Shown in pieces: positions 1 to 64,000 of a DNA stretch of 64,000 nt. Source of the stretch: Actinophytocola sp. (GTDB taxonomy: Bacteria > Actinomycetota > Actinomycetes > Mycobacteriales > Pseudonocardiaceae); NCBI RefSeq assembly GCF_035762905.1, contig NZ_DASUCC010000096.1:3822-67821 (forward strand), written 5' to 3'. The position numbers and the translations under genes were made by a program. The first letter of the stretch is position 1, and each line of letters begins with the position of its first letter. The notes beneath the pieces are model-generated. The model was not told the origin of the DNA. It worked only from the letters and a program-made list of their open reading frames with translations, and did no database searches.

Positions 1-258
1 TCGATCGAGCCCGACATCCACCCGGCGGTCGATGGCGCCAGTGCTGAACAGGTATGGCTCACGTGGAAGGTTCGCTCGGCCGTGGAACGGTTGTCATCGT
101 CCGATCAGGCCATCATCAAGCGGGTCTACTTCGAGGACATGACCCATCGCGAGACGGCCGACGAGCTCGGCATTCCCATCGGGACCGTGAAGTCACGCCT
201 GTTCCGAGCGCACCGCAAGCTCACCGCGGCTCTCGGCCACCTCAAGGGCACCGCGTAG
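1..258 (+). CDS. RNA polymerase sigma factor, ECF/sigma-70 family (C-terminal fragment, 5' end outside window)
   Basis: Frame 1 is open from the window edge to TAG 256-258. Translation ...SSSDQAIIKRVYFEDMTHRETADELGIPIGTVKSRLFRAHRKL is a typical region-4 HTH. It is absent from the ORF track because it has no start codon in the window. Confidence 0.8.
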   Translation, partial: SIEPDIHPAVDGASAEQVWLTWKVRSAVERLSSSDQAIIKRVYFEDMTHRETADELGIPIGTVKSRLFRAHRKLTAALGHLKGTA

Positions 259-284
259 CCGGACGACACGCGATTCAATGGAAC

Positions 285-310
285 AGCCCGCCGGACCGAA
301 CCGGCGGGCT
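285..310. terminator. Bidirectional stem-loop between convergent sigma factor and protease genes
   Basis: AGCCCGCCGG-accgaa-CCGGCGGGCT forms a perfect 10-bp GC stem. Flanking ggaac/ttcc can extend it. It lies between the stops at 258 (+) and 349 (-). Confidence 0.6.
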
Positions 311-348
311 TTCCATTCCTGTACACCCTCAGTTCCGCACGAGCGAAC

Positions 349-1950
349 CTAGAACTGCAGGCTCCAGCTTCGGATCTTGCCGACGGTGCCTACCACTGTG
401 TCGAAACCTCTGAGCTGCCACCGACCGTTGGGAGCAACAGCGGAGGCATTTATCGGAACATTGATACGAATCAGATCATCACCGGTGTCCGGGCTGGGCT
501 GCTCAAGGATCCACCGCTGCCCGTTCGGGGCGAAGAGCTCGACAAACAGCTGACCGCGACTGGCGTGCTGGATGTCGAACGAAAGACGAAGGCTGGTTCC
601 CATTGCGCTGCCGGGGTCACCCTGCCCGGTCACGTCGATGGACGAGATGCCACCGGTGCCGAGATCCGGGATGGGAACATCGTCCTGATCCTCGTGGAAC
701 CCGCCGAAGTGCAGAAGTCGTGCGGCGTTGACATTCGGCTCTCCGGTAACCACATTGGGAGTAGCCTCGAACTTGACCCGGAAAACCGCGTCCTGGGCGC
801 TCACCGAATTGGAAACGTAGTGCGCCACCACGCCCGTCGCCAAAGGCGCAGCCATGGACGTACCGCTCTTGACGACCGTGCCGGTGGAGCTGTCATGCCT
901 TGCGGCACGGATATTCGTGCCGGGGGCGTAGAGATCAACGCAACTGCCGAAATTGGAGAAGGACGCCCGGTCGTCGGTCACGTCCGAGATGGCCGCGACG
1001 GTCAGCACACCGGGAATACGAGCAGGCGATTGGGTGCAGGCCAACTGATTTTCGTTTCCCGCCGAGACAACGTACGCGATGCCGGCGTCCATCGAGCGCT
1101 GCACTGCCTCTTCAAGCAGCGCGATCTGCGGCAGGATCGCGTTGTTCACCAGGTATCCGAGTGACATGTTCACGACCGACCTGCCCGGTGTCGCGTTGCT
1201 GGTCACCCATTCGACGGCACTGACTAAACGCGACAAGGACGCAGCACCCGTGCAGGCACGCGTCGCCTTCACGGCCACCACGTCGGCGCTTCGTGCGACA
1301 CCGTAGGTGTTTCCGCCGGCGAGACTCGCAACATGGGTCCCGTGGCCGTTGCAGTCTCGACCGTAGTCCGGATGGCCCACGGCGAAATCATCATTCGTGT
1401 CGAACCCGACTCGCGCTCGTCCGCCGAACGACGTGTGCTCGGCCGTGATGCCGGTGTCCAATACATAGATCGTGCTGTCTGACGCACCATTGAACGCGTT
1501 CACCGCATTGTATCTGCCGTCGAGGGGGCGGTGTGCCCGCTCGTCGATCCTGTCGAGATGCGCGGGTGCGTTCAGTTGCACATCGGACAGCGACACCTCG
1601 ATATCCTGAACCACTGAGCGCACGTCCGGGTGTGCGGCGAGCTTGCGAGCCTGTCGCTCCGGCATCTCGATGGTGAAACCGCGACCAACAGCGGTGTGGA
1701 CGCCTCGTAGCCGACCACCGTGCTCGCTCGAGAGATCACGAGCAAGGCGCTCAACATCCGAACCAGAAAGCTCTGCGCGAAGCGAAACGATGTAGCTGTC
1801 CTGGATGCCGCTCGCAACCGCGTGAAACGTCGGCTCCGACGCCGCGCCCGACCCGACAGCTGCTCCCGGAGAAGCCAGGGACAAGATGACGGCGGCGGCC
1901 CCAACACCTCCCATCCTCGCCAGTCGGCCCGCTGCACGGCGAATCTTCAT
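349..1950 (-). CDS. Secreted subtilisin-like serine protease (peptidase S8) with I9 propeptide and C-terminal P-domain
   Basis: Asp/His/Ser triad motifs are present: VLDTGI, HGTHVAS, SGTSMAAP. There is an N-terminal signal-like segment, and the C-terminal ...GRWQLRGFDTVVGTVGKIRSWSLQF resembles a proprotein-convertase P domain. Start moved to ATG 1950, which is preceded by GGGAGAG; the track start at 1968 is a TTG inside that RBS. Confidence 0.9.
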   Translation of the reverse strand: MKIRRAAGRLARMGGVGAAAVILSLASPGAAVGSGAASEPTFHAVASGIQDSYIVSLRAELSGSDVERLARDLSSEHGGRLRGVHTAVGRGFTIEMPERQARKLAAHPDVRSVVQDIEVSLSDVQLNAPAHLDRIDERAHRPLDGRYNAVNAFNGASDSTIYVLDTGITAEHTSFGGRARVGFDTNDDFAVGHPDYGRDCNGHGTHVASLAGGNTYGVARSADVVAVKATRACTGAASLSRLVSAVEWVTSNATPGRSVVNMSLGYLVNNAILPQIALLEEAVQRSMDAGIAYVVSAGNENQLACTQSPARIPGVLTVAAISDVTDDRASFSNFGSCVDLYAPGTNIRAARHDSSTGTVVKSGTSMAAPLATGVVAHYVSNSVSAQDAVFRVKFEATPNVVTGEPNVNAARLLHFGGFHEDQDDVPIPDLGTGGISSIDVTGQGDPGSAMGTSLRLSFDIQHASRGQLFVELFAPNGQRWILEQPSPDTGDDLIRINVPINASAVAPNGRWQLRGFDTVVGTVGKIRSWSLQF

Positions 1951-2127
1951 GATGACTCTCCCACCCAATCAGTAACGGCTCTCCTTGTGCCTACGGCGCT
2001 CGTTCCCGTGGTGGTTCCACCGATGAGTCGGCCATCACACTTCTCGAGCCCAAAACGCTGCGGCTCGACCGCGTAAGCCTCGGCGATCGGCGTCCGCAAC
2101 GGCAACCGCTGGCTCTGCCGGGTCGCC

Positions 2128-3048
2128 ATGGAGATCCTCGCTCAGGCTCGGCTCGGCCAGGGCGACCTCGATGCCGCCGCGCGCGCCGCGGACATCGCGC
2201 AACGAAACCGCGGTTCGGTGCTCGGCTTCGGCCTGGTCGGCCTCGCCGCGTACCGGCGCGACAAGGACGACGACGCGCGGGACGCCTTCCACCAAGGGGG
2301 CGCCCTGTCATTCCTGCCCCTGCACGCGGCGGGCCACCACGGGACGGCACTCGATGAGGTGCCGCGCACGGTGCTGGACCGGGTGGTGTGCTCCGTGACG
2401 CCAACGCTTCGGGCGCTGGCCTACTCTCGACGCGCCGCGGGTTCACCGCGGCGTCCTTCCGACTGGGCCGTCGTGGTGGCGATGCCGAAAACTCCGGGCC
2501 GGCACGCTGACCTGTCGGGTGCCGAGGCCGAAGCGGCCGTCATCGAGCGCCACTTTCCAGGCGAGGTGGACATCCTCACCGGAACGGAGGCCACCCACGA
2601 CGCCGTGCTCAAGGCGCTGACCGGGGCCCGGTGGGCGCACTTCGCCTGCCACGGGCACAGCGACCTCGCCGATCCGTCGGCCGGCCAGCTGGTGCTGGCC
2701 GACCATCACAACCGACCGCTCACCGTGGTGGACCTGGCCAGGCTCCGAATGAATGACGCCGAACTGGCGTTCCTGTCCGCGTGTTCCACCGCGCGCCCCA
2801 GCGGCCGGCTGGCCGACGAGGCGATCCACCTGGCCTCCGCGTTCCAACTCGCCGGCTACCGGCACGTGATCGGCACCCTGTGGTGGATCGGCGACTTGCC
2901 CGCGGTGGACGTTGCGGACCTGATCTACTCGGCGATCGCCGACGGCGCGGGTGTTGCCGAAGCGGTCCATGGCGCCACCCGCCGCATGCGCGAGCGGTGG
3001 CTGCACGACCCAGCAGTGTGGGCGTCGTACGTCCACGTTGGTGCGTAG
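2128..3048 (+). CDS. CHAT domain protein (caspase-like His/Cys fold), N-terminally short
   Basis: His/Cys dyad context: AHFACHGHSD and ELAFLSACSTA. The upstream LPLHAAG...TPTLRAL is typical of CHAT. Only about 60 aa of TPR-like sequence precede the domain, and an in-frame TAA lies 51 nt upstream of the ATG. Confidence 0.75.
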   Translation: MEILAQARLGQGDLDAAARAADIAQRNRGSVLGFGLVGLAAYRRDKDDDARDAFHQGGALSFLPLHAAGHHGTALDEVPRTVLDRVVCSVTPTLRALAYSRRAAGSPRRPSDWAVVVAMPKTPGRHADLSGAEAEAAVIERHFPGEVDILTGTEATHDAVLKALTGARWAHFACHGHSDLADPSAGQLVLADHHNRPLTVVDLARLRMNDAELAFLSACSTARPSGRLADEAIHLASAFQLAGYRHVIGTLWWIGDLPAVDVADLIYSAIADGAGVAEAVHGATRRMRERWLHDPAVWASYVHVGA

Positions 3049-3058
3049 CCGGAGCCGG

Positions 3059-3610
3059 TCACGGAGATGGCCGGGCCAGCAGGAACGTCGCGACACAGTC
3101 CGCGTAGTCCTCGTCGTCGGCGGACAGCACCAGGCCCCGCGAGCCCGCCCGGTGGTAGTGCGCCACAAACGTGGGACACGCGGTCGCAGCATTCCTGGTG
3201 GTGAACACAAAGCGGCCCTCCGTGACCGTCACCAGGGCAATGCCGTGCGCCGTGGCGAACTCGATGGCACCGGCCTGATACGACGACGTGGCAACCATGA
3301 CACCCTTGTGCGCCCCCACGCTGTGGAGCTTTTGGTGGAGCACCTGGACCAGTTGACGCTTGATCGGATTCCGGTGGAGCTTCGCCTCGACGACCACCAG
3401 GAAAGCCATTCCCGCGAACCGGTAACGCACAGTCGCGTCGAAGTCGTACACACCGTCGGCGCCAACAACTTTCTCGTGCACGGCGACCACGAGGTCGTCC
3501 ACCGCCGCCCCCGCCGCCCCCAGCAACTCCCCGGCGACGAACTGCTCGAACTCCCCAGGCGTGATCTCCGGGCACGGATAGCGCACAATTCCGCGGTCAC
3601 TCTCGATCAC
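3059..3610 (-). CDS. Mrr-like restriction endonuclease domain protein
   Basis: PD-(D/E)xK-like core: YDFDATV...LVVVEAKLHRNPIKRQLVQVLHQKL...GVMVATSSYQAGAIEFA, matching the Mrr_cat pattern. GTG start. Confidence 0.7.
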   Translation of the reverse strand: MIESDRGIVRYPCPEITPGEFEQFVAGELLGAAGAAVDDLVVAVHEKVVGADGVYDFDATVRYRFAGMAFLVVVEAKLHRNPIKRQLVQVLHQKLHSVGAHKGVMVATSSYQAGAIEFATAHGIALVTVTEGRFVFTTRNAATACPTFVAHYHRAGSRGLVLSADDEDYADCVATFLLARPSP

Positions 3611-3654
3611 GCCACGACATTACCCCAACCCAAGTCTGGCTCGAGGATCAATCG

Positions 3655-4443
3655 CTAGACGCTCCCGTTTGCCCATGACCATGAGGCGTTGGGGTGGTGT
3701 TCGGCTCGGCTGTCGCAGTGTAGCCAGGATTGGACGTAGGAGCCGAGGCCGGAGAAGCCGCAGGTTTGGGCGATGCGGTAGATCGCGTAGGTGGTCAGGC
3801 CGGGCACGGTGATGTCGACGGCGGTGCCGTGGGTGTGTATGCCGCCGGGCGGGGTGATCCGGTTGGGCCGGTAGGTGGTGCTGTGGAAACCGGTCTGCAC
3901 TACGACTTCCCGATCGTCCACCTTGTGTCGCAATGCTTCCAGTTTGTACATCAGGCGGCGCGCATTTTCTCGTACCGTGGCCTCGTCGGGGGTGCCGGCC
4001 GCGAAACCGCCGCCGTCTGGGGCGGCGAACTGTGTCCACTCGAAATGTGCGGTGGATCCGTCGGGCGCCTCCAGGGCTGAGAGTCGGTCGCGCGTCGGGG
4101 CGTCGACCAGCCCCTTGTCTGGTAAGCCGTGGGCTTTCTGGAAACGTCGCACGGCCGCTTCGGTGGCGGGGTCGAATGTTCCGGTTATGCTCAGGAACGA
4201 ATGCCCGGCGTCGTCGCTGGCCCAGCCTGCGATTCGGATCTGGAGTTCGCGAACGTCCATACCGGACATGCCGGCACGCAGTTCCCGGACACCGAGGTTG
4301 CTCGCCGCGGCGGGTAGCGCGCCGACGGTGGCCAGGCCGATGCCGATCGAGCCGATGGTCAACGCGCGCAACACGGTTCGTCGGCGGTACGGCAACGGAG
4401 CGATCGGCCGGCCGTCGTGGTCAGTCATGGCGTGACCCCTCAT
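3655..4443 (-). CDS. Zn D-Ala-D-Ala carboxypeptidase-like (peptidase M15) with peptidoglycan-binding domain, Tat signal
   Basis: RRRTVLRAL twin-arginine signal. The PG_binding_1-like LQIRIAGW...FDPATEAAVRRFQKAHGLPDKG closely resembles the Streptomyces albus G DD-peptidase. Metal motif HTHGTAVD...LHCD. Start ATG 4443 overlaps the upstream stop (ATGA). The long N-terminal extension in the ORF track is read-through of the upstream gene in another frame. Confidence 0.8.
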   Translation of the reverse strand: MRGHAMTDHDGRPIAPLPYRRRTVLRALTIGSIGIGLATVGALPAAASNLGVRELRAGMSGMDVRELQIRIAGWASDDAGHSFLSITGTFDPATEAAVRRFQKAHGLPDKGLVDAPTRDRLSALEAPDGSTAHFEWTQFAAPDGGGFAAGTPDEATVRENARRLMYKLEALRHKVDDREVVVQTGFHSTTYRPNRITPPGGIHTHGTAVDITVPGLTTYAIYRIAQTCGFSGLGSYVQSWLHCDSRAEHHPNASWSWANGSV

Positions 4444-6338
4444 CCGTAGCAGGCGGCGAACGCTTGGCGCGCCCAGCCGACATTCTCGGCGACTCCCGGC
4501 CCATTGGGTTGGGCCAAGTGAAGATTCTCCAGCGCGACGGAGTTCCGGTTGAACCCGTTCGTCGTCCACTGTCCGCCGGCGTCGTAACCGACCGCGGAGT
4601 TGTTGCGCAGCCGCACGGCCCGGGGCGCGTTGTTGCGGACATCGACCAGGACCGCGGTCCGCTGGCTGCCCGGAACGGCGCTGTTGATGAACGTGCAGTT
4701 CTCCACGACGCAGGCGTCGCCGGTTCCCGGCGCGACCGACGCACCGACCCGCAGACCCGGTGCGTGCACGGCGTTGAACACGCAGTCGCGCACCGCGATG
4801 GTGCCGTCGACGGTCACCACGAGCCCGACTCCGTCTCTGTTCTTGCCGTCCGGGTGATCGTTGGAGAAAACCCGTTCGTCGCCGTTGAACCGGCTGGGGT
4901 AACGGGAGACATTGTCCGGCGAGGCGGGAATCATCTGCTGTCCGTAGTGGAACTCCAGGCCGACGACCTGGACGTTGCCGGTGATCTGGGACGGCGTGCG
5001 CTGGCCGTAGACCCGACCGCCGAGGGTGCAGTTCCGGACCAGGTTGCTGTCGCCGTTGATGCCGAACGCCCGCTGGTACTGCATCCCGCCGATGTACACG
5101 CTGAAGTCCCGCTCCACCGTCAGGCCATCGAGGATCACGCCGGCGGCGGGCTCCGCCCTGCCGATCGCGGTGTGGCCGGGATCGCGGACGTAGCACAGTT
5201 CGCCTGCGCCGCTGGTCCGGCCGCGCACAAGCAGGCCGGTGACCCGTGCGTTGCCGGCGATGCGCAACGCGTCGGACGCTCCGGTGCTGTGCATGTTGTC
5301 GATCTCGTAGTAAGGCTTGCCGACCACGCGCAGGTCCCACCGCGGCGACACCTCCAACGCGGTGAACGTGTCTATGGACGTGCCAGACACCGTGTGGGCG
5401 CGCAGGTCGACCACCGGCTGATAGGGACTCGCCACGTCGACCCGGGCCTCGAACCGGCCACCCTCACAGCCACCCCGGATCTTGAACGCGCCGAAGCCAC
5501 CGCCAATGGCCCTGATCGTCTCGTCGACATGCCAGTCCTTGGATTCCCGGATGGTGAGCAGACCGAGGTCGAGGACACCCACCGCGCCCGCCGAAAACTG
5601 GGTCAGCAGGGTGATGCCGCCCCACACCGTGGACAGCGCGGGATTTCCCTTGGGGCTGAACACGAACAGCCGCGCGCCGATCGGCGTCGGCACCGGGTCG
5701 GGGTCGTCGTCCTCCTGCCACACCTCGGTCGGGGTCAGCTGCGTCCAACTGTGCGTCTCGTCCAACCCCAGGGTGGCGAAGCTGCGCGCCTCCCAGATCT
5801 CGTTGTACGGGTCATAAGCCGACGGCACCGCGGTCAGGCTCCCGATGGTCAGCGGCCGCCCACCCCGCCACACCCTGATCACCCGGTACTCCGGCCTGGC
5901 CCCGGCGACGTTGCGGGTGGTCACCCAGATCCCGGTCGGCTGCCCCGCATTGGTCCCGCCATTGCTCCGGATGTTCGGACAGCCAGCCGTGTTCGCGTTG
6001 TAGTCGTTGGCTCCGTTGAGGAAGACCTGCACGAAGTCGCTCGGCTGGTTGAGTACGTCCAGATCGGTGAAGTGCCACGGCAGGTTCGGGTCGTGCGCGG
6101 TCATCGACCAACCATCCGGCACGTCGCTCCCGGCGCCGATCCCCTTGCCCAACTGCTGCCCGAAGTTCGCCTGACCCTTCATGATGAACTGCCCGACGAC
6201 GAACCGAACCCGATCCGGCGCGGTCACCGGCGACGCCAGCGCCCGAGCCCTTGTGAACGTCCTGACCCGAGTGTTCCAAGTCGTTCCGTCCGCCGAATCC
6301 ACACCATCACCGCTGACGAAGATATCCCTGATCGCCAC
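4440..6338 (-). CDS. Right-handed parallel beta-helix repeat protein (pectate-lyase-fold), no signal peptide seen
   Basis: Repeated xNCxxxG/VxNNxA-type coils (VRNCTLGG, VRDCVFNA, VENCTFINS, VRLRNNSAVG). N-terminus IFVSGDGVDSADGTTW. GTG 6338 is preceded by GGGAGG. Confidence 0.7.
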   Translation of the reverse strand: MAIRDIFVSGDGVDSADGTTWNTRVRTFTRARALASPVTAPDRVRFVVGQFIMKGQANFGQQLGKGIGAGSDVPDGWSMTAHDPNLPWHFTDLDVLNQPSDFVQVFLNGANDYNANTAGCPNIRSNGGTNAGQPTGIWVTTRNVAGARPEYRVIRVWRGGRPLTIGSLTAVPSAYDPYNEIWEARSFATLGLDETHSWTQLTPTEVWQEDDDPDPVPTPIGARLFVFSPKGNPALSTVWGGITLLTQFSAGAVGVLDLGLLTIRESKDWHVDETIRAIGGGFGAFKIRGGCEGGRFEARVDVASPYQPVVDLRAHTVSGTSIDTFTALEVSPRWDLRVVGKPYYEIDNMHSTGASDALRIAGNARVTGLLVRGRTSGAGELCYVRDPGHTAIGRAEPAAGVILDGLTVERDFSVYIGGMQYQRAFGINGDSNLVRNCTLGGRVYGQRTPSQITGNVQVVGLEFHYGQQMIPASPDNVSRYPSRFNGDERVFSNDHPDGKNRDGVGLVVTVDGTIAVRDCVFNAVHAPGLRVGASVAPGTGDACVVENCTFINSAVPGSQRTAVLVDVRNNAPRAVRLRNNSAVGYDAGGQWTTNGFNRNSVALENLHLAQPNGPGVAENVGWARQAFAACYG

Positions 6339-6412
6339 GGCACCTCCCAACTATCTGATCCGTGTTCATTCTCAAATCCACTGCCCGCCCCCGCTTGGCT
6401 GCCACAGCTGAG

Positions 6413-6442
6413 GGTGGCGGCGGCCGGTTGACCGCCGCCACC
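6413..6442 (-). terminator. Strong GC stem-loop between operon genes (terminator or attenuator)
   Basis: GGTGGCGGCGG-ccggttga-CCGCCGCCACC forms a perfect 11-bp stem, 29 nt downstream of the stop at 6471 on the minus strand. No U-tract. Confidence 0.5.
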
Positions 6443-6470
6443 GATCAACATGGTTCCCGCTCCGCAACGG

Positions 6471-8264
6471 TCACTGGAACGGTATTTGTTGGGAAACCCG
6501 GCTGGCATCGACCGGGAAGTAGCAGAACGGATTGGCATTGTTCCTCGCCCGGCAGATCGCCGCCTCGTCGACCCGGGAGTCGACCGCGACGGAGTGCCAC
6601 GCCTGCTGGCCGATCATGTTGTTGTTGCCGTACGCCCAGAATTCGGCGTAGCTGCTGTACTGCCTGCCCTCCACGATGGATGCGGGGCTCGTCGAGGCGA
6701 TGGCCAGGTTGTATTGCTGGCCGTCGCCGAACGTCGTGTCGACGAATGGGGCGGGCAGGGTGGTCACCGCGTAGTTCCACTCGAAGCAGCCCCGGCTCCG
6801 ATCCGCCACCTCGCCGGTTCGTCCCCCGAAGGGGGGATTGCACGCGGGATTGCCGATCAGCAGTTCGTCCTCCATCCCGGTCCGCGACACCCACACCGAG
6901 TTCTGCAGAGCGCGGCTGCACTCGGCGGTGGCCAGGAACTGCTGGACGACGCAGGGCTGCAGGCCGTCGACGAACTTGTACGCGAGCGTGCTGATGGGTC
7001 GGTTCTGGTTCGACGCGGCGATGTTGGTCACCTGCGTCCCCCAGCGGCTGTCCCACCGCGCGGCGCCGTAGGTGAACGCGGCGGTGACGATGGCGTACGG
7101 GTAGCAGGAGATCTGCCAGTATCCGCCCGTGCCATCCGGATTGGGATCCGGCACCCAGTACGCATAGCAGATGTAGAGGACCTCGTTGGCCCGGTAGTTG
7201 GCAATGCTCACGCCGAACGCCTGGAATCCGCCGGTGGCCGCGTGCGGGCGGTAGGTGTGGTCGTTCGGGCATGCCTGGTTGTCCGAGCTGTTGTTGCACC
7301 CGGTCCAGAGCGACGAGTCGTCCATGACGCCCGCCGACGGCGCCGACGTGTTCGAGCCGGCGACCATGCTGCCTTCGGTTCGCGGCAGTGCGGCGTCGAC
7401 CGCCGGGTCTCCCGAGATCGGGCCGCGGGCGCCGGTCCGGCAGGCCAGCGTTCCGGCGGACTGCCAGTAGCAACTCTGTCCGGTGTTCGTAGCGACCGGC
7501 GCGCCGCGTTGCGCCGAATCCGACACCTTGGCGTCCAACCGGATCTCGGTGACGGGCGCGGCCGACTCGATGGCACGCGCCGCCGCCTGCGCCTCCCGCA
7601 GGCCGGTTACCTTGCTGTCGCCGGCGTCGGGAAGCACCGCGCGTACCGATGGCGCGCCAACAAGAGCGGCCAGCCGCGTGTTGGTCGCCACCACCTCGGC
7701 GCGGTAGAAGTGGTACGCGCCGGTGGCCAGCTCTCGCGTCGCCGCCCGCTGATCCACCGCCGCCGTCTGCGCCTGCTGGAAGTAGCGCAGCCGGGTCGAG
7801 CCGATCAGGCGGTCCAGCTGCTGGGCCGGCGTGCCGGCGACCCGGGCCACGTCGTTGAACCACATGGTGTAAACGTCGCCGGAGGCGGCGACCGGAACCT
7901 TCGCCTCCACGGCGTACAGGTCCAGCCCGTGCTTGCCGACGAAGCCGGTCAGGTCGGCGCTCGTCATCCCGGCGTCGAACACCACGGACGCGCTGGCGGG
8001 CCGGTCCGGTGCCCGGGTCGCCTGGTCCGCCACCGTCCGGTGGGCCTGTCGGATGGCCTCGTCGATCACCCGCGGGTTCGCCGTGTGCAGCACACCCTGC
8101 AGGGCGCTGGCGGCCAGATCCTGCGCAAGCCGCTGGATCGGGCGACCCGTCCCGCCGGCCGGGTCGGCGGCGGCCCCGCCCGCGCCGGCCGCGACCACGG
8201 AGGCCAGGCCCATGGCGCAGCAGGCGATTGCGGCCGCCCACCTTCTCCTCGTTGTCACTCGCAT
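6471..8264 (-). CDS. Secreted Cys-rich hypothetical protein
   Basis: Signal peptide MRVTTRRRWAAAIACCAMGLASVVAAGAGG. The N-terminal half is Ala-rich and the C-terminal half has about 14 Cys. Coding-type GC3 bias. No family recognised. Confidence 0.65.
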   Translation of the reverse strand: MRVTTRRRWAAAIACCAMGLASVVAAGAGGAAADPAGGTGRPIQRLAQDLAASALQGVLHTANPRVIDEAIRQAHRTVADQATRAPDRPASASVVFDAGMTSADLTGFVGKHGLDLYAVEAKVPVAASGDVYTMWFNDVARVAGTPAQQLDRLIGSTRLRYFQQAQTAAVDQRAATRELATGAYHFYRAEVVATNTRLAALVGAPSVRAVLPDAGDSKVTGLREAQAAARAIESAAPVTEIRLDAKVSDSAQRGAPVATNTGQSCYWQSAGTLACRTGARGPISGDPAVDAALPRTEGSMVAGSNTSAPSAGVMDDSSLWTGCNNSSDNQACPNDHTYRPHAATGGFQAFGVSIANYRANEVLYICYAYWVPDPNPDGTGGYWQISCYPYAIVTAAFTYGAARWDSRWGTQVTNIAASNQNRPISTLAYKFVDGLQPCVVQQFLATAECSRALQNSVWVSRTGMEDELLIGNPACNPPFGGRTGEVADRSRGCFEWNYAVTTLPAPFVDTTFGDGQQYNLAIASTSPASIVEGRQYSSYAEFWAYGNNNMIGQQAWHSVAVDSRVDEAAICRARNNANPFCYFPVDASRVSQQIPFQ

Positions 8265-8479
8265 TGTCGATGTCCTCCCTGGCGCGTTAACCAGTACTTG
8301 GAGGCGTGGACCCCGGAAGCACAATCGGCTCGGAAAACATGACCTTTCTCTGCCCGCTCCCGTCGAACGCCACCGAGTGGACCAGCGTGCCCGGCACAGC
8401 GTTGGTAACTCTTTGGTAGCCCTTGCGTTGCCCGGCCAGACCCGCTATTGAAGCTGAGGGCCGGGTCGAGGAGGCCAGG

Positions 8480-11260
8480 ATGGCGGTGCAGTTTCGCCTG
8501 CTTGGTGATATTGACGCGCGCGTCGACGACCAGCCGATCACTATTGGTTACGCACAACTGCGGTGCATGCTGGTGGTGTTGTTGATCGAGGCGAATCGCA
8601 CCGTGCCGGTGGACACAATTGTCGCTCGGGTGTGGGGCGACCGCCGGGTTCCGCACCGGCCGCGCGGTGCGGTCCAGCACGACATGACGCTGCTGCGCCG
8701 GGCGCTGCGTCCCGCCGGGGATGTCCGGATCACCTGGCGGTCCACCGGCTACCAGCTCACGGTGGATCCGGACGCGGTCGACGTGTACCGGTTCCGCGCG
8801 CTGATCCGCCTGGCCCGGAGCGCGGCCGACGACGAGCGCGCCGCGGAACTGTTCGAGCAGGCACTGGCCCTGTGGCGGGGGGACCCGCTCGCCGACCTGG
8901 ACACCCCGTGGATCAACTCGGTGCGCGCCACGCTGACCCAGCAGTACCACTCGGCCCAGCTGGATCTCACCGATCTACGGCTCCGCGCCGGCCAACACAC
9001 CACGTTGCTCGCCGAACTCGCCGAACGGGTCGAGCAGCAGCCGCTGGACGAACGCCTGAACGGGCAGTACATGCTCACGCTGTACCGAAACGGCCGCCAG
9101 GCCAGCGCCCTCGAGCACTACCGCCGGCTCTGGCAACGCCTTGCCAAGGAGCTGGGAACGGAGCCGAGCCCGCCACTGCGCCGGCTGCACCACCGGATCC
9201 TCACCGCCGATCCGGTGCTCGACACGGCGGCGGACCGGGCCGCGCGGCCGGTCGTGCCGCGGCAACTGCCGTCGGCGCCCCGGCTGTTCACCGGCCGCGG
9301 CCACGAACTCGCGATGCTCACCGAAACCCTGACCGCACACCGGGAGACCGCCGGGATCTGCGCTATCGGCGGGATTGGCGGGATCGGCAAGACGTGGCTC
9401 GCACTGCACTGGGCCCACCACCATCTCGACCGGTTCCCGGACGGCCAGTTGCACGTGAACCTGCGCGGTTTCGATCCCAGCGGAGAACCGATGACCGCGG
9501 TGACCGCCGTGCGCGGGTTCCTCGACGCCCTCGGCGCCGACCCGGCAACCGTTCCCCCGGATCCGCAGGCCCAGCTCGGCCTGTACCGCAGTCTGCTGGC
9601 GGGCAGGCGGATGCTGATCCTGTTGGACAACGCGCGCGACAGCGGCCAGGTGATCCCGTTGCTGCCGGGCAGCCCGACCTGCGCCGTGCTGGTGACCAGC
9701 CGCAGGCGGCTCACCGGCCTGATCACCGCGCAGTGCGCCCATTCGTTGACCCTCGACGTGCTCACCGAGACCGATGCGCACAGCCTCATCGCCCGCCACC
9801 TCGGCGTGCAGCGACTGGCCGCGGAGCCCCGCGCGGTCGCCGACCTGCTGAGCCACTGTGCCGGACTGCCGCTGGCACTGGGCATCGTGGCCGCCCGTGC
9901 GACGAGCCATCCCGGCTTTCCGCTGGCCGCGCTCGCCGACGAGCTGCACGACCACACCGACCGGCTCGACGCACTCGACGCCGGCGACACCCCGGCGAAC
10001 CTGCGCGCCGTGTTCTCGTGGTCGCGGCACGCGCTGTCCAACGAGGCTGCCGCCGTGTTCCGGTTGCTCGCACTCGCCCCCGGACCCGACATCGGTCTGC
10101 CGGCGGCGGCCAACCTCACCGGGCTACCGATCGCCCGGACCAGAACTCTGCTGCGCGAGCTCAGCGGCAGCCACCTGATCGGGCAACACGGGCCGGGCCG
10201 GTACCGCATGCACGACCTGATCCGGCTCTATGCCACCGATCAGACCCGGCACGAGCCGACCGATACGGCCGCGCTGCGCCGGCTCGTCGACTTCTACCTG
10301 CATACCGCGGCGGCCGCGGAACGGCTGCTCGGGTCGTACCGCCCACCCATCCCGATCGGGGCGCCCGAGCCCGGGTGCCGGCCACACCTGCTGCACGACG
10401 ACACCTCGGCGCTTGCCTGGTTCACCGCGGAGCATCCCAACCTGCTTGCGGCCCAACGTATTTCGCAGGAGCACGGCTGGCACGCGCAGGTCTGGCAGCT
10501 GGCCTGGGCCCTGGACATCTATCACTACCGGCGAGGCCGCCTCGCCGACGGGCTGACCGTGTGGCAGGCGGCGCAGGCGGCCGCCGAACGACTCGGTGAC
10601 CGCGCCACCCAGACCCTCGCGCACCGCCGCCTCGGCTACGCCTGCGCCCGGGTGGGTCGGCACGCCGAAGCCCGCCAGCACCTGCGGCAGGCATTGCGCC
10701 TTGCCGAGGCCACCAACGACCTTCGCGCCCAGGCCCACACGCATTACGTCCTCGCCCAGGCGTTGGCGCAGCACGGCAACGACCGGCAGGCCCTCGAGCA
10801 TGCGCTGAACACCCTGCGCCTGTACCGGACCCTTGACATGCCCGCACGGCAGGCCCGCGCGCTCGACCTCGCCGGACGATGCCACACCAGGCTCGGCGAC
10901 CACGACCAGGCCCGCAGCCATTGCGAAGCCGCCCTCGACCTGTTCCGCCAGCACCATGACCGCGACGGCGAAGCGTCCACATTGGACAACCTGGGACAGA
11001 TCGCACACCGCACCAGCGACCACGACCTGGCCCAGAACTACTACAACCAGGCACTCACCCTGCTCCGCGAACTCGGCAACACCTACCACGAAGCCGAGAC
11101 CCTCGAACACATCGGCCTGACCCAACAACACCTCGGCCAGCTCACCGCGGCCCACGCCAGCTGGCACCAAGCCCGAACCCTCTACCAATCCCAACACCGC
11201 ACCGACGACGCCGACCGGGTCGGCCGGCTTCTCACCGCATGCGACAGGTCAGGTGCGTGA
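8480..11260 (+). CDS. AfsR/SARP-family transcriptional regulator (wHTH-BTAD + NB-ARC ATPase + TPR)
   Basis: N-terminus MAVQFRLLGDI...; BTAD region (LWRGDPLADL, RLWQRLAKELGTEPSP); P-loop GIGGIGKTWLA; GLPLAL motif; C-terminal TPR repeats. RBS GAGGAGG before ATG 8480. Confidence 0.9.
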   Translation: MAVQFRLLGDIDARVDDQPITIGYAQLRCMLVVLLIEANRTVPVDTIVARVWGDRRVPHRPRGAVQHDMTLLRRALRPAGDVRITWRSTGYQLTVDPDAVDVYRFRALIRLARSAADDERAAELFEQALALWRGDPLADLDTPWINSVRATLTQQYHSAQLDLTDLRLRAGQHTTLLAELAERVEQQPLDERLNGQYMLTLYRNGRQASALEHYRRLWQRLAKELGTEPSPPLRRLHHRILTADPVLDTAADRAARPVVPRQLPSAPRLFTGRGHELAMLTETLTAHRETAGICAIGGIGGIGKTWLALHWAHHHLDRFPDGQLHVNLRGFDPSGEPMTAVTAVRGFLDALGADPATVPPDPQAQLGLYRSLLAGRRMLILLDNARDSGQVIPLLPGSPTCAVLVTSRRRLTGLITAQCAHSLTLDVLTETDAHSLIARHLGVQRLAAEPRAVADLLSHCAGLPLALGIVAARATSHPGFPLAALADELHDHTDRLDALDAGDTPANLRAVFSWSRHALSNEAAAVFRLLALAPGPDIGLPAAANLTGLPIARTRTLLRELSGSHLIGQHGPGRYRMHDLIRLYATDQTRHEPTDTAALRRLVDFYLHTAAAAERLLGSYRPPIPIGAPEPGCRPHLLHDDTSALAWFTAEHPNLLAAQRISQEHGWHAQVWQLAWALDIYHYRRGRLADGLTVWQAAQAAAERLGDRATQTLAHRRLGYACARVGRHAEARQHLRQALRLAEATNDLRAQAHTHYVLAQALAQHGNDRQALEHALNTLRLYRTLDMPARQARALDLAGRCHTRLGDHDQARSHCEAALDLFRQHHDRDGEASTLDNLGQIAHRTSDHDLAQNYYNQALTLLRELGNTYHEAETLEHIGLTQQHLGQLTAAHASWHQARTLYQSQHRTDDADRVGRLLTACDRSGA

Positions 11261-11313
11261 CCGAACCGGTCGCCCGGAACTATGGCGTCCGGTTGGGGCG
11301 GTGCGGAGAATCG

Positions 11314-12261
11314 ATGATCGTGGCGCATCCTGAGGAGTTGGCGGGCCTGGATCTGTACCGGGTCTGGGCCGGTGCGGGGGAGTTGGCCGGCGGGTTCGAT
11401 CCGTTCCGGTTCCAGCAGCGGATGGCGGCCTACCGGTCGATGATCCGCAACACCAACCCGGGCCAGCGGTTCGGCGCGGACAACCGGCGCAACCCGTTGT
11501 GGGGGTTGATGTTTCAGCACCAGTGGCAGTTCCGCACCGGTCGGCTGGGCGATCCCGCCAAGCAGGACGGATGGATTGATCCGGACGCGCCGTGGGGGTA
11601 TGGCAACTACACGCTGTGTGTGCCGCCGTATCTGGGTGCCTCGGCCGCCGGAGTGGTGCCGGACCTGCCGGTGGCCGATCCACCGGGCGGGCGCCGGTTC
11701 CGTTACGTGGTGGGCGGAGTCGTCCCGAGGGAGTTGGCCAGGGGCGTGGCCGACTGGCGCGCCTACTTCACCCTGGTGGCGGGCGGCGGATCGGCCGATT
11801 CGGAGCCGGTCCGGCTGGCCTTGTGGAAGGCGCACAAGAGCTGTCTGGACGTGGTGGTCGACGCGATCACCGGTATCGACGCCCCGCCGTGGCCGGAGTT
11901 GGAGATCACGTTCCTGCGCGGTTGGTGCCGGATGGTCGACTACCTGTGGGTGGCGGCCTGGCCGACCGACTTCGCCTTCATGACCGAGCACGGCCTCGAC
12001 GTGCTGCCCGAGCGACTGCTCGGCACGCCGGCCGACCTGCGCGCGCTGCCGGACAAGGCCCGCCGCAACACCGCCAACATCCTGCGCCTTGCCGGCACGC
12101 CGGCCTGGCGCTACCGGCTCAACCTCGCGCTGTGGAAACGGGTCATGCGCACCCGGGCAGCCCGCGACCAGGTGCTGCCCCTGCTCGACGCGGTGTTCAA
12201 CCCCCGCCCCGACAACGCCGCGCAACGCCGCAGGCTCCTCGGCTACCTGCTGCGCCCATGA
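11314..12261 (+). CDS. Hypothetical protein, possibly Leg1/DUF781-related
   Basis: Good GC3 bias. GGAG RBS before ATG 11314. The motif NPLWGLMFQHQWQFRTGRLGDP resembles, from memory only, the conserved LWGLPLQxGWQxRxGRLxDP block of vertebrate LEG1. Confidence 0.55.
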   Translation: MIVAHPEELAGLDLYRVWAGAGELAGGFDPFRFQQRMAAYRSMIRNTNPGQRFGADNRRNPLWGLMFQHQWQFRTGRLGDPAKQDGWIDPDAPWGYGNYTLCVPPYLGASAAGVVPDLPVADPPGGRRFRYVVGGVVPRELARGVADWRAYFTLVAGGGSADSEPVRLALWKAHKSCLDVVVDAITGIDAPPWPELEITFLRGWCRMVDYLWVAAWPTDFAFMTEHGLDVLPERLLGTPADLRALPDKARRNTANILRLAGTPAWRYRLNLALWKRVMRTRAARDQVLPLLDAVFNPRPDNAAQRRRLLGYLLRP

Positions 12262-12282
12262 CCCTGATCGCATCCGGTTCGG

Positions 12283-13173
12283 TCAACGGGGTCCGAGCAC
12301 CTGGCGGGCCACGTGGTCCTGGCGCTGCCTGAGTGCCAGCCATTCGCCGGTCAGGTCCGCGTGCGCGGTCAGCCAATCGTCCTGGAGTTCGGCCAAGCGG
12401 GCGTAGGCCGTGTCGAGGTATCCGGTTTCCCGTTTGCACCGCAGGTCCGCGCGCAGCGCCGGGTCGGTGGCCGCAACGACGTCATCCGGCAGCTTGTCCA
12501 GCAGGTCGCCCGGGTTCGCGGCGTCGATCCCGAACCGGTTCACACACGTCCGCCAGCGCTGGGTGGCGGCGAGGAAGGCCGGATCCCGGTCGAGTCGTTC
12601 CCTGGCGTCGCGTTCGCCGTCGTAGAGTCGCAGCCGCAACTCCGACGCCCGTTGTCGCTGGTCGCCGAGCAGGCGGTACTCCGCGTCGGCCAGGCAGCCG
12701 GTGCCCGGCGACGATATCTCCAACCGTTCGCCGCGCGCGACCATGCGCTGGTCGGGATCGCCGAACAGCACGCGGGCGTACTCCTCGCTGTGGACGGGCT
12801 CGGCCGGCGCCGGCTCGGTCGTGAGGTCGTCGAGCGACTCCAGCCCGAACGGCTGCAGCGCGGCAAGTGCCTCGGCCTCGGTGATGTCCTCGACGTGGGT
12901 GGCGTAGCTCAGGCCGTGTGCGGCCATGCAGTTGGTGACGAGCACCTCCCGTGCCTCGGAGATCCGTCGGTCCTGGTCGTCGGGCACGTACATCATGCGG
13001 TACATGGGCGGGACGACGCGGGTGTCGGCCTGCCCGGTGGCGACGTGCGGCGCCGAGCCGGACAGCAGCAGCGCGGTGAGCCCGGCGGCGAGCGTGGCCG
13101 CGATCGCGCGGACGTGCCGTCCCGGCGGCGAGCCGCCGGAACGGGCACGGTCGTGGTTCAGTTGCTGAGGCAT
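12283..13173 (-). CDS. Hypothetical secreted/membrane-anchored protein
   Basis: Hydrophobic N-terminus VRAIAATLAAGLTALLLSG after MPQQLNH. Acidic, helical remainder with 4 Cys. Start uncertain: ATG 13173 overlaps the upstream stop by 16 nt. Confidence 0.5.
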   Translation of the reverse strand: MPQQLNHDRARSGGSPPGRHVRAIAATLAAGLTALLLSGSAPHVATGQADTRVVPPMYRMMYVPDDQDRRISEAREVLVTNCMAAHGLSYATHVEDITEAEALAALQPFGLESLDDLTTEPAPAEPVHSEEYARVLFGDPDQRMVARGERLEISSPGTGCLADAEYRLLGDQRQRASELRLRLYDGERDARERLDRDPAFLAATQRWRTCVNRFGIDAANPGDLLDKLPDDVVAATDPALRADLRCKRETGYLDTAYARLAELQDDWLTAHADLTGEWLALRQRQDHVARQVLGPR

Positions 13174-13718
13174 ACGACCGAAGTCCTCGGCCTCAAGCGC
13201 AGGGAACTGGCCCTCTCCCGCAGATTGCTCGGCAGGGAATTGACGGTCGCACCCGGGTTCACGCAGAACAGGAAACCCGAGTGGAACTCCCCGTCGTAGT
13301 AGTGGCTTTCGCGGTTGCCGGTGGAGGAGTTGCTGGCCGCCCACGCGTTGTTGTTGACGGGTTGGCCGGCGCCGAACCCGTCGCCGCCGCCGAACGTGTC
13401 ATTTCGGAAGTGGTCGACGGAGTCGAAGTACTGCTTCTTCGACGAGAACACGTCGAAGAAGAACAGGCAATGGAAGCCGTTGCTGCAGTTGGCGCCGGCC
13501 ACCGTCGGCGGCTGCGCGCCCGATTTCGCCGGGTCCGGTCTCGAGATCCTCGGGTCCGCACCGGCATCGGCCGACGGTTGGCCGGCCGTGGCGCCGGTGT
13601 CGTCCGCGGTCGCCGCGATCGGGCCGGCGAGCACGAGCGACCCGACGACGGCCGCGACGATCGCCGCGATACCGGGCGCCCGCCGGTTCCGTCCAAACAG
13701 GACAGGAGCGAGTTTCAC
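13158..13718 (-). CDS. Secreted protein, peptidase-inhibitor I36 (SMPI / beta-gamma-crystallin-like) family candidate
   Basis: Signal peptide, Pro/Ala linker, then CSNGFHCLFFF...NNNAWAASNSS...FCVNPG...RASSLRL, which fits the I36 pattern (C-x-G-x-x-C-x-F ... N-D/N-x-A-S-S). Confidence 0.55.
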   Translation of the reverse strand: MKLAPVLFGRNRRAPGIAAIVAAVVGSLVLAGPIAATADDTGATAGQPSADAGADPRISRPDPAKSGAQPPTVAGANCSNGFHCLFFFDVFSSKKQYFDSVDHFRNDTFGGGDGFGAGQPVNNNAWAASNSSTGNRESHYYDGEFHSGFLFCVNPGATVNSLPSNLRERASSLRLRPRTSVVCLSN

Positions 13719-13880
13719 TGAAAACCCCCTTCGTGGATGGCCGCGACCACAGGATCTGCTTCCCCCCGGCTCGGTCCGGGTTCCTGGCCCAGCCGTGGCA
13801 CAGCCTGGTGGCGGGGCGGTGCAAAAACCTTGAACGAATCCGACGGGCCACTGTGGTGACGCGCGAAACGTGCCAGGTCG

Positions 13881-16800
13881 CTAGTGGGCGAGTTGGCCGA
13901 GCCGGTGCGGCTCGGGCTGTGTCCTCTCGCACCAGACCCGGGCACTCGCGGTACAGGCGTAGAGCGCATCGGGGTTCCACCCGGCCGCCGGGCCGGGTGG
14001 TGGCGCCGGGTCCAGGCCGAGGGTTCGCGCGGCGGCGTCGGCGAAGCCGATCGGAACCGGCAGGCCGAGTTCACGGCGAAGGGTGTCCCAGCGCAGCGCC
14101 AGCTCCTGGCTGGCCGCCTCGTCACCGAGATCGGCGGCGATCAGGGCGGCTTCCAGGACGCCGGTGAACGTGAGCTTGAACTGGGAACGGCCGGTGGCTG
14201 CCGTGAAACCGCCGCACAGGGTCCGCCGGGCCGCCGCCGGCCGGCCACTGCGCCGTTGTGCCTCCGCGAGCAGGATCTGCAGATACACCAGGCGCGAAGC
14301 CAGCGGCGGATACGTGGCCCGCAGCTCCGCCCACGCCTGCTCGAGGAAGCGGCATGCGGTGTCCACCTGCCCGCTGGCGAGGTAGAACAAGGCGATCACG
14401 CGACGGGGGCTGTCCTGCTCGGCGGCGTGCGCCACATCGCCGAGCAGTTCGAGGAGGCGGTCGACCAGACGCGCCGCATCGGCAAGGTCACCGAGGCCGA
14501 GCGCCGCCTCGATCCGCACGGTCAACATCGCGGCCAGTGACGAGGGGCGATGTCGACTCCCCGGCCGTCATAGTCGAGGCTCAACGCCAGTGCCTGCTCG
14601 TACCGGCCCCACGTGGCCAGCGCGATGCCGGCCGCGTTGGTCACGGTGAGCACGTCGTCGTCCTCCGCCGACCGGCGCGCCACGGCCGCGGTCGACTCGA
14701 TGTCGGACAGGACCGACGGGTCGAGCAGAGCCTGTTTCGCGTTGAGGATCCCGGCCCTTCCCTCCAGGAACTCCCGGGGCCGAAGGGTTCTCAGGTCACC
14801 GATCGTCTCCTGCATGAGGCGCAGCCCGCGCAGCTCGTCCTCGGTGAACTTGACGAGCAGCGCCCGGTGGAACCGGAGCAGGGCGTGCACCTCGGACCGC
14901 TCCTCGATGCCCGGTACCGACAGGGCGCGGTCGAGCAGGCCGCGGCCCTCGGCGAGGTAGCCGGGGTGCAGCAGCCAGAACTCGAAGATCCGGGCGACGA
15001 TCTCGGCCGCGTCGAGAGCGCGGCCATTCTGGAAGCCGAATTCCAGGCATTGCCGCAGGTTCGCCGCGTCCGGCTCCATCGCGCGCAGGCCCGCGACCCG
15101 GTGGTGGTAGCGGGGCAGCCGATCGACCCGGTTCGCCCGGGCCAGCCAGTGATCAAGGTGACGGGCCGCGGTGAGCGCGTGCTCGCCGAAGTCCGTCAGG
15201 TGCCTTGCCGCGAAGTTCCTGATCACTTCGAGCAGGCGGTACCGCCGCGAACCGTCCTGGTCAAACGGTTGCACCAGCGAGCGGTCGACCAGGGCGGCGA
15301 GGGTCGCCGCCGTCCGGTCGCCATCCAGTGGTGCGAACCCGCAGACCACCTCGGAGTCCGGTGCTCCGAACCCGTCCACGAACACCGACAGGCGCGCGAA
15401 GAGCCGGCGCTGCGGTTCGGTCAACAGCTGGAACGACCAGTCGAGCGTCGCGTCCAACGTGCGGTGGCGCGAGTCATTTCTCGCGCTGGTACGGAAGAGC
15501 AGGGTCATGTTGTGGCCCAGCCGGTAGACCAGATCATCGAAGGCGAAGGTCCTGGCCCGCGCGGCCACCAGTTCCAGCGCCAGCGGCAGTCCGTCGAGCC
15601 GGCGGCAGATCTCCGCGATGTACTGGAGGTCCCGGTCGGTGACGGTGACCGACGGGGCCGAGTTCCGGACCCGTTCGACGAACATCGCCACGGCAGGGTT
15701 GGACAGGTCCGCGGCCCGGTCCCGTGCCGGTACGGCCAGCGGCTCGAGGGTGAACATGGCCTCGCCCGACACGCTCAACGGCTGCCGGGACGTGGTCAGG
15801 ATGACGAGATCCGGGCAGTTGCCGAGAAGTCGCAGCACGAGCTCGCCGACCTCGGCCGCGAGGTGCTCGCAGTTGTCGAGTACCAGCAGGCTCGGGCCGC
15901 CGCCCAGGATTCGTTCGACCGTGACGAACGGGTCCCGGCCGTCGTCCGCCCCACCGAGCAGCGCGCGCAGCGTGTGCACGGCCTGCCGCACCGACGGGGC
16001 CGTCGCGAGCGGCACGGCGACGCCGGACATGCGGCGTCGCCGCGCCACGGTATGGGCGACGTCCAGCGCGATCGCGGTCTTGCCGCAGCCGCCCACGCCC
16101 GTCACGGTGACCAGCCTGTTCCGCTCCAGAAGGCGGATCAGCCCGGCGCGCTCGTCCTCGCGCCCGATCAGGCGGGTGAGGTGTGGTCGCAGTCCGCGCC
16201 ACAGCGGTTCGTCGCGCTGTCGGTGTGCGGGCGGCCGCGGAACAGCCGAGGTCGCCCGCAGGATCTCCTGATGAACGGTGCGGAGCCCGGATCCGGGTTC
16301 GGCGCCCAGTTCGCGCACGATCCGGCGGCGAGTCGCGGCGTAGCACTCCAGGGCTTCGGCGCTGCGCCCGACCGCGTGCAGCGCGCGCATGAGTTGCCCG
16401 ACGAGCGACTCGGCGAACGGATATTCGGACACCAGCATATTGAGCTGGTCGATCACCAGGCCATGCTCACCCATTTTCAGTTCCAGATCGGACCATTCCA
16501 CGGCAGCATTGATGCGGTACTGCTCGAGCTGATGCCGGGCGCCGTCCGCCCATTCCCCGACGATTCCGTCCAACGGTCTGCCCCGCCATTGGTGAAGCGC
16601 CTCCCGCAGCAGCGATCGCCGCTGCTGGTCGGCCGCCTGGCGGTCGCGTGCCTGCTCAACCAGGTGCCGGAACCGTTGGCAATCGATCGTGGTGGCCGGG
16701 ACGTCGAGAACATATCCGCCGGTGATGCGCCGGAGTGGAACCCCGCGGTCGACGCCCGGCAGCTGACGCCGCAGTACCGCGCGCAGCCGGGCCATGTAAC

Positions 16801-16996
16801 TGTAGAGCGTGTTTCTGGCCTGGTCGGGAGGTGCCGCACCCCAGACGCGGTCGACGAGCGTTTCCACCGATACGGGTTGGCCGACGGACAGCATGAGCAC
16901 CGCCAAAACGCTCCGCTGTTTCACCGGGCCGAGGTCCACCCGCTCGCCACTGACCCACAACTCAACAGGCCCCAGAGCCCGGAATTCGGCGGTGAT
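13881..16996 (-). pseudogene. AfsR/SARP-family regulator split by a frameshift (ORFs 14522..16960 and 13881..14528)
   Basis: The 812-aa ORF carries wHTH/BTAD, NB-ARC (VTGVGGCGKTAIA, GLPLAL) and the first TPRs, and stops at 14522. A 215-aa TPR-like ORF continues in another frame with a 7-nt overlap. The combined length of about 1030 aa matches intact AfsR-type paralogs in this window. The conserved N-terminus (ITAEFRALGPVEL) extends upstream of the first canonical start. Confidence 0.6.
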
Positions 16997-17060
16997 CGTC
17001 TGATCCCCCCTGTGCCGCCCGATCCGTCACCGTGAGTAAACCACAGAGGTGAGGACGGCC

Positions 17061-17090
17061 TCAAGGTGAGATTCAAGATTCTTTCAAGGT
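17061..17090. repeat. Three phased direct heptamers TCAAGGT / TCAAGAT / TCAAGGT
   Basis: Repeat starts at 17061, 17073 and 17084 (12- and 11-bp spacing) in the AT-richer spacer 65-95 nt upstream of the SARP gene start. Confidence 0.45.
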
Positions 17091-17192
17091 TAGTCCATTA
17101 ACGGCAAGTGACCATTTGAATACGGCCGGTCCGACCGGGATGAACTGGATGCCCGCCAATTGGTTCAAATGTTTTCGATGAGGTCTTCGCCC

Positions 17193-18368
17193 TCACCGAG
17201 GGTCGCAGGCCTCGTGCAGGCAGCGCAGCGGATCGGCCGCGTGGTAGGGATGTTCGGAGCGTTCGATAGCGGTGAGGAAGCCGTGGTAGATGATCGCGCC
17301 GCGCAGTGCGTCCAGTGGTCGCATCAGTTCGAGAGCTTCTTCGGGCCGGCTTGCCGGCAGCTCCGATCGCCAGTGTGCGCACCAGTGGTCGAGCAGCACC
17401 TGCCGGTACTCGGGTGGCGCTCGGTTGGCCAGGGTGAGCACGTCGGCGGCGGGGTGGCCGATGGTGCTGTCACCCCAGTCCAGGATCGCCCGGGTGCCAC
17501 CGTCGGAGCGCACGTTGCCGCGGTGGAAGTCGCCGTGCACCAACGTGTTCGGTATTCCACATGCGGCAAGGGCGGCGAACCGGGTGGGCATCCGGTCGAC
17601 CAACCGGGCCAGTGACGCCCGCAGATCCGGCCTCAGCTCGGGTGTCCAGTGCTCGACGACCGTCCGTGCGGCGTGGGTGAACGGTTCGGCGCGGCGGTCC
17701 GGTACGCCCATCGCGAGCAGTTCGGTGAGGTGGCCGGCCGCCGCGACCTGTACCGGGAGCAGGTCGTCGAGCATGGCCACGGTCTCGTCGAGTCCGGCGT
17801 CGTACCGATCGGTCCCGGGGACGTCCTCGAGCAGCATCCGCGCGCCGTCGGCACCGAGCAGCCGCGGGGCCACGCCCGGCATTCGGGTGTTCAACCACGT
17901 GAGCACGGCCGGTTCGTGGCCGAAGAACGGCGGCACCTCCTTGAGCCACGCGCCCTCGAGCCGCCAGATCGACGACAGGTTCCAGGTCCGTTGCTGATCC
18001 GCCGCGCCGATCCCACCGAGCATCCGGTGCGCCCACGCCAGACCGGCCGCCGGACCACCTGGACTCGCCCACGGCATGCGCAGCGGATCCGGTGCCGTCC
18101 AACCGGTTCCGTCCGCGACCGTGCGTGAGCAACCCGCCGGCAGCCGCCCGTCGTACTCGGCGAGGTAGGTCACCGCGCCCCCGGGCGGCCGCGACCGGTC
18201 GGCTTTCAGCAGCCGCAGAACGACCACATCGATGCCGTGGACCTGGCGGGCGCCGGCCACCACGTCCCAGACCTCCTGCCACCACGGCAACTCCACCGCA
18301 TACGGCGAAAGCACTCCCCTTGGCCCGCCTCGGGAATCCACCAACGCGAGCGTGACCAACCTCCCCAC
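17193..18368 (-). CDS. Phosphotransferase (APH / choline-kinase fold) family protein
   Basis: Catalytic loop LVHGDFHRGNV and ILDWGDSTIGHPAADV (Brenner and DxD-like motifs of APH-fold kinases). Confidence 0.75.
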   Translation of the reverse strand: MGRLVTLALVDSRGGPRGVLSPYAVELPWWQEVWDVVAGARQVHGIDVVVLRLLKADRSRPPGGAVTYLAEYDGRLPAGCSRTVADGTGWTAPDPLRMPWASPGGPAAGLAWAHRMLGGIGAADQQRTWNLSSIWRLEGAWLKEVPPFFGHEPAVLTWLNTRMPGVAPRLLGADGARMLLEDVPGTDRYDAGLDETVAMLDDLLPVQVAAAGHLTELLAMGVPDRRAEPFTHAARTVVEHWTPELRPDLRASLARLVDRMPTRFAALAACGIPNTLVHGDFHRGNVRSDGGTRAILDWGDSTIGHPAADVLTLANRAPPEYRQVLLDHWCAHWRSELPASRPEEALELMRPLDALRGAIIYHGFLTAIERSEHPYHAADPLRCLHEACDPR

Positions 18369-18694
18369 AAGGCAACGACCCTACGCGGCCCACACCGCCC
18401 GGGCATCCGGATATCCGGTAATCTACGAGCCGTATGGTGAGGGCGGCCCGTTTCCGATTGACTTTCTTCGGGACCTGCCGGGGCTGCGAGGTATTCAGCT
18501 GGCTGCTGAGGCGGTCCTCGACCCGACGATCGTACACCTGGCCGGTTTGCAGGCCGTCATTCTGGAGACCCGGCCGAAGGGTCGCCTCGAATTCGGCCAA
18601 CTCCCTGATTCGGCGTGTCGCCCTCGACTCGGAAACCGTGGTCGTGTTCGCCGAACGCGCTGCGAGCAGGCCGCGTCGCGGAGGTTTCCGGTGG

Positions 18695-21148
18695 TCACTG
18701 CTTATTCGCCGGGGTGGTTGGGTCGATGGGCCAGGGGTGTTTGGGGTAGCGGCCGCGTAGTTCGGTGCGTACCTGTGGGTATCCGTTTTGCCAGAAGGAT
18801 TCGAGGTCGCTGGTGACGGCGACGGGTCGGCCGGCGGGGGAGAGCAGGTGCAGCAGGAGGGGAACCTGGCCGTCGGCGATGGTGGGGGTGTTGGTCCAGC
18901 CGAAGGCTTCCTGCACCTTGATCGGCAGGATGGGTGGGTTGGTCGAGTAGTCGATGCGGAGGTGTGCGCCGGAGGGCACGGTGAGCCGGTCGGGGGCCAG
19001 TTCGTCGAGTCGGGTGGCGGCCGGCCAGGGCCGCAGCCGGGAGATCGCGTCGTGGGTGGCGATGCGTTGCAGGTCGGCGCGGCGGCGTGCGGTGGCCAGG
19101 TCGGGTCCGAGCCAGGTGTCCAGGGTTTCCAGCAGGGTCTGGTCGTCGACCGGTGGCCATGGTGGGCCGAGGGTTCGGTGCAGGAACGCCAGCCGTTGCC
19201 GCAGACGGGTCGCGCTGGTGGTCCAACGCAGCAGGCCCAGGCCTTCCCGGCGGAGTCCGGCGAGGAGCGCGCGGTGCAGGTCGGCGCGGTCGGGTTGGGT
19301 CAGTTGTCGTTCGTGCAGCACGATGGCGCCGAGTCGGTCGACCCTGCGGGCGAGGATGTCGCCGTCGGCCCACAGCACTTCGTCGGCGGTGGAGAGCAGG
19401 GCGGGGGCGGCCCGCTGCGCCAGTTGCCGGTCGGCCCGGGCGGCCAGCCGGATTTTGCCGTGGACGCGGGCGGGATCGCGGTCGACGCTGGCCACCGCGA
19501 GCCACTCGGCGTCGGTGCTGGCGTCGGTTTCGGCCGCGGTGCCGCCGGCCATCAGGTACACGCGTGATCCGGTGGCGCGCCGCCGGGCGAGGCGTTCCGG
19601 GTGGGCCAACGCCACGACCAGGGCCGGGTCGGGCCGTTCGGTGCCGGGTCGGTCGGCGACCAGTGCGGAGAGTCTGCGCACCTCGCGTCGCCAGCGGCGG
19701 GCGGCGTCGCTGTGGTCGTCGGCCCGCAACCGTCGCACCGCGGCCTCGAGATCGGTGCCGGTGGCCAGGGTGTCGTCGTCGAGCAGGGCCACCACTTCGG
19801 CCGCGGGCCGGGCGCCGATCGCGTCCGCGCCGTCGAGCAGGGCTCTGGCCAGCCGCGGGTGCAGGCCGACCCCGGCGATGCGCCGGCCGCGTTCGGTGAT
19901 CTTGCCGGCGGGGTCCAGGGCGCCAAGCGCGGTGAGCACCTCCCGGCCGGCGGCCAGTGGGCCGGCAGGTGGCGGGTCCCACCAGGCCAGGCTCGCGCCG
20001 TCGGGTGTGCCCCAGCAGGCCAGTTCCAGTGCGAGCCTGGTCAGGTCGGTGGTCCTGATCTCCGGTTCCGGATACCGGGGCAGGGTGGCGTGCTCGTGCT
20101 CGGGCCAGCACCGGTAGACCCGGCCCGGTGCCTGCCGGCCGGCGCGCCCGGCGCGCTGCTCGGCGACGGCCGCCGACACCCTGGTGGTGATCAGCCCGGT
20201 CAGGCCCCGGCGGTGGTCCATCCGGGCCACCCGGGCGAGGCCGGCGTCCACGACCGCGCGGACCCCCGGGACGGTCAGGCTGGACTCGGCGACCGCGGTG
20301 GCCAGCACCACCCGAGGCCCGGCGCCCGGCCGCAGTGCCGCGTCCTGCCGCGCGGCCGGCAGCCGTCCGTGCAGCGGCAGCACGGTCAGGCCGCCGAGTA
20401 GCGCCGTGACCCGGTGGATCTCCGCGACACCGGGCAGGAAGACCAGCACATCACCGTCCGTTTCGGACAGTGCTCTGTGGACGGTGCGGGCCACGCAGCC
20501 CTCGATGCGTTCGGTTCGGGCCGGCGGTGTGTAGGTCACCTCGACCGGGTAGGCCCGCACGTCGGCGCGCAACACCGGGGTGGCTTCGCCGAGCAACGCG
20601 GCGAGCCGGTCGGTGGCCACGGTCGCCGATGTGGCCAGCAGGCGCAGGTCCGGGCGCAGTCCCGCACGCACGTCCAGCAGCAGGGTCAGCAACAGGTCGG
20701 CGTCCAGATGCCGTTCGTGGCACTCGTCGAGCAGCACCGCGTCCGTGCCGGACAGTTCCGGATCGGATTGCAACCGGCGGACCAACAGCCCGGAGGTGAC
20801 CACCTCGATCCGGGTGGCCTTGGAGACCCGCCGATCGCCGCGCACCGCGTAGCCCACGGTGGCACCCACCGGCTCGCCCAGCAGTTCGGCCATCCGGGCC
20901 GCGGCGGCCCTGGCGGCCAGCCGGCGTGGCTCGGCGACCACGATCCGACCGGACATACCGGCCGCCATGGCCAGCGGAACCACCGTCGTCTTGCCCGCGC
21001 CCGGCGCCGCGACCAACACCGCGGCACCGGGCTCGGCAAGCGCGGCCAGGACCTCACCCAACACCGCCCGCACCGGCAGCTCGGGTAGATCGACGGAAAG
21101 GTCCACGACACCAGTGTGCTGCACCGCCCCAGCCAGACAGACCGACAC
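18695..21148 (-). CDS. hrpB: ATP-dependent RNA helicase HrpB (DEAH-box)
   Basis: Walker A APGAGKTT, DEAH box LLDECHERHLDAD, helicase C motifs, and a C-terminal HrpB-type domain ending ...RGRYPKHPWP. The start may instead be GTG 21106. Confidence 0.85.
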   Translation of the reverse strand: MSVCLAGAVQHTGVVDLSVDLPELPVRAVLGEVLAALAEPGAAVLVAAPGAGKTTVVPLAMAAGMSGRIVVAEPRRLAARAAAARMAELLGEPVGATVGYAVRGDRRVSKATRIEVVTSGLLVRRLQSDPELSGTDAVLLDECHERHLDADLLLTLLLDVRAGLRPDLRLLATSATVATDRLAALLGEATPVLRADVRAYPVEVTYTPPARTERIEGCVARTVHRALSETDGDVLVFLPGVAEIHRVTALLGGLTVLPLHGRLPAARQDAALRPGAGPRVVLATAVAESSLTVPGVRAVVDAGLARVARMDHRRGLTGLITTRVSAAVAEQRAGRAGRQAPGRVYRCWPEHEHATLPRYPEPEIRTTDLTRLALELACWGTPDGASLAWWDPPPAGPLAAGREVLTALGALDPAGKITERGRRIAGVGLHPRLARALLDGADAIGARPAAEVVALLDDDTLATGTDLEAAVRRLRADDHSDAARRWRREVRRLSALVADRPGTERPDPALVVALAHPERLARRRATGSRVYLMAGGTAAETDASTDAEWLAVASVDRDPARVHGKIRLAARADRQLAQRAAPALLSTADEVLWADGDILARRVDRLGAIVLHERQLTQPDRADLHRALLAGLRREGLGLLRWTTSATRLRQRLAFLHRTLGPPWPPVDDQTLLETLDTWLGPDLATARRRADLQRIATHDAISRLRPWPAATRLDELAPDRLTVPSGAHLRIDYSTNPPILPIKVQEAFGWTNTPTIADGQVPLLLHLLSPAGRPVAVTSDLESFWQNGYPQVRTELRGRYPKHPWPIDPTTPANKQ

Positions 21149-21261
21149 CTACCGTGCCGGCCAAGTGGGGCGATTAGGAAATCGTGGGCACGTGGCCGGT
21201 TTCGGCCACACCGCATTATCGAACCGCACCGTCGCCCGCGATCACCTAGGAAACAACCTCA

Positions 21262-21339
21262 CCGAAAGTGCCTGCCGACCCACGCGACAGGGGAGCTTCA
21301 GCAGCCCTCAGCACCGCAGGTCGGAAGGGCACTTTCCGG
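21262..21339. other. Long imperfect hairpin in lower-GC intergenic spacer (candidate structured RNA)
   Basis: GAAAGTGCC (21264-21272) pairs with GGCACTTTC (21328-21336), and CCGACC (21275-21280) pairs with GGTCGG (21319-21324). A possible outer 7-bp helix joins ACCTAGG (21244-21250) and CCTAGGT (21383-21389). Confidence 0.3.
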
Positions 21340-21764
21340 AGCAGCGCACCGACCCGGACGAGCATTCACCGGTGGATTCACACCTAGGTAATGCCGCCGA
21401 GCCACCACAACACCTACGCCATCAGGAATGGTTGGATGGCCCTGCGCGTGGGCAGCTATTATCAATTATCTGATCACCCGATCGGCGTAACATGATGCCC
21501 ATTGTTGGTCGGTCAGTCACGACGGGGAACTGTCGATCATCCCCCACATGGGCCCTTGTGTCTCGCCTGAAGCATAGATAGTGTTGGCCGCGTTCTGATG
21601 TTGCTTGACCCGATGGGGGACTTGTTCTGGGGCCTTGTTAATCCATTGAGATGTCCATTGTTGACAGTGTCTCACTGCTGTTCAGTCCCAGATTCAGCCT
21701 TGCCGGTACGCCGCGCGCCGCGAATCCGCGGCCACCAAGTACGGAGGTAGAAGGGAGGATAGCC

Positions 21765-21824
21765 ATGACCAACGAGGAGTTCATCGAGTCCCGCTCGGCG
21801 GGTGAGGCCGCCACCAAGTGGTGA
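21765..21824 (+). CDS. Unannotated 19-aa ORF (MTNEEFIESRSAGEAATKW), candidate precursor or leader peptide
   Basis: Tandem SD ACGGAGGT/AAGGGAGGA lies 5 nt upstream of the ATG. 17 of 18 sense codons end in G/C although the surrounding spacer is AT-richer. Followed by a stem-loop and the FGE-fold gene. Confidence 0.5.
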   Translation: MTNEEFIESRSAGEAATKW

Positions 21825-21853
21825 TGGTCCAGAGGTAGGTAACGCAAGACAGG

Positions 21854-21882
21854 GCCGGGTGGCGGTCGGATCGCCACCCGGC
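21854..21882 (+). terminator. GC stem-loop between small ORF and FGE-fold gene (attenuator or processing/stability element)
   Basis: GCCGGGTGGCG-gtcggat-CGCCACCCGGC forms an 11-bp stem. It sits about 30 nt after the small-ORF stop and 30 nt before GTG 21913. No U-tract. Confidence 0.5.
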
Positions 21883-21912
21883 GCCCTTGCCGGCGATTAT
21901 ACGGGAGTTCAT

Positions 21913-23277
21913 GTGTTCGATGACCTGCTGGAACCGTCGGCCCTGGCGGTTCTTGACGACCGGGGGTACGTGGATCGGTTGCGTGCCCTTGAGAAGGCTT
22001 TCGGCCAGCGCACCGAGTCGGACGAGCTGGTCGAGGAACTGTGCGAGCTGGCGGTCGGGCACGCGGACTGGAACGTGCGGCGGATCGCGGTGCAGACGCT
22101 CGCCGACCGGTTCACCGGGTCCGCGGCGGCGCGGGCGGCGATCTGTTCGGCGACGCACGACGACGTGGACTGGGTGGCGTTCACCGCCATTCGCGCGGCC
22201 GGGGAGCACCGGCTGCCGGAGGCGGTCGAACATATGATCAGAATTTCCGGCTGGCCGAGCAACTTCAGCAAACCGGGCTACTCCCGGAAACCGGTTGGCT
22301 GCGGCGCGGCATTCGCAAAACGGGCATTGTGGAACTATTTCGGCTCCCGTGACCCGGACGAGCTCAGGAAACTGGAGGATCGGCATTTCGCGGACAAGCA
22401 CGCCGCGGTCGCGGCTGCTCGCCGGCCCCGTGATCTGCGGGACGCCGTCCTGGTGCCGGCCGGCCCGTTCATCGCCGGCGCCAACGTCCATGAGGTCGGA
22501 CCATTTCAAATGGACAGTTCGGACAACCCGCTGCGGGTCGTCGAGCTGCCCGCGTTCCACATCGACCGGACCACGGTGACCAATGCCCGGTACGCCGAGT
22601 TCCTCGCCGACGCCATGGGGAGCACCGAGTTCGCGCATCCGGACGAGCCGCCGGGCAAGGACTACACCCCGACGCACTGGCGGGATCCCCGGTTCAACGA
22701 CCCGTCGTTCCCGGTCGTCGGCGTCGACTGGTACGACGCGTGGGCCTTCGCCCGGTGGGCCGGCGGGCGGCTGCCGTCCGAGGACGAGTGGGAAAAGGCG
22801 GCCCGCGGGACGGACGGCCGGACCTATCCGTGGGGCAACGAGTGGGACCGGGACAAGGCGCAGTCGGTGCTGTCCGCCTACGACCGCGAGGAGTTGCGCG
22901 ACCTGAGCGAGCTCGAGGAGTTGCTGGTGCGCACCACGCTGGAGTGGCCACGGAATCCCGTCCTGGCCGCGGACGCGTTGCCGGCCGGGGCCAGCCCGTA
23001 CGGTGCGCGGAACATGGCCGGCAACGTCTGGGAGCTCACGCGCAGCAACTTCTTCACTCGCAAGGACATGGCCCCGTTCTTCAAGGGCAGGCGCGGCCCG
23101 GAGTTCATGAACCGGCCGGAGGCGTTCCACGTGCTGCGCGGCGGTACCTGGACCTCGCCGCCGGTGTGCCTCACGACGTTCTATCGCGGCAAGGACCTGT
23201 TGACCGACCGGCACAACGAGGTCGGCTTCCGGTGCGTCTACGAGGCGACCGCGGAGGAGGTGCCGGCGCATGCCTGA
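21913..23277 (+). CDS. HEAT-repeat + FGE-sulfatase (SUMF1/EgtB/PvdO) domain protein
   Basis: C-terminal domain motifs: RVVELPAFHIDRTTVTNARYAEF, VVGVDWYDAWAFARWAGGRLPSEDEWEKAARG, NMAGNVWELT, LRGGTWTS, EVGFRCV. N-terminal HEAT/PBS-lyase-type repeats (DWNVRRIAVQTLA, DVDWVAFTAIRAAG). Start set at GTG 21913, which has a GGGAG RBS; the track start at 21802 lies inside the small ORF. Confidence 0.8.
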   Translation: MFDDLLEPSALAVLDDRGYVDRLRALEKAFGQRTESDELVEELCELAVGHADWNVRRIAVQTLADRFTGSAAARAAICSATHDDVDWVAFTAIRAAGEHRLPEAVEHMIRISGWPSNFSKPGYSRKPVGCGAAFAKRALWNYFGSRDPDELRKLEDRHFADKHAAVAAARRPRDLRDAVLVPAGPFIAGANVHEVGPFQMDSSDNPLRVVELPAFHIDRTTVTNARYAEFLADAMGSTEFAHPDEPPGKDYTPTHWRDPRFNDPSFPVVGVDWYDAWAFARWAGGRLPSEDEWEKAARGTDGRTYPWGNEWDRDKAQSVLSAYDREELRDLSELEELLVRTTLEWPRNPVLAADALPAGASPYGARNMAGNVWELTRSNFFTRKDMAPFFKGRRGPEFMNRPEAFHVLRGGTWTSPPVCLTTFYRGKDLLTDRHNEVGFRCVYEATAEEVPAHA

Positions 23278-23848
23278 GTCCCGCGCCGCACCGGCGGCGG
23301 AGTTCGCCGAGGCCGTCGAGGAACTCAAGCAGCGTCAAGACATCAAGGCCAGACGGTTCCACTTCACACGGCGCGACGGCACCTTCGGGCCGCTCGTCGG
23401 GGCCCCGTTCGACGTGGCGAAGTTCCTGGCCCGGCCGCTGGTCGGCCGGATCGCGCTCGCCGGGCCCGTGATCCGCCCGTTCTGGTACGTCTGGGAGGAG
23501 GAGTGCTTCTGGAAGCTCACCGGTGCATGGTCCATTTTGGACGAGCGACTCCGCGCCGATCCCAACTTCGAGCTGGTGATCGACACCTGCGACCTGGACA
23601 CCGGGGAGACCCGGCAGGTCATCGCGCACGGCAAGGCCTACGTGGTCGACTTCGACGTCGAGCGCGGCCGGCGCATCCTGAGCCGGTACGCGGGCCCGTA
23701 CGAGGACGACTGGGATCCGAGGTTCCAGCTGCGCCCCGACCCGTCGGTGTACGGCACCCGGCTCGCCAAGATGGTGCCGGACGACATGTGGGCCGTCGAG
23801 TTGTCGTTCCGGCCGGCCTGGCCGGACCGGCCGATCAACTGGCGTTGA
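23270..23848 (+). CDS. Hypothetical protein, PNPOx-like split-barrel fold candidate
   Basis: ATG 23270 overlaps the upstream stop (ATGCCTGA). The pattern LVGRIALAGPVIRPFWYVWEEECFWKLTGAWSILDERLRADPNFELVID...GKAYVV resembles pyridoxamine-5'-phosphate-oxidase-family barrels. Confidence 0.6.
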   Translation: MPESRAAPAAEFAEAVEELKQRQDIKARRFHFTRRDGTFGPLVGAPFDVAKFLARPLVGRIALAGPVIRPFWYVWEEECFWKLTGAWSILDERLRADPNFELVIDTCDLDTGETRQVIAHGKAYVVDFDVERGRRILSRYAGPYEDDWDPRFQLRPDPSVYGTRLAKMVPDDMWAVELSFRPAWPDRPINWR

Positions 23849-23861
23849 GGGAGCGCACCGC

Positions 23862-24494
23862 GTGCCGAGCACCTCGACCATTCTCCTGTTCCTCGCGGTG
23901 ACCGCGACGCTGTTCCTCATCCCCGGCCCGTCGGTGCTCTACATCGTGACCAGAAGCGTTGCCCAGGGCCGCGCGGCCGGTTTGATCTCCGTCCTCGGTA
24001 TGCACGTGGGCACGATTCCCTACATGCTCGCCACCGCGTTGGGGTTGTCCGCGCTGCTGACCGCCTCGTCGACCGCCTTCCACATCATCAGGTATCTCGG
24101 CGCCGCCTATCTGATCTGGTTGGGTGTCCAGAAGTTGTGGTCCCTGAGAAAGCAGGGTGAGGCGGACAGCGAGCCACCGACGGTGTCCCTGGCGCGCATA
24201 TTCCGTCAGGCGGTGGTGGTCAGCATCCTCAACCCCAAGACGCTGATCTTCTTCGCCGCGCTCCTGCCGCAGTTCATCGACCCGTCCCACGGCTCAGTCG
24301 CGGTGCAGGTCGCGTTCTTCTGCGCGGGCTTCCTCGTACTCGGCGTGATCAGCGACGGAACCTACGCACTGCTGTCCAGCACGCTGGCCGGCCGGCTACG
24401 CCACACCGCGCGAAGCCGCCGCGTCCTGGACCGTTTCAGCGGCATCGTCTACCTGATGCTCGGCGCGTTCGCAGCCGTCATCGCCGAATCCTGA
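23862..24494 (+). CDS. LysE/RhtB family amino-acid/metabolite exporter
   Basis: N-terminus LFLIPGPSVLYIV, six hydrophobic segments, about 210 aa. GAGGGAG RBS before GTG 23862. Confidence 0.8.
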   Translation: MPSTSTILLFLAVTATLFLIPGPSVLYIVTRSVAQGRAAGLISVLGMHVGTIPYMLATALGLSALLTASSTAFHIIRYLGAAYLIWLGVQKLWSLRKQGEADSEPPTVSLARIFRQAVVVSILNPKTLIFFAALLPQFIDPSHGSVAVQVAFFCAGFLVLGVISDGTYALLSSTLAGRLRHTARSRRVLDRFSGIVYLMLGAFAAVIAES

Positions 24495-24526
24495 CCCCTT
24501 CTGATCCGCGCGCTACGAGAGCTTCC

Positions 24527-25030
24527 TCAGTGCTGGTCGGCCGGCGTGGCGGATCGTTCTCGTCGGCGCGCCCGGATCCCGGCCCAGGTGGCGGCCGGAA
24601 TCGCCACCACCGCCAGCACCGTCGCCCCGAGCAGCAGAGACGCGACCTTGTGGTTTTCCGGGGCCCGGGCGTCGCGCAGGTCGTCCTCCGGGTGCAGCGG
24701 ATCGTAGATGATCGCAACCAGATCGCCGGCCTTGGCCCGCGGACCGGGAGCCTCGTCGCCCTGGCCGATCGTCGAGCGCACCTGGCGCCCGTCCGCCGTG
24801 CGGAACTCGACATGCACCCGGGAGTTCTTGCCGGTGGTCACCTTCACCACCCGGCCGGAGGCCTGCTGGCCGCGCTCACTGAGCGCGTTGTCGTTGCTCC
24901 ACACCTGCCAGGTGGCCACGACCAGGACCGAGATGACCACTGCGCCGAGCGCCGCGAACAGCACCGGGGATGGCCGCGACGAGCCGGAACGCCTCACCGA
25001 ACCGATGTCCCCCGGACCGGCGGCGACCAA
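24527..25030 (-). CDS. DUF3592-like membrane protein
   Basis: TM segment, then a beta-rich segment (GRVVKVTTGKNSRVHVEFRTADGRQVRS...GDLVAIIYDP), then a second TM. This is the typical DUF3592 architecture. Confidence 0.6.
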   Translation of the reverse strand: MVAAGPGDIGSVRRSGSSRPSPVLFAALGAVVISVLVVATWQVWSNDNALSERGQQASGRVVKVTTGKNSRVHVEFRTADGRQVRSTIGQGDEAPGPRAKAGDLVAIIYDPLHPEDDLRDARAPENHKVASLLLGATVLAVVAIPAATWAGIRARRRERSATPADQH

Positions 25031-25096
25031 ACATCGGTGATGATCCGCGCGAGCAACGGCCTGATCGAGCAGGAAGTCGGCCGCCGCGGCGACGGT

Positions 25097-25489
25097 CTAC
25101 TCCGGCTTGTGATCATCGACCAGTCTTGTGAGGTGGGCCTGGTAGTTCGGGCAGGTCGCGATGTCCTCGTGGGTGCAGTTCAGCCCGGCTTCGAGGAGGT
25201 CGAGCGCCGAGCGCAGCGCGGCCATCCTGGCCTGCAGGGCGTGGTGGTGGCGGCGCAGTACGTCTTTGCGGGCGGCGGGGTCGCCCGCGGTGAGGAACGC
25301 TCGGATGTCCGGCAGCGGCAGCCCGGCCTGCTTCGCGCGCACGATCGAGGCCACCCGGAACAGGTCGTCGCGGGTGTAGCGGCGGCGGCCGCCTTCGACG
25401 CGGGCAGGGCAGAGCAGGCCCACCGATTCCCAGTGCCGCAGCACGTGTGCCGGCAGACCGAAGTGGTCGGCCACCTGGCCGATCGTCAT
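25097..25489 (-). CDS. MerR family transcriptional regulator
   Basis: MTIGQVADHFGLPAHVLRHWESVGLL..R..GGRRRYTRDDL HTH, followed by a coiled coil and a Cys/His-containing C-terminus. Start taken at ATG 25489 (131 aa). Confidence 0.85.
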   Translation of the reverse strand: MTIGQVADHFGLPAHVLRHWESVGLLCPARVEGGRRRYTRDDLFRVASIVRAKQAGLPLPDIRAFLTAGDPAARKDVLRRHHHALQARMAALRSALDLLEAGLNCTHEDIATCPNYQAHLTRLVDDHKPE

Positions 25490-25494
25490 CGGGC

Positions 25495-25525
25495 TTGACT
25501 TCATGTCGGCATTAAGTCTGAGCAT
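25495..25525 (+). promoter_or_regulatory. MerR-type divergent promoter/operator
   Basis: TTGACT (25495-25500), a 19-nt spacer, then GAGCAT. The dyad GACTTCATG-tcgg-CATTAAGTC (25497-25518, 8/9 symmetric) sits between the -35 and -10, as in MerR-family promoters. Confidence 0.45.
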
Positions 25526-26228
25526 GGCGGGTATGTCCAGTTTGCTTGCTGTCCTCGATGCCGTCGACGCGCAGCCCTTTGCCGTCGGGTTGCGCCTACG
25601 TTCCTATGAGTTGCTCGGCGAGCTCACCGGCCGAACCGTGGTCGACGCCGGCTGCGGCGGTGGTCGCGCGGTCGGCGAGCTGGCTGAACGCGGCGCCCGC
25701 GCGGTCGGTGTCGACCTCGACCCCGAGATGATCGCCGTGGCCCGGCAGCGCTGGCCGGCCGGGGAGTTCCAGGTCGGCGACGCCTGCGAGCTGCCGCTGC
25801 ACAGCGGGTCGGTTTCCGGCTACCGCGCGGACAAGGTGTTGCACGCGCTGGCGGATCCGGCCCGAGCCGTGGCCGAGGCCCGCCGGGTGCTCGCGCCGGG
25901 TGGCCGGGCCGTGCTGCTCGGCCAGGACTGGGACACGATCGTCATCGACTCCGACGACCCGCGGACCACCCGCGGGCTGGTCCAGGCGAAGGCGGACTCG
26001 CTACCGTCGCCGCACGCCGGCCGCAAGTACCGCAACCTACTGCTCGACGCGGGGTTCACCGACCCGGTCGTCGAGGTGCACACCGGCGTGTTCACCGACG
26101 ACACCGCGCTCGCCGTGCTGCACCGGATCACCGATGAGCAGAGTTGGCTGGCCGAGCAGGCCGAGCGTGCCCGCACGAACCGGATCTTCGTCGCGGTGCC
26201 GATGTTCCTCGTCGCCGCGCGGAGATAG
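25524..26228 (+). CDS. Class I SAM-dependent methyltransferase
   Basis: Motif I VVDAGCGGGRAV, then GVDLDPEMIAVAR and a post-I acidic loop. Start ambiguous between 25503, 25524 and 25533. The 25503 version contains a TTA codon and overlaps the operator. Confidence 0.8.
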   Translation: MAGMSSLLAVLDAVDAQPFAVGLRLRSYELLGELTGRTVVDAGCGGGRAVGELAERGARAVGVDLDPEMIAVARQRWPAGEFQVGDACELPLHSGSVSGYRADKVLHALADPARAVAEARRVLAPGGRAVLLGQDWDTIVIDSDDPRTTRGLVQAKADSLPSPHAGRKYRNLLLDAGFTDPVVEVHTGVFTDDTALAVLHRITDEQSWLAEQAERARTNRIFVAVPMFLVAARR

Positions 26229-26239
26229 CCGCAGGCTCG

Positions 26240-27352
26240 GGTCGCGCGCCTACGACCCGGCCGACCGGCTCGCCACCATCGCCGACGCGATGGGCCGGAC
26301 CACCGCGTTCCGCTACTTCGACGGCGGCCTGCTCGCCGGCACGACCCAGGTCGGGTTCCGAAACCCGAACGGCACGACCCGGGACATCCCGCTCGCCACG
26401 TACGGATACGACGGGCAGGGCAACGTCACCCGGGTCGAGGAGGCCGGTGTGGTGACCGAGCGGACCTGGGACGCGGCCGGCAACCTGTCCCGGGTGGTCT
26501 CCGACCCCGCCGGGACCGCCCGGACCACCACGTACACCTATGACACGCTGGACAACCCGGTCACCGTGCGGCGCACCGACGGCAGCGGCACGACCACCGA
26601 GACGACCGACATCGGCTATGACCCGATGGCCGGATGACCCGGCACACGGTGCGTAACGGCACACCGGCTACGACAAGCTGGGCCGGGTCTCGTCGGTGAC
26701 CGACGCCGCCGGGGCAACCACAACGTTCGGCTACGACGTGCTGGGCAACCTCACCCGGCGCACCGATCCGGCCGTCGGCTCGGATCCGGCCGGCGTGTCG
26801 ACGTTCCGCTACGACGCGGTGGGCGAGCTGCTGGCCGCGACCGGAGCGACTGGGGCAGCGACGACGGCGACCTATGACGATCTCGGCCGGCAGGTCACCT
26901 CGACCATCGTCGAGCGGTACCCGACGCCGGGCCGCACCCTGACCACCACGACGGCCTACAACGACTCCGGCACGGTCAGCTCGGTCCGGACCCCGGACGG
27001 GGCCGAGACCAGGTTCACCTACAACGGGGTGGGCGAGCGAGTGTCCACAACGGACCCATTGGGGAAGAAGTCGACCGTCGGCTACGATCTCGCCGGCCGG
27101 ACCACCCGGCTGACCGACCCGCTCGGTCTGGGCACCAGGATCGAGTACGACCTGGCCGGCCGGGCCGTCACGATGTCCTCTATGGACACCAATGGTCAGG
27201 TGTTGCGCACCAGCAGGACCGGATACGACCCGGCCGGCAACGTGGTATCCCGCACCAACCCGCTCGGAGTAACCGTGACAAGGCAGGTCGACGCGCTCGG
27301 CCGAATGGTCCGGGAGACCGAGGTGATCCCAATGATTGGCCGGTCGTCTTGA
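26240..27352 (+). pseudogene. RHS/YD-repeat protein remnant (two frames, no N-terminus, no RHS core end or toxin domain)
   Basis: YD repeats in frame 1 (YDPADRLATIADAMGRTTAFRYFDGG...YGYDGQGNVTRV...YTYDTLDNPVTV) run to the stop at 26637. They resume in frame 2 (GYDKLGRVSSVTDAAGATTTFGYDVLGNLTRRTD...YDLAGR...) and end at 27352. The remnant begins directly after the methyltransferase stop. Confidence 0.75.
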
Positions 27353-27531
27353 CGGACACCTCGCTCGAGCGTTGGGAGCAGTACGACGTGGGTGCGGTGG
27401 AGTTCCTGATCGCGCTGGTGAAGGGTGAGTTGCCCAGCGAGATCATTCCCTCGGTGGTGGGGCAACCCGGGTACCGGACCCTTCAGGATCTGGCGGGTGC
27501 TCCGGGCAACCAGGCGGCGGCCGGTGGGTAG
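27349..27531 (+). CDS. Small hypothetical ORF (60 aa) in RHS relic locus
   Basis: ATG overlaps the RHS-relic stop, and its own stop overlaps GTG 27524 of the SUKH-like fragment. No family recognised. May be a relic. Confidence 0.3.
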   Translation: MTDTSLERWEQYDVGAVEFLIALVKGELPSEIIPSVVGQPGYRTLQDLAGAPGNQAAAGG

Positions 27532-27840
27532 CGTTGGGGAGTTGGCCCGGATCGTGGGGTGGTCGGGGCGGTCCTGTGTGGAGCCTGCGTGGGACGTGGT
27601 GGAGCGGGATCTTGGGCTGGGGCTTCCGGCGGAGTACAAGGAGCTGCTGGCCGTGTTCCCGCCGGGGACGTTTCTGCTTCCGGACTGGAAGGACATCATC
27701 GTCCAGCCACCACACCATGTGGACGGTGTGCCGGACCACCTTCATCAGTTCGGGGTGGAGATGGGTGAGCTGTCCGAGTGGCGGACCGAGCATCCGCAGG
27801 ACGTGCCGCACGCGTTGTATCCGGAGCCCGGGGGGTCAGT
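27524..27840 (+). pseudogene. SMI1/KNR4 (SUKH-1) immunity-protein fragment, 3'-truncated
   Basis: ELARIVGWSG....PAWDVVERDLGLGLPAEYKELLAVFPPG is the SUKH-1 N-terminal signature. The frame runs into the convergent ABC permease gene after about 105 aa. Confidence 0.55.
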
Positions 27841-28966
27841 CTGCGTTGGTCCAGGCGTTGGCGAGGCTGACTTTGCCGCGGGTTTGGAGGAGCGCGCCGG
27901 AGTAGAGGCGGCTGGCCAGGAGGATGGCCAGGACGGCCGAGGCGGCCAGCAGGGTGAGTGCGGTGAGGGCTTGCCAGGTCTGGGCGTTGCCGGTGAACAG
28001 TTGGACCGGCATCGCGATGGGGGAGGAGAACGGCAGGTACGACAGGACGGTCATCACGTTCGCGTTGTCGTTGAAGAACATCACGGCGAAGTAGGGGCCC
28101 ATCACCAGCAGCATGAGCGGGCCGATGGCGGAGCCGAGATCCTCCTGGCGGCTGACCATGGCGCCGGTGACCGCCCACATCGCGGCGAGCAGGACGAAGC
28201 CCAGGATGAGGAATGGTATGAACCAGCCGAGCGCGGGGGCGATGGCGGCCAGCAAGTCCGACTGTCCACCTAGGCGCAGCGCGATCGGCGCGGCCACGGC
28301 AAGGATGACCACTTGACCAAGGGTGAGCAGGGTGTGGCCGACGATCTTGCCGCTGAGCAGGGCTCGCACCGGGACCGTCGAGACCAGGATCTCCACGATC
28401 CGGGTCTGCTTCTCGGTGACCGTGCTCTGCGCGATCGTCATGCCGCCCATGCCGAACATCAGGAACACCAGCGCGAAGACCATGATCACGAGCTGGCGTT
28501 GGTCGGAGGGGGTCTCGGACGGGTCAAGTAGATCGACCGGTGGCGTGGTGGCCAGCGCGACGACGACGTCCTCGGGTGGGTCGGTCAACGCCACCACGCG
28601 CACGCCGGTGACCGACTGGCCGGTGGTGTCCGGCACCACGGCCGCGTCCACCTCCTCGGAGCGGACCAGTTCCTCGGCGGCGGCGACGTCGGCGACCTGC
28701 CGCACCTCAAGGTCCGTCCCGGTCAGCACCCGGGCCGCCGCCGGGCCGACGGCGGCCACGCTCGGCGGCCCGCCGCCGATCACCCCGGGCAGGATGATCA
28801 GGGCGAACAACCCGGCCAGGATCACGGCAAGGCCGATCCAGAACGACTTGAGCCGGAGGATGGTCAGGACCTCGCGCTCGGCGACCAGCCGGGTCGAGGA
28901 CACGAACGAGGTTCCGGTGACCGGTGGGATCTCCGTGGGCTGGACCGGTGGTGTCGTGACGGTCAT
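27836..28966 (-). CDS. ABC-2 type transporter permease (NatB-like)
   Basis: N-terminal TM, a large extracytoplasmic loop, then five C-terminal TMs. ATG shares 1 nt with the ATPase stop (TGATG). Confidence 0.8.
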   Translation of the reverse strand: MTVTTPPVQPTEIPPVTGTSFVSSTRLVAEREVLTILRLKSFWIGLAVILAGLFALIILPGVIGGGPPSVAAVGPAAARVLTGTDLEVRQVADVAAAEELVRSEEVDAAVVPDTTGQSVTGVRVVALTDPPEDVVVALATTPPVDLLDPSETPSDQRQLVIMVFALVFLMFGMGGMTIAQSTVTEKQTRIVEILVSTVPVRALLSGKIVGHTLLTLGQVVILAVAAPIALRLGGQSDLLAAIAPALGWFIPFLILGFVLLAAMWAVTGAMVSRQEDLGSAIGPLMLLVMGPYFAVMFFNDNANVMTVLSYLPFSSPIAMPVQLFTGNAQTWQALTALTLLAASAVLAILLASRLYSGALLQTRGKVSLANAWTNAD

Positions 28967-29856
28967 CAGATCGCCTCCTTGAAGATCTCGGTCAGGGACG
29001 GGACGACCGGGGTGAAGCTGCGCACCGCGCCCCGTTCGATGGCGGCCTGCAACACCAGTTGGTCCGTTCTCCCGTTGCCGGTGGGCTCGAACACCGCCCG
29101 TGGACCGTCCAGGTCGACGATCCGGACCTCGGGAAGATCACGCAGCCAGCCGGCGTCGGCGTCGACGATCAGTTCGAATCGCTTGCCCCCGTACTTCGCC
29201 CGCAGTTCCTCGCGCCCGCCGCTGGCCTTGACCACACCGCCGGAGATGATCACCACGTCGTCGCAGAGCCGTTCGACCAGACCGAGTTGGTGGCTGGAGA
29301 ACAGCACCGGAACACCGCCGGCGGCCCGCGCACGCAGCACGCCGAGCACGGTTTCGATGGCAATCGGGTCCAGCCCGGAGAACGGCTCATCGAGGATCAG
29401 CATCGCCGGGTCGTGCACCAGCGCGGCGGCGATCTGCGCGCGCTGCTGGTTGCCGAGCGACAACTCCTCGAGCTTGTCGTCGGCCCGCTCGGAAAGGTCC
29501 AACTGCTCGAGCAGCCGCCGGGTGTTGTCCCGCGCCGTGGCGTGGTCCAGCCCGTGCAGCCGGCCCAGCCAGGTGATCTGCTCGGCCACCTTCGCCTTCG
29601 GGTACAGGCCGCGCTCCTCGGGCATGTACCCGAACCGCTGCCGCAGCGCCTGGCTGACCGGCGCGCCGTGCCAGGTCACCGTGCCGCCGTGCGCGGCGAG
29701 AACGCCGAGGATGATCCGCATCGTGGTCGTCTTGCCCGATCCGTTGGCGCCGATGAACCCGGTCATCCGGCCGGGCCGCACTTCGAACGACACCCGGTCA
29801 AGGGCCTTGTGGTCGCCGAAGTTCCGGCTCAGCTCCGTCACGGTCAACATGCCCAC
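28966..29856 (-). CDS. ABC transporter ATP-binding protein (NatA-like)
   Basis: Walker A GANGSGKTT, signature LSLGNQQR, Walker B LILDEPFSGLD, and a C-terminal extension. The start may be ATG 29850. Confidence 0.9.
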   Translation of the reverse strand: MGMLTVTELSRNFGDHKALDRVSFEVRPGRMTGFIGANGSGKTTTMRIILGVLAAHGGTVTWHGAPVSQALRQRFGYMPEERGLYPKAKVAEQITWLGRLHGLDHATARDNTRRLLEQLDLSERADDKLEELSLGNQQRAQIAAALVHDPAMLILDEPFSGLDPIAIETVLGVLRARAAGGVPVLFSSHQLGLVERLCDDVVIISGGVVKASGGREELRAKYGGKRFELIVDADAGWLRDLPEVRIVDLDGPRAVFEPTGNGRTDQLVLQAAIERGAVRSFTPVVPSLTEIFKEAI

Positions 29857-29922
29857 GACAGTAGGCGGCGGGCGCGCGGCCGTCGTCCGGCCAGCGATCG
29901 ATTCGCGGGTCCGCCGCGCGAT

Positions 29923-30597
29923 CTACCCGGTGCGGCCCGGCGCGATGATCCCGCGTTCGTAGGCGTACACGACGGCGTGCGTGCGATCGCGCAGACCCAG
30001 CTTGGTCAGGATCCGGGACACGTGGGTCTTCACCGTCGCCTCGCCGAGGACCAGTTCCTTGGCGATCTCGGCGTTGCTGGCGCCGCGGGCCAGCAGCACC
30101 AGCACCTCGAACTCGCGGTCGGTCAGCTCGGCCGGGCGACGTCCCGGCACGGCCCCGGCCGGATGGGAGCCGGCCACCGCGGAGAACCGGGCGATGACCC
30201 GGCGGGTGACTTCCGGGGACAGCAGCGCGTCCCCGCGTGCGACGACCCGGACGGACTCCACGAGGTCTTCCGGCGAGGCGTTTTTCAGCAGGAACCCGCT
30301 CGCGCCGGCGCGCAGCGCCTCGAACAGGTAGTCCTCGCGGTCGAACGTCGTGAGGATCACGACCCTGACCGGGCCGCCGGAACCGAGGATGCGGCGGGTG
30401 GCCTCCAGCCCGTCGATGCCGGGCATCTGGACGTCCATCAACACCACGTCCGGGGCGAGGCGGCTGACCAGGTCCACCGCCGCGAGGCCGTCGCCGGCCT
30501 CCCCGACGACTTCGATGCCGTCCTCCGCCCCGAGGATCACGCGGAAGCCGGCCCGGACCAGATCCTGGTCGTCGGCAAGCACCACCCGCAGCGTCAC
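29923..30597 (-). CDS. Response regulator, NarL/LuxR family
   Basis: VVLADDQDLVRAG...VVLMDVQMPGIDG receiver plus the LTDREFEVLVLLARGASNAEIAKELVLGEATVKTHV HTH. GTG 30597 overlaps the kinase stop (GTGA). Confidence 0.9.
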   Translation of the reverse strand: MTLRVVLADDQDLVRAGFRVILGAEDGIEVVGEAGDGLAAVDLVSRLAPDVVLMDVQMPGIDGLEATRRILGSGGPVRVVILTTFDREDYLFEALRAGASGFLLKNASPEDLVESVRVVARGDALLSPEVTRRVIARFSAVAGSHPAGAVPGRRPAELTDREFEVLVLLARGASNAEIAKELVLGEATVKTHVSRILTKLGLRDRTHAVVYAYERGIIAPGRTG

Positions 30598-31916
30598 GTG
30601 CCTGCACCGTCCTCGGTGGAGCTTCGCGCGGCGGTCGGCAGGCTGGCGCGGACCCGGAAGCCGTTGTCCCGCCGCGGACCGGCCTCGAGCACGCCACCGT
30701 GGACCGCGACCCGTTCCCGCATCCCCAGCAGCCCCAGCCCGCTGCCGTTGGGGCGGCGGGCCGCCGCGCCCCGGCCGTCGTCGGTGACCTCGACTTCGAG
30801 CGCGTTTTCCAAGTACCGCAAGCGAACGTCGGCCCGGCGTGCGTCGGAGTGCTTGACGATGTTGGTCAGCGCCTCTTGCACGACCCGGTAGGCCGACAGC
30901 GCGACACCCTGCGGCAGCGGCCGCGGGTCGCCGTAGACGCCGTGATCCACCTCGAGACCGGCCGATCGGGCGGCGGTCACCAGTTCGGTCAGCTGGTCGA
31001 GCCCCGGCGAGGACAGGTGCGCCTCGGCCGGCACGTCCGCGTCCTCGGCGCGCAGCACGCCGAGCAGGTCGCGCAGTTCGCCGATCGCCGAGCGGGCGGT
31101 CTGTTCGACGGTGCGCAGCGCGTCGCGGGCGAGCTCGGGGTCGGTGTCGAGCACCCGCCGGGCGGCGGCCGCCTGAATGCCCATCACCGACACGTGATGG
31201 GCGACCACGTCGTGCAGATCCCGTGCGATGCGCACCCGTTCGGCGACCACCGCGCCCCGCAGGTTCTGCTCCTGCGATTCCCGCAACTGCTCGGCGCGGC
31301 GTTCCAGCTCGGCCTGCCGGCGCGCCGAAAGCCAGGCCATGTTGCCGAAGAAGTACGCACTGAGCAGGAACACCAGGTTGATCACGATGGGATACAGCAC
31401 GAAGGCCAGGACCGGATCCAGTGGCCCGGCCGCGTCCGCGAACGGCGGGGTCGGCTCGGCCATGGCGCGCACGACCGCGATCCCGAGCCAACCGAGCATC
31501 ACCGCGATCACGGCGATCCGCGCCCACCTGGCGACGACCCGGTTGCCGATCCAGCCGCCGGCCGTATAGATCGCAAGGAAGAGAACGACCGCCTGCACGG
31601 TGTTGTCGCCAACGTGGCGCACCTGCGCACCGATGAACAGCGCGCTGATCACGATCAGCACGGCGAGTGGATACCGGCGCCGCACGACCAGCGGAGCGGT
31701 CAACGCCACCACCCACGCGAGCTGCTCGGCCAGTGCCGGAGCATCGTCCCAGGCGAACGCGCCAAGGCTGTTGACGAGCACGGTCATCACCATCGCGCCG
31801 GCCATCGTCGCGAGCGCGATCCAGACGTCGACACGCCGCTGCGCCCGCGTTGGCAACGGTCGCCGCCACCGGCTCCACACCGCCTCCCGGTCGCCGGTCG
31901 AGCCTGCGCTACCCAT
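30594..31916 (-). CDS. Sensor histidine kinase (HisKA_3 / NarX-DesK type)
   Basis: Multiple N-terminal TMs, H-box RIARDLHDVVAHHVSV, and an HATPase domain (QEALTNIVKHS, DDGRG, GSGLGLLGMRERV). Start ATG 31916; upstream track sequence is read-through. Confidence 0.85.
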   Translation of the reverse strand: MGSAGSTGDREAVWSRWRRPLPTRAQRRVDVWIALATMAGAMVMTVLVNSLGAFAWDDAPALAEQLAWVVALTAPLVVRRRYPLAVLIVISALFIGAQVRHVGDNTVQAVVLFLAIYTAGGWIGNRVVARWARIAVIAVMLGWLGIAVVRAMAEPTPPFADAAGPLDPVLAFVLYPIVINLVFLLSAYFFGNMAWLSARRQAELERRAEQLRESQEQNLRGAVVAERVRIARDLHDVVAHHVSVMGIQAAAARRVLDTDPELARDALRTVEQTARSAIGELRDLLGVLRAEDADVPAEAHLSSPGLDQLTELVTAARSAGLEVDHGVYGDPRPLPQGVALSAYRVVQEALTNIVKHSDARRADVRLRYLENALEVEVTDDGRGAAARRPNGSGLGLLGMRERVAVHGGVLEAGPRRDNGFRVRASLPTAARSSTEDGAGT

Positions 31917-32142
31917 GTGCGTCAAGGTAGCGCACCGCGTGCTCCGGCAACGGTGCGCGCGGCTGCCGGGCACGCCGGATGCCCGAGCCAGCCGGCAGCT
32001 CTTGTCCAAAGTGGACAGAAACGCCGGTCCGGCGAATCGCCGTCCCCGGATTCTGTTTCGCCGGGCTTGACCTGGTGTGCCTTGATATGGTCGCGCGCGG
32101 AGGTTCGGCCGATGGCCGGCGGAGTGGGGACGGGGGTGACGT

Positions 32143-35100
32143 GTGCGGTTTCGAGTGCTCGGCACGCTCGAGGTGCGCTCCCTCGATGGTCCGTGCCGGT
32201 TGGCCGCTGCCAAGCAGCGGAACCTGCTCGCGGTGCTGCTGCTAAATGCCAACCAGCCGGTGGACATCGGCCGATTGGTCGATGCATTGTGGCCGGACGG
32301 TCCACCGCGGACTGCGCCGGTCGCGCTGCGCACGTATGTTTCGGCGCTGCGGCGGTCCCTGGGGCTCGCCGGTCGTTCCGGCCTCCCGCGGCTGGGCACC
32401 GTGCCCGGTGGGTACCAGTTGTACTGTGCGCCGGGCGATCTGGACCTACTCGCCTTCGACGATCTCGTGACCGAGGGCCGGCGGGCGCTGGCCGCCGGAG
32501 CGCCCGAGACGGCGGCGGACCGGTTGCGACACGCGCTCGGGCTGTGGCGGGGCCGGCCATTCGAGGACGTCGTGCTCGACGCCGGACTGCGGACCGAACT
32601 GATCCGGTTGGAGGAGCGCCGGTTCCTCGCGCAGGAGTCCTGGCTCGAGGCCCAGCTCGCCCTCGGGCACCACGAGGACGTCCTCGCCGAGCTGCTCGAG
32701 CTGGTGACCACGCAACCGCTGCGGGAACCGTTGTGGGCCATGTGGATGCTCGCGCTGTACCGGTCCGGCCGGCAGGCCGAGGCGCTGCGCGCCTACCGGG
32801 ACCTGCGCCGGCATCTGGTTCGGGAGCTCGGTGTGGAACCGGGACAACCGTTGCGCCGGCTGCACCAGCAGATCCTGACCAGCCATCCCGACCTGGCGGC
32901 GCCGGTGCGGCCGGCATACCCCTACGCGATCCCCGTTCCGCGCCAGCTTCCGGCGGACATCAGGAGCTTCGTCGGCCGGCAGGCCGAGCTGACCCGCCTG
33001 CTCACGATCGCCGACGACCGGCCGCAGGCGTTGATGATCAATGCGATCGACGGAATGGCCGGGATCGGCAAGACCGCGCTGGCCGTGCACGCCGCGCACC
33101 GGTTGGCCGACCTGTTCGTCGACGGGCAGCTGTTCGTCGACCTGCAGGGGTTCACCGACGGCGTCTCGCCGATCGCGCCGGCCGACGCGCTGGACTGCAT
33201 GTTGCGTGGTCTCGGCCTGTCCGGCGAGCAGATTCCGCACGCCCTCGAGGCCCGGGCCGCCCTGTATCGCACCCGCCTGGCCACCAAGCGGGTGCTGATC
33301 GTGCTGGACAATGCGGCGACCGAGGAGCAGGTGCGGCCGCTGCTGCCCGGCGCGCCCACCTGCCTGGTGCTGATCACCAGCCGGGTCCGGCTGACGATCT
33401 CCGACGCCGAGCCGCTGACCCTGTCCGCGCTGCCCTCCGCCGAGGCGCTCGAACTGTTCGTCCGCACCGCGGGCGAGGCCCGGCTGCGGTCGACGGAGTC
33501 CGACCTGCTCACCAGGATCGTCGACCTGTGCGGCCGATTACCCCTGGCGATCCGGATCGCCGCGGCCCGACTGCGGGCCCGGCAGAACTGGAGCGCCGAA
33601 CACCTTGCCGACCGGCTGCACGACCAGCGGCACCGGCTGACCGAACTGTCCGCGGGCGGACTGTCCGTCTCGGCCGCGATCGACCTGTCCTACCACCACC
33701 TGTCCGCCCCGGCCCGCCGCGTCTACCGGCTGCTCGGCCTGCATCCCGGGCCGGAACTGGACACCTGGGCCGCGGCCGCACTCGCCGACCTGCCCGTCCA
33801 GGATGCCGGCGACCTGCTGGACAACCTGATCGACGCACATCTGCTCACCGAGCCGGTCCCGGGCCGGTACCGGTTCCACGACCTGATCCGCGCACACGCC
33901 GCGGCCACATCGTCTCATGTGGACAGTGCGGAGGACCGGCAGGCGGCGCTGACCCGCCTGTCCGACCACTACGTCGACACCGCCTGCGTGGCCATGGACG
34001 TGGCCTACCCGTTCGACGCCGCGCGCCGGCCGGGAGTCCGCGGCGCGCGGCGTCCCAGCCCGGCCTTCACCGACCACGCGGGCGCGACCGCCTGGTTGGA
34101 CATCGAACTGTCCAACCTGCTGGCCTTCGCGGCGGCCGGCCCGGACGACGCCCGGCACCTGTCCGCGACCCTGCACCACCATCTGCGGGTCCGGGCCCAG
34201 TGCCGGCAGGCACTCGCGCTGCACGACCGCGCCCGGCTGGCGGCGCAGGCCTGCGCAGACGCCGGCGATGAGCTGATGGCGCTGTGCCGGCTCGGCGAGA
34301 TCGACCTCCAGCAGGTCCGGTACCCGCAGGCGGCGGAGCACTTCGAGCGGGCGATGGCCATGGCCAGGACGACCGGGAACCGGGTCGGCGAGCTCCGCGC
34401 GCTGGTCGGCCTCGGTCACCTGAACCATCCGCAGGACCGGTACGCGACCGCCGCCGAGTACTACGCCCAGGCACTGGAGTTGGCTCGCGCCACCGGTGAG
34501 CACACCATCCAGCTCGACGCCCTGCAGGGTCTGGCCAACGTGAACCGGCACGTCAACCAGTACGACCAGGCCGCGGACAACCTCGCGGAGGCGCTGGACA
34601 TCGCCCGGGCCACCGGAAACCGCCACGGAGAGCTGGACACCTTGTGGGGACTCGGCCACCTGCGCTGGTTCCAGGACCGGCGAGACGAGGCTGCGCGCTT
34701 TCACGAGCAGGCCCTGACCATGGCCAGGGCCATCGGCAACCGGTCCGGCGAGCTGCGCGCGCTGGTCGGCCTCGGCTACGTGCACCTCTTCCAGGACCGG
34801 TACGAGGCCGCAGCCGAGTGCTACCAGCGGATCCTCGGGCTCGCGCCGGAGATCGACGACCGCAACAACCAGTTCGAGGCCCACTACGGCCTCGGTCTGG
34901 TGCACCGGGCGAGCGGCCGGCTGGACCAGGCGATCTTCCACTGCCAAGCGGCGCTTGCCATCGCCCGGGACATCGGCCAGGTTTCCGACCAGGCCAGGGC
35001 CCTGCACGGGCTCGCATACGCCAATCACGGACTCGGGCACACCGCGCTGGCCCGGCAGAACTGGCAACGCGCCCTGGACATCCTCACCGGCATCGGCCTC

Positions 35101-35196
35101 GACCGCGCCGAGGACCTGACCACCGCGGAGATCCGCGCGCACCTGCGCGGCCTGGACGGCCAGTTGGTGAACGCCAAACTGGTGGCGGCGGAGTGA
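32143..35196 (+). CDS. AfsR/SARP-family transcriptional regulator (wHTH-BTAD + NB-ARC + TPR)
   Basis: MRFRVLGTLEV..., BTAD (LWRGRPFEDV, RAYRDLRRHLVRELGVEPGQPL), P-loop GMAGIGKTALA, GRLPLAI, and many TPRs. One in-frame TTA codon at 33538-33540. Confidence 0.9.
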   Translation: MRFRVLGTLEVRSLDGPCRLAAAKQRNLLAVLLLNANQPVDIGRLVDALWPDGPPRTAPVALRTYVSALRRSLGLAGRSGLPRLGTVPGGYQLYCAPGDLDLLAFDDLVTEGRRALAAGAPETAADRLRHALGLWRGRPFEDVVLDAGLRTELIRLEERRFLAQESWLEAQLALGHHEDVLAELLELVTTQPLREPLWAMWMLALYRSGRQAEALRAYRDLRRHLVRELGVEPGQPLRRLHQQILTSHPDLAAPVRPAYPYAIPVPRQLPADIRSFVGRQAELTRLLTIADDRPQALMINAIDGMAGIGKTALAVHAAHRLADLFVDGQLFVDLQGFTDGVSPIAPADALDCMLRGLGLSGEQIPHALEARAALYRTRLATKRVLIVLDNAATEEQVRPLLPGAPTCLVLITSRVRLTISDAEPLTLSALPSAEALELFVRTAGEARLRSTESDLLTRIVDLCGRLPLAIRIAAARLRARQNWSAEHLADRLHDQRHRLTELSAGGLSVSAAIDLSYHHLSAPARRVYRLLGLHPGPELDTWAAAALADLPVQDAGDLLDNLIDAHLLTEPVPGRYRFHDLIRAHAAATSSHVDSAEDRQAALTRLSDHYVDTACVAMDVAYPFDAARRPGVRGARRPSPAFTDHAGATAWLDIELSNLLAFAAAGPDDARHLSATLHHHLRVRAQCRQALALHDRARLAAQACADAGDELMALCRLGEIDLQQVRYPQAAEHFERAMAMARTTGNRVGELRALVGLGHLNHPQDRYATAAEYYAQALELARATGEHTIQLDALQGLANVNRHVNQYDQAADNLAEALDIARATGNRHGELDTLWGLGHLRWFQDRRDEAARFHEQALTMARAIGNRSGELRALVGLGYVHLFQDRYEAAAECYQRILGLAPEIDDRNNQFEAHYGLGLVHRASGRLDQAIFHCQAALAIARDIGQVSDQARALHGLAYANHGLGHTALARQNWQRALDILTGIGLDRAEDLTTAEIRAHLRGLDGQLVNAKLVAAE

Positions 35197-35209
35197 GCGC
35201 CGGCCCGGC

Positions 35210-36037
35210 TCAGTGGATCGCCCGGCGGTGGAAGGCGCGCATACCGGTCACCAGGAACAGGGTGGTGAAGGCGATCAGGCCGGCGACGGCCCAGGCGATG
35301 TCCAGGGTCGGGGTCCGGGTGCCGTCTGGCAGTGCGGGGATCATGGCGAACCGGAGACCTTCCGCCGAGTAGGTCAACGGATTGACCAGGGTGACGATCT
35401 GGAACCCGGGCAGGGTGTCGAGGGTGGACCACGGGTACTGCAGGCAGCCGGTGAACACCAACGGGGTGAACAGCGCGGCGAAGGCGAGCCCGAGCTGGTC
35501 GGTGGGCACGAGAACGCCGAACACCAGGCCGCCGGCCGCGCTGACGATGGCGGTGAGCACGACGATGCCGGCGAGCAGCGGGATCGAGTCGGCGCGGACC
35601 TGAAATTCGCCGCCGAGAACCAGGGGTGCCAACGGGAACAGGATCGCGGCGGCGAGCACACCGCGGAGCGCGGCGAAGGCGATCTTCTCGAGCACGATCG
35701 CGGGGACCGGGGTGGGGGCGAGCAGGCGGTCGTCGATCTCCCGCAGGTGGCAGAGATCGACGGCGAGCGGGGCCATGACCGCCTGAGCCGACGCGAAAAA
35801 CACGGTCATCGTGACGATGCCGGGCAGCAGCAGCGCGCCGTAGCCCTGGACCGCGAGGCCGGTCGCGGGCAGCACCACGCCGAACACGAACAGGAACAGC
35901 ACCGGCTGGACGAACGCGTGGACGGCGAAGACCACGAATCCGCGCGCGGTGACGACGATGTCGCGGTGCAGGATCGCGGCGAACGCGGCGAACGCCAGGC
36001 CCGTCGTGCCGCGCCCGGAGGGATGGGTGGCGGTCAC
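35210..36037 (-). CDS. ABC-2 transporter permease (DrrB-like)
   Basis: Six hydrophobic segments, about 275 aa. GTG 36037 overlaps the ATPase stop (GTGA). Confidence 0.8.
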   Translation of the reverse strand: MTATHPSGRGTTGLAFAAFAAILHRDIVVTARGFVVFAVHAFVQPVLFLFVFGVVLPATGLAVQGYGALLLPGIVTMTVFFASAQAVMAPLAVDLCHLREIDDRLLAPTPVPAIVLEKIAFAALRGVLAAAILFPLAPLVLGGEFQVRADSIPLLAGIVVLTAIVSAAGGLVFGVLVPTDQLGLAFAALFTPLVFTGCLQYPWSTLDTLPGFQIVTLVNPLTYSAEGLRFAMIPALPDGTRTPTLDIAWAVAGLIAFTTLFLVTGMRAFHRRAIH

Positions 36038-36822
36038 CGGTGCAGGTTCCTTCCGGTGAGGTGGATGAAGACGTCCTCGAGGCTGGGCGTGCTCAGCCGT
36101 ACGTCGCGCGCCCGCGCCCCGACCTCGAGCAGGTCGCCGTCTGGGACGATCTTCTTCAACCCGTTCGGGGTGTCGAGCACCAGGACCCGGCCGTGGTCGA
36201 CGATGGCGATCCGGTCGCACAGCGAATCGGCCTCGTTCATGTCGTGCGTGGTCAGCACCACGGTCACCCCGGTCGCGTTGAGCTCGCGGATCCGCTCCCA
36301 CAGGTAGCGCCGGGACTGCGGGTCGAGGTTGTTCGTCGGTTCGTCCAGGAACAGCACCTCGGGCCGGTGCATGAGGGCGCGGGCCAGCATGAGGCGCTGC
36401 GCCATGCCACCGGAGTACCGGTTCACCCGCTCCCGGGCGCGGTCGGCCAGGCCGAACTCGTCGAGCAGCCGGTCCGCCCGGGCGTTGCGCACGGCACGCG
36501 GCATGCCGTGGTAGGCCCCGTGGTAAGTGAGCACCTCGCGGGCCCGCAGGCTGCGGTCCAGGTTGTTGATCTGGGGCAGCACCGCGATCCGCGGCTTGAC
36601 CAACAGCGGCCTGGTGACGTCGATCCCGGCCACCCGAGCGATGCCCCCGGTCGCCCGGATCATCGTGGTGAGGATCCCGATGATCGTCGTCTTGCCCGCG
36701 CCGTTCGGTCCGAGCAGGCCGAAAATCTCACCGCGCCGAATGGTGAACGACACGCCGTCGACCGCGTTGCCGGCCGCCTTCCGGTAGCTCTTGACCAGGT
36801 TCTCTACCACTACCGCGCTCAC
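36034..36822 (-). CDS. ABC transporter ATP-binding protein (DrrA-like, daunorubicin-resistance type)
   Basis: GLLGPNGAGKTT, YSGGMAQRL, LFLDEPTNNLD. GAGGAGG RBS before GTG 36822. Confidence 0.9.
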   Translation of the reverse strand: MSAVVVENLVKSYRKAAGNAVDGVSFTIRRGEIFGLLGPNGAGKTTIIGILTTMIRATGGIARVAGIDVTRPLLVKPRIAVLPQINNLDRSLRAREVLTYHGAYHGMPRAVRNARADRLLDEFGLADRARERVNRYSGGMAQRLMLARALMHRPEVLFLDEPTNNLDPQSRRYLWERIRELNATGVTVVLTTHDMNEADSLCDRIAIVDHGRVLVLDTPNGLKKIVPDGDLLEVGARARDVRLSTPSLEDVFIHLTGRNLHR

Positions 36823-36977
36823 GGCACCTCCTCACAAGCTCGGTGTCTCGGACCAACCAACGCAACCTCAGGGGCACCGTGATGCAACCCAGCCACAATC
36901 AACCCGCAATCCGCACTTCCGCTGGAACGCAACAACAGCAGTCAATCCCGGAGCGGCGGACCAGCGAGGCGGACTAG

Positions 36978-37451
36978 CTAGTGCTCGGCCTTCGGGGGAT
37001 CCCCGGAGGTCCACACGAGGTCGAAGGTCAGCTCCCGGATCCGCCAGCCGCTCGGCGTGCGAACGGCTTCGGCGTCGTAGTGCCCGCCGATCATGAAGTG
37101 CCGGCCGGTGTCGTCCCGGCTGGGCACGTGGGCGGCCATCAGGTGCGCACGCACCTGTGCCCGGTCGGTGTCCAGCTCGATGTCGTAGTTCGAGCTGATG
37201 TGGTGGGTCCGCTCGAAGGTCGTCCGGGCCATCTCCTGGAACCGCGTGAGGCCGGCCATCCCCTTGTACTGTCCCATCGGGAAGGTCAGCAGGGCGTCGT
37301 CGGTGAACACGGTGTCCAGCCACGTGTCGGTGTGCCGGCTCTTGTCGAGGTGCAGGGCGTAGCGGTCACAGAGCCGGGTGATCTCGGCGCGGTCGCGCAA
37401 CGACCGAAGCTCGGACCGTAGCTCGGCGAGGTCGTCCTGGGTCGCGGTCAT
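36978..37451 (-). CDS. NTF2/SnoaL-like (SnoaL_4) protein
   Basis: 157 aa. EITRLCDRYALHLDKSR...FTDDALLTFPMG...HHISSNYDIELDTDRAQVRAHLMAAH fits the SnoaL_4/NTF2 pattern. AAGGAG RBS before ATG 37451. Confidence 0.65.
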   Translation of the reverse strand: MTATQDDLAELRSELRSLRDRAEITRLCDRYALHLDKSRHTDTWLDTVFTDDALLTFPMGQYKGMAGLTRFQEMARTTFERTHHISSNYDIELDTDRAQVRAHLMAAHVPSRDDTGRHFMIGGHYDAEAVRTPSGWRIRELTFDLVWTSGDPPKAEH

Positions 37452-37650
37452 GTGTCTCCTTCGTGATCCTCGGGCGCGGGGTGCGCCACGTTCGTGGGTC
37501 GGCGAAATCGGGCCGCCGCCAGGGCGCGGCCCGCCGGGCACACGGCGACCTCCGCGCCGTGGCGAGCCGGATCAGCAGCGCCACGGTCAGCGCGGCCAGC
37601 TCGTACTCGTCGGGTACGCCCCGGTCCACCCGGAACAGCGCGCCGGTCAC
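37366..37650 (-). CDS. Acyl-CoA carboxylase epsilon subunit
   Basis: FRVDRGVPDEYELAALTVALLIRL...PWRRP...TWR is the typical AccE/PccE pattern. GTG 37650 overlaps the beta-subunit stop (GTGA). The ORF has no stop before the next gene and overlaps it by 86 nt. Confidence 0.6.
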   Translation of the reverse strand: MTGALFRVDRGVPDEYELAALTVALLIRLATARRSPCARRAAPWRRPDFADPRTWRTPRPRITKETHDRDPGRPRRATVRASVVARPRRDHPAL

Positions 37651-39218
37651 TGCGGCGGGTTTCCGTGCTTGCGGCGGGCCGGCTCCGCGTCCTTGCCGCG
37701 CAACATGGCCAGCGAACGGATCAGGACCGACCTGGTGTCCCGCGGGTCGATCACGTCATCGACCAGCCCCCGCTCGGCGGCGTGGTACGGGTGCGCCAGC
37801 GCCGCGCGGTACTCCTCGATCCGGCTGCGGCGCAGCTCGTCCGGCCGCTCCGCCGCGGCGATCTCCCTGCGGAAGATCACGCTGGCCGCGGCTTCCGCAC
37901 CCATCACCGCGATCTCGTTGGTGGGCCAGGCAAGCGCCAGGTCCGCGCCGATCGACCGGGAGTCCATCACGATGTACGCGCCGCCGTACGCCTTGCGCAG
38001 CACCACCGAGATCCGCGGCACGGTGGCGTTGCAGTAGGCGTAGAGCAGCTTCGCGCCGCGCCGGATGATGCCCTGGTGTTCCTGGTCCACCCCGGGCAGA
38101 AACCCGGGCACGTCCACCAGGGTGACCAGCGGAATGCTGAAGGCGTCGCAGAACTGGACGAACCGGGCGCCCTTCTCGCTCGCGTCGTTGTCCAGCACGC
38201 CGGCCAGCACGGCGGGCTGGTTGGCCACGATGCCGACCACCTCGCCGCCCAGCCGGCCAAGCGCGCACACCAGGTTGGCCGCCCAGCCGGCGTGCACCTC
38301 CATGAAGTCGCCGCCGTCCACGATCGCCTCGATCACCCCGCGGATGTCGTAGGACCGGCTGCCCTGCGCCGGAACCAGCTCGAGCAGCGTGTCGTCCCGG
38401 CGCTCCTCCGGCTCCTCGACCGGCACGGCCGGCGGCAGCTCGCGGTTGTTGGACGGCAGCAGGGAAAGCAGGTGGCGCACCTCGTCGAGGCAGGTCTCCT
38501 CGTCGTCGTAGACGAAGTGCGCCACGCCGGAGCGCATGCCGTGCACCTCCGCGCCGCCCAGTCCGTTGTGCGAGACCCGTTCCCCGGTCACCGCGGCCAC
38601 CACGTCCGGTCCGGTGACGAACATCTGGGCGATGTCGCGCACGGCGAAGACGAAGTCGGTCAGTGCGGGCGAGTACGCCGCCCCGCCCGCGCACGGGCCG
38701 AGCATGACGCTGATCTGCGGGATGACGCCGGACGAGCGGGTGTTGCGCCGAAAGATGCCGCCATAGCCGGCGAGCGCCGAGACGCCCTCCTGGATGCGCG
38801 CACCGGCACCGTCGTTCAGCGAGACGAGCGGCGCGCCGGCGGCCAGGGCCAGGTCCATGATCTTGTGGATCTTCTCGGCGTGCGCCTCGCCGAGCGCGCC
38901 CCCGAAGATCCGGAAGTCGTGCGCGTAGACGAACACGGTCCGGCCTTCGACGGTTCCCCAGCCGGTGACCACCCCGTCTGTGTACGGCCGCCGGTCCTCC
39001 AGCCCGAACCCGGTGGCCCGGTGCCGGCGCAACGGCTCGACCTCGGTGAAGCTGCCCTTGTCCAGCAGGAGATCGATCCGCTCCCGGGCGGTCAGCTTGC
39101 CCTTGTCATGCTGCCGTTCGGTGGCCCGCGGATCCGGCCCGTCCATGGCCAGCCCTTTGTGTTCGCGGAGGTCGGCCAGCCGGTCGGACATCCCGGCCGC
39201 GTTGTCTGTGTCGGTCAT
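37647..39218 (-). CDS. Acyl-CoA carboxylase carboxyltransferase (beta) subunit
   Basis: 523 aa with two crotonase-like carboxyltransferase halves (GGARIQEGV, GPCAGGAAYSPALTDF, GGAYIVM...). Homologous to PccB/AccB and JadN-type subunits. Confidence 0.9.
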   Translation of the reverse strand: MTDTDNAAGMSDRLADLREHKGLAMDGPDPRATERQHDKGKLTARERIDLLLDKGSFTEVEPLRRHRATGFGLEDRRPYTDGVVTGWGTVEGRTVFVYAHDFRIFGGALGEAHAEKIHKIMDLALAAGAPLVSLNDGAGARIQEGVSALAGYGGIFRRNTRSSGVIPQISVMLGPCAGGAAYSPALTDFVFAVRDIAQMFVTGPDVVAAVTGERVSHNGLGGAEVHGMRSGVAHFVYDDEETCLDEVRHLLSLLPSNNRELPPAVPVEEPEERRDDTLLELVPAQGSRSYDIRGVIEAIVDGGDFMEVHAGWAANLVCALGRLGGEVVGIVANQPAVLAGVLDNDASEKGARFVQFCDAFSIPLVTLVDVPGFLPGVDQEHQGIIRRGAKLLYAYCNATVPRISVVLRKAYGGAYIVMDSRSIGADLALAWPTNEIAVMGAEAAASVIFRREIAAAERPDELRRSRIEEYRAALAHPYHAAERGLVDDVIDPRDTRSVLIRSLAMLRGKDAEPARRKHGNPPQ

Positions 39219-39236
39219 CGGCGAGTCTCCCGGGGT

Positions 39237-40391
39237 TCAGTAGCGCCGCGCCAGATCGGCCGCGACCGCGGCGGGCGACGGCATGCCGGCCATCTCCCGG
39301 CTCAGCTCCTCGGCCGCCTTGCGGTGCTCCGCCAGCGACAGCAGCGTCTCCAGCGCGTCGGCCAGCGTTGCCGGGTCGTCCTGGCTGGCGACGTCGTCGA
39401 GACTGATCCCGGCGCCGAGGGCCTGCAGCCGCTCACCGGTGGCGAACTGGTCGGCCCACTGGGGCAGCACAAGCTGAGGTAGACCGGCGGCGGTGGCGGT
39501 CAGCGCTGTGCCCGCACCGCCGTGGTGCACGACGGCATCGCAGCTGTCCAGGAACAGGTGCAACGGAGTGGGCGCGACCAGTCGAACCCGCGGCGGCACC
39601 GGACCCACGGCATCCCGAAATTCCTCCTCGCAGGTGGCGATCACCTCGATGTCGGCGACGGTGGCGCAGGCTCGCAGTACCCGCCGCAGGTGCGGCACAC
39701 CATTGAGCGCGAGAATGTGCCGTCCGAACGAGACCACCACCCGGCGGACACCCGGCCGCGCCCGGTGCCAGGAAGGCAGCACACCACTGCCGTTGAACGG
39801 CACGAACCGAATCGGCGTGCCCGGCTCCGCCGACGGGAACTGCAACGACGGTGGGCAGGGATCAAGCTTCTCCGCCGGCAACGGCAGCCCGTCAAGGCCA
39901 TGCTGGGCGGCCAGATCGGCAAGTTCCGTGCCCGCGTCCCGCAACGCCACGTCGGAGCCCGCATCAACACCCCAACGGTGGTGCAACACCGGCACCCCTG
40001 CCAGACCACCAACCAGCAGGGCGGTGTACTCCAGTTTCTCAGCGATGATCAGTTGGGGCTGGAACGAGCGGGCTATGGCGAGATACTCGGGCAGGACCGC
40101 CCTGGCGTGTCTCATCCATACCCGGCCGAGGATTCCCATCTGCTCGGGCGCGAAGCGCGGAATTGCCTCAAGTGGACGCTTGTCCCCGGTCAGCAGCCTC
40201 CGAACGGACTTGATGGCGTCGTGCGGCTCGCCGGCGCTGACCGCGACCAGACCGGCCGAACGGACCGTGGGGATCACGTCGGGTTGAGCGACAACGAGCA
40301 CATCGTGACCCGCGGCCCGCAATGCCCACGCCAACGGAACGAGCGGAGCGAAGTGGGTGGGCACCGGGGTGGTCGTCATCAATACTCGCAT
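39237..40391 (-). CDS. GT1-family glycosyltransferase (antibiotic/macrolide GT type), paralog 1
   Basis: MRVLMTTTPVPTHFAPLVPLAWALRAAGHDV... N-terminal domain, and C-terminal VVHHGGAGTALTATAAGLPQLVLPQWADQF nucleotide-sugar motif. Confidence 0.9.
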   Translation of the reverse strand: MRVLMTTTPVPTHFAPLVPLAWALRAAGHDVLVVAQPDVIPTVRSAGLVAVSAGEPHDAIKSVRRLLTGDKRPLEAIPRFAPEQMGILGRVWMRHARAVLPEYLAIARSFQPQLIIAEKLEYTALLVGGLAGVPVLHHRWGVDAGSDVALRDAGTELADLAAQHGLDGLPLPAEKLDPCPPSLQFPSAEPGTPIRFVPFNGSGVLPSWHRARPGVRRVVVSFGRHILALNGVPHLRRVLRACATVADIEVIATCEEEFRDAVGPVPPRVRLVAPTPLHLFLDSCDAVVHHGGAGTALTATAAGLPQLVLPQWADQFATGERLQALGAGISLDDVASQDDPATLADALETLLSLAEHRKAAEELSREMAGMPSPAAVAADLARRY

Positions 40392-40469
40392 GGCTACCTC
40401 AGCCCGCCTCTCACAGTGCGTCGACCGAAAGTCTCAGGTGGACGTTTGCACGCCTCGTCCCGGTTGAAC

Positions 40470-41624
40470 TCAGTAGCGTTGCGCCAGGTCGGCCGCGACC
40501 GCGGCGGGCGACGGCATGCTGGCCATCTCCTGGCTCAGCTCCTCGGCCGCCTTGCGGTGCTCCGGCTGCGACAGCAGCGCCTCCAGCGCGTCGGCCAGCG
40601 TGGCCGGGTCGTCCTGGCTGGCGACGTCGTCGAGACTGATCCCCGCGCCAACGGCCTGCAGTTGCTCACCGATGTCGAACTGGTCGGACCACTGGGGTAG
40701 GACAAGCTGGGGCAGACCGAAGGCGGTGGCGGTCAGCGAGGTGCCGCCACCGCCGTGGTGCACGACGGCATCGCAGGTGTCGAAGAACAGGTGCAGCGGA
40801 GTCGGCGTCACCAACCGGACCCGGGGCGGCATCGGACCCAGGGCGTCCCAATATTCCTCGTCGCAGGTGGCGATCACCTCGATACCTGGAATCGTGGCGC
40901 AGGCCTCGAGTACCCGCCGCACATGGGGTACGCCGTTGAGCGCGAGAGTCGCGGTGCCGAGCGAGACCGCCACCCGGCGGACACCGGGTTCGGGCCGGTG
41001 CCAGGAGGGCAGTTCGCCGGGCCCGTTGAACGGCACGTACCGGATCGGTGTGCCTGGCTCGGCCGACGGGAGCTGCAGGGACGGCGGGCAGGGGTCGAGT
41101 ACCTCGGCCGGCAGCGGAAGCCCGTCGAGGCCAAGGTCCGCGGCCAGGTCGGCAAGTTCGGCACGGGCCTCCCGCATCGCCGGACCGGAGATCGGATCGA
41201 CGCCCCAGCGGTGGTGCACCACCGGAATCCCTTCCGCACCGCCCACCAGCAGGGAGGCGAACTCGACGTGGTTGGAAACGATCAACTGGGGCCGAAACGA
41301 CCGGACGGCCGGGAGATACTCGGGCAGAACCACCCTGGCGTTCCTGATCCACACCGCCGCGAAGGATCCCATCTCCTCGGGACGCCTGCGTTCGAATGTC
41401 TCACGGAGACGTTTGTCACCCGTGAGCTTCGACCGGACGCCTTTGGTGGCCTCGAACAGCTCGCCGGCGCTGGCCGCGACCATACCGGCCGAGCGGACCG
41501 TGGGGATCACGTCGGGTTGGGTGACAGCCAGCACGTCGTGACCCGCGGCCCGCAGCGCCCATGCCAGCGGCACGAGCTGGGTGAAATGAGTGGGCACCGG
41601 ATTGGTCAACACCAACACACGCAT
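40470..41624 (-). CDS. GT1-family glycosyltransferase, paralog 2
   Basis: Same architecture: VVHHGGGGTSLTATAFGLPQLVLPQWSDQF. More diverged from paralogs 1 and 3. Confidence 0.9.
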   Translation of the reverse strand: MRVLVLTNPVPTHFTQLVPLAWALRAAGHDVLAVTQPDVIPTVRSAGMVAASAGELFEATKGVRSKLTGDKRLRETFERRRPEEMGSFAAVWIRNARVVLPEYLPAVRSFRPQLIVSNHVEFASLLVGGAEGIPVVHHRWGVDPISGPAMREARAELADLAADLGLDGLPLPAEVLDPCPPSLQLPSAEPGTPIRYVPFNGPGELPSWHRPEPGVRRVAVSLGTATLALNGVPHVRRVLEACATIPGIEVIATCDEEYWDALGPMPPRVRLVTPTPLHLFFDTCDAVVHHGGGGTSLTATAFGLPQLVLPQWSDQFDIGEQLQAVGAGISLDDVASQDDPATLADALEALLSQPEHRKAAEELSQEMASMPSPAAVAADLAQRY

Positions 41625-41656
41625 GGCGCGTCAGCCTGCCTCTCGTACTTGTTGGT

Positions 41657-42766
41657 CTACCCGGCCAGCGCCGGCTTGCGGGCCACCGCCTTGAGTGCGT
41701 CGACGACCCGGGTGATGTCGGTTTCGGTGAGGCGGCCCCAGAACGGCAGGCACACGATGTGGCGCGCGGCCCAGTCGGCACGTGGGGTCGGGCCCGCCCT
41801 CCGCAACCCGCCGACCCGGTACCGCCCGGCGAAGTACGCCCTGGTGTGCACGCCGTGCGCGAGCATGGCGCGCACCAGTGCCTCGGCGTCCACCGGCGCG
41901 TCGGTGGTCAAGCGCACCGGCAAGGCCGCGACGGCAGGGCCGGCTTCCGCGCGGAAATCGCACGGCCGCAACCAGTTCAGCTCCGCGAGAGCCTCCTGAT
42001 ACCACCCGCGGACCGCCGTCCGTCGCGCGACCTCCGTGGCCGCCCCGGCGTGTACCACGGCACCGATCGCCGCGTGCAGCTCGCTCATCCGCGCGTTGGT
42101 GCCGGTGCGCAGCGCGCCGGACTCACCGAAACCGAAGTTGCGCAACCGGCGCACGGTGCCGGCGATCGCCCTGGTGTTGCCGAACACCGCGCCGCCCTCG
42201 ATGGAGTGGGTCAGCTTCGTGGCGTGCAGGCTCAACGTCGCCACGTCCCCATAGGACAGCAGGGGCCGGCCGCGGAAGTTCACTCCCCAACAGGTGGCCG
42301 CGTCGAAGATCAGCGGCACACCGGCCGCCCGCGCGATGGAGCGCAGCGCGTCGATGTCGGCCGGGCAACCGAAGGAGTGCACAGCGAGGATGGCACACGT
42401 CCGCGAAGTGACCGCCTGCCGGACAGCGTCCGGGTCGATGGTCAGGTACGTGTCCTCGATGTCCACCTCGACCGGCGTCGCACCGGCCCGGAGCACCGCC
42501 TGGGCGGTCGCCGGAAATGCCGCCGCTGGAACGAGAACCTCGCCGCGCAGCTCCAGCGCGGAGCAGGCGAGCTGGATGGCGGTGGTACCGCTGCCGGTGA
42601 CCGCGACGTCCGCGATCCCCAACTCGGTGGACAGCAACGCCTCCAACTGGCGAACGCGCGGCCCGTCGTTGGTCAACACCTGACTCTCGAACACCTCGAA
42701 CAGCGCCGACTTCAGCCGGTCCCAAGGCGGAACCAACGGGCGGACGACGACCAGATCATCAGTCAT
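41657..42766 (-). CDS. DegT/DnrJ/EryC1/StrS-family NDP-sugar aminotransferase (PLP)
   Basis: 369 aa. Contains LSLHATKLTHSIEGG (PLP lysine) and the N-terminal LT.DGPRV..LE pattern typical of sugar aminotransferases. Confidence 0.85.
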   Translation of the reverse strand: MTDDLVVVRPLVPPWDRLKSALFEVFESQVLTNDGPRVRQLEALLSTELGIADVAVTGSGTTAIQLACSALELRGEVLVPAAAFPATAQAVLRAGATPVEVDIEDTYLTIDPDAVRQAVTSRTCAILAVHSFGCPADIDALRSIARAAGVPLIFDAATCWGVNFRGRPLLSYGDVATLSLHATKLTHSIEGGAVFGNTRAIAGTVRRLRNFGFGESGALRTGTNARMSELHAAIGAVVHAGAATEVARRTAVRGWYQEALAELNWLRPCDFRAEAGPAVAALPVRLTTDAPVDAEALVRAMLAHGVHTRAYFAGRYRVGGLRRAGPTPRADWAARHIVCLPFWGRLTETDITRVVDALKAVARKPALAG

Positions 42767-43928
42767 GGGCTACCCCATAACGTCGTGCGATATCGGCGGC
42801 GACCGTGCTCGGTGCCGGCATGCCGGCCATCTCGTGGCTGAGTTCCTCCGCTGCCTTGCGGTGTTCCGGTTTGGACAGCAGGGTGTGCAGCGCGTCGGTC
42901 ACCGTGTCTGGATCGTCCTGGCTGGCGACCTCGTCGAGGCAGATCCCCGCGCCAACGGCCTGCAGCCGCTCGCCCCCGGCGAACTGGTCACCGAGCTGAG
43001 GTAGGACGAGTTGAGGTAGACCGGCGGCGGTGGCGGTGAGCACCGTGCCCGCACCGCCGTGGTGCACGACGGCATCGCAGCTGTCCAGGAACAGGTGCAA
43101 CGGAGTGGGCGCGACCAGTCGAACCCGCGGCGGCACCGGACCCACGGCATCCCAGTACCTTTCGTCGCAGGTGGCGATCACCTCGACCTCCGGAATGGTG
43201 GCGCAGGCTCGCAGTACCCGCCGCACATGCGGCACACCATTGAGCGCCAGGGTGGAGGTCCCGAGCGAGACCACCACCCTGGGGACACCCGGCTGCGCCC
43301 GGTGCCAGGAAGGCAGCACACCATTGCCGTTGAACGGCACGAACCGAATCGGCGTGCCCGGCTCCGCCGACGGCAACTGCAACGACGGTGGGCAGGGATC
43401 AAGCTTCTCCGCCGGCAACGGCAGCCCGTCAAGGCCATGCTGGGCGGCCAGATCGGCAAGCTCCGTACCCGCGTCCCGCAACGCCACGTCGGAGATCGGG
43501 TCGATCCCCCAACGGTGGTGCAGCACAGGTATCCCCTCGATGCCACCAACCAGCAACGCGGTGTACTCGAGCTGATCAGCGATGATCAGCTCGGGCTGGA
43601 ACGAGCGGGTCACGGCGAGATACCCGGGCAGGACCACCCTGGCGTGCCTCATCCATACCCGCCCGAAGATTCCCATCTGCTCGGGTGCGAAGCGCGCAAA
43701 GGTCTCAAGTGGACGCTTGTCCACCGTCAGCAGCGTCCGCATGTGCGCCCCGATGTCGAACGCCTCGCCGACGCTCGCCGCGACCAGGCCGGCCGAGCGG
43801 ACCGTGGGGATCACGTCGGGTTGCGTGACAACGAGCACATCGTGGCCCGCGGCCCGCAGTGCCCACGCCAACGGCACAAGCGGGGCGAAGTGAGTGGGGA
43901 CCGCAGTGGTCGTCATCAACACTCGCAT
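42759..43928 (-). CDS. GT1-family glycosyltransferase, paralog 3
   Basis: MRVLMTTTAVPTHFAPLVPLAWALRAAGHDV...VVHHGGAGTVLTATAAGLPQLVLPQLGDQF. Start ATG 43928. The stop overlaps the aminotransferase start by 8 nt. Upstream track extension is read-through. Confidence 0.9.
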   Translation of the reverse strand: MRVLMTTTAVPTHFAPLVPLAWALRAAGHDVLVVTQPDVIPTVRSAGLVAASVGEAFDIGAHMRTLLTVDKRPLETFARFAPEQMGIFGRVWMRHARVVLPGYLAVTRSFQPELIIADQLEYTALLVGGIEGIPVLHHRWGIDPISDVALRDAGTELADLAAQHGLDGLPLPAEKLDPCPPSLQLPSAEPGTPIRFVPFNGNGVLPSWHRAQPGVPRVVVSLGTSTLALNGVPHVRRVLRACATIPEVEVIATCDERYWDAVGPVPPRVRLVAPTPLHLFLDSCDAVVHHGGAGTVLTATAAGLPQLVLPQLGDQFAGGERLQAVGAGICLDEVASQDDPDTVTDALHTLLSKPEHRKAAEELSHEMAGMPAPSTVAADIARRYGVAHD

Positions 43929-43966
43929 GGCTTCCCCAATCGCTGTACTAAGTGGTGCCGGGTCGG

Positions 43967-44881
43967 CTAGGCGTTGCGCACGATCACCTCGAAGGTTGGC
44001 GAGGTCGGGGGGAATCCGGTGTCGAAGTGCGAGTTGACCAGGGCCAGCCGGGAGCCGAACTTGGCCGCCGTCGTTGGCACCCCGAACAACGGGTCGGTGA
44101 TCGTCTCGACCAGGGTCCCGCTGCTCAGGTCGGTGCTCAGCCGCCATTCGGTGACCTGGTTCATGAAGCCCTGCACCACCCAGACCTTGCGGTCGGCAAG
44201 CACGATGCCGTCGGCGGCGGGCACGTCCACCCCGGCGATCTCCGCACTGGCCCCGGTGTGTGCGTCCACCGTGAACAGCTTTTCCACACCGGAATGGGCG
44301 ACGATCAACGTGTGCCTGGCCGGCGTGGCGTCGATCCCGTTGAGGTTGAAGTCCCCGGTGATGGCGGCCGCCGGGCCGGTCAGCTGGAGCGTGCGGGCCG
44401 GACCCGGCACGCCGCACACGAGCGGCACGAAGAACAGCCGTGCGGCCCGGGAGTCGGTGAACCAGGCGCCGGACGGAGTGGCCACCACGTCGTTGATCAT
44501 CGTGCTGGCCGGGTCGCCGAGGTCATAGCTGGCGACATTGGTTCGGGTCCGCGTGTTGTACACGTAGGCTTGGCCGGCGCCCCCGCCGGCGACGAACAGC
44601 AGGTCGTACCGGAGGTCCGCGGACATGCCCACGGCGGGCCGGCCGTCCGGCGCGTCGATGAGCCGCTCCGCCGTTCCGCGCCGGATGTCGCCGACGAAGA
44701 TGTCGCCGCGGGCCAGGTCGCCGGCGTAGAACGTGGTGCCCTTCCCGGCCGTGATGCCCTCGGCGGAACTCGCCCCGGGCAGCACGATCACTTGGCTGGC
44801 CTGGTCGGCGGTGGCCGCCGCCGGTGTCAGCGCGAGCGACAACACCACCAGTGGCAGGGTCAGAGTCAGGATCTTGCGCAT
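43967..44881 (-). CDS. Secreted hypothetical protein, probable beta-propeller (SGL/NHL-like)
   Basis: Sec signal MRKILTLTLPLVVLSLALTPAAATA. Repeated beta-strand blades (FYAGDLARGDIFVGD, LLFVAGGGAGQAYVYN, GAWFTDS, TLIVAHSG, KVWVVQG). The function call is weak. Confidence 0.55.
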   Translation of the reverse strand: MRKILTLTLPLVVLSLALTPAAATADQASQVIVLPGASSAEGITAGKGTTFYAGDLARGDIFVGDIRRGTAERLIDAPDGRPAVGMSADLRYDLLFVAGGGAGQAYVYNTRTRTNVASYDLGDPASTMINDVVATPSGAWFTDSRAARLFFVPLVCGVPGPARTLQLTGPAAAITGDFNLNGIDATPARHTLIVAHSGVEKLFTVDAHTGASAEIAGVDVPAADGIVLADRKVWVVQGFMNQVTEWRLSTDLSSGTLVETITDPLFGVPTTAAKFGSRLALVNSHFDTGFPPTSPTFEVIVRNA

Positions 44882-44900
44882 CGGATTTCCTTCCAGTCGT

Positions 44901-46079
44901 TCAGTTGTGTAGTGCCACGGGCAGGCTGGCGAGCGACCGCACGACGTTGTTGACCCCCCAGGTCGGCTCACCGACCTCGATCCGTCGCACCCGCTTGGCC
45001 AACGCCGTGAACAGGGCCGTGCCCTCCAACCGGACGAGGCCCTGACCGATACAGCTGTGGATCCCGTGCCCGAACGCGATGTGGTGCTTCGCGTCGGGTC
45101 GCCTGATGTCGAACACGTCGGGCTCCGCCCACCTCCGCTCGTCCCGGTTGGCCGCGCCCAGCAACAGGAAGACCCGGGACCCGGCGGGCAACGTGGTCCC
45201 ATCGAGCTCGTATTCTCGGGTCACCAGACGGGTGTAGCCCCTGACCGGCGACTCGTACCGCATGACCTCGTTGAGTGCGTTGGGAATGAGCGAGTGGTCC
45301 CGGCGAATCGCTTGCCACAGCGACGGATCCCGGCCGAGCAGCCACAGCGCGCTGGACAGCATGGCGACCGTCGTGTCGATGGACGGCGCGAGGTAGGCAC
45401 CGATCAGTGACGGGATCTGGTTCTTGTCGATCCGTTCGGCTTCGGCGGCGGCGAGCAGGTCGGCACCGCAACTGCCGGGCCGCAGCCGTCCGGAGTCGAT
45501 GACCTCCCTGGTGTACTCCTGCATCGCCTTCAGCGCCGGCAGGTCCGCGATGGACCGCTCGTTCATCGGCCCGCTGAGGTTGAAGATTGCGCAGGACCAG
45601 GACAGGAACTCCGACCGCCCTTCGACCGGCCAGCCCAGCAGGTCGGAGACGACCGACAGCGGGAGTACCTGGGCGAAGTCGGTGACGACGTCGAACGTGC
45701 CGGCGCCGAGCAGCTTCTCGACGAGCTCGTCGGCACGCCGGTGGAACAGCTCCTGGTGGGCCCGCAGCGCCTTGGGCGTCAGCGGCCGGTTGATCAGGGT
45801 CCGGAACTGTTCGTGTTCCGGCGGGTCGGTGGACACCGTCGTGGCGCGCATCCTCTCGTTGGTCTGGTCGTTCAACGCGACCCCTGAGGCGGATGAGAAC
45901 GTCTCGGGGTCCTGCAGCGCCGCATGGACGTCCCGGTACCTGGCCACCGCCCACACGTCGTTGCGTTCCAGCCAGACGGCCGGCCCGAGATCCCGCAACA
46001 GGCGGTAGTTCTCGTACGGCGACCTGATCGCGGCCTCGGTGTACAGGTCGATGTCGGTCCGTGGCGAAGCGGTCAGCAT
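44901..46079 (-). CDS. Cytochrome P450
   Basis: Heme loop FGHGIHSCIGQ, EXXR (ESPVR), and an I-helix region GAYLAPSIDTT. Confidence 0.9.
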   Translation of the reverse strand: MLTASPRTDIDLYTEAAIRSPYENYRLLRDLGPAVWLERNDVWAVARYRDVHAALQDPETFSSASGVALNDQTNERMRATTVSTDPPEHEQFRTLINRPLTPKALRAHQELFHRRADELVEKLLGAGTFDVVTDFAQVLPLSVVSDLLGWPVEGRSEFLSWSCAIFNLSGPMNERSIADLPALKAMQEYTREVIDSGRLRPGSCGADLLAAAEAERIDKNQIPSLIGAYLAPSIDTTVAMLSSALWLLGRDPSLWQAIRRDHSLIPNALNEVMRYESPVRGYTRLVTREYELDGTTLPAGSRVFLLLGAANRDERRWAEPDVFDIRRPDAKHHIAFGHGIHSCIGQGLVRLEGTALFTALAKRVRRIEVGEPTWGVNNVVRSLASLPVALHN

Positions 46080-46092
46080 GGCGGCGTCCTTT

Positions 46093-47034
46093 CTACCGTT
46101 GGGTCGAGACGTGCGTGCTCAACTGGCGGTCGGGCGGCCAGACGGAGCTGAGCAGGTCGGTCAGCGACTCGTCGAGCCCGTGTTCGGCCCGCCAGCCCAG
46201 GAGTTCCCGGGCCCGCGACACGTCGAGCCGTTGCCACTGCATGGGTTCCCGCGGCAGGCTCCCGTTCGAGTCCTCGACGAGACGAACGGGCAACCCGCCC
46301 AGCGCGATCAGCCGCTGGACCACCGTGCGCACGTGCACGGCCGTCCCGCTGGCGATGTTGATGACCTGGCCGGTCACGGCCGGAGCGGCCACGGCCGCCA
46401 GCACGGCCTGCGCCACGTCGCGCACGTCGACGTAGTCCCGCCAGGTGCGCAGCGGGGCCAGCCGCAACTCCGCGGGCCGGTCGCCGCACCCGGCCGCGGC
46501 GATTCCGGCCAGCCGGCGCGCGACCACGGCCGGCAGCGTGTCCGCGCGCGCCCGTGGACCGGCCACATTGGACACCCGGAGCACGACCGCGCGACCCCGC
46601 AGGGCCGCCCGGGCGCCGTCCAGCTTCGTCCTGCCGTACATCGACAGTGGAGCCGGCGGGTGGCTCTCGGCCGTGGTGCTCCCCGGCACGTCCGGGCCGT
46701 ACTCGTGGCTGCTACCGATCTGGATCAGTCGGGTGTCCCGGGTCGCGGCGACGAGCCGGGCCACGAACTCGGCGTTGATCGCCCGCAGCTGCCGGTCGGT
46801 GGCCGGGGTCGCGAGGCCCGCCGCGTTCACCACGACGTCCGGGGCCTCGTCGGCCAGGAGCGAGCCGAGATCGGCGATCCCCGCCCGGGCCAGGTCGAGC
46901 CGCACGTGCCGACCCGGCCCGGCGGATCCGTTGCGGGAGACGCTGACCACGCCGCACCCGGCCGCCTGGAACGCCTCGCGGATGTGACTGCCGAGAAAGC
47001 CGGTGCCGCCGAGCACCATGATCCGCCCGGTCAT
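46093..47034 (-). CDS. NAD-dependent epimerase/dehydratase family NDP-hexose ketoreductase
   Basis: Rossmann motif VLGGTGFLGSH and catalytic YGRTK. ATG 47034 overlaps the rmlB stop (ATGA). Confidence 0.75.
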   Translation of the reverse strand: MTGRIMVLGGTGFLGSHIREAFQAAGCGVVSVSRNGSAGPGRHVRLDLARAGIADLGSLLADEAPDVVVNAAGLATPATDRQLRAINAEFVARLVAATRDTRLIQIGSSHEYGPDVPGSTTAESHPPAPLSMYGRTKLDGARAALRGRAVVLRVSNVAGPRARADTLPAVVARRLAGIAAAGCGDRPAELRLAPLRTWRDYVDVRDVAQAVLAAVAAPAVTGQVINIASGTAVHVRTVVQRLIALGGLPVRLVEDSNGSLPREPMQWQRLDVSRARELLGWRAEHGLDESLTDLLSSVWPPDRQLSTHVSTQR

Positions 47035-48008
47035 GAGGATTGCTCGTCTTGCTTGAGCGGCTTCCACCACGCGGGGTTGTCGCGGTACCAGGCGAACGTC
47101 TCGGCCAATCCGGTCTCGAACGGAATCCGTGGGGCGTAGCCGAGCCGGTCGCGGATCTTCGTGTCGTCCACGCAGTACCGCCGGTCGTGTCCCAGCCGGT
47201 CGGGCACCCGTTGGACCATCGCGGAGCCGGCGCCGGCGAGCTCGAGCAACCGCTCGGTGACGGCCAGGTTGGTGTGCGCCTCGCCGCCCACGTTGTAGAT
47301 CTGGCCGGCGGCTCCGCGGGTGAGCACCAGGTCGATCGCGCGGCAGTGGTCGTCGACGTGGACCCATTCGCGGACGTTGGCGCCGTCGCCGTACAGCGGC
47401 ACGGGCCGGCCCTCGATCAGGTTGGTGACGAACAGCGGGACGAGCTTCTCGACGTGCTGGTACGGGCCGTAGTTGTTGGCGCACCGCGTGATCGAGACAT
47501 CCAGACCGTGGGTGCGCCAGTAGGCCCGGGCGATCAGGTCGGCACCCGCCTTGGAGGCCGCATAGGGGGAGTTGGGCCGCAGCGCCGCCTCCTCGGGACT
47601 GCCGCCCGTCTCGACGGAGCCGTACACCTCGTCGGTGGAGACGTGCACGATCCGCGCGACGCCGGTCCGGCGGCCCGCCTCAAGCACGTTGTGCGTGCCC
47701 TCCACGTTGGTGCGGACGAACTCGGCCGCGTCCGCGATCGAACGGTCCACATGCGACTCGGCGGCGAAATGGACCACGGCGTCGTGGCCGGGCAGCACGT
47801 CGACCAGCAGCGGCAGGTCGAGCACGTCACCGTGGACGAAGTCCAGCCGGGGGTGGTGTTCCGGGAGGTTGGCCCGGTTGCCCGCGTAGCCCAGCTTGTC
47901 CAGCACCGTGACCCGGTCCGCATCGTGGTCCGGATAGGCGCCGGCCAGCACGGCGCGCACGTAGTGCGAGCCGATGAACCCGGCGCCGCCGGTGACCAGC
48001 AACCTCAT
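47031..48008 (-). CDS. rmlB: dTDP-glucose 4,6-dehydratase
   Basis: LLVTGGAGFIGSHYV, HFAAESHVDRSI, YAASKAGADL and PLYGDGANVREWVHVDDH are canonical RmlB motifs. ATG 48008 overlaps the GT stop (ATGA). Confidence 0.92.
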   Translation of the reverse strand: MRLLVTGGAGFIGSHYVRAVLAGAYPDHDADRVTVLDKLGYAGNRANLPEHHPRLDFVHGDVLDLPLLVDVLPGHDAVVHFAAESHVDRSIADAAEFVRTNVEGTHNVLEAGRRTGVARIVHVSTDEVYGSVETGGSPEEAALRPNSPYAASKAGADLIARAYWRTHGLDVSITRCANNYGPYQHVEKLVPLFVTNLIEGRPVPLYGDGANVREWVHVDDHCRAIDLVLTRGAAGQIYNVGGEAHTNLAVTERLLELAGAGSAMVQRVPDRLGHDRRYCVDDTKIRDRLGYAPRIPFETGLAETFAWYRDNPAWWKPLKQDEQSS

Positions 48009-49141
48009 GGCGTCACCAGGTTCTCCAGCGTGCCGACCACCTCGGCCGGCGGCGGCAGGGTGGCGATCTCCGCGGCGAGCTGTCCCGCCCGGCTCGCGTA
48101 CGACGGGTTGGACAGCAGCTCCAGGCAGCACTTCTCGATCTCCTCGATGGTGTCCTGGTCCCGGGTGAGCAGCAGTCCGGCACCGAACTCGGCCACCGGC
48201 TGGGTGGACTCGACCTGGTAGTTGGACTTCGGGAGCATGAGCTGCGGGATGCCGACGTTCAGCGCGCCCATGGTGGTCACGCCGCCCCCGTGGTGCACCA
48301 TCAGGTCGCAGGTGCGCGCCGCCACCTCCAGCGGAATCCAGCCGGCCTTGACCTCGTCGAGCCCGGCACCGAGCGACTCCACCAGTTCCTGCGGACCGGC
48401 GAGCAGCACCTCGATGCCGGCGGCGGACAGCGTCCTGGTCAGCCGGGGGAGCAGGTCGACGTGCGCGGGAATGTACGGCCGGCTGCCGGCGGTGACCAGC
48501 GCCCGGGGCCGGTCGTCGGTCCGGGTGTACATCCACCGTTCCAACCGGCGCTGCCGGGAGCCGGGCGCCCAGCGCATCGTCAGCCCGTCCGGCGCGTCGG
48601 CGCGCCGCAGGCTCGGCGGAGTGATGTCGACGAACAGGTCGGGCTCCGGCACCCGGTCGAGGCCCAGCCGTCGCAGCTCCGGCGCCAGTTCCTCCGCCGC
48701 GCCCGGGTCGAGGTCCGTGGTCGGGGTCATGTCCCAGGCGTGCCGCACGGAGGGAACTCCGAGGTGCGCGGCGAGCAGCGGCGCGGCGTAGGACAGCGCG
48801 CCGCCGACGACGATGTCGGGCCGCCAGTCCCCGGCGAGCTCGAGCAGCACGTCGAGGCTGTCGGCGGCCATCCGGCCGAACGCGCCGCCGAGGTGGCGCA
48901 GCTCGCCCTGCCGGTCCCACGGAACCGACAGCTCGTTTCCCGCGCGGTCTTTCCAAACGAAATGCTTGACCGGATGGGGGGTCATCGAGATCCCCGGAAT
49001 TCCGGCGCCGGTGACATCCGGGATCAGGTCCTCGTTGGCCGCCATGAAGACCTCGTGCCCGGCGTTCCGCGCGGCCGATGCCAGTGGCGCGACGGCGAAG
49101 ACACAGGCCGGGCTGCCGCCGGTGATGAACAGAAATCTCAT
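48005..49141 (-). CDS. GT1-family glycosyltransferase (distinct lineage from the three paralogs)
   Basis: MRFLFITGGSPACVFAVAPLASAARNAGHEV..., C-terminal MVHHGGGVTTMGALNVGIPQLMLP. May be a C- or first O-glycosyltransferase; this cannot be decided from the sequence. Confidence 0.85.
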   Translation of the reverse strand: MRFLFITGGSPACVFAVAPLASAARNAGHEVFMAANEDLIPDVTGAGIPGISMTPHPVKHFVWKDRAGNELSVPWDRQGELRHLGGAFGRMAADSLDVLLELAGDWRPDIVVGGALSYAAPLLAAHLGVPSVRHAWDMTPTTDLDPGAAEELAPELRRLGLDRVPEPDLFVDITPPSLRRADAPDGLTMRWAPGSRQRRLERWMYTRTDDRPRALVTAGSRPYIPAHVDLLPRLTRTLSAAGIEVLLAGPQELVESLGAGLDEVKAGWIPLEVAARTCDLMVHHGGGVTTMGALNVGIPQLMLPKSNYQVESTQPVAEFGAGLLLTRDQDTIEEIEKCCLELLSNPSYASRAGQLAAEIATLPPPAEVVGTLENLVTP

Positions 49142-49291
49142 TGTTCCCGTTGCCTTTCCTCGAATGAAGCCCGCGCGGAACTAACCAGCGGAATTTGATT
49201 TGTTCGGATTCGGATGCGCCGTCCCGGTGGTTCAATTATCTCGTCCGGGAATCGGAGAGTTCAAGGATTCCGGGTTCAGATCTGCGTCAAA

Positions 49292-50755
49292 TCAGCCGGC
49301 CGGATCACCGAACCAGCGGTGCAGCGCGATCGTGAGTTCGGCCGGATCCGAGCCGATCCAGGCGATGTATCCGTCCGGCCGCACCAGCACCGCGTCGTGC
49401 TCGGGCAGCGGCTGCCCGGCACCGGCCGGCGCGGCCGTCGCGGTCAGCACCCGGTCCTTCCAGCCGGCCGCCGCATCGCGTATCGCGGCGTCGTCGGCGA
49501 TGTCCAGCAGCACCCCCTGCGCCGGGTGCAGCAGTGCGGTCGTGCTGGTCTGTCCGGCGGTTCCGTGCACCGCGACCGGCGGGACCCGGCGGCCGAGCAG
49601 CGGGTGGTCGCCGCCGCCGACCTCGTACCGGAGGTCCAGACCACTGACGATGCCGGCCAGGTGCCGCTTGACGGCGTCGTGCTCGATCAGCTCGCCGAGC
49701 AACTCGCGCAGGGGCTGCGCGTCCGCCCCGCCCAGGAAGATCATGCCCTGGGCGCGGGTGTTCATCAGCAGCCTGGCGCCGGCCGGATGTCGCTCGGCGT
49801 GATAGCTGTCCAGCAGCCCGTCGGGCGCCCAGCCGGCCACCGTCGCGGCCAGCTTCCAGCCCAGGTTGACCGCGTCCAGCAGGCCGGTGCTCATCCCCTG
49901 TCCGCCGGCCGGCAGGTGGATGTGCGCCGCGTCGCCGGCGAGCAGGACGCGGCCCCGCCGGTACTCGGTCACCTGCCGGGTGGCGTCGGTGAACGAGCTG
50001 ACCCATTCGGTGTCCGCGCCGTGGATGTCCTCGCCGGTGATCCGCTGCCAGGCGTCGGCGACCTCGGCGAAATCCGGTTCGCCGTCCTGCTCGACCGGCT
50101 CGGCGCCGTGCTCGCAGACGATGATGCGGTCCACCCCGGGCCGCAGCGGGGCGGCCATCACCATGCCGCCCGGCAGGCGCTCACCCAGCATGCGCGGCCG
50201 GAGCCCGGCGCCGACCACGTCGGCCAGGTACATCCGCCGGGTGGCCGGCGTGCCCGGGAAGTCGAACCCGGCCGCCCCGCGCACCGCGCTGTGCCCGCCG
50301 TCGCAGCCCACGAGGTAGGCCGCCCGGAGCCGGTGCTCGCCGTCCGGCGCCGCAACCGTGACCTCCACGGCATCCTCGCCGGCGAGGAGTTCCCGGAACT
50401 CCCAGCCGCGCCGGATGTCCGCACCCAGCTCGGCGGCCCGGCGCTCCAGCACGTCCTCGGTCTGGGACTGCGGGATGCCGCGCGCGCCGAAGTGGGCACC
50501 GGGCAGCACGGTGTAGTCGAACCGCACGCCGCCGAAGTGGCCGAGCGGGCTGGTCTCGACCGGCCCGAACCGGGGCAGCAGACCGCGCTGGTCGAGCACC
50601 TCCATGGCCCGGGCGGTGAACCCCAGGCCGCGGGACTGCCCGGTCGGCTCGGCGAGGCGCTCGACGACGACGACCCGGGCTCCGCCCAGCCGCAGCTCGG
50701 CGGCGAGCATCAGGCCGGTCGGCCCGGCCCCGACGATGATCACGTCGGTGTTCAT
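49292..50755 (-). CDS. FAD-dependent aromatic-ring monooxygenase (PHBH fold + thioredoxin-like C-terminus)
   Basis: DVIIVGAGPTGLMLAAEL, the DG motif CDGGHSAVR, and GDAAHIHLPAGGQGMSTGLLDAVNLGWKL. Confidence 0.9.
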   Translation of the reverse strand: MNTDVIIVGAGPTGLMLAAELRLGGARVVVVERLAEPTGQSRGLGFTARAMEVLDQRGLLPRFGPVETSPLGHFGGVRFDYTVLPGAHFGARGIPQSQTEDVLERRAAELGADIRRGWEFRELLAGEDAVEVTVAAPDGEHRLRAAYLVGCDGGHSAVRGAAGFDFPGTPATRRMYLADVVGAGLRPRMLGERLPGGMVMAAPLRPGVDRIIVCEHGAEPVEQDGEPDFAEVADAWQRITGEDIHGADTEWVSSFTDATRQVTEYRRGRVLLAGDAAHIHLPAGGQGMSTGLLDAVNLGWKLAATVAGWAPDGLLDSYHAERHPAGARLLMNTRAQGMIFLGGADAQPLRELLGELIEHDAVKRHLAGIVSGLDLRYEVGGGDHPLLGRRVPPVAVHGTAGQTSTTALLHPAQGVLLDIADDAAIRDAAAGWKDRVLTATAAPAGAGQPLPEHDAVLVRPDGYIAWIGSDPAELTIALHRWFGDPAG

Positions 50756-50756
50756 G

Positions 50757-51437
50757 TCAGCTCACCGCCGATCGGGAGTGCCAGACCCGGTAGGTGTTCG
50801 AGGTGCGCGACGTGATCAGGGACCGCGCGCGGATGCGGGACTTCTGGATTTCCACCGGCAGGTCGTCGTCCGGCACGGCGTGGAACCGGTCGTAGGACTC
50901 GCGGTCGTCCCACTGGGAGTAACCGACCACGGCGTGCCCCTCGAGCACGCGGAAGTAGGCGTGCGAACGGTATCCGGGCACGGCGAACCGCCACTGCTCC
51001 GGCTGCGCAAGGGCGTCGACGAGTGCCTTCTGGTTCGCCGGCTCGACGCCGAGCACGGTGATCACCGTGAAGTCGTCCCGCTGCACGGAGATCTCCGGGA
51101 CCGCGCCCGCCTCGGGATGGCACTGGACGAACGCCAGCTCGGTCTTGAGCAACTGGACCATGGTGGACAGCCGCTGGAACAGCGGCACCGTCTTCTTCTT
51201 GAACTTCTCCCCGGCGTAGCGTGCCTCCAGGTCGGCGAGGCTGCGCCACTGGATGTAGTTGGCGGTGCCCGGGTGATCCTCGGCGGTGTGCACCGTGGAG
51301 GAGATCCAGCCCGGATAGTCGGCGCCGTCGACGATGTCGCGCATCGCGTCGAGCACCCGGTCCTGGTCCTCGACGGTCGCGGTCTCGAAGATGTTGAACA
51401 GGGTCAGGTAGCCGTCGTCCGGCGAGATGAAGGGCAT
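50757..51437 (-). CDS. Two-domain ABM (ferredoxin-like) cofactor-free-type oxygenase, AlpJ/JadG/GilOII-like candidate
   Basis: 226 aa with two tandem ABM-like halves (LTLFNIFET...NYIQWRSLADLE and FTVITVLGVE...VGYSQWDDRESYD). Sits between two FAD oxygenases, as in jadF-G-H. Confidence 0.65.
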   Translation of the reverse strand: MPFISPDDGYLTLFNIFETATVEDQDRVLDAMRDIVDGADYPGWISSTVHTAEDHPGTANYIQWRSLADLEARYAGEKFKKKTVPLFQRLSTMVQLLKTELAFVQCHPEAGAVPEISVQRDDFTVITVLGVEPANQKALVDALAQPEQWRFAVPGYRSHAYFRVLEGHAVVGYSQWDDRESYDRFHAVPDDDLPVEIQKSRIRARSLITSRTSNTYRVWHSRSAVS

Positions 51438-51470
51438 GTGTTTCCCCGTTTCCGTTGCGTTGAACCGGTT

Positions 51471-52340
51471 TCAGCCGGCCGTTGACACATCCATGACGTA
51501 CTGCCCGTAGGACGAGGCGGCCAGCCGGCGGCCGAGCCGGTGGCAGGCCTCACGATCGATGTAGCCCATCCGCCAGGCGATCTCCTCGATGCACGCGATC
51601 CGCAGGCCCTGGCGGTGCTCCAGGCTCTGCACGAACTGGCCGGCGTCGGTGAGGGCGTCCGGCGTACCGGTGTCCAGCCAGGCGAACCCGCGGCCGAGGG
51701 AGACGACCCGGACCTTGCCGCGCCGCAGGTAGGTCAGGTTCACGTCGGTGATCTCCAGCTCGCCCCGGTCGGATGGCTCCAGCCCCCTGGCGATGTCGAC
51801 CACGTCGTTGTCGTAGAGATAGAGTCCGGTGATAGCCAGGTTGGACCGTGGTTGAGCGGGCTTCTCCTGCAATGACAACAGGTTCCCGGCCGCGTCCAGC
51901 TCACCCACCCCGTAGCGTTCGGGATCGCGGACCGGGTAGCCGAACAGCACGCAGCCGTCGAGATCCGCCACGTTCCGCCGGAGCAGGCCGCCGAGCCCGT
52001 GCCCGTGAAAGATGTTGTCGCCGAGCACAAGGGCCACCGGGTCGGCACCGATGTGCTCGGCGCCCACGATGAACGCGTGCGCCAGACCGCGCGGCTTGTC
52101 CTGCTCCGCGTAGCCGATGGACAGACCGAGCGCCGAGCCGTCACCGAGCAGGTTCTCGAAACCGCGCAGGTGCTCCGGCGAGGAGATGACCAGGATGTCG
52201 GTGATGCCGGCCAGCATCAGCACGGAAAGCGGGTAGTAGATCATCGGTTTGTCGTAGACCGGAAGCATCTGCTTCGACACGCCGAGTGTGCTCGGGTACA
52301 GCCGGGTTCCGTTGCCGCCGGCCAGGATGATGCCCTTCAT
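51471..52340 (-). CDS. rmlA: Glucose-1-phosphate thymidylyltransferase
   Basis: MKGIILAGGNGTRLYPSTLGVSKQMLPVYDKPMIYYPLS... is the canonical RmlA N-terminus. ATG 52340 overlaps the upstream stop (ATGA). Confidence 0.95.
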   Translation of the reverse strand: MKGIILAGGNGTRLYPSTLGVSKQMLPVYDKPMIYYPLSVLMLAGITDILVISSPEHLRGFENLLGDGSALGLSIGYAEQDKPRGLAHAFIVGAEHIGADPVALVLGDNIFHGHGLGGLLRRNVADLDGCVLFGYPVRDPERYGVGELDAAGNLLSLQEKPAQPRSNLAITGLYLYDNDVVDIARGLEPSDRGELEITDVNLTYLRRGKVRVVSLGRGFAWLDTGTPDALTDAGQFVQSLEHRQGLRIACIEEIAWRMGYIDREACHRLGRRLAASSYGQYVMDVSTAG

Positions 52341-53785
52341 GTCGCGCCTCCCAGGCTGTTCCGTCCCGGCCGGCCGAACCAGCGCCGCAGGGCGGTTTCC
52401 GGGCCGTGGCGGGGGCCGACCCACACGATGTGGCCGTCCGGCCGGATGAGCATCGAATCCGGGAGCCCAGCGCCGTCGGCGACTGCCGCGACCGTGTCCA
52501 CCCGGTCCGCCCACGGCGCCGCGATCACCGACAGCGCCGCGCCGTCGCCGGACAGGTCCAGCAGCACGCCTCGGCCGCGCCGCAGCAGCGCCGCGATCCG
52601 CGTCGAACCGTCCACAGTGGTCAGTAACAAAGACGGCATCCGCAGTCCCAGCAGGGGATGTTCCCCGTCGCCGACGTCGTACCGGATGTCCGTGCCCGAG
52701 ATCATGCCGGCCAGGTGGGCGCGCACCTCGTCGAGTGCGATCAGCTCGCCGAGGATCGCGCGGACCGGCTCGACCTCCGGGCCGCCGAGCAGCAGGGCGG
52801 CCTGGGTCCGGATGTTGGCCAGCACCCGCCGGGCCACCGCATGCCGCTCGGCGTGGTAGCTGTCCAGCAGTTCGTCGGGGGCGGCGCCGCGGGCCACCAG
52901 GGCGAGCTTCCAGCCGAGGTTCACCGCGTCCTGCAGGCCCAGGTTGAGGGCCTGCCCGCCGATCGGCAGCTGCCGGTGCGCCGCATCCCCGGCGAACAGG
53001 ATCCGGCCGTGCCGGTAGCCGGCGAGCAACCGGTTCGCGTCGCCGAACGCGTTGACCCACAACGGTATCCCGCTGCGGATGTCCTCTCCGGTGACCCGCT
53101 TCCAGGCGTCGGCCAGCTCGTCGAACGTGGGCTCCGTGGTGCGGGGCCCGGCGGTCGCGCCGTACTCGTGCACCATGATCCGGGTGACGCCGTCGGGACG
53201 GCGGGCCGCGATGGCCAACCCGGCGGCCAGGCGCTCGAACCGCCGGTTCGGCACGTCGATCCCGGCGACGTCGGCGCGCAGCAGCTCGCGGCCCGCGTCC
53301 TCGCCCGGGAACTCGGGGTCGACCAGCCGGCGCACCGTGCTCCGCTCGCCGTCGCACCCGACGAGGTACCGGCCCCGCACCGGCACCGGGCCGCCCGGTC
53401 CGATTGCCCGCACCTCGACCTGATCGTCCACTACGGACAGATCGACCACCTCGTGGCCGGAGCGGAGGTCCGCGCCGAGGCCGGTCGCCCACGCCCGCAG
53501 CAGCTCCTCCGTCCTGGTCTGCGGGACCTTCCATTGAGTCAGGTCGAAGCCGATCCCGCCGAAGTGACCGCGCGGCTCGACCGGCGGCTCGCCCAGCCGG
53601 TCGAGCAGGCCGCGGCTGTCCAGGATCTCCATCGTCCTGGCGTGCAGGGTGGACGCGCGCGACTCGGTGACCGGCCCGGTCCGTCGCTCCAGCACGACCA
53701 CGTCCGCGCCGCCGAGGCGAAGCTCCCCGGCGAGCATGAGCCCGACCGGACCCGCGCCAACGACGATCACGGTGTGCACCGTCAT
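52337..53785 (-). CDS. FAD-dependent aromatic-ring monooxygenase
   Basis: TVIVVGAGPVGLMLAGEL, CDGERSTVR, GDAAHRQLPIGGQALNLGLQDAVNLGWKL. ATG 53785 overlaps the ARO/CYC stop (ATGA). In-frame TTA codon at 52625-52627. Confidence 0.9.
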   Translation of the reverse strand: MTVHTVIVVGAGPVGLMLAGELRLGGADVVVLERRTGPVTESRASTLHARTMEILDSRGLLDRLGEPPVEPRGHFGGIGFDLTQWKVPQTRTEELLRAWATGLGADLRSGHEVVDLSVVDDQVEVRAIGPGGPVPVRGRYLVGCDGERSTVRRLVDPEFPGEDAGRELLRADVAGIDVPNRRFERLAAGLAIAARRPDGVTRIMVHEYGATAGPRTTEPTFDELADAWKRVTGEDIRSGIPLWVNAFGDANRLLAGYRHGRILFAGDAAHRQLPIGGQALNLGLQDAVNLGWKLALVARGAAPDELLDSYHAERHAVARRVLANIRTQAALLLGGPEVEPVRAILGELIALDEVRAHLAGMISGTDIRYDVGDGEHPLLGLRMPSLLLTTVDGSTRIAALLRRGRGVLLDLSGDGAALSVIAAPWADRVDTVAAVADGAGLPDSMLIRPDGHIVWVGPRHGPETALRRWFGRPGRNSLGGAT

Positions 53786-54726
53786 CGCCGGCTCTCGACG
53801 AAGTCCTTGGCGTAGCCCAACGTGGCGCGGCTGTTGGCGCTCAGCGCGTTGCGCACGTAGTCCCGGGCGTCGGCGACGGTCGCGTCGGTGCCGAGGATCC
53901 GCGGGATGTTCTCGGCATTGAGCACGACGGTGTGCTGCGACGCGGCGGTCGTCCCGTCCGCGCCATCGGTGAACGTCCAGTAGCCGGTGTGCATGGTCAG
54001 CAGGGCCGGCAGAACCACCTGTTTGTACGCGATCCGGTGGTGCGGGAAGCACACCCGGTAGGACCTGGTGGTGTGCACCGAGCCGTCCGGGGCAAGAGTG
54101 TCCATCTCCAGGCACTGCACCCCGGGCGACTCCTCGTCGAGCCGGACGCTTGCCACGTGCGGCAGCCGCTCCGGCCAGCGGTCGGCCGCCGCCACGAACT
54201 CGTAGACGGCGGAGGCCGGTCCGGCCACCCGGACCGTGTCGACGAAGGAGAAGGTCAGCTCCGCGGATCCGTGGGCCAGTTCGAGGTTCGTCCGCAGCGC
54301 GGCGAGCTCCGACCTGGAGTTGCGGTCGACGGCCTCGTCGATCCACCGCAGACTGTCCGGATCGTCGTCCACCGCCCGGTAGTGGTGCAGCAGCCGGACC
54401 CTCGACCGGCCTTCGCCGAGTGGCTCGACCACCCACGTGCCGCTCATCGCGGCCACCGGTGGTGCGGTGACCTCCTGGTGGAACTCGATGCGCAGGTCCG
54501 CCGGGTCGAGCCGGCGAACGGACGTCCAGTTCTTCACCGTTCCGTTGGCGGTGGCCCAGATCCGGATCCGTTCCTGGTCGTGCCCGCGCTCGAGCGCCTC
54601 GACGTAGACCGTCGGGGGGAAGATCCGCGGCCAGTTCCCCACCTCGGCGAGCAGGCGGAACACCGCGGCGCCCGGAGCGGCCACCGTGACCTCGTGCTGT
54701 ACTTCCCGCAGGTCCTGCCGCGTCAT
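53782..54726 (-). CDS. Didomain aromatase/cyclase (two SRPBCC/TcmN-like domains)
   Basis: 314 aa. N-terminal WPRIFPP...IWATANG..KNWTS.R and C-terminal RWPERLPHV... are typical of ActVII/JadD-type ARO/CYC. AAGGAGGA RBS. Confidence 0.9.
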   Translation of the reverse strand: MTRQDLREVQHEVTVAAPGAAVFRLLAEVGNWPRIFPPTVYVEALERGHDQERIRIWATANGTVKNWTSVRRLDPADLRIEFHQEVTAPPVAAMSGTWVVEPLGEGRSRVRLLHHYRAVDDDPDSLRWIDEAVDRNSRSELAALRTNLELAHGSAELTFSFVDTVRVAGPASAVYEFVAAADRWPERLPHVASVRLDEESPGVQCLEMDTLAPDGSVHTTRSYRVCFPHHRIAYKQVVLPALLTMHTGYWTFTDGADGTTAASQHTVVLNAENIPRILGTDATVADARDYVRNALSANSRATLGYAKDFVESRR

Positions 54727-54758
54727 GCTGATCCTCCTTGTCGCGCAAGCCGATCGGC

Positions 54759-55547
54759 TCAGAAGTTGCCCAACCCGCCGCAGACGTTCAGTGCCTGCGC
54801 GGTGATCGCGGCGGCGGCATCGCTGACCAGGTAGCCCACCAGCCCGGCCACCTCGTCCGGGGTGCAGTAGCGGCCGAGCGGGATCTTGGCCTGGAACCTG
54901 GCCAGGATCTCCTCCTCGGTGCTGCCGTACGCGGCGGCGTAACCCTGCCGAACCCGTTGCGCCATCGGTGTTTCGACGTAACCCGGGCAGACCGCGTTGA
55001 CCGTGATGCCGGTCGGTGCCAGCTCGTTGCCGAGCGCCTTGGTGAAACCGACCACGCCGTGTTTGGACGCCGAGTAGGGCGCGCCGAGCACGACGCCCTG
55101 CTTTCCCGCGGTGGACGCGATGTTGACGATGCGCCCGCGGTCCTTGTGCCGCATCCCGCCGGTGTTGAGCACCGCGTGCGTGACCCGGAAGACGCTGTTC
55201 AGGTTGGTCTCGACGACATCGAGCCAGAGGTCCTCGGCAAGATCGGCGGTCACCCCGCCGCCGCTGCGCCCGGCGTTGTTCACCAGCACGTCGATCCCGT
55301 CGAAGCGGTCCACCGCCGCGCCGACGAAGGCCGTGACCGCCTCGGTGGACCGCACGTCGACGGCCGCGCCGTCGACGTCGAGCCGCTCCGCGCGCATCCG
55401 CTTGACCGTCGCGGCCACGTCCTCGGCGGTGCGGGCGCCGAGAAACACCCGGTGGCCCCGAACGGCCAGCAGCCGCGCGGTGGCCAGGCCGATCCCACTG
55501 GTTCCCCCGGTGACCAGGGCGACCCGCTTGTCATGCTGGTGCGGCAT
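54759..55547 (-). CDS. Polyketide C-9 ketoreductase (ActIII-type SDR)
   Basis: ALVTGGTSGIGLA, NNAG, YSASKHGVVGFTKALGNELAPTGITVNAVCPGYVETPMA. Confidence 0.92.
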   Translation of the reverse strand: MPHQHDKRVALVTGGTSGIGLATARLLAVRGHRVFLGARTAEDVAATVKRMRAERLDVDGAAVDVRSTEAVTAFVGAAVDRFDGIDVLVNNAGRSGGGVTADLAEDLWLDVVETNLNSVFRVTHAVLNTGGMRHKDRGRIVNIASTAGKQGVVLGAPYSASKHGVVGFTKALGNELAPTGITVNAVCPGYVETPMAQRVRQGYAAAYGSTEEEILARFQAKIPLGRYCTPDEVAGLVGYLVSDAAAAITAQALNVCGGLGNF

Positions 55548-55812
55548 GTTCGGCTCCGTTCCGGCTCAGCCGCGCGTTGACCGCGTCGATCAACGCGCGC
55601 GGCGTGTCGGACTCGGTGAGCGCGGCGTCGGGCAGCGTGATGCCGAGCTCCCGCTCGATCAGGCGGCCGGTCTCCAGGACGGCCAGCGACTCGTAGCCCA
55701 GCTCGTCGAACCGCCGGTCCAGGATGTCGCCGTCCAGGTCCACCCCTTCGTCGGCACCGGCGCAGGCCAGCAGCATCCGTTTGAGGTCGGCCACCGTGAA
55801 CGTGTCGGTCAT
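55531..55812 (-). CDS. Acyl carrier protein (type II PKS)
   Basis: 93 aa with the phosphopantetheine site DELGYESLAVLE. ATG 55812 overlaps the CLF stop (ATGA), and the 3' end overlaps the KR start by 17 nt. Confidence 0.9.
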   Translation of the reverse strand: MTDTFTVADLKRMLLACAGADEGVDLDGDILDRRFDELGYESLAVLETGRLIERELGITLPDAALTESDTPRALIDAVNARLSRNGAEHAAPA

Positions 55813-57164
55813 CGGTCTCCCTTCGGGTCGGGTTCGGATCGCGGTGCGCGCACGACGACCGCGGAGTTGAAACCCCCGTGACCGCGGGCCAGCACCAGCG
55901 CGGCGCGCAGGTCGGCGGGGCGGGGCGCCGACACGATGTCCAGCTCGTACTCGGGGGCCGCCGCCACGTGCACCGTCGGTGGGATCAGGCCCTCCGCGAT
56001 GGCCAGCAGCGCGGCCGCCAGGTCGAGCGGCCCGGCGCCCGAGTACAGCCGGCCGGTCATCGTCTTGGGCGCGGTGACCGGCACGCCGCGGGCGCCGAAC
56101 ACCGCGCCGATCGCCTCGGCCTCCACACTGTCGGACTCGGGGATCGCCGCGGCATCCGCGAACACCACGTCGATCTCGTCCGGCCGAACACCGGCGTCGG
56201 CCAGCGCCAGCTCGATCGCCCGGTGCAACCCGGGTTCCCGGCCGCTGTCCGGTTTCGGGTCGAAGGTCGAGCCGTACCCGGCGAGCTCGCCGTAGCTGCG
56301 AGCGCACCGGCCGCGGGCGTCCTCGGCCGCCTCAAGGACGAGGATCGCTCCGCCCTCACCCGGCACATGTCCCCGCGCGTCGCGGTCGAACGGCAGATAC
56401 GCGCGGGTCGGGTCGTCGCTGGTGCTGAGCCGGCGGGAGGACAGCTGCGCCACCCAGCCCCATGGGCACAACGACGCGTCCACCGCGCCGCAGAGCATCA
56501 TTCGGGTGCCCTTGCGGATCTGCCGGCGGGCCTGCATCACCGCGTCGAGACCGCCGGCCTGATCGCCGACCAGCACGCCGCTCGGCCCCTTCATCCCGTT
56601 GCGGATGGAGATCTGGCCGGTGTTGACCGCGTAGAACCAGGCGAACGACTGGTAGGCGCTGACGTGGCCAGGACCGAGGGCCCACAGTTTGCGCAGCTCG
56701 CCCTGGCCGAACTCGAAACCCCCGGACGAGCTCGCGGTCACCACGCCCATGCCGAACCCGGGCAGATCCCTCGGGCGGATGCCGGCGTCGGCGAGCGCCC
56801 AGTCCGCGGCGACCAGCGCGAGCCGGGTCATCCGGTCGGTCTGCGGCAGCAACCGGCTCGGCAGGTGGTCGTCGGCCTCGAAGCCGCGGATCTCCCCCGC
56901 GAGCCGGGCCGGATACCGCGCCGGGTCGAACCGGGTGATGCGGCCGATCCCGCTGCGGCCGCCCCGGGTCGCCGACCAGAACTCCCGAACGCCGAGCCCG
57001 TTCGGCGCGGCCACACCGATTCCAGTCACCACCACGGTGTTCTTTCGGCTCGCTCCGCTCGCGGGAGCGGGCCGTGGTGCGGTGCCTTCCCTCGTGCGCT
57101 GCTCGGTCGCTCGTTCCTCGCGCCCTGCGCTGCTCCTCGGTCCAGACACCGCCGGCCCGCTCAT
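55809..57164 (-). CDS. Chain-length factor (KS-beta)
   Basis: KS fold with Gln in place of the active-site Cys ([12 protein letters not shown]). ATG 57164 overlaps the KS-alpha stop (ATGA). About 35 aa of extra Arg/Ser/Pro-rich N-terminus. Confidence 0.9.
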
Positions 57165-58432
57165 GGTTTGTTCCGGTGCGGGCGGGCGAGCACCATGGCG
57201 CTCTGAAACCCGCCGAACCCGCTGCCCACCGTGAGAACCGCGTCGACCCGGTGGTCCCGCGCGACGAGCGGCACGTAGTCCAGGTCGCATTCCGGGTCGG
57301 GGGTGTGCAGGTTCGCCGTCGGCGGAACCACGTTGTGCTCCATGGCAAGCGCGGACGCGGCGATCTCGATGGCACCGATCGCGCCGAGCGAGTGTCCGAT
57401 CATCGACTTGATCGAGCTCACCGGGACCTGGTAGGCCCGCCGGCCGAGGCTCCGCTTGAACGCGGCCGTCTCGTGCCGGTCGTTCTGCCTGGTGCCCGAG
57501 CCGTGCGCGTTGACGTAGTCGACGTCCGCCGGGTTCAGCCTGGCCTCGGCGAGCGCGGCCCGGATCGCCTCGGCCAGCTCCGCGCCGTCGGGCCGCAGAC
57601 CGGTCATGTGGTAGGCGTTGCCGCGGGTCGCGTACCCGGCCAACTCGGCGTAGACGTGGGCATCGCGCCGGCACGCGTGGTCCAGCTCCTCCAGGACGAG
57701 CACCGCCGCGCCCTCGCCGAGCACGAAGCCGTCGCGGGTGGCGTCGAACGGCCGGGATGCCCGCTCCGGGTGATCGTGCCGGGGTGTGGTCGCCTTGATG
57801 GCGTCGAAGCAGGCGGCGGTGATCGGCGAGATCGGGGCGTCGGTGGCGCCGGCCACGACCACGTCGGCCGAGCCCTCGCGGATCAGCTCCATGCCGTACC
57901 CGACCGAGTCGATGCCGGAGGTGCAGCCGGTGGACACCACGGTGCTCGGTCCCTCGGCGCCGACCGCCCAGGCCACCTCCGCGGCGAACGAGCTGGGCAC
58001 GAGGTAGTCGTACAGATGCGGGACCGCGTACCGGTGGTCGACGAGATCGAGCCGGCCGCCGTCGCTGACGACCCCGTACTCCCGGTCGAGCGCCATCGTC
58101 GCGCCCACCGCACTGCCGATGCTGACCGCGATGCGGTGCGGGTCGAACGAACCGGGATCGATGCCGCTGTCGGCGACCGCACCGCGCGCGGCCACGACGG
58201 CGAACTGGGCGGCGCGGTCCATCCGCCGCACCTCCTGCGGGCCGAGCCCGTGTTCCGCGGGATCGAAGTCGATCTCGGCCGCGACCTGCGACCGGAACGG
58301 CAGCGGATCGAAGAAGGTGATCCGCCGGGTCGCCGGCCGGCCCTCGCTCAGGCGGGTCCAGAACCGCTTCGCGCCCACGCCGCCGGGAGCGAGCACCTCG
58401 ATGCCGGTGACGGCGACTCGGCGGCCGGTCAT
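57161..58432 (-). CDS. Ketosynthase KS-alpha (type II PKS)
   Basis: Active site [13 protein letters not shown], His motifs NAHGSGT and [14 protein letters not shown] 58432 overlaps the cyclase stop (ATGA). Confidence 0.95.
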
Positions 58433-58758
58433 GCCGACGCCGCCCAGTGGTAGAACCGGGTGGCCATCGCATCGGCCGGCGACCGCCAGGTCGCCGGGTC
58501 GTACGCCTCGATGAACGGCTTCAGGTCGTTGCTGATGCGCACGAAGCGGGGATCGGTCTTGGCCCGTTCGATCCGTTCCACGCCATTGTCGGTGTCAAAT
58601 GTCTGCACGTGGAAGTACAAGCCCCGGTAAGTGAACAGCTGACGATTTCGGGTACCCATCAGTTGGGGCATCTCGGTGGCGTCGAAGTCGGCGAACAATC
58701 GGGCGACCGCCGAGCGGGAAGTGTCATCCATTCGAGCCACGATCAACGTGCTGTGCAT
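58429..58758 (-). CDS. TcmI-family polyketide cyclase (JadI/LanF/UrdF position)
   Basis: 109 aa. [10 protein letters not shown]...LFADFD...[22 protein letters not shown]... matches the TcmI/Polyketide_cyc pattern. First gene of the PKS operon. Confidence 0.85.
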
Positions 58759-58834
58759 GCCTACAAGCTTGCTGTAATCGCGCTGGAGAATACAAGAAGC
58801 GCGGTTTCAGGAGTACGTCAGATCTCGCGGCTGA

Positions 58835-58887
58835 ATTCTGTCGGAATGGTCAGGAACCGGTCAGGTGGACGTCAGCGAAAGGTCAGC
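58835..58887 (-). promoter_or_regulatory. Four 11-bp-phased direct heptamers plus -10-like hexamer upstream of the PKS operon
   Basis: Plus-strand GGTCAGG (58848), GGTCAGG (58859), CGTCAGC (58870) and GGTCAGC (58881) are spaced exactly 11 bp apart. On the minus strand the last repeat, CCTGACC, is followed after 7 nt by CAGAAT (58840-58835). This is about 77 nt upstream of ATG 58758. Confidence 0.55.
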
Positions 58888-59566
58888 CGTGCCCGAACCG
58901 GAAGCCAACGCCGCGGGCGGTGATGATCCAACTGCTGGCGCCCAGCTTGCCGCGGACGCTGCTGACATGGGTGTCCAGGGTCCGGCGGGACCAGGAGTCG
59001 CCCCACACCTGCCGGATGAGCCGTTCCCGCGGGATCACCATGTCCGGGTGCGCGGCGAGCAGGTGCAGCAGGTCGAACTCCTTGCGGGTCAACTCGACGA
59101 CCCGGTCGTCCACGGTCACCGTGCGGGAGGTCGGGTCGATCCGCAGCCGGCCGCGGACCAGCACCTTGGGCGCGCCGGATCGCGGCCCGGCCCGGCGCAT
59201 CACCGCGGCCATGCGGGCCAGCAGCGCCCGGAAACCGTATGGCTTGACGACGAAGTCGTCCGCGCCGGCCTGCAGCGCGAGGATGAGATCAAGCTCGCCG
59301 TCCCGGGCGGTGACGGCGATGATCGGGACCTCGCTGGCCGAGCGGATCGCCCGGCACACCTCGAGGCCGTCCAGATCAGGCAGTTCGAAGTCGAGCAGCA
59401 CCAGGTCGGAGTCGTCGTGCGCGCGCAGCGCCGCAATGCCCGTGTCGGCGGTGATGACCTCGTGGCCATGCCGGCGAATACCCGAGGCGAGCGATTCCGC
59501 CTCGGCCGAGGCGTTCGCCACGACCAGCACGCGCCAGCCGGTCGTCGACGATCTCGGCGCCGGCAT
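58883..59566 (-). CDS. OmpR/PhoB-type response regulator with atypical receiver (JadR1-like)
   Basis: The receiver reads VLVVANASAE where the usual acidic pair (DD/DE) would be, yet keeps LLDFELPDLDG, AVTA and KPY. The C-terminal wHTH is LTRKEFDLLHLLAAHPDMVIPRERLIRQVWG...RTLDTHVSSVRGKL. No cognate kinase is adjacent. Start at ATG 59566 is uncertain. Confidence 0.8.
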   Translation of the reverse strand: MPAPRSSTTGWRVLVVANASAEAESLASGIRRHGHEVITADTGIAALRAHDDSDLVLLDFELPDLDGLEVCRAIRSASEVPIIAVTARDGELDLILALQAGADDFVVKPYGFRALLARMAAVMRRAGPRSGAPKVLVRGRLRIDPTSRTVTVDDRVVELTRKEFDLLHLLAAHPDMVIPRERLIRQVWGDSWSRRTLDTHVSSVRGKLGASSWIITARGVGFRFGHG

Positions 59567-59680
59567 CGGTAAGGACGCCGTCTTTTCGGCTATGCACGGA
59601 TCCACCGCACGATTTTCCCGCACATGCATCGAATTCATCGCAAACCCCCTGCTCGCTCGAGTCGTTTCCGCAATGGTGGT

Positions 59681-59699
59681 TCCGCGAGCCGCTCGCGGA
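59681..59699. repeat. 19-bp perfect palindrome TCCGCGAGC-C-GCTCGCGGA
   Basis: Located in the lower-GC spacer between the LAL stop (59838) and the response-regulator start. Could be an operator or a small terminator hairpin. Confidence 0.35.
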
Positions 59700-59837
59700 C
59701 CCGTGTCCCTCATTCGGCGTAGCTGGTGGCCACGGTTCACATAAATGTGCTGTTGGGCGACTGTCGAAGTTTGCCCTCATCGCCGAGTGGTCAGCATCCG
59801 TGGAACCACCTAAGCATGACAGGCCGCCACCGATCGG

Positions 59838-62687
59838 TCACCCGTTGAGGCGCCGGGCCAGCGCGGTGCGGGACCGGACGTCGAGCTTCGGGAAGATGCG
59901 GGACAGGTGCGACTCGACGGTCCGGTGGCTGACGAACAGCCGCTCGGCGATCTCCTGGTTGCTGAGCCCGGCCGCGACCAGGTCGGCGACCTGCCGCTCG
60001 CGCGAGGTCAACACGTCGTCCGTGCGGTGCGGCGTCCGGCCCCGGCGGGACAGTTGGGCGGCGTGCCGGCGCCGGTCGCTGGTGATCGTCGACAGCAGCC
60101 AGTTCGCGGCACAGGAGGTGTAGCCGGAACTGGCCCGGCCGAACTCCTCGTGGCTGCGTTCGGCCAGACCGGCCCGGGCGAACGCGACCGCGGCCAGATG
60201 GTGTGCGCGGGCCTGCTCGATCGGCGCGGACACCACGGCGAACGTGGCCGCCGACCGCGTCGCCAGTGCCCCGGCCTCGTCGTGCCGGCCGGCCTGGGTC
60301 GCGACGTAACCCTGCGCGTGCACCGCCAGCCCGACCTCGTAGTCCAGGCCGGCGGACAGCGCGATGCGCTCCGCGTCCTGCGCCACCGCGCCGGCGGCCC
60401 CGACGCCACCGCGACCGGCAAGCGCGTGTGCCATCAGGACCAGGCGGATCACCGTGGCCGCCGGGTCGGCCGGCCACCGCACCCGTTCGCCGGTCAGCAG
60501 GTCGAGGCAGCGCTGCGGATCGCCCGCGGCGACATGGGCGACGGCGAGGTGCACCAGCCCGACCCGCCACCAGGTACGCGAACGCGGCCGGCCCGCGGCG
60601 TCGAGCCGGTTGGCGACGGCGATGGCCGCGGCCGGACCCGCGGTCCACAGCAACGGCAGGATCCGCACGGCGTCGGCCATCGCGCGGATCTCGGCGCTGC
60701 CGATCTGGTCCGCGGCGAGCCCGGCCTGCTCGAGCAGGTCGAGTGCGGCGGGCAGCTGTCCCAACCGGGTCTGCAACATCCCGTCCACGACGAGCAGGTA
60801 CGGCAGCGCGCTGCTCTGCCCCGCCTGGTCGACCACCTCGTAGGCCCGCTCAAGGTGCCGGCCGGCGGAGGTGAAATCGCCCAGCCGGGTCTGGATCCAG
60901 GCCAGCGGGCCCAGGAGTTCGACGTGCGGGCGCAGGGTCACGTCGCTGACCGCGGAGACCAGGTGCGCGGCCTGCCGGGCGCGGATCCGGGCGAGGTCCG
61001 CGTGTCCGTCGGAGAACTCGGCCCATGCCTGCAACGCCCGCGCGGCGGCGCACAGCGCGGGCCGGTGGCCGTCGAGCAGCTCAAGGGCCCGGCGGGTGTG
61101 CTTCCGGACGGCCGCCGCGTGCTCCCGCAACGAGCCGAGCGCGGCGAGCTGGATCCGCAGCTTCCCCTCCACCATCGGATCCCGGGCCTGGAGCAACTCC
61201 GCGTCCAGCAGGGCCGAGGCGGTATCCAGGTCGCCGCGCAGCCGGGCGATCACCAGACCGAACGCCGCCGCCTGCGCCCGCAGCGGATGACCGTCCCGCA
61301 GCAGTTCCTGCACCACCGTCCAACTGCGATCCAACTCGCCGGCGAGCCCGAGGGCGCGCGCGTAGTGCAGCACGGCGGCGGGCCGCGCCTCGAGCAGCCG
61401 ACTGGTCGGGGCCAGGATGCGCAGTGCGGTGCCGAGCCAGCGCACCGCCGTCCCCGGTGCCCGGTACACCACCGACTCCCCGGCGTCGAGCAGGAGCGCG
61501 GCCGCGGCCTCGTCGCCGTACCGGGCCGACCGTTCCACGTGGTGCGCGATCAGCGGCACCGGACTGTCGTGCGCACGCAGGTACTCCGCGGCGCGGGTGT
61601 GCGCGCCGGTCCGCCAGGCCGGACCGGCCGCGTCGTGCGCCGCGGCCCGGATCAACGGGTGGTGGAACCGGAACCAGGCGCCGTCCATGTCGCCGAGCCC
61701 CATGCCGCAGAGCTGATCCAGCGCGTCCGCGACGGCCGGCGCCGGCAGCTGCGCCACCTGCGCGACCAGGTCGACGGTCGCGTGATCGCCGATGACCGCG
61801 ACCGCGTGCGCCACCCGTTTGCACGAGTCGGGCAGCACCGCCAGGTCCGCCACCAGCGTGTGCAGGATCTGCCGGGTCGACTCGTCGGCCCAGACCGCGC
61901 CCCGGTCGCCGCCGTCGCGGACCAGCTCGATGAGCGCCGTGTCGCGCAGCCGGGTCAGCATCTGCAGGTAGAGCGGGTTGCCGTGGCTGGCCCGCAGCAG
62001 CAGTCCGCGCCGGCGCCGGGAGACGCCCGGAACGAGGAGCCGCAGATCCGCCTCGCGGAGCGGGTCGAGGTGGATCCGCCACGTGCCGGGCCCGGCCCGG
62101 GTGATCGCATCGACGATCCGGACCGGTGTTCGCGCGCTGCGGAACGCGAGTACCAGCAACACCGGCGCCGGCGGTGGATTGCGGATCAGGTACTCGGTCA
62201 GCTCCAGCGACGGGTGATCGGCCCAGTGCAGGTCGTCGAGTACCAGGGCCACGCCGGTGCCGGCGCTGTCCATGAGTCTTCGGCGCACCCGCACGTAGTC
62301 CCGCACCCGGTCCCCCGGCTGGGTGGCGGTTCCGGTCAGCACGTCGAACCCGATCGCCCGCAGCGCGTTGACGAACAGTGCGAGCGGCACCTCCTGCTCG
62401 AACTGGGTCGCATGCCCGCGTCCGACAAGGAACCCCGAGGCGCCGGCCAGGCTGCCGGCCTCGGTCAGCAGCCTGGTCTTCCCGATGCCGGCCTCGCCGG
62501 AGACCTCCACCACCCCGAACCGGCCCGCCGCCACCCAGTCCAGCGCGCTGGATATCGCCTCGACGCACCCCGCACGCCCAACCAACGGCGCTGCGCACGA
62601 TGCCAACACCCGGTCACCCCATCCGTTGCGAGCCAACACCAGCCGCGAACGGCGCACGTCCGACGATGCGGCCCACCCGTAAAACAT
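59838..62687 (-). CDS. LAL-type (large ATP-binding LuxR family) transcriptional regulator
   Basis: N-terminal AAA P-loop VSGEAGIGKTRL, a long helical/TPR-like middle, and the C-terminal LuxR HTH LTSRERQVADLVAAGLSNQEIAERLFVSHRTVESHLSRIF. Start uncertain: ATG 62687, a downstream GTG, or ATG 62792. Confidence 0.85.
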   Translation of the reverse strand: MFYGWAASSDVRRSRLVLARNGWGDRVLASCAAPLVGRAGCVEAISSALDWVAAGRFGVVEVSGEAGIGKTRLLTEAGSLAGASGFLVGRGHATQFEQEVPLALFVNALRAIGFDVLTGTATQPGDRVRDYVRVRRRLMDSAGTGVALVLDDLHWADHPSLELTEYLIRNPPPAPVLLVLAFRSARTPVRIVDAITRAGPGTWRIHLDPLREADLRLLVPGVSRRRRGLLLRASHGNPLYLQMLTRLRDTALIELVRDGGDRGAVWADESTRQILHTLVADLAVLPDSCKRVAHAVAVIGDHATVDLVAQVAQLPAPAVADALDQLCGMGLGDMDGAWFRFHHPLIRAAAHDAAGPAWRTGAHTRAAEYLRAHDSPVPLIAHHVERSARYGDEAAAALLLDAGESVVYRAPGTAVRWLGTALRILAPTSRLLEARPAAVLHYARALGLAGELDRSWTVVQELLRDGHPLRAQAAAFGLVIARLRGDLDTASALLDAELLQARDPMVEGKLRIQLAALGSLREHAAAVRKHTRRALELLDGHRPALCAAARALQAWAEFSDGHADLARIRARQAAHLVSAVSDVTLRPHVELLGPLAWIQTRLGDFTSAGRHLERAYEVVDQAGQSSALPYLLVVDGMLQTRLGQLPAALDLLEQAGLAADQIGSAEIRAMADAVRILPLLWTAGPAAAIAVANRLDAAGRPRSRTWWRVGLVHLAVAHVAAGDPQRCLDLLTGERVRWPADPAATVIRLVLMAHALAGRGGVGAAGAVAQDAERIALSAGLDYEVGLAVHAQGYVATQAGRHDEAGALATRSAATFAVVSAPIEQARAHHLAAVAFARAGLAERSHEEFGRASSGYTSCAANWLLSTITSDRRRHAAQLSRRGRTPHRTDDVLTSRERQVADLVAAGLSNQEIAERLFVSHRTVESHLSRIFPKLDVRSRTALARRLNG

Positions 62688-62894
62688 CGGTAATGCCCCG
62701 GCTTGACATTCGGTGCGGTCCGTGCCGCCGCCGCCGAAGCTTGATCGGCAACGCATGCCGTTACGGTGCGGTCGGCTGGAGGGTCGATCCATGGGGGGCC
62801 GCCGTTGTCGGTGCGGCGATGGGGGTGCTTGCCGGTCATCTGCTGGCCGATCGCGTGGCCGGAGCGGTTACCGGGTGGTGACGGCCGTGCTCGG

Positions 62895-64000
62895 GGTGCT
62901 CGGGGCACGCGGCGGGCGCTGGTCGATCGCAGTGCGGAGGTCAAGGCCGGGTTGCGGGATCAGTTGGACGGTGCCGGGCAGGTGCCCGCGTACGTGGGCC
63001 GCGACATCGACGGCCGGGTGGACGACGCCGTGCGGGCCGGTGGGTTCGTGTTGCTCAGCGGTGAATCCACCGCGCGGAAGACCCGCCTCGCCTACGAGTC
63101 GGTGCGGCGCGTGCTGCCCGACCGCCGCTTGGTCGCGCCCGTGCCGCGCGAGTCCGTGCGGGCCATGGTGGAGACCGTCACCGACCGGCGGCACTGTGTG
63201 GTGTGGCTGGACCAGGTTCGGATCGCGGCACGGGGCCGGGCTCGAGGGTGAGCCGGGTGGCGCACCGCGCGCGAGGTGTTGCGGTTGGCTACCGAGATCC
63301 CGCTGCCGCGCCGGTGGAGCGCGCCGGAACTGGACCGGGCGAGCCGATCGACGGACCGGCGGGTGCGTGCCGCGTTGCGCCTGACCGACGTGTTCGGGCT
63401 CGCCGATCCGGTGCCGGTCACGCTGCTCGCCGAGCACTACCTCGCCGCCCGCGCTGGCGCGGGTGGCGTTCGGCAAGGCCGCGGGCGCGGAGGTACCCGG
63501 CGCGACCGCCGCGCTGGCCGAGGTGATCGGTTCCGGCGAGGAGCCGGCGCGCGCGGTCGCACTCGTCACCGAGGCGCTGACCGGCATGGCCACCGATGAC
63601 CCGGGAACCTTGCCGTTGCGCGGAATGCTCGCCCGGTTCAGCCAGCGGACCGGCGAACCCGAGCTCGCCGAGCGGATGTTCGCCGAACGGGTCCGATCAT
63701 CGCCAGACGCTGAGAGCGCGGCACATGCACGCCAGCTGGACAGGTCGACAGGGCGATCGGGCCCGCGCGGTGGAACTGTTCGCGGCACAGCTCGCGGATC
63801 GGATCCGGGTCAAGGGCCCGGGCCACCCGGGCGTGCTCAGCACCCGCTTCCAGATCGCGGTGTGGACGAGCAACGCCGGCGACCCGGTGCGCGCGATCGA
63901 GCTGTTCACCCAGCTGCTCGCCGACAGCATCCGGGTGCTCGGCGAACACCATCCGCACACCGTTGCCACCGGCTATCGACTCGGGCTGAGCGCGCGAGCC
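62895..64000 (+). pseudogene. Decayed P-loop ATPase + TPR protein (in-frame stop and at least two frameshifts; 3' end outside window)
   Basis: Frame 3 reads ...GFVLLSGESTARKTRLAYESV...VVWLDQV and stops at TGA 63249-63251. The same frame resumes with LRLATEIP.... Frame 1 then carries ...ALAEVIGSGEEPARAVALVTEAL...GEPELAERMFAERV. Frame 2 carries TLRARHMHASWTGRQGDRARAVELFAAQLADRIRVKGPGHPGVLSTRFQIAVWTSNAGDPVRAIELFTQLLADSIRVLGEHHPHTV (TPR_12-type repeats) to the window end. Confidence 0.6.

Follow-up and report, generated by a model that had tools for sequence, protein, structure and literature searches.

Does an unannotated 19-codon open reading frame, lying in front of an operon for an FGE-fold enzyme, a PNPOx-like protein and a LysE exporter, encode the precursor of a peptide-derived metabolite, or is it a regulatory leader or simply a chance open frame? 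The locus lies in a 64-kb stretch of DNA from Actinophytocola sp., referred to here in its entirety as the window. A preliminary description, made from the sequence alone, proposed a candidate RiPP-like operon, with a leader-peptide attenuator as the alternative. We find that the small ORF is a genuine, conserved gene, which, together with a downstream hairpin and an unusual FGE-fold enzyme gene, is present in at least 140 species-level genomes from two phyla. The comparative evidence makes it a strong candidate for an undescribed family of peptide-derived natural products, although no modification, mass shift or product has been observed.

Inspection of the sequence confirmed each of the features proposed. 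The ORF occupies positions 21765–21824 of the + strand and encodes MTNEEFIESRSAGEAATKW, with 18 of its 19 sense codons ending in G or C (17 of 18 without the ATG). It is preceded by tandem Shine-Dalgarno sequences, ACGGAGGT at 21741–21748 and AAGGGAGGA at 21751–21759, the latter 5 nt before ATG 21765, and a GGAGG-type site is found 5–9 nt before the ATG in the homologous loci sampled. The spacer in which these elements lie runs from about 21149 to 21764 and has a GC content of 0.54–0.65, against 0.70–0.81 in the flanking genes. A match to the M23 RNA motif (Rfam RF03006) in the window scored 30.8 bits, below the gathering threshold of 41.2, and there was no hit in seven homologous loci; the upstream UTR is not conserved. 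An inverted repeat at 21854–21882, starting 29 nt after the stop codon, has 14-nt arms that are 93% complementary and a dG of −26 kcal/mol, and it lacks a U-tract.

Downstream of this hairpin, a Shine-Dalgarno sequence (GGGAG, 21903–21907) lies 5 nt before GTG 21913, the start of a + strand gene (21913–23277) for a protein of 454 residues that is identical over its full length to the deposited protein (P0001 in our set). Pfam assigns HEAT_2 (E 1e-8) and, over residues 176–442, FGE-sulfatase (PF03781, E 1e-45), while no NCBIfam equivalog is reached. The stop codon of this gene overlaps by 8 nt the start of the next (ATGCCTGA, 23270–23277), a + strand gene (23270–23848) for a PNPOx-like protein of 192 residues that is translationally coupled to the FGE gene. 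The Pfam match of this protein to Pyridox_ox_2 is sub-threshold (23.6 bits against 27), but its AF2 model (pLDDT 76) matches PNPOx-like split barrels in the PDB, with a Foldseek probability of 1.00 to 2hq9, 1rfe, 4qvb and others and a TM-score of up to 0.68 on the target; these structural neighbours bind FMN, FAD, F420 or haem. The last gene of the operon (23862–24494, + strand) starts 13 nt after the PNPOx stop and encodes a LysE/RhtB-family exporter of 210 residues (Pfam LysE, E 4e-37; NCBIfam homoserine/threonine efflux subfamily).

To establish whether the small ORF is under selection, we examined 85 loci carrying orthologues of the HEAT/FGE protein at 57–100% identity. A loose motif hit exactly once in each of the 85 sources, which amount to about 0.9 Mb searched over six frames and include the whole window, and every hit was on the + strand upstream of the FGE orthologue. 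The 85 ORFs comprise 74 distinct nucleotide versions and 57 distinct peptides. F6, R10, K18 and W19 are invariant, and position 9 is always Ser or Thr, encoded by TCN, AGC and ACN codons. The stop codon varies among TAA, TGA and TAG at a fixed position, and third codon positions are the most variable. The value of pN/pS over the whole ORF is nevertheless only about 0.6–0.7, because half of the positions are free to vary. Two conserved blocks, F-[ILM]-x-[ST]-R-[DE] and [TS]-K-W, are separated by a variable linker of 5–8 residues. No duplication of the precursor was seen in any locus.

The linkage extends to more distant relatives. A small ORF with a C-terminal Lys-Trp, together with a hairpin, precedes 5 of 6 relatives with only 30–39% identity in the N-domain, including that of the alphaproteobacterium Stappia. 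Across all lineages, only the C-terminal Lys-Trp survives, although it is followed by Glu-Ala in three loci and by Pro-Asp in one. The leaders are acidic and 17–22 aa in the close family, acidic and 40 aa in Stappia, and basic and 24–32 aa in metagenomic clades, a pattern like that of peptide-derived small molecules such as PQQ and mycofactocin, where the reacting residues are fixed. A hairpin with dG ≤ −20 kcal/mol is found in 78 of the 85 close loci, mostly 10–40 nt after the stop, with different stem sequences in different lineages and some compensatory changes within Streptomyces.

The genes accompanying this core vary. The neighbourhoods include aldolase-LLM-C-A-PCP-aminotransferase-PNPOx-MFS-MT; MBL-esterase-AsnB-like-AldDH-aminotransferase with ATP-grasp, PhyH and MFS; PNPOx-MFS-MT-P450-amino-acid ligase; PhyH, a second FGE, Peptidase_M16 and MFS (in the locus we number L091); and NRPS, MT, MFS, MBL and CobW in Stappia. 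The PNPOx-like family of the window is shared between three of the actinobacterial operon types that we distinguish, B, C and D, and Stappia; the homologues in types B and D have 50–60% identity and that in Stappia 30% (E 3e-10). The MBL protein and an unknown 366-aa protein are shared between the Streptomyces type A operons and Stappia. Peptide and hairpin stay at the head of the operon even where another gene lies between the peptide and FGE genes, as in locus L039 and in Stappia.

The preliminary description had proposed, as a test of its own reading, that a short ORF with a conserved Lys-Trp end and a stem-loop should be syntenic upstream of homologues, and this is clearly the case; neither lack of conservation of the ORF nor regular occurrence of the enzyme pair without a peptide was encountered. 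Three corrections are needed, however. The LysE exporter, which had been included in the layout, is not a conserved component and occurs only in operons of the window's own type (loci L001–L003, L005 and L009), other types having MFS exporters instead. The PNPOx-like family is frequent but not universal, since most Streptomyces operons carry a different PNPOx_N protein. Finally, the N-terminal motif F-[ILM]-x-[ST]-R-[DE] is clade-specific.

Overall, we favour, with moderate confidence, an interpretation in which the ORF encodes a ribosomal substrate, as precursor or scaffold, and the HEAT/FGE-fold protein is its dedicated modifying enzyme. In the sequence of events that we infer, one promoter in the AT-richer spacer drives the operon, and the hairpin acts as a leaky terminator or stabiliser, so that peptide message exceeds enzyme message; a hairpin placed directly after a strongly translated small gene fits a substrate made in excess of its enzyme. 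The enzyme would bind the clade-specific leader box, probably through its HEAT domain, and place the Lys-Trp end in the FGE-fold domain, a fold known to modify peptides in the case of the sulfatase CxPxR motif, for an oxidative, probably metal-dependent, step, after which the PNPOx-like protein would perform a second redox step. No RRE/PqqD domain was found in the profile searches, the AF2 model of the catalytic domain was poor, so that no active-site geometry supports the proposed metal site, and the window's operon has no protease. The product of this minimal operon is most likely a small Lys-Trp- or Trp-derived amino-acid-like compound exported through LysE; LysE-type exporters carry amino-acid-sized solutes, so it must be released, if it is released at all, by a peptidase encoded elsewhere. 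In other genomes, the same core would be elaborated by NRPS modules, ATP-grasp ligases, P450, PhyH, methyltransferases and peptidases.

Strict linkage of peptide and enzyme would equally be produced by a cis-regulatory upstream ORF or by a small subunit. In the former case, translation of the ORF, with for example a metabolite-responsive pause at Lys-Trp-stop, would control read-through of the hairpin and thereby expression of enzymes acting on free small molecules. The strong Shine-Dalgarno sequence, the hairpin just upstream of the enzyme's ribosome binding site, a linkage that holds whatever the other neighbours and the conservation of residues at the very C-terminus, where arrest peptides act, are all in keeping with this, and in the window itself, the codons for AATKW can pair with the left arm of the hairpin (−22 kcal/mol, z = −2.2). 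Across the 78 loci with a hairpin, however, pairing of the ORF or spacer with the left arm is no better than in shuffled controls (mean z +0.39), with only 3 loci below −2 and these at inconsistent positions. Moreover, there is a single Lys codon and a single Trp codon with no run of regulatory codons, the distance from the conserved Arg to Trp varies from 8 to 11 residues, leader length and charge differ between clades, and Lys-Trp is not always at the stop. Most hairpins start 15–20 nt after the stop, beyond the reach of a ribosome sitting on the stop codon, and they lack U-tracts; in L039 and Stappia, another gene intervenes before FGE. We therefore regard a regulatory leader or arrest peptide as unlikely.

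The alternative that the peptide is a stable, chemically unaltered partner of the enzyme, such as a micro-subunit, chaperone, inhibitor or metal-delivery tag bound to the HEAT domain, seems more doubtful still. It is consistent with the strict co-occurrence and co-orientation, with the role of HEAT repeats as protein- or peptide-binding modules and with the CobW metallochaperone in the Stappia operon. The net charge of the N-domain is about −5 with acidic leaders and about −10 with basic leaders, but this weak trend towards charge complementarity rests on 11 pairs and is not significant. The presence of a hairpin rather than translational coupling between peptide and enzyme argues against 1:1 stoichiometry, conservation of only two C-terminal residues is unusual for a structural subunit and typical for a reacting end, and the Peptidase_M16, NRPS modules, ligases and exporters in the neighbourhoods point to a product. 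That the ORF is a chance open frame can be dismissed. It is too short for gene callers, and those variants long enough to look up (20 aa or more) are absent from the protein collections, but its position, frame, length, stop position and key residues are conserved in 85 of 85 loci across many actinobacterial genera, with synonymous variation, in a UTR that is otherwise not conserved.

If the peptide is the substrate, this would define a new RiPP-like class, for which we found no curated model or paper, with a genomic signature that can be searched for directly and that occurs in several biosynthetic architectures, including RiPP–NRPS hybrids. It would assign a role to a compact, so far generically named branch of the very large FGE-sulfatase superfamily and to a PNPOx-like family that reaches no Pfam or NCBIfam cutoff. 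Gene callers systematically miss the key gene, only the 40-aa Stappia version being called, as 'hypothetical protein'. More speculatively, and with less likelihood than not, the encoded Lys-Trp may itself be the building block, processed in the manner of PQQ by an oxygen- and metal-dependent FGE-fold enzyme that has lost the copper cysteines (candidate ligands H242, H434 and E436), together with the PNPOx-like redox partner, to give a cross-linked or oxidised Lys-Trp unit, for example a free tryptophylquinone-like compound, which bacteria in two phyla would then decorate and export. This would be the first peptide-maturation chemistry assigned to the FGE fold outside Cys-to-formylglycine conversion.

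Comparison with characterised proteins bears on the nature of the enzyme. The closest solved relative of the catalytic domain by sequence is CalU17 from the calicheamicin cluster (PDB 7ml6, 6vqp; E 6e-25), followed by EgtB and FGE. CalU17 shares the family-specific insertion and is also encoded in an actinobacterial biosynthetic cluster, but it has no HEAT domain, and we found no described function or partner peptide for it. EgtB, OvoA and SenA share the C-terminal FGE-like domain, and database names for the protein derive from this similarity, but the scores are far below the cutoffs (EgtB, TIGR03440, 89.9 bits against 360; SenA, 75.6 against 420). The DinB-type N-terminal domain that holds the iron-binding histidines is absent and is replaced by HEAT repeats, and there are no ergothioneine genes nearby. 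Formylglycine-generating enzyme has the same catalytic-domain fold, which binds and oxidises a short peptide motif, and the clade motif F-x-x-[ST]-R has the same spacing as C-x-P-[SA]-R, a resemblance only. The peptide, however, has no conserved Cys and no CxPxR motif, and there is no sulfatase gene in the operon. In a family alignment, H242, D428, H434 and E436 are family-specific invariants and there is no conserved Cys pair; if the copper site of FGE is taken as GGSxxCxxxxC, the nearly invariant S415 occupies the position of the first cysteine, and the second is not conserved; Cys419 exists only in the acidic-leader actinobacterial clade.

As a system, the locus recalls TnaC-type arrest peptides and leader-peptide attenuators in having a short upstream ORF with conserved residues and a downstream RNA element, but it differs in the pairing, regulatory codons, spacing, length and C-terminal features considered above. 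In scaffold-peptide pathways with PEARL enzymes (3-thiaglutamate, ammosamide), chemistry on the C-terminal residue of a small ribosomal peptide gives an amino-acid-derived small molecule, ammosamide chemistry also operates on a C-terminal Trp, and some clusters combine the peptide with ligases or NRPS parts; here there is no LanB-like PEARL ligase, the Trp is genetically encoded rather than appended from tRNA, and the constant enzyme is FGE-fold. Mycofactocin is likewise actinobacterial, with a short peptide, MftA, whose C-terminal dipeptide, Val-Tyr, is the reacting unit and a flavin-type oxidoreductase taking part downstream, but it needs the radical-SAM enzyme MftC, the RRE protein MftB and the peptidase MftE, none of which is present here. 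In PQQ biosynthesis, a very small peptide, PqqA, is encoded at the head of the operon and followed by a hairpin, two fixed residues are the actual building blocks (Glu and Tyr there, Lys and Trp in the reading proposed here) and oxidative enzymes are used; an MBL-fold protein, PqqB-like in fold, occurs in Streptomyces type A and in Stappia, and a PqqF-like M16 peptidase in L091. There is, however, no radical-SAM enzyme (PqqE), no PqqD/RRE and no PqqC, the constant enzyme being a HEAT/FGE-fold protein, and the neighbourhoods look like secondary metabolism with exporters, not cofactor supply.

Inspection of the region showed that it reads exactly as given in the preliminary description. Two Shine-Dalgarno-like sites, at 21741-21748 and 21751-21759, precede ATG 21765, which opens a 19-codon ORF, MTNEEFIESRSAGEAATKW, ending at TGA 21822-21824. 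A stem-loop with 14-nt arms lies at 21854-21882, with a dG of about -26 kcal/mol, and GGGAG at 21903-21907 precedes GTG 21913, the start of a 454-aa protein. The stop codon of this gene overlaps the ATG of a gene for a 192-aa protein (ATGCCTGA, 23270-23277), and a 210-aa protein starts 13 nt after that gene. The spacer upstream (21149-21764) has a GC content of 0.54-0.65, against 0.70-0.81 in the flanking genes. The proposed domain assignments also hold. The 454-aa protein has HEAT_2 and FGE-sulfatase domains and is identical to a deposited protein from an Actinophytocola MAG, which confirms the GTG 21913 start, and the 210-aa protein is LysE. The 192-aa protein reaches only a sub-threshold Pyridox_ox_2 score, but an AlphaFold2 model (pLDDT 76) matches PNPOx-like split barrels in the PDB with a probability of 1.00.

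To establish whether the small ORF is real, we retrieved 80 genome loci encoding orthologues of the HEAT/FGE protein at 57-81% identity, from Streptomyces, Kitasatospora, Nocardia, Lentzea, Umezawaea, Kutzneria, Actinoplanes, Actinoallomurus, Trebonia, Kineosporia, Nesterenkonia and others; in total, 140 species-level genomes matched. A tblastn search followed by motif searches revealed the ORF just upstream of the enzyme gene in every locus. A deliberately loose pattern hit exactly once in each of 85 sources, among them the complete 64-kb window on both strands, so that there were no false positives in about 0.9 Mb; no tandem or extra precursor copies were found. The ORFs comprise 74 distinct nucleotide versions and 57 distinct peptides, mostly of 19 aa (range 17-22), and they carry the signs of selection at the protein level. 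Residues F6, R10, K18 and W19 are invariant, with the exception of the peptide of Streptomyces sp. HNM0574 (locus L039), MTEEQIIESRDSEDIDAAEKW, which has Ile in place of the otherwise invariant Phe; Nesterenkonia (L075) has a very similar peptide. Position 9 is always Ser or Thr, encoded by TCN, AGC and ACN codons, the Arg uses CGT, CGC and CGG, and the stop is TAA, TGA or TAG at a fixed place. Third codon positions are the most variable (1.09 bits against 0.68 and 0.64). We conclude that this is a translated, selected gene that gene callers miss.

The upstream UTR outside the Shine-Dalgarno sequence is not alignable. A match to the Rfam M23 RNA motif at 21704-21755 (+), immediately before the Shine-Dalgarno sequence of the small ORF, is below threshold (30.8 bits against a gathering score of 41.2) and absent from seven homologous loci, and is probably a chance GC hairpin plus Shine-Dalgarno sequence. 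Two collinear short direct repeats (GCGGCCACCAAGT / GCCGCCACCAAGT, and GTACGGAGGTAG / GTCCAGAGGTAG) relate 21728-21750 to 21807-21838 (+), such that the stretch just upstream of the ORF resembles the 3' end of the ORF itself (AATKW) plus the start of its trailer. This may be a vestige of a duplicated peptide gene; the right arm of the hairpin (CGCCACCCGG) also resembles it. Further upstream, two copies of CACCTAGG(A/T)AA, each containing the palindrome CCTAGG, lie 138 nt apart at 21241-21253 and 21381-21392, bracketing a segment (21263-21381) with a weak Rfam match to the actinobacterial sRNA Ms_IGR-7 (26.7 bits against a threshold of 45). This could be an operator pair or a small RNA in the divergent promoter region shared with the HrpB-like helicase gene (18695-21148, minus strand).

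A GC hairpin with a dG of -20 kcal/mol or stronger follows the stop codon in 78 of 85 loci, usually starting 10-40 nt downstream. The stem sequences differ between lineages, and none has a U-tract. Within Streptomyces, the outer 8 bp are invariant and two inner pairs show compensatory changes. The RBS of the enzyme follows within about 25 nt, so transcription must read through the hairpin.

Neighbourhood clustering and annotated contigs revealed several operon architectures around the constant peptide-FGE pair. In most Streptomyces (type A), the peptide and FGE genes are followed by genes for an MBL-fold protein, an esterase, an AsnB-like protein, an unknown protein of 366 aa, an aldehyde dehydrogenase, an aminotransferase and a PNPOx_N protein, with divergent PhyH, ATP-grasp and MFS genes. 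In S. violaceusniger and relatives (type B), the order is peptide, FGE, class II aldolase, luciferase-like monooxygenase, C, A-PCP, aminotransferase, PNPOx-like, MFS and methyltransferase. The type B layout, which is Streptomyces-like, is also found in L011, a record titled Rhodococcus rhodnii NRRL B-16535, whose FGE protein is 80% identical to the Actinophytocola one; this is unexpected for Rhodococcus and suggests horizontal transfer or a mislabelled assembly. Type C, found in the window, Umezawaea, Lentzea, Kutzneria and two Streptomyces, consists of peptide, FGE, PNPOx-like and LysE. In type D, from S. cinnamoneus and others, the peptide ends KWEA, and the order is peptide, FGE, PNPOx-like, MFS, methyltransferase, P450 and L-amino-acid ligase. 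In type E, from a Mycobacteriales MAG (L086), the peptide and FGE genes are followed by a gene for an unknown protein of 350 aa, 43% identical to the unknown 366-aa protein of type A, with a divergent P450 gene.

The PNPOx-like protein of the window is 50-60% identical to those of types B and D but is unrelated by BLAST to the PNPOx_N protein of type A, and LysE is specific to type C. The PNPOx-like protein and the LysE exporter, which the preliminary description had included in its proposed operon, are therefore not universal partners. In L039 (2201-3927), the peptide and its hairpin are separated from the FGE gene by a gene of about 525 aa, a paralogue of the gene just upstream.

An exhaustive HMMER search with the N-terminal 175 residues of the enzyme found only 14 representatives at E <= 1e-10 among 1.84 billion, and the HEAT/FGE family is therefore compact. 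Six distant members, with 30-39% identity in this domain, were located on contigs. In the alphaproteobacterium Stappia (L088-L090, about 8900-15740), an acidic 40-aa peptide, MSHEYEVEIDEVTLSEAETLVRMQDGDAGNDEDSQIAEKW, annotated as 'hypothetical protein' and seen on 65 contigs, is followed by a hairpin and then by genes for an MBL-fold protein, FGE, CobW (a COG0523 metallochaperone), an unknown 366-aa protein and a homologue of the window's PNPOx-like protein (30%, E 3e-10 to 7e-15); genes for a methyltransferase, a two-module A-PCP-C-A-PCP NRPS, a paralogue of the unknown protein and an MFS protein are divergent. The unknown protein belongs to a family of about 350-366 aa with no Pfam match, which co-occurs with the peptide/FGE pair in Streptomyces type A (L081 15540-16640), in Stappia as two paralogues (L088 14112-15212 and 1622-2686 (minus strand)) and in the Mycobacteriales MAG (L086 11342-12394), its members being 35-43% identical.

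The remaining distant members include four metagenomic loci with a peptide. In L091 (621-6793), a basic 32-aa peptide, MKHETHARKWAALRAQREGAPRPTGAHYKWPD, which contains KW twice (ARKWAAL and, at the stop, HYKWPD), is followed by a hairpin and by genes for FGE, PhyH, a second FGE-fold paralogue, Peptidase_M16 and an MFS exporter. In L092, MIRMWAAKWRKTRNLRTEPTILFAISKW is followed by FGE, with no clear hairpin in the 70 nt after the stop on inspection by eye. In L094, a peptide ending PVLPDNMKW is followed by a hairpin and FGE, and in L095, MARIWRSKRAMDSRQSLPRFTTKW is followed by a hairpin and genes for FGE, a family-5 solute-binding protein, a methyltransferase and an MFS protein. The only exception found is L093 (480-2360), a lower-GC relative of the HEAT/FGE protein with no KW-terminal ORF within 1.3 kb upstream, whose open frame extends about 120 codons beyond the annotated start. 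Leader length, charge and sequence change completely between clades, and the C-terminal Lys-Trp is the single universal feature of the peptides. A trend towards charge complementarity between leader and HEAT domain goes in the expected direction, but there are too few pairs for it to carry weight.

The enzyme reaches no NCBIfam equivalog (EgtB 89.9 bits against a cutoff of 360). Its closest solved relative is CalU17 from the calicheamicin cluster, followed by EgtB and FGE; a PDB search with the C-terminal 108 residues alone found nothing. The iron-binding DinB domain of EgtB is replaced by HEAT repeats. In an alignment including the distant members, and assuming the usual form of the FGE motif as reference, the position of the first copper cysteine of FGE is a nearly invariant Ser, and the second cysteine is present only in one clade. 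The family-wide invariants include H242, D428, H434 and E436, which could form a metal site, and the CobW chaperone gene in the Stappia operon fits a metalloenzyme. These last points are inference; the AlphaFold2 model, although confident in the HEAT domain, falls below pLDDT 50 for residues 334-437 and is unreliable in the catalytic half. The enzyme otherwise matches only its generic Pfam domains, HEAT_2 and FGE-sulfatase, and the PNPOx-like protein stays below the Pfam cutoff and has no NCBIfam hit. Searches of Pfam and NCBIfam with the peptide, padded to 20 aa, gave nothing, the five variants of 20-22 aa are not in the protein collection searched, and the database names are generic. Literature searches on FGE-fold or SUMF1 proteins in RiPP contexts, on CalU17 and on C-terminal Trp scaffold peptides revealed no description of an FGE-fold peptide maturase or of this peptide family, although most subscription journals were outside their scope and prior description cannot be ruled out completely; the one paper that mentions both terms concerns bufferin fusions.

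We favour, with moderate confidence, the reading that the peptide is the substrate or scaffold and that its Lys-Trp end is oxidatively modified by the FGE-fold enzyme. The PNPOx-like protein would then act as a second redox enzyme and, in the window, LysE would export an amino-acid-sized product. A regulatory role for the small ORF has weak support. Pairing between the ORF or spacer and the left arm of the hairpin, as expected for classical attenuation, was sought in 78 loci against shuffled sequences and gave no signal; no anti-terminator pairing exists family-wide (mean z +0.39). Moreover, there are no regulatory codon runs, the Arg-to-Trp spacing is 8-11 residues, KW can be followed by EA or PD, and other genes can separate the peptide from the FGE gene. 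We consider this alternative unlikely, though the comparative evidence cannot exclude it, and a non-substrate micro-subunit remains a third and still more doubtful possibility.

The preliminary description, which had proposed a candidate RiPP-like operon, is thus confirmed in its observations and supported, as a candidate, in its interpretation. The signature is simple, widespread and unannotated, and the four-gene operon of the window makes it directly testable. Four elements recur: a tiny, strongly translated peptide at the head of the operon; a presumably leaky hairpin; a strictly linked peptide-fold enzyme; and invariant, presumably reacting residues with free leaders, set among variable tailoring, ligase, NRPS, peptidase and exporter genes. 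This is the pattern of peptide-derived metabolites such as PQQ, mycofactocin, pantocin and the PEARL scaffold pathways; what appears to be new in this candidate RiPP-like system is the class-defining enzyme and the core motif.
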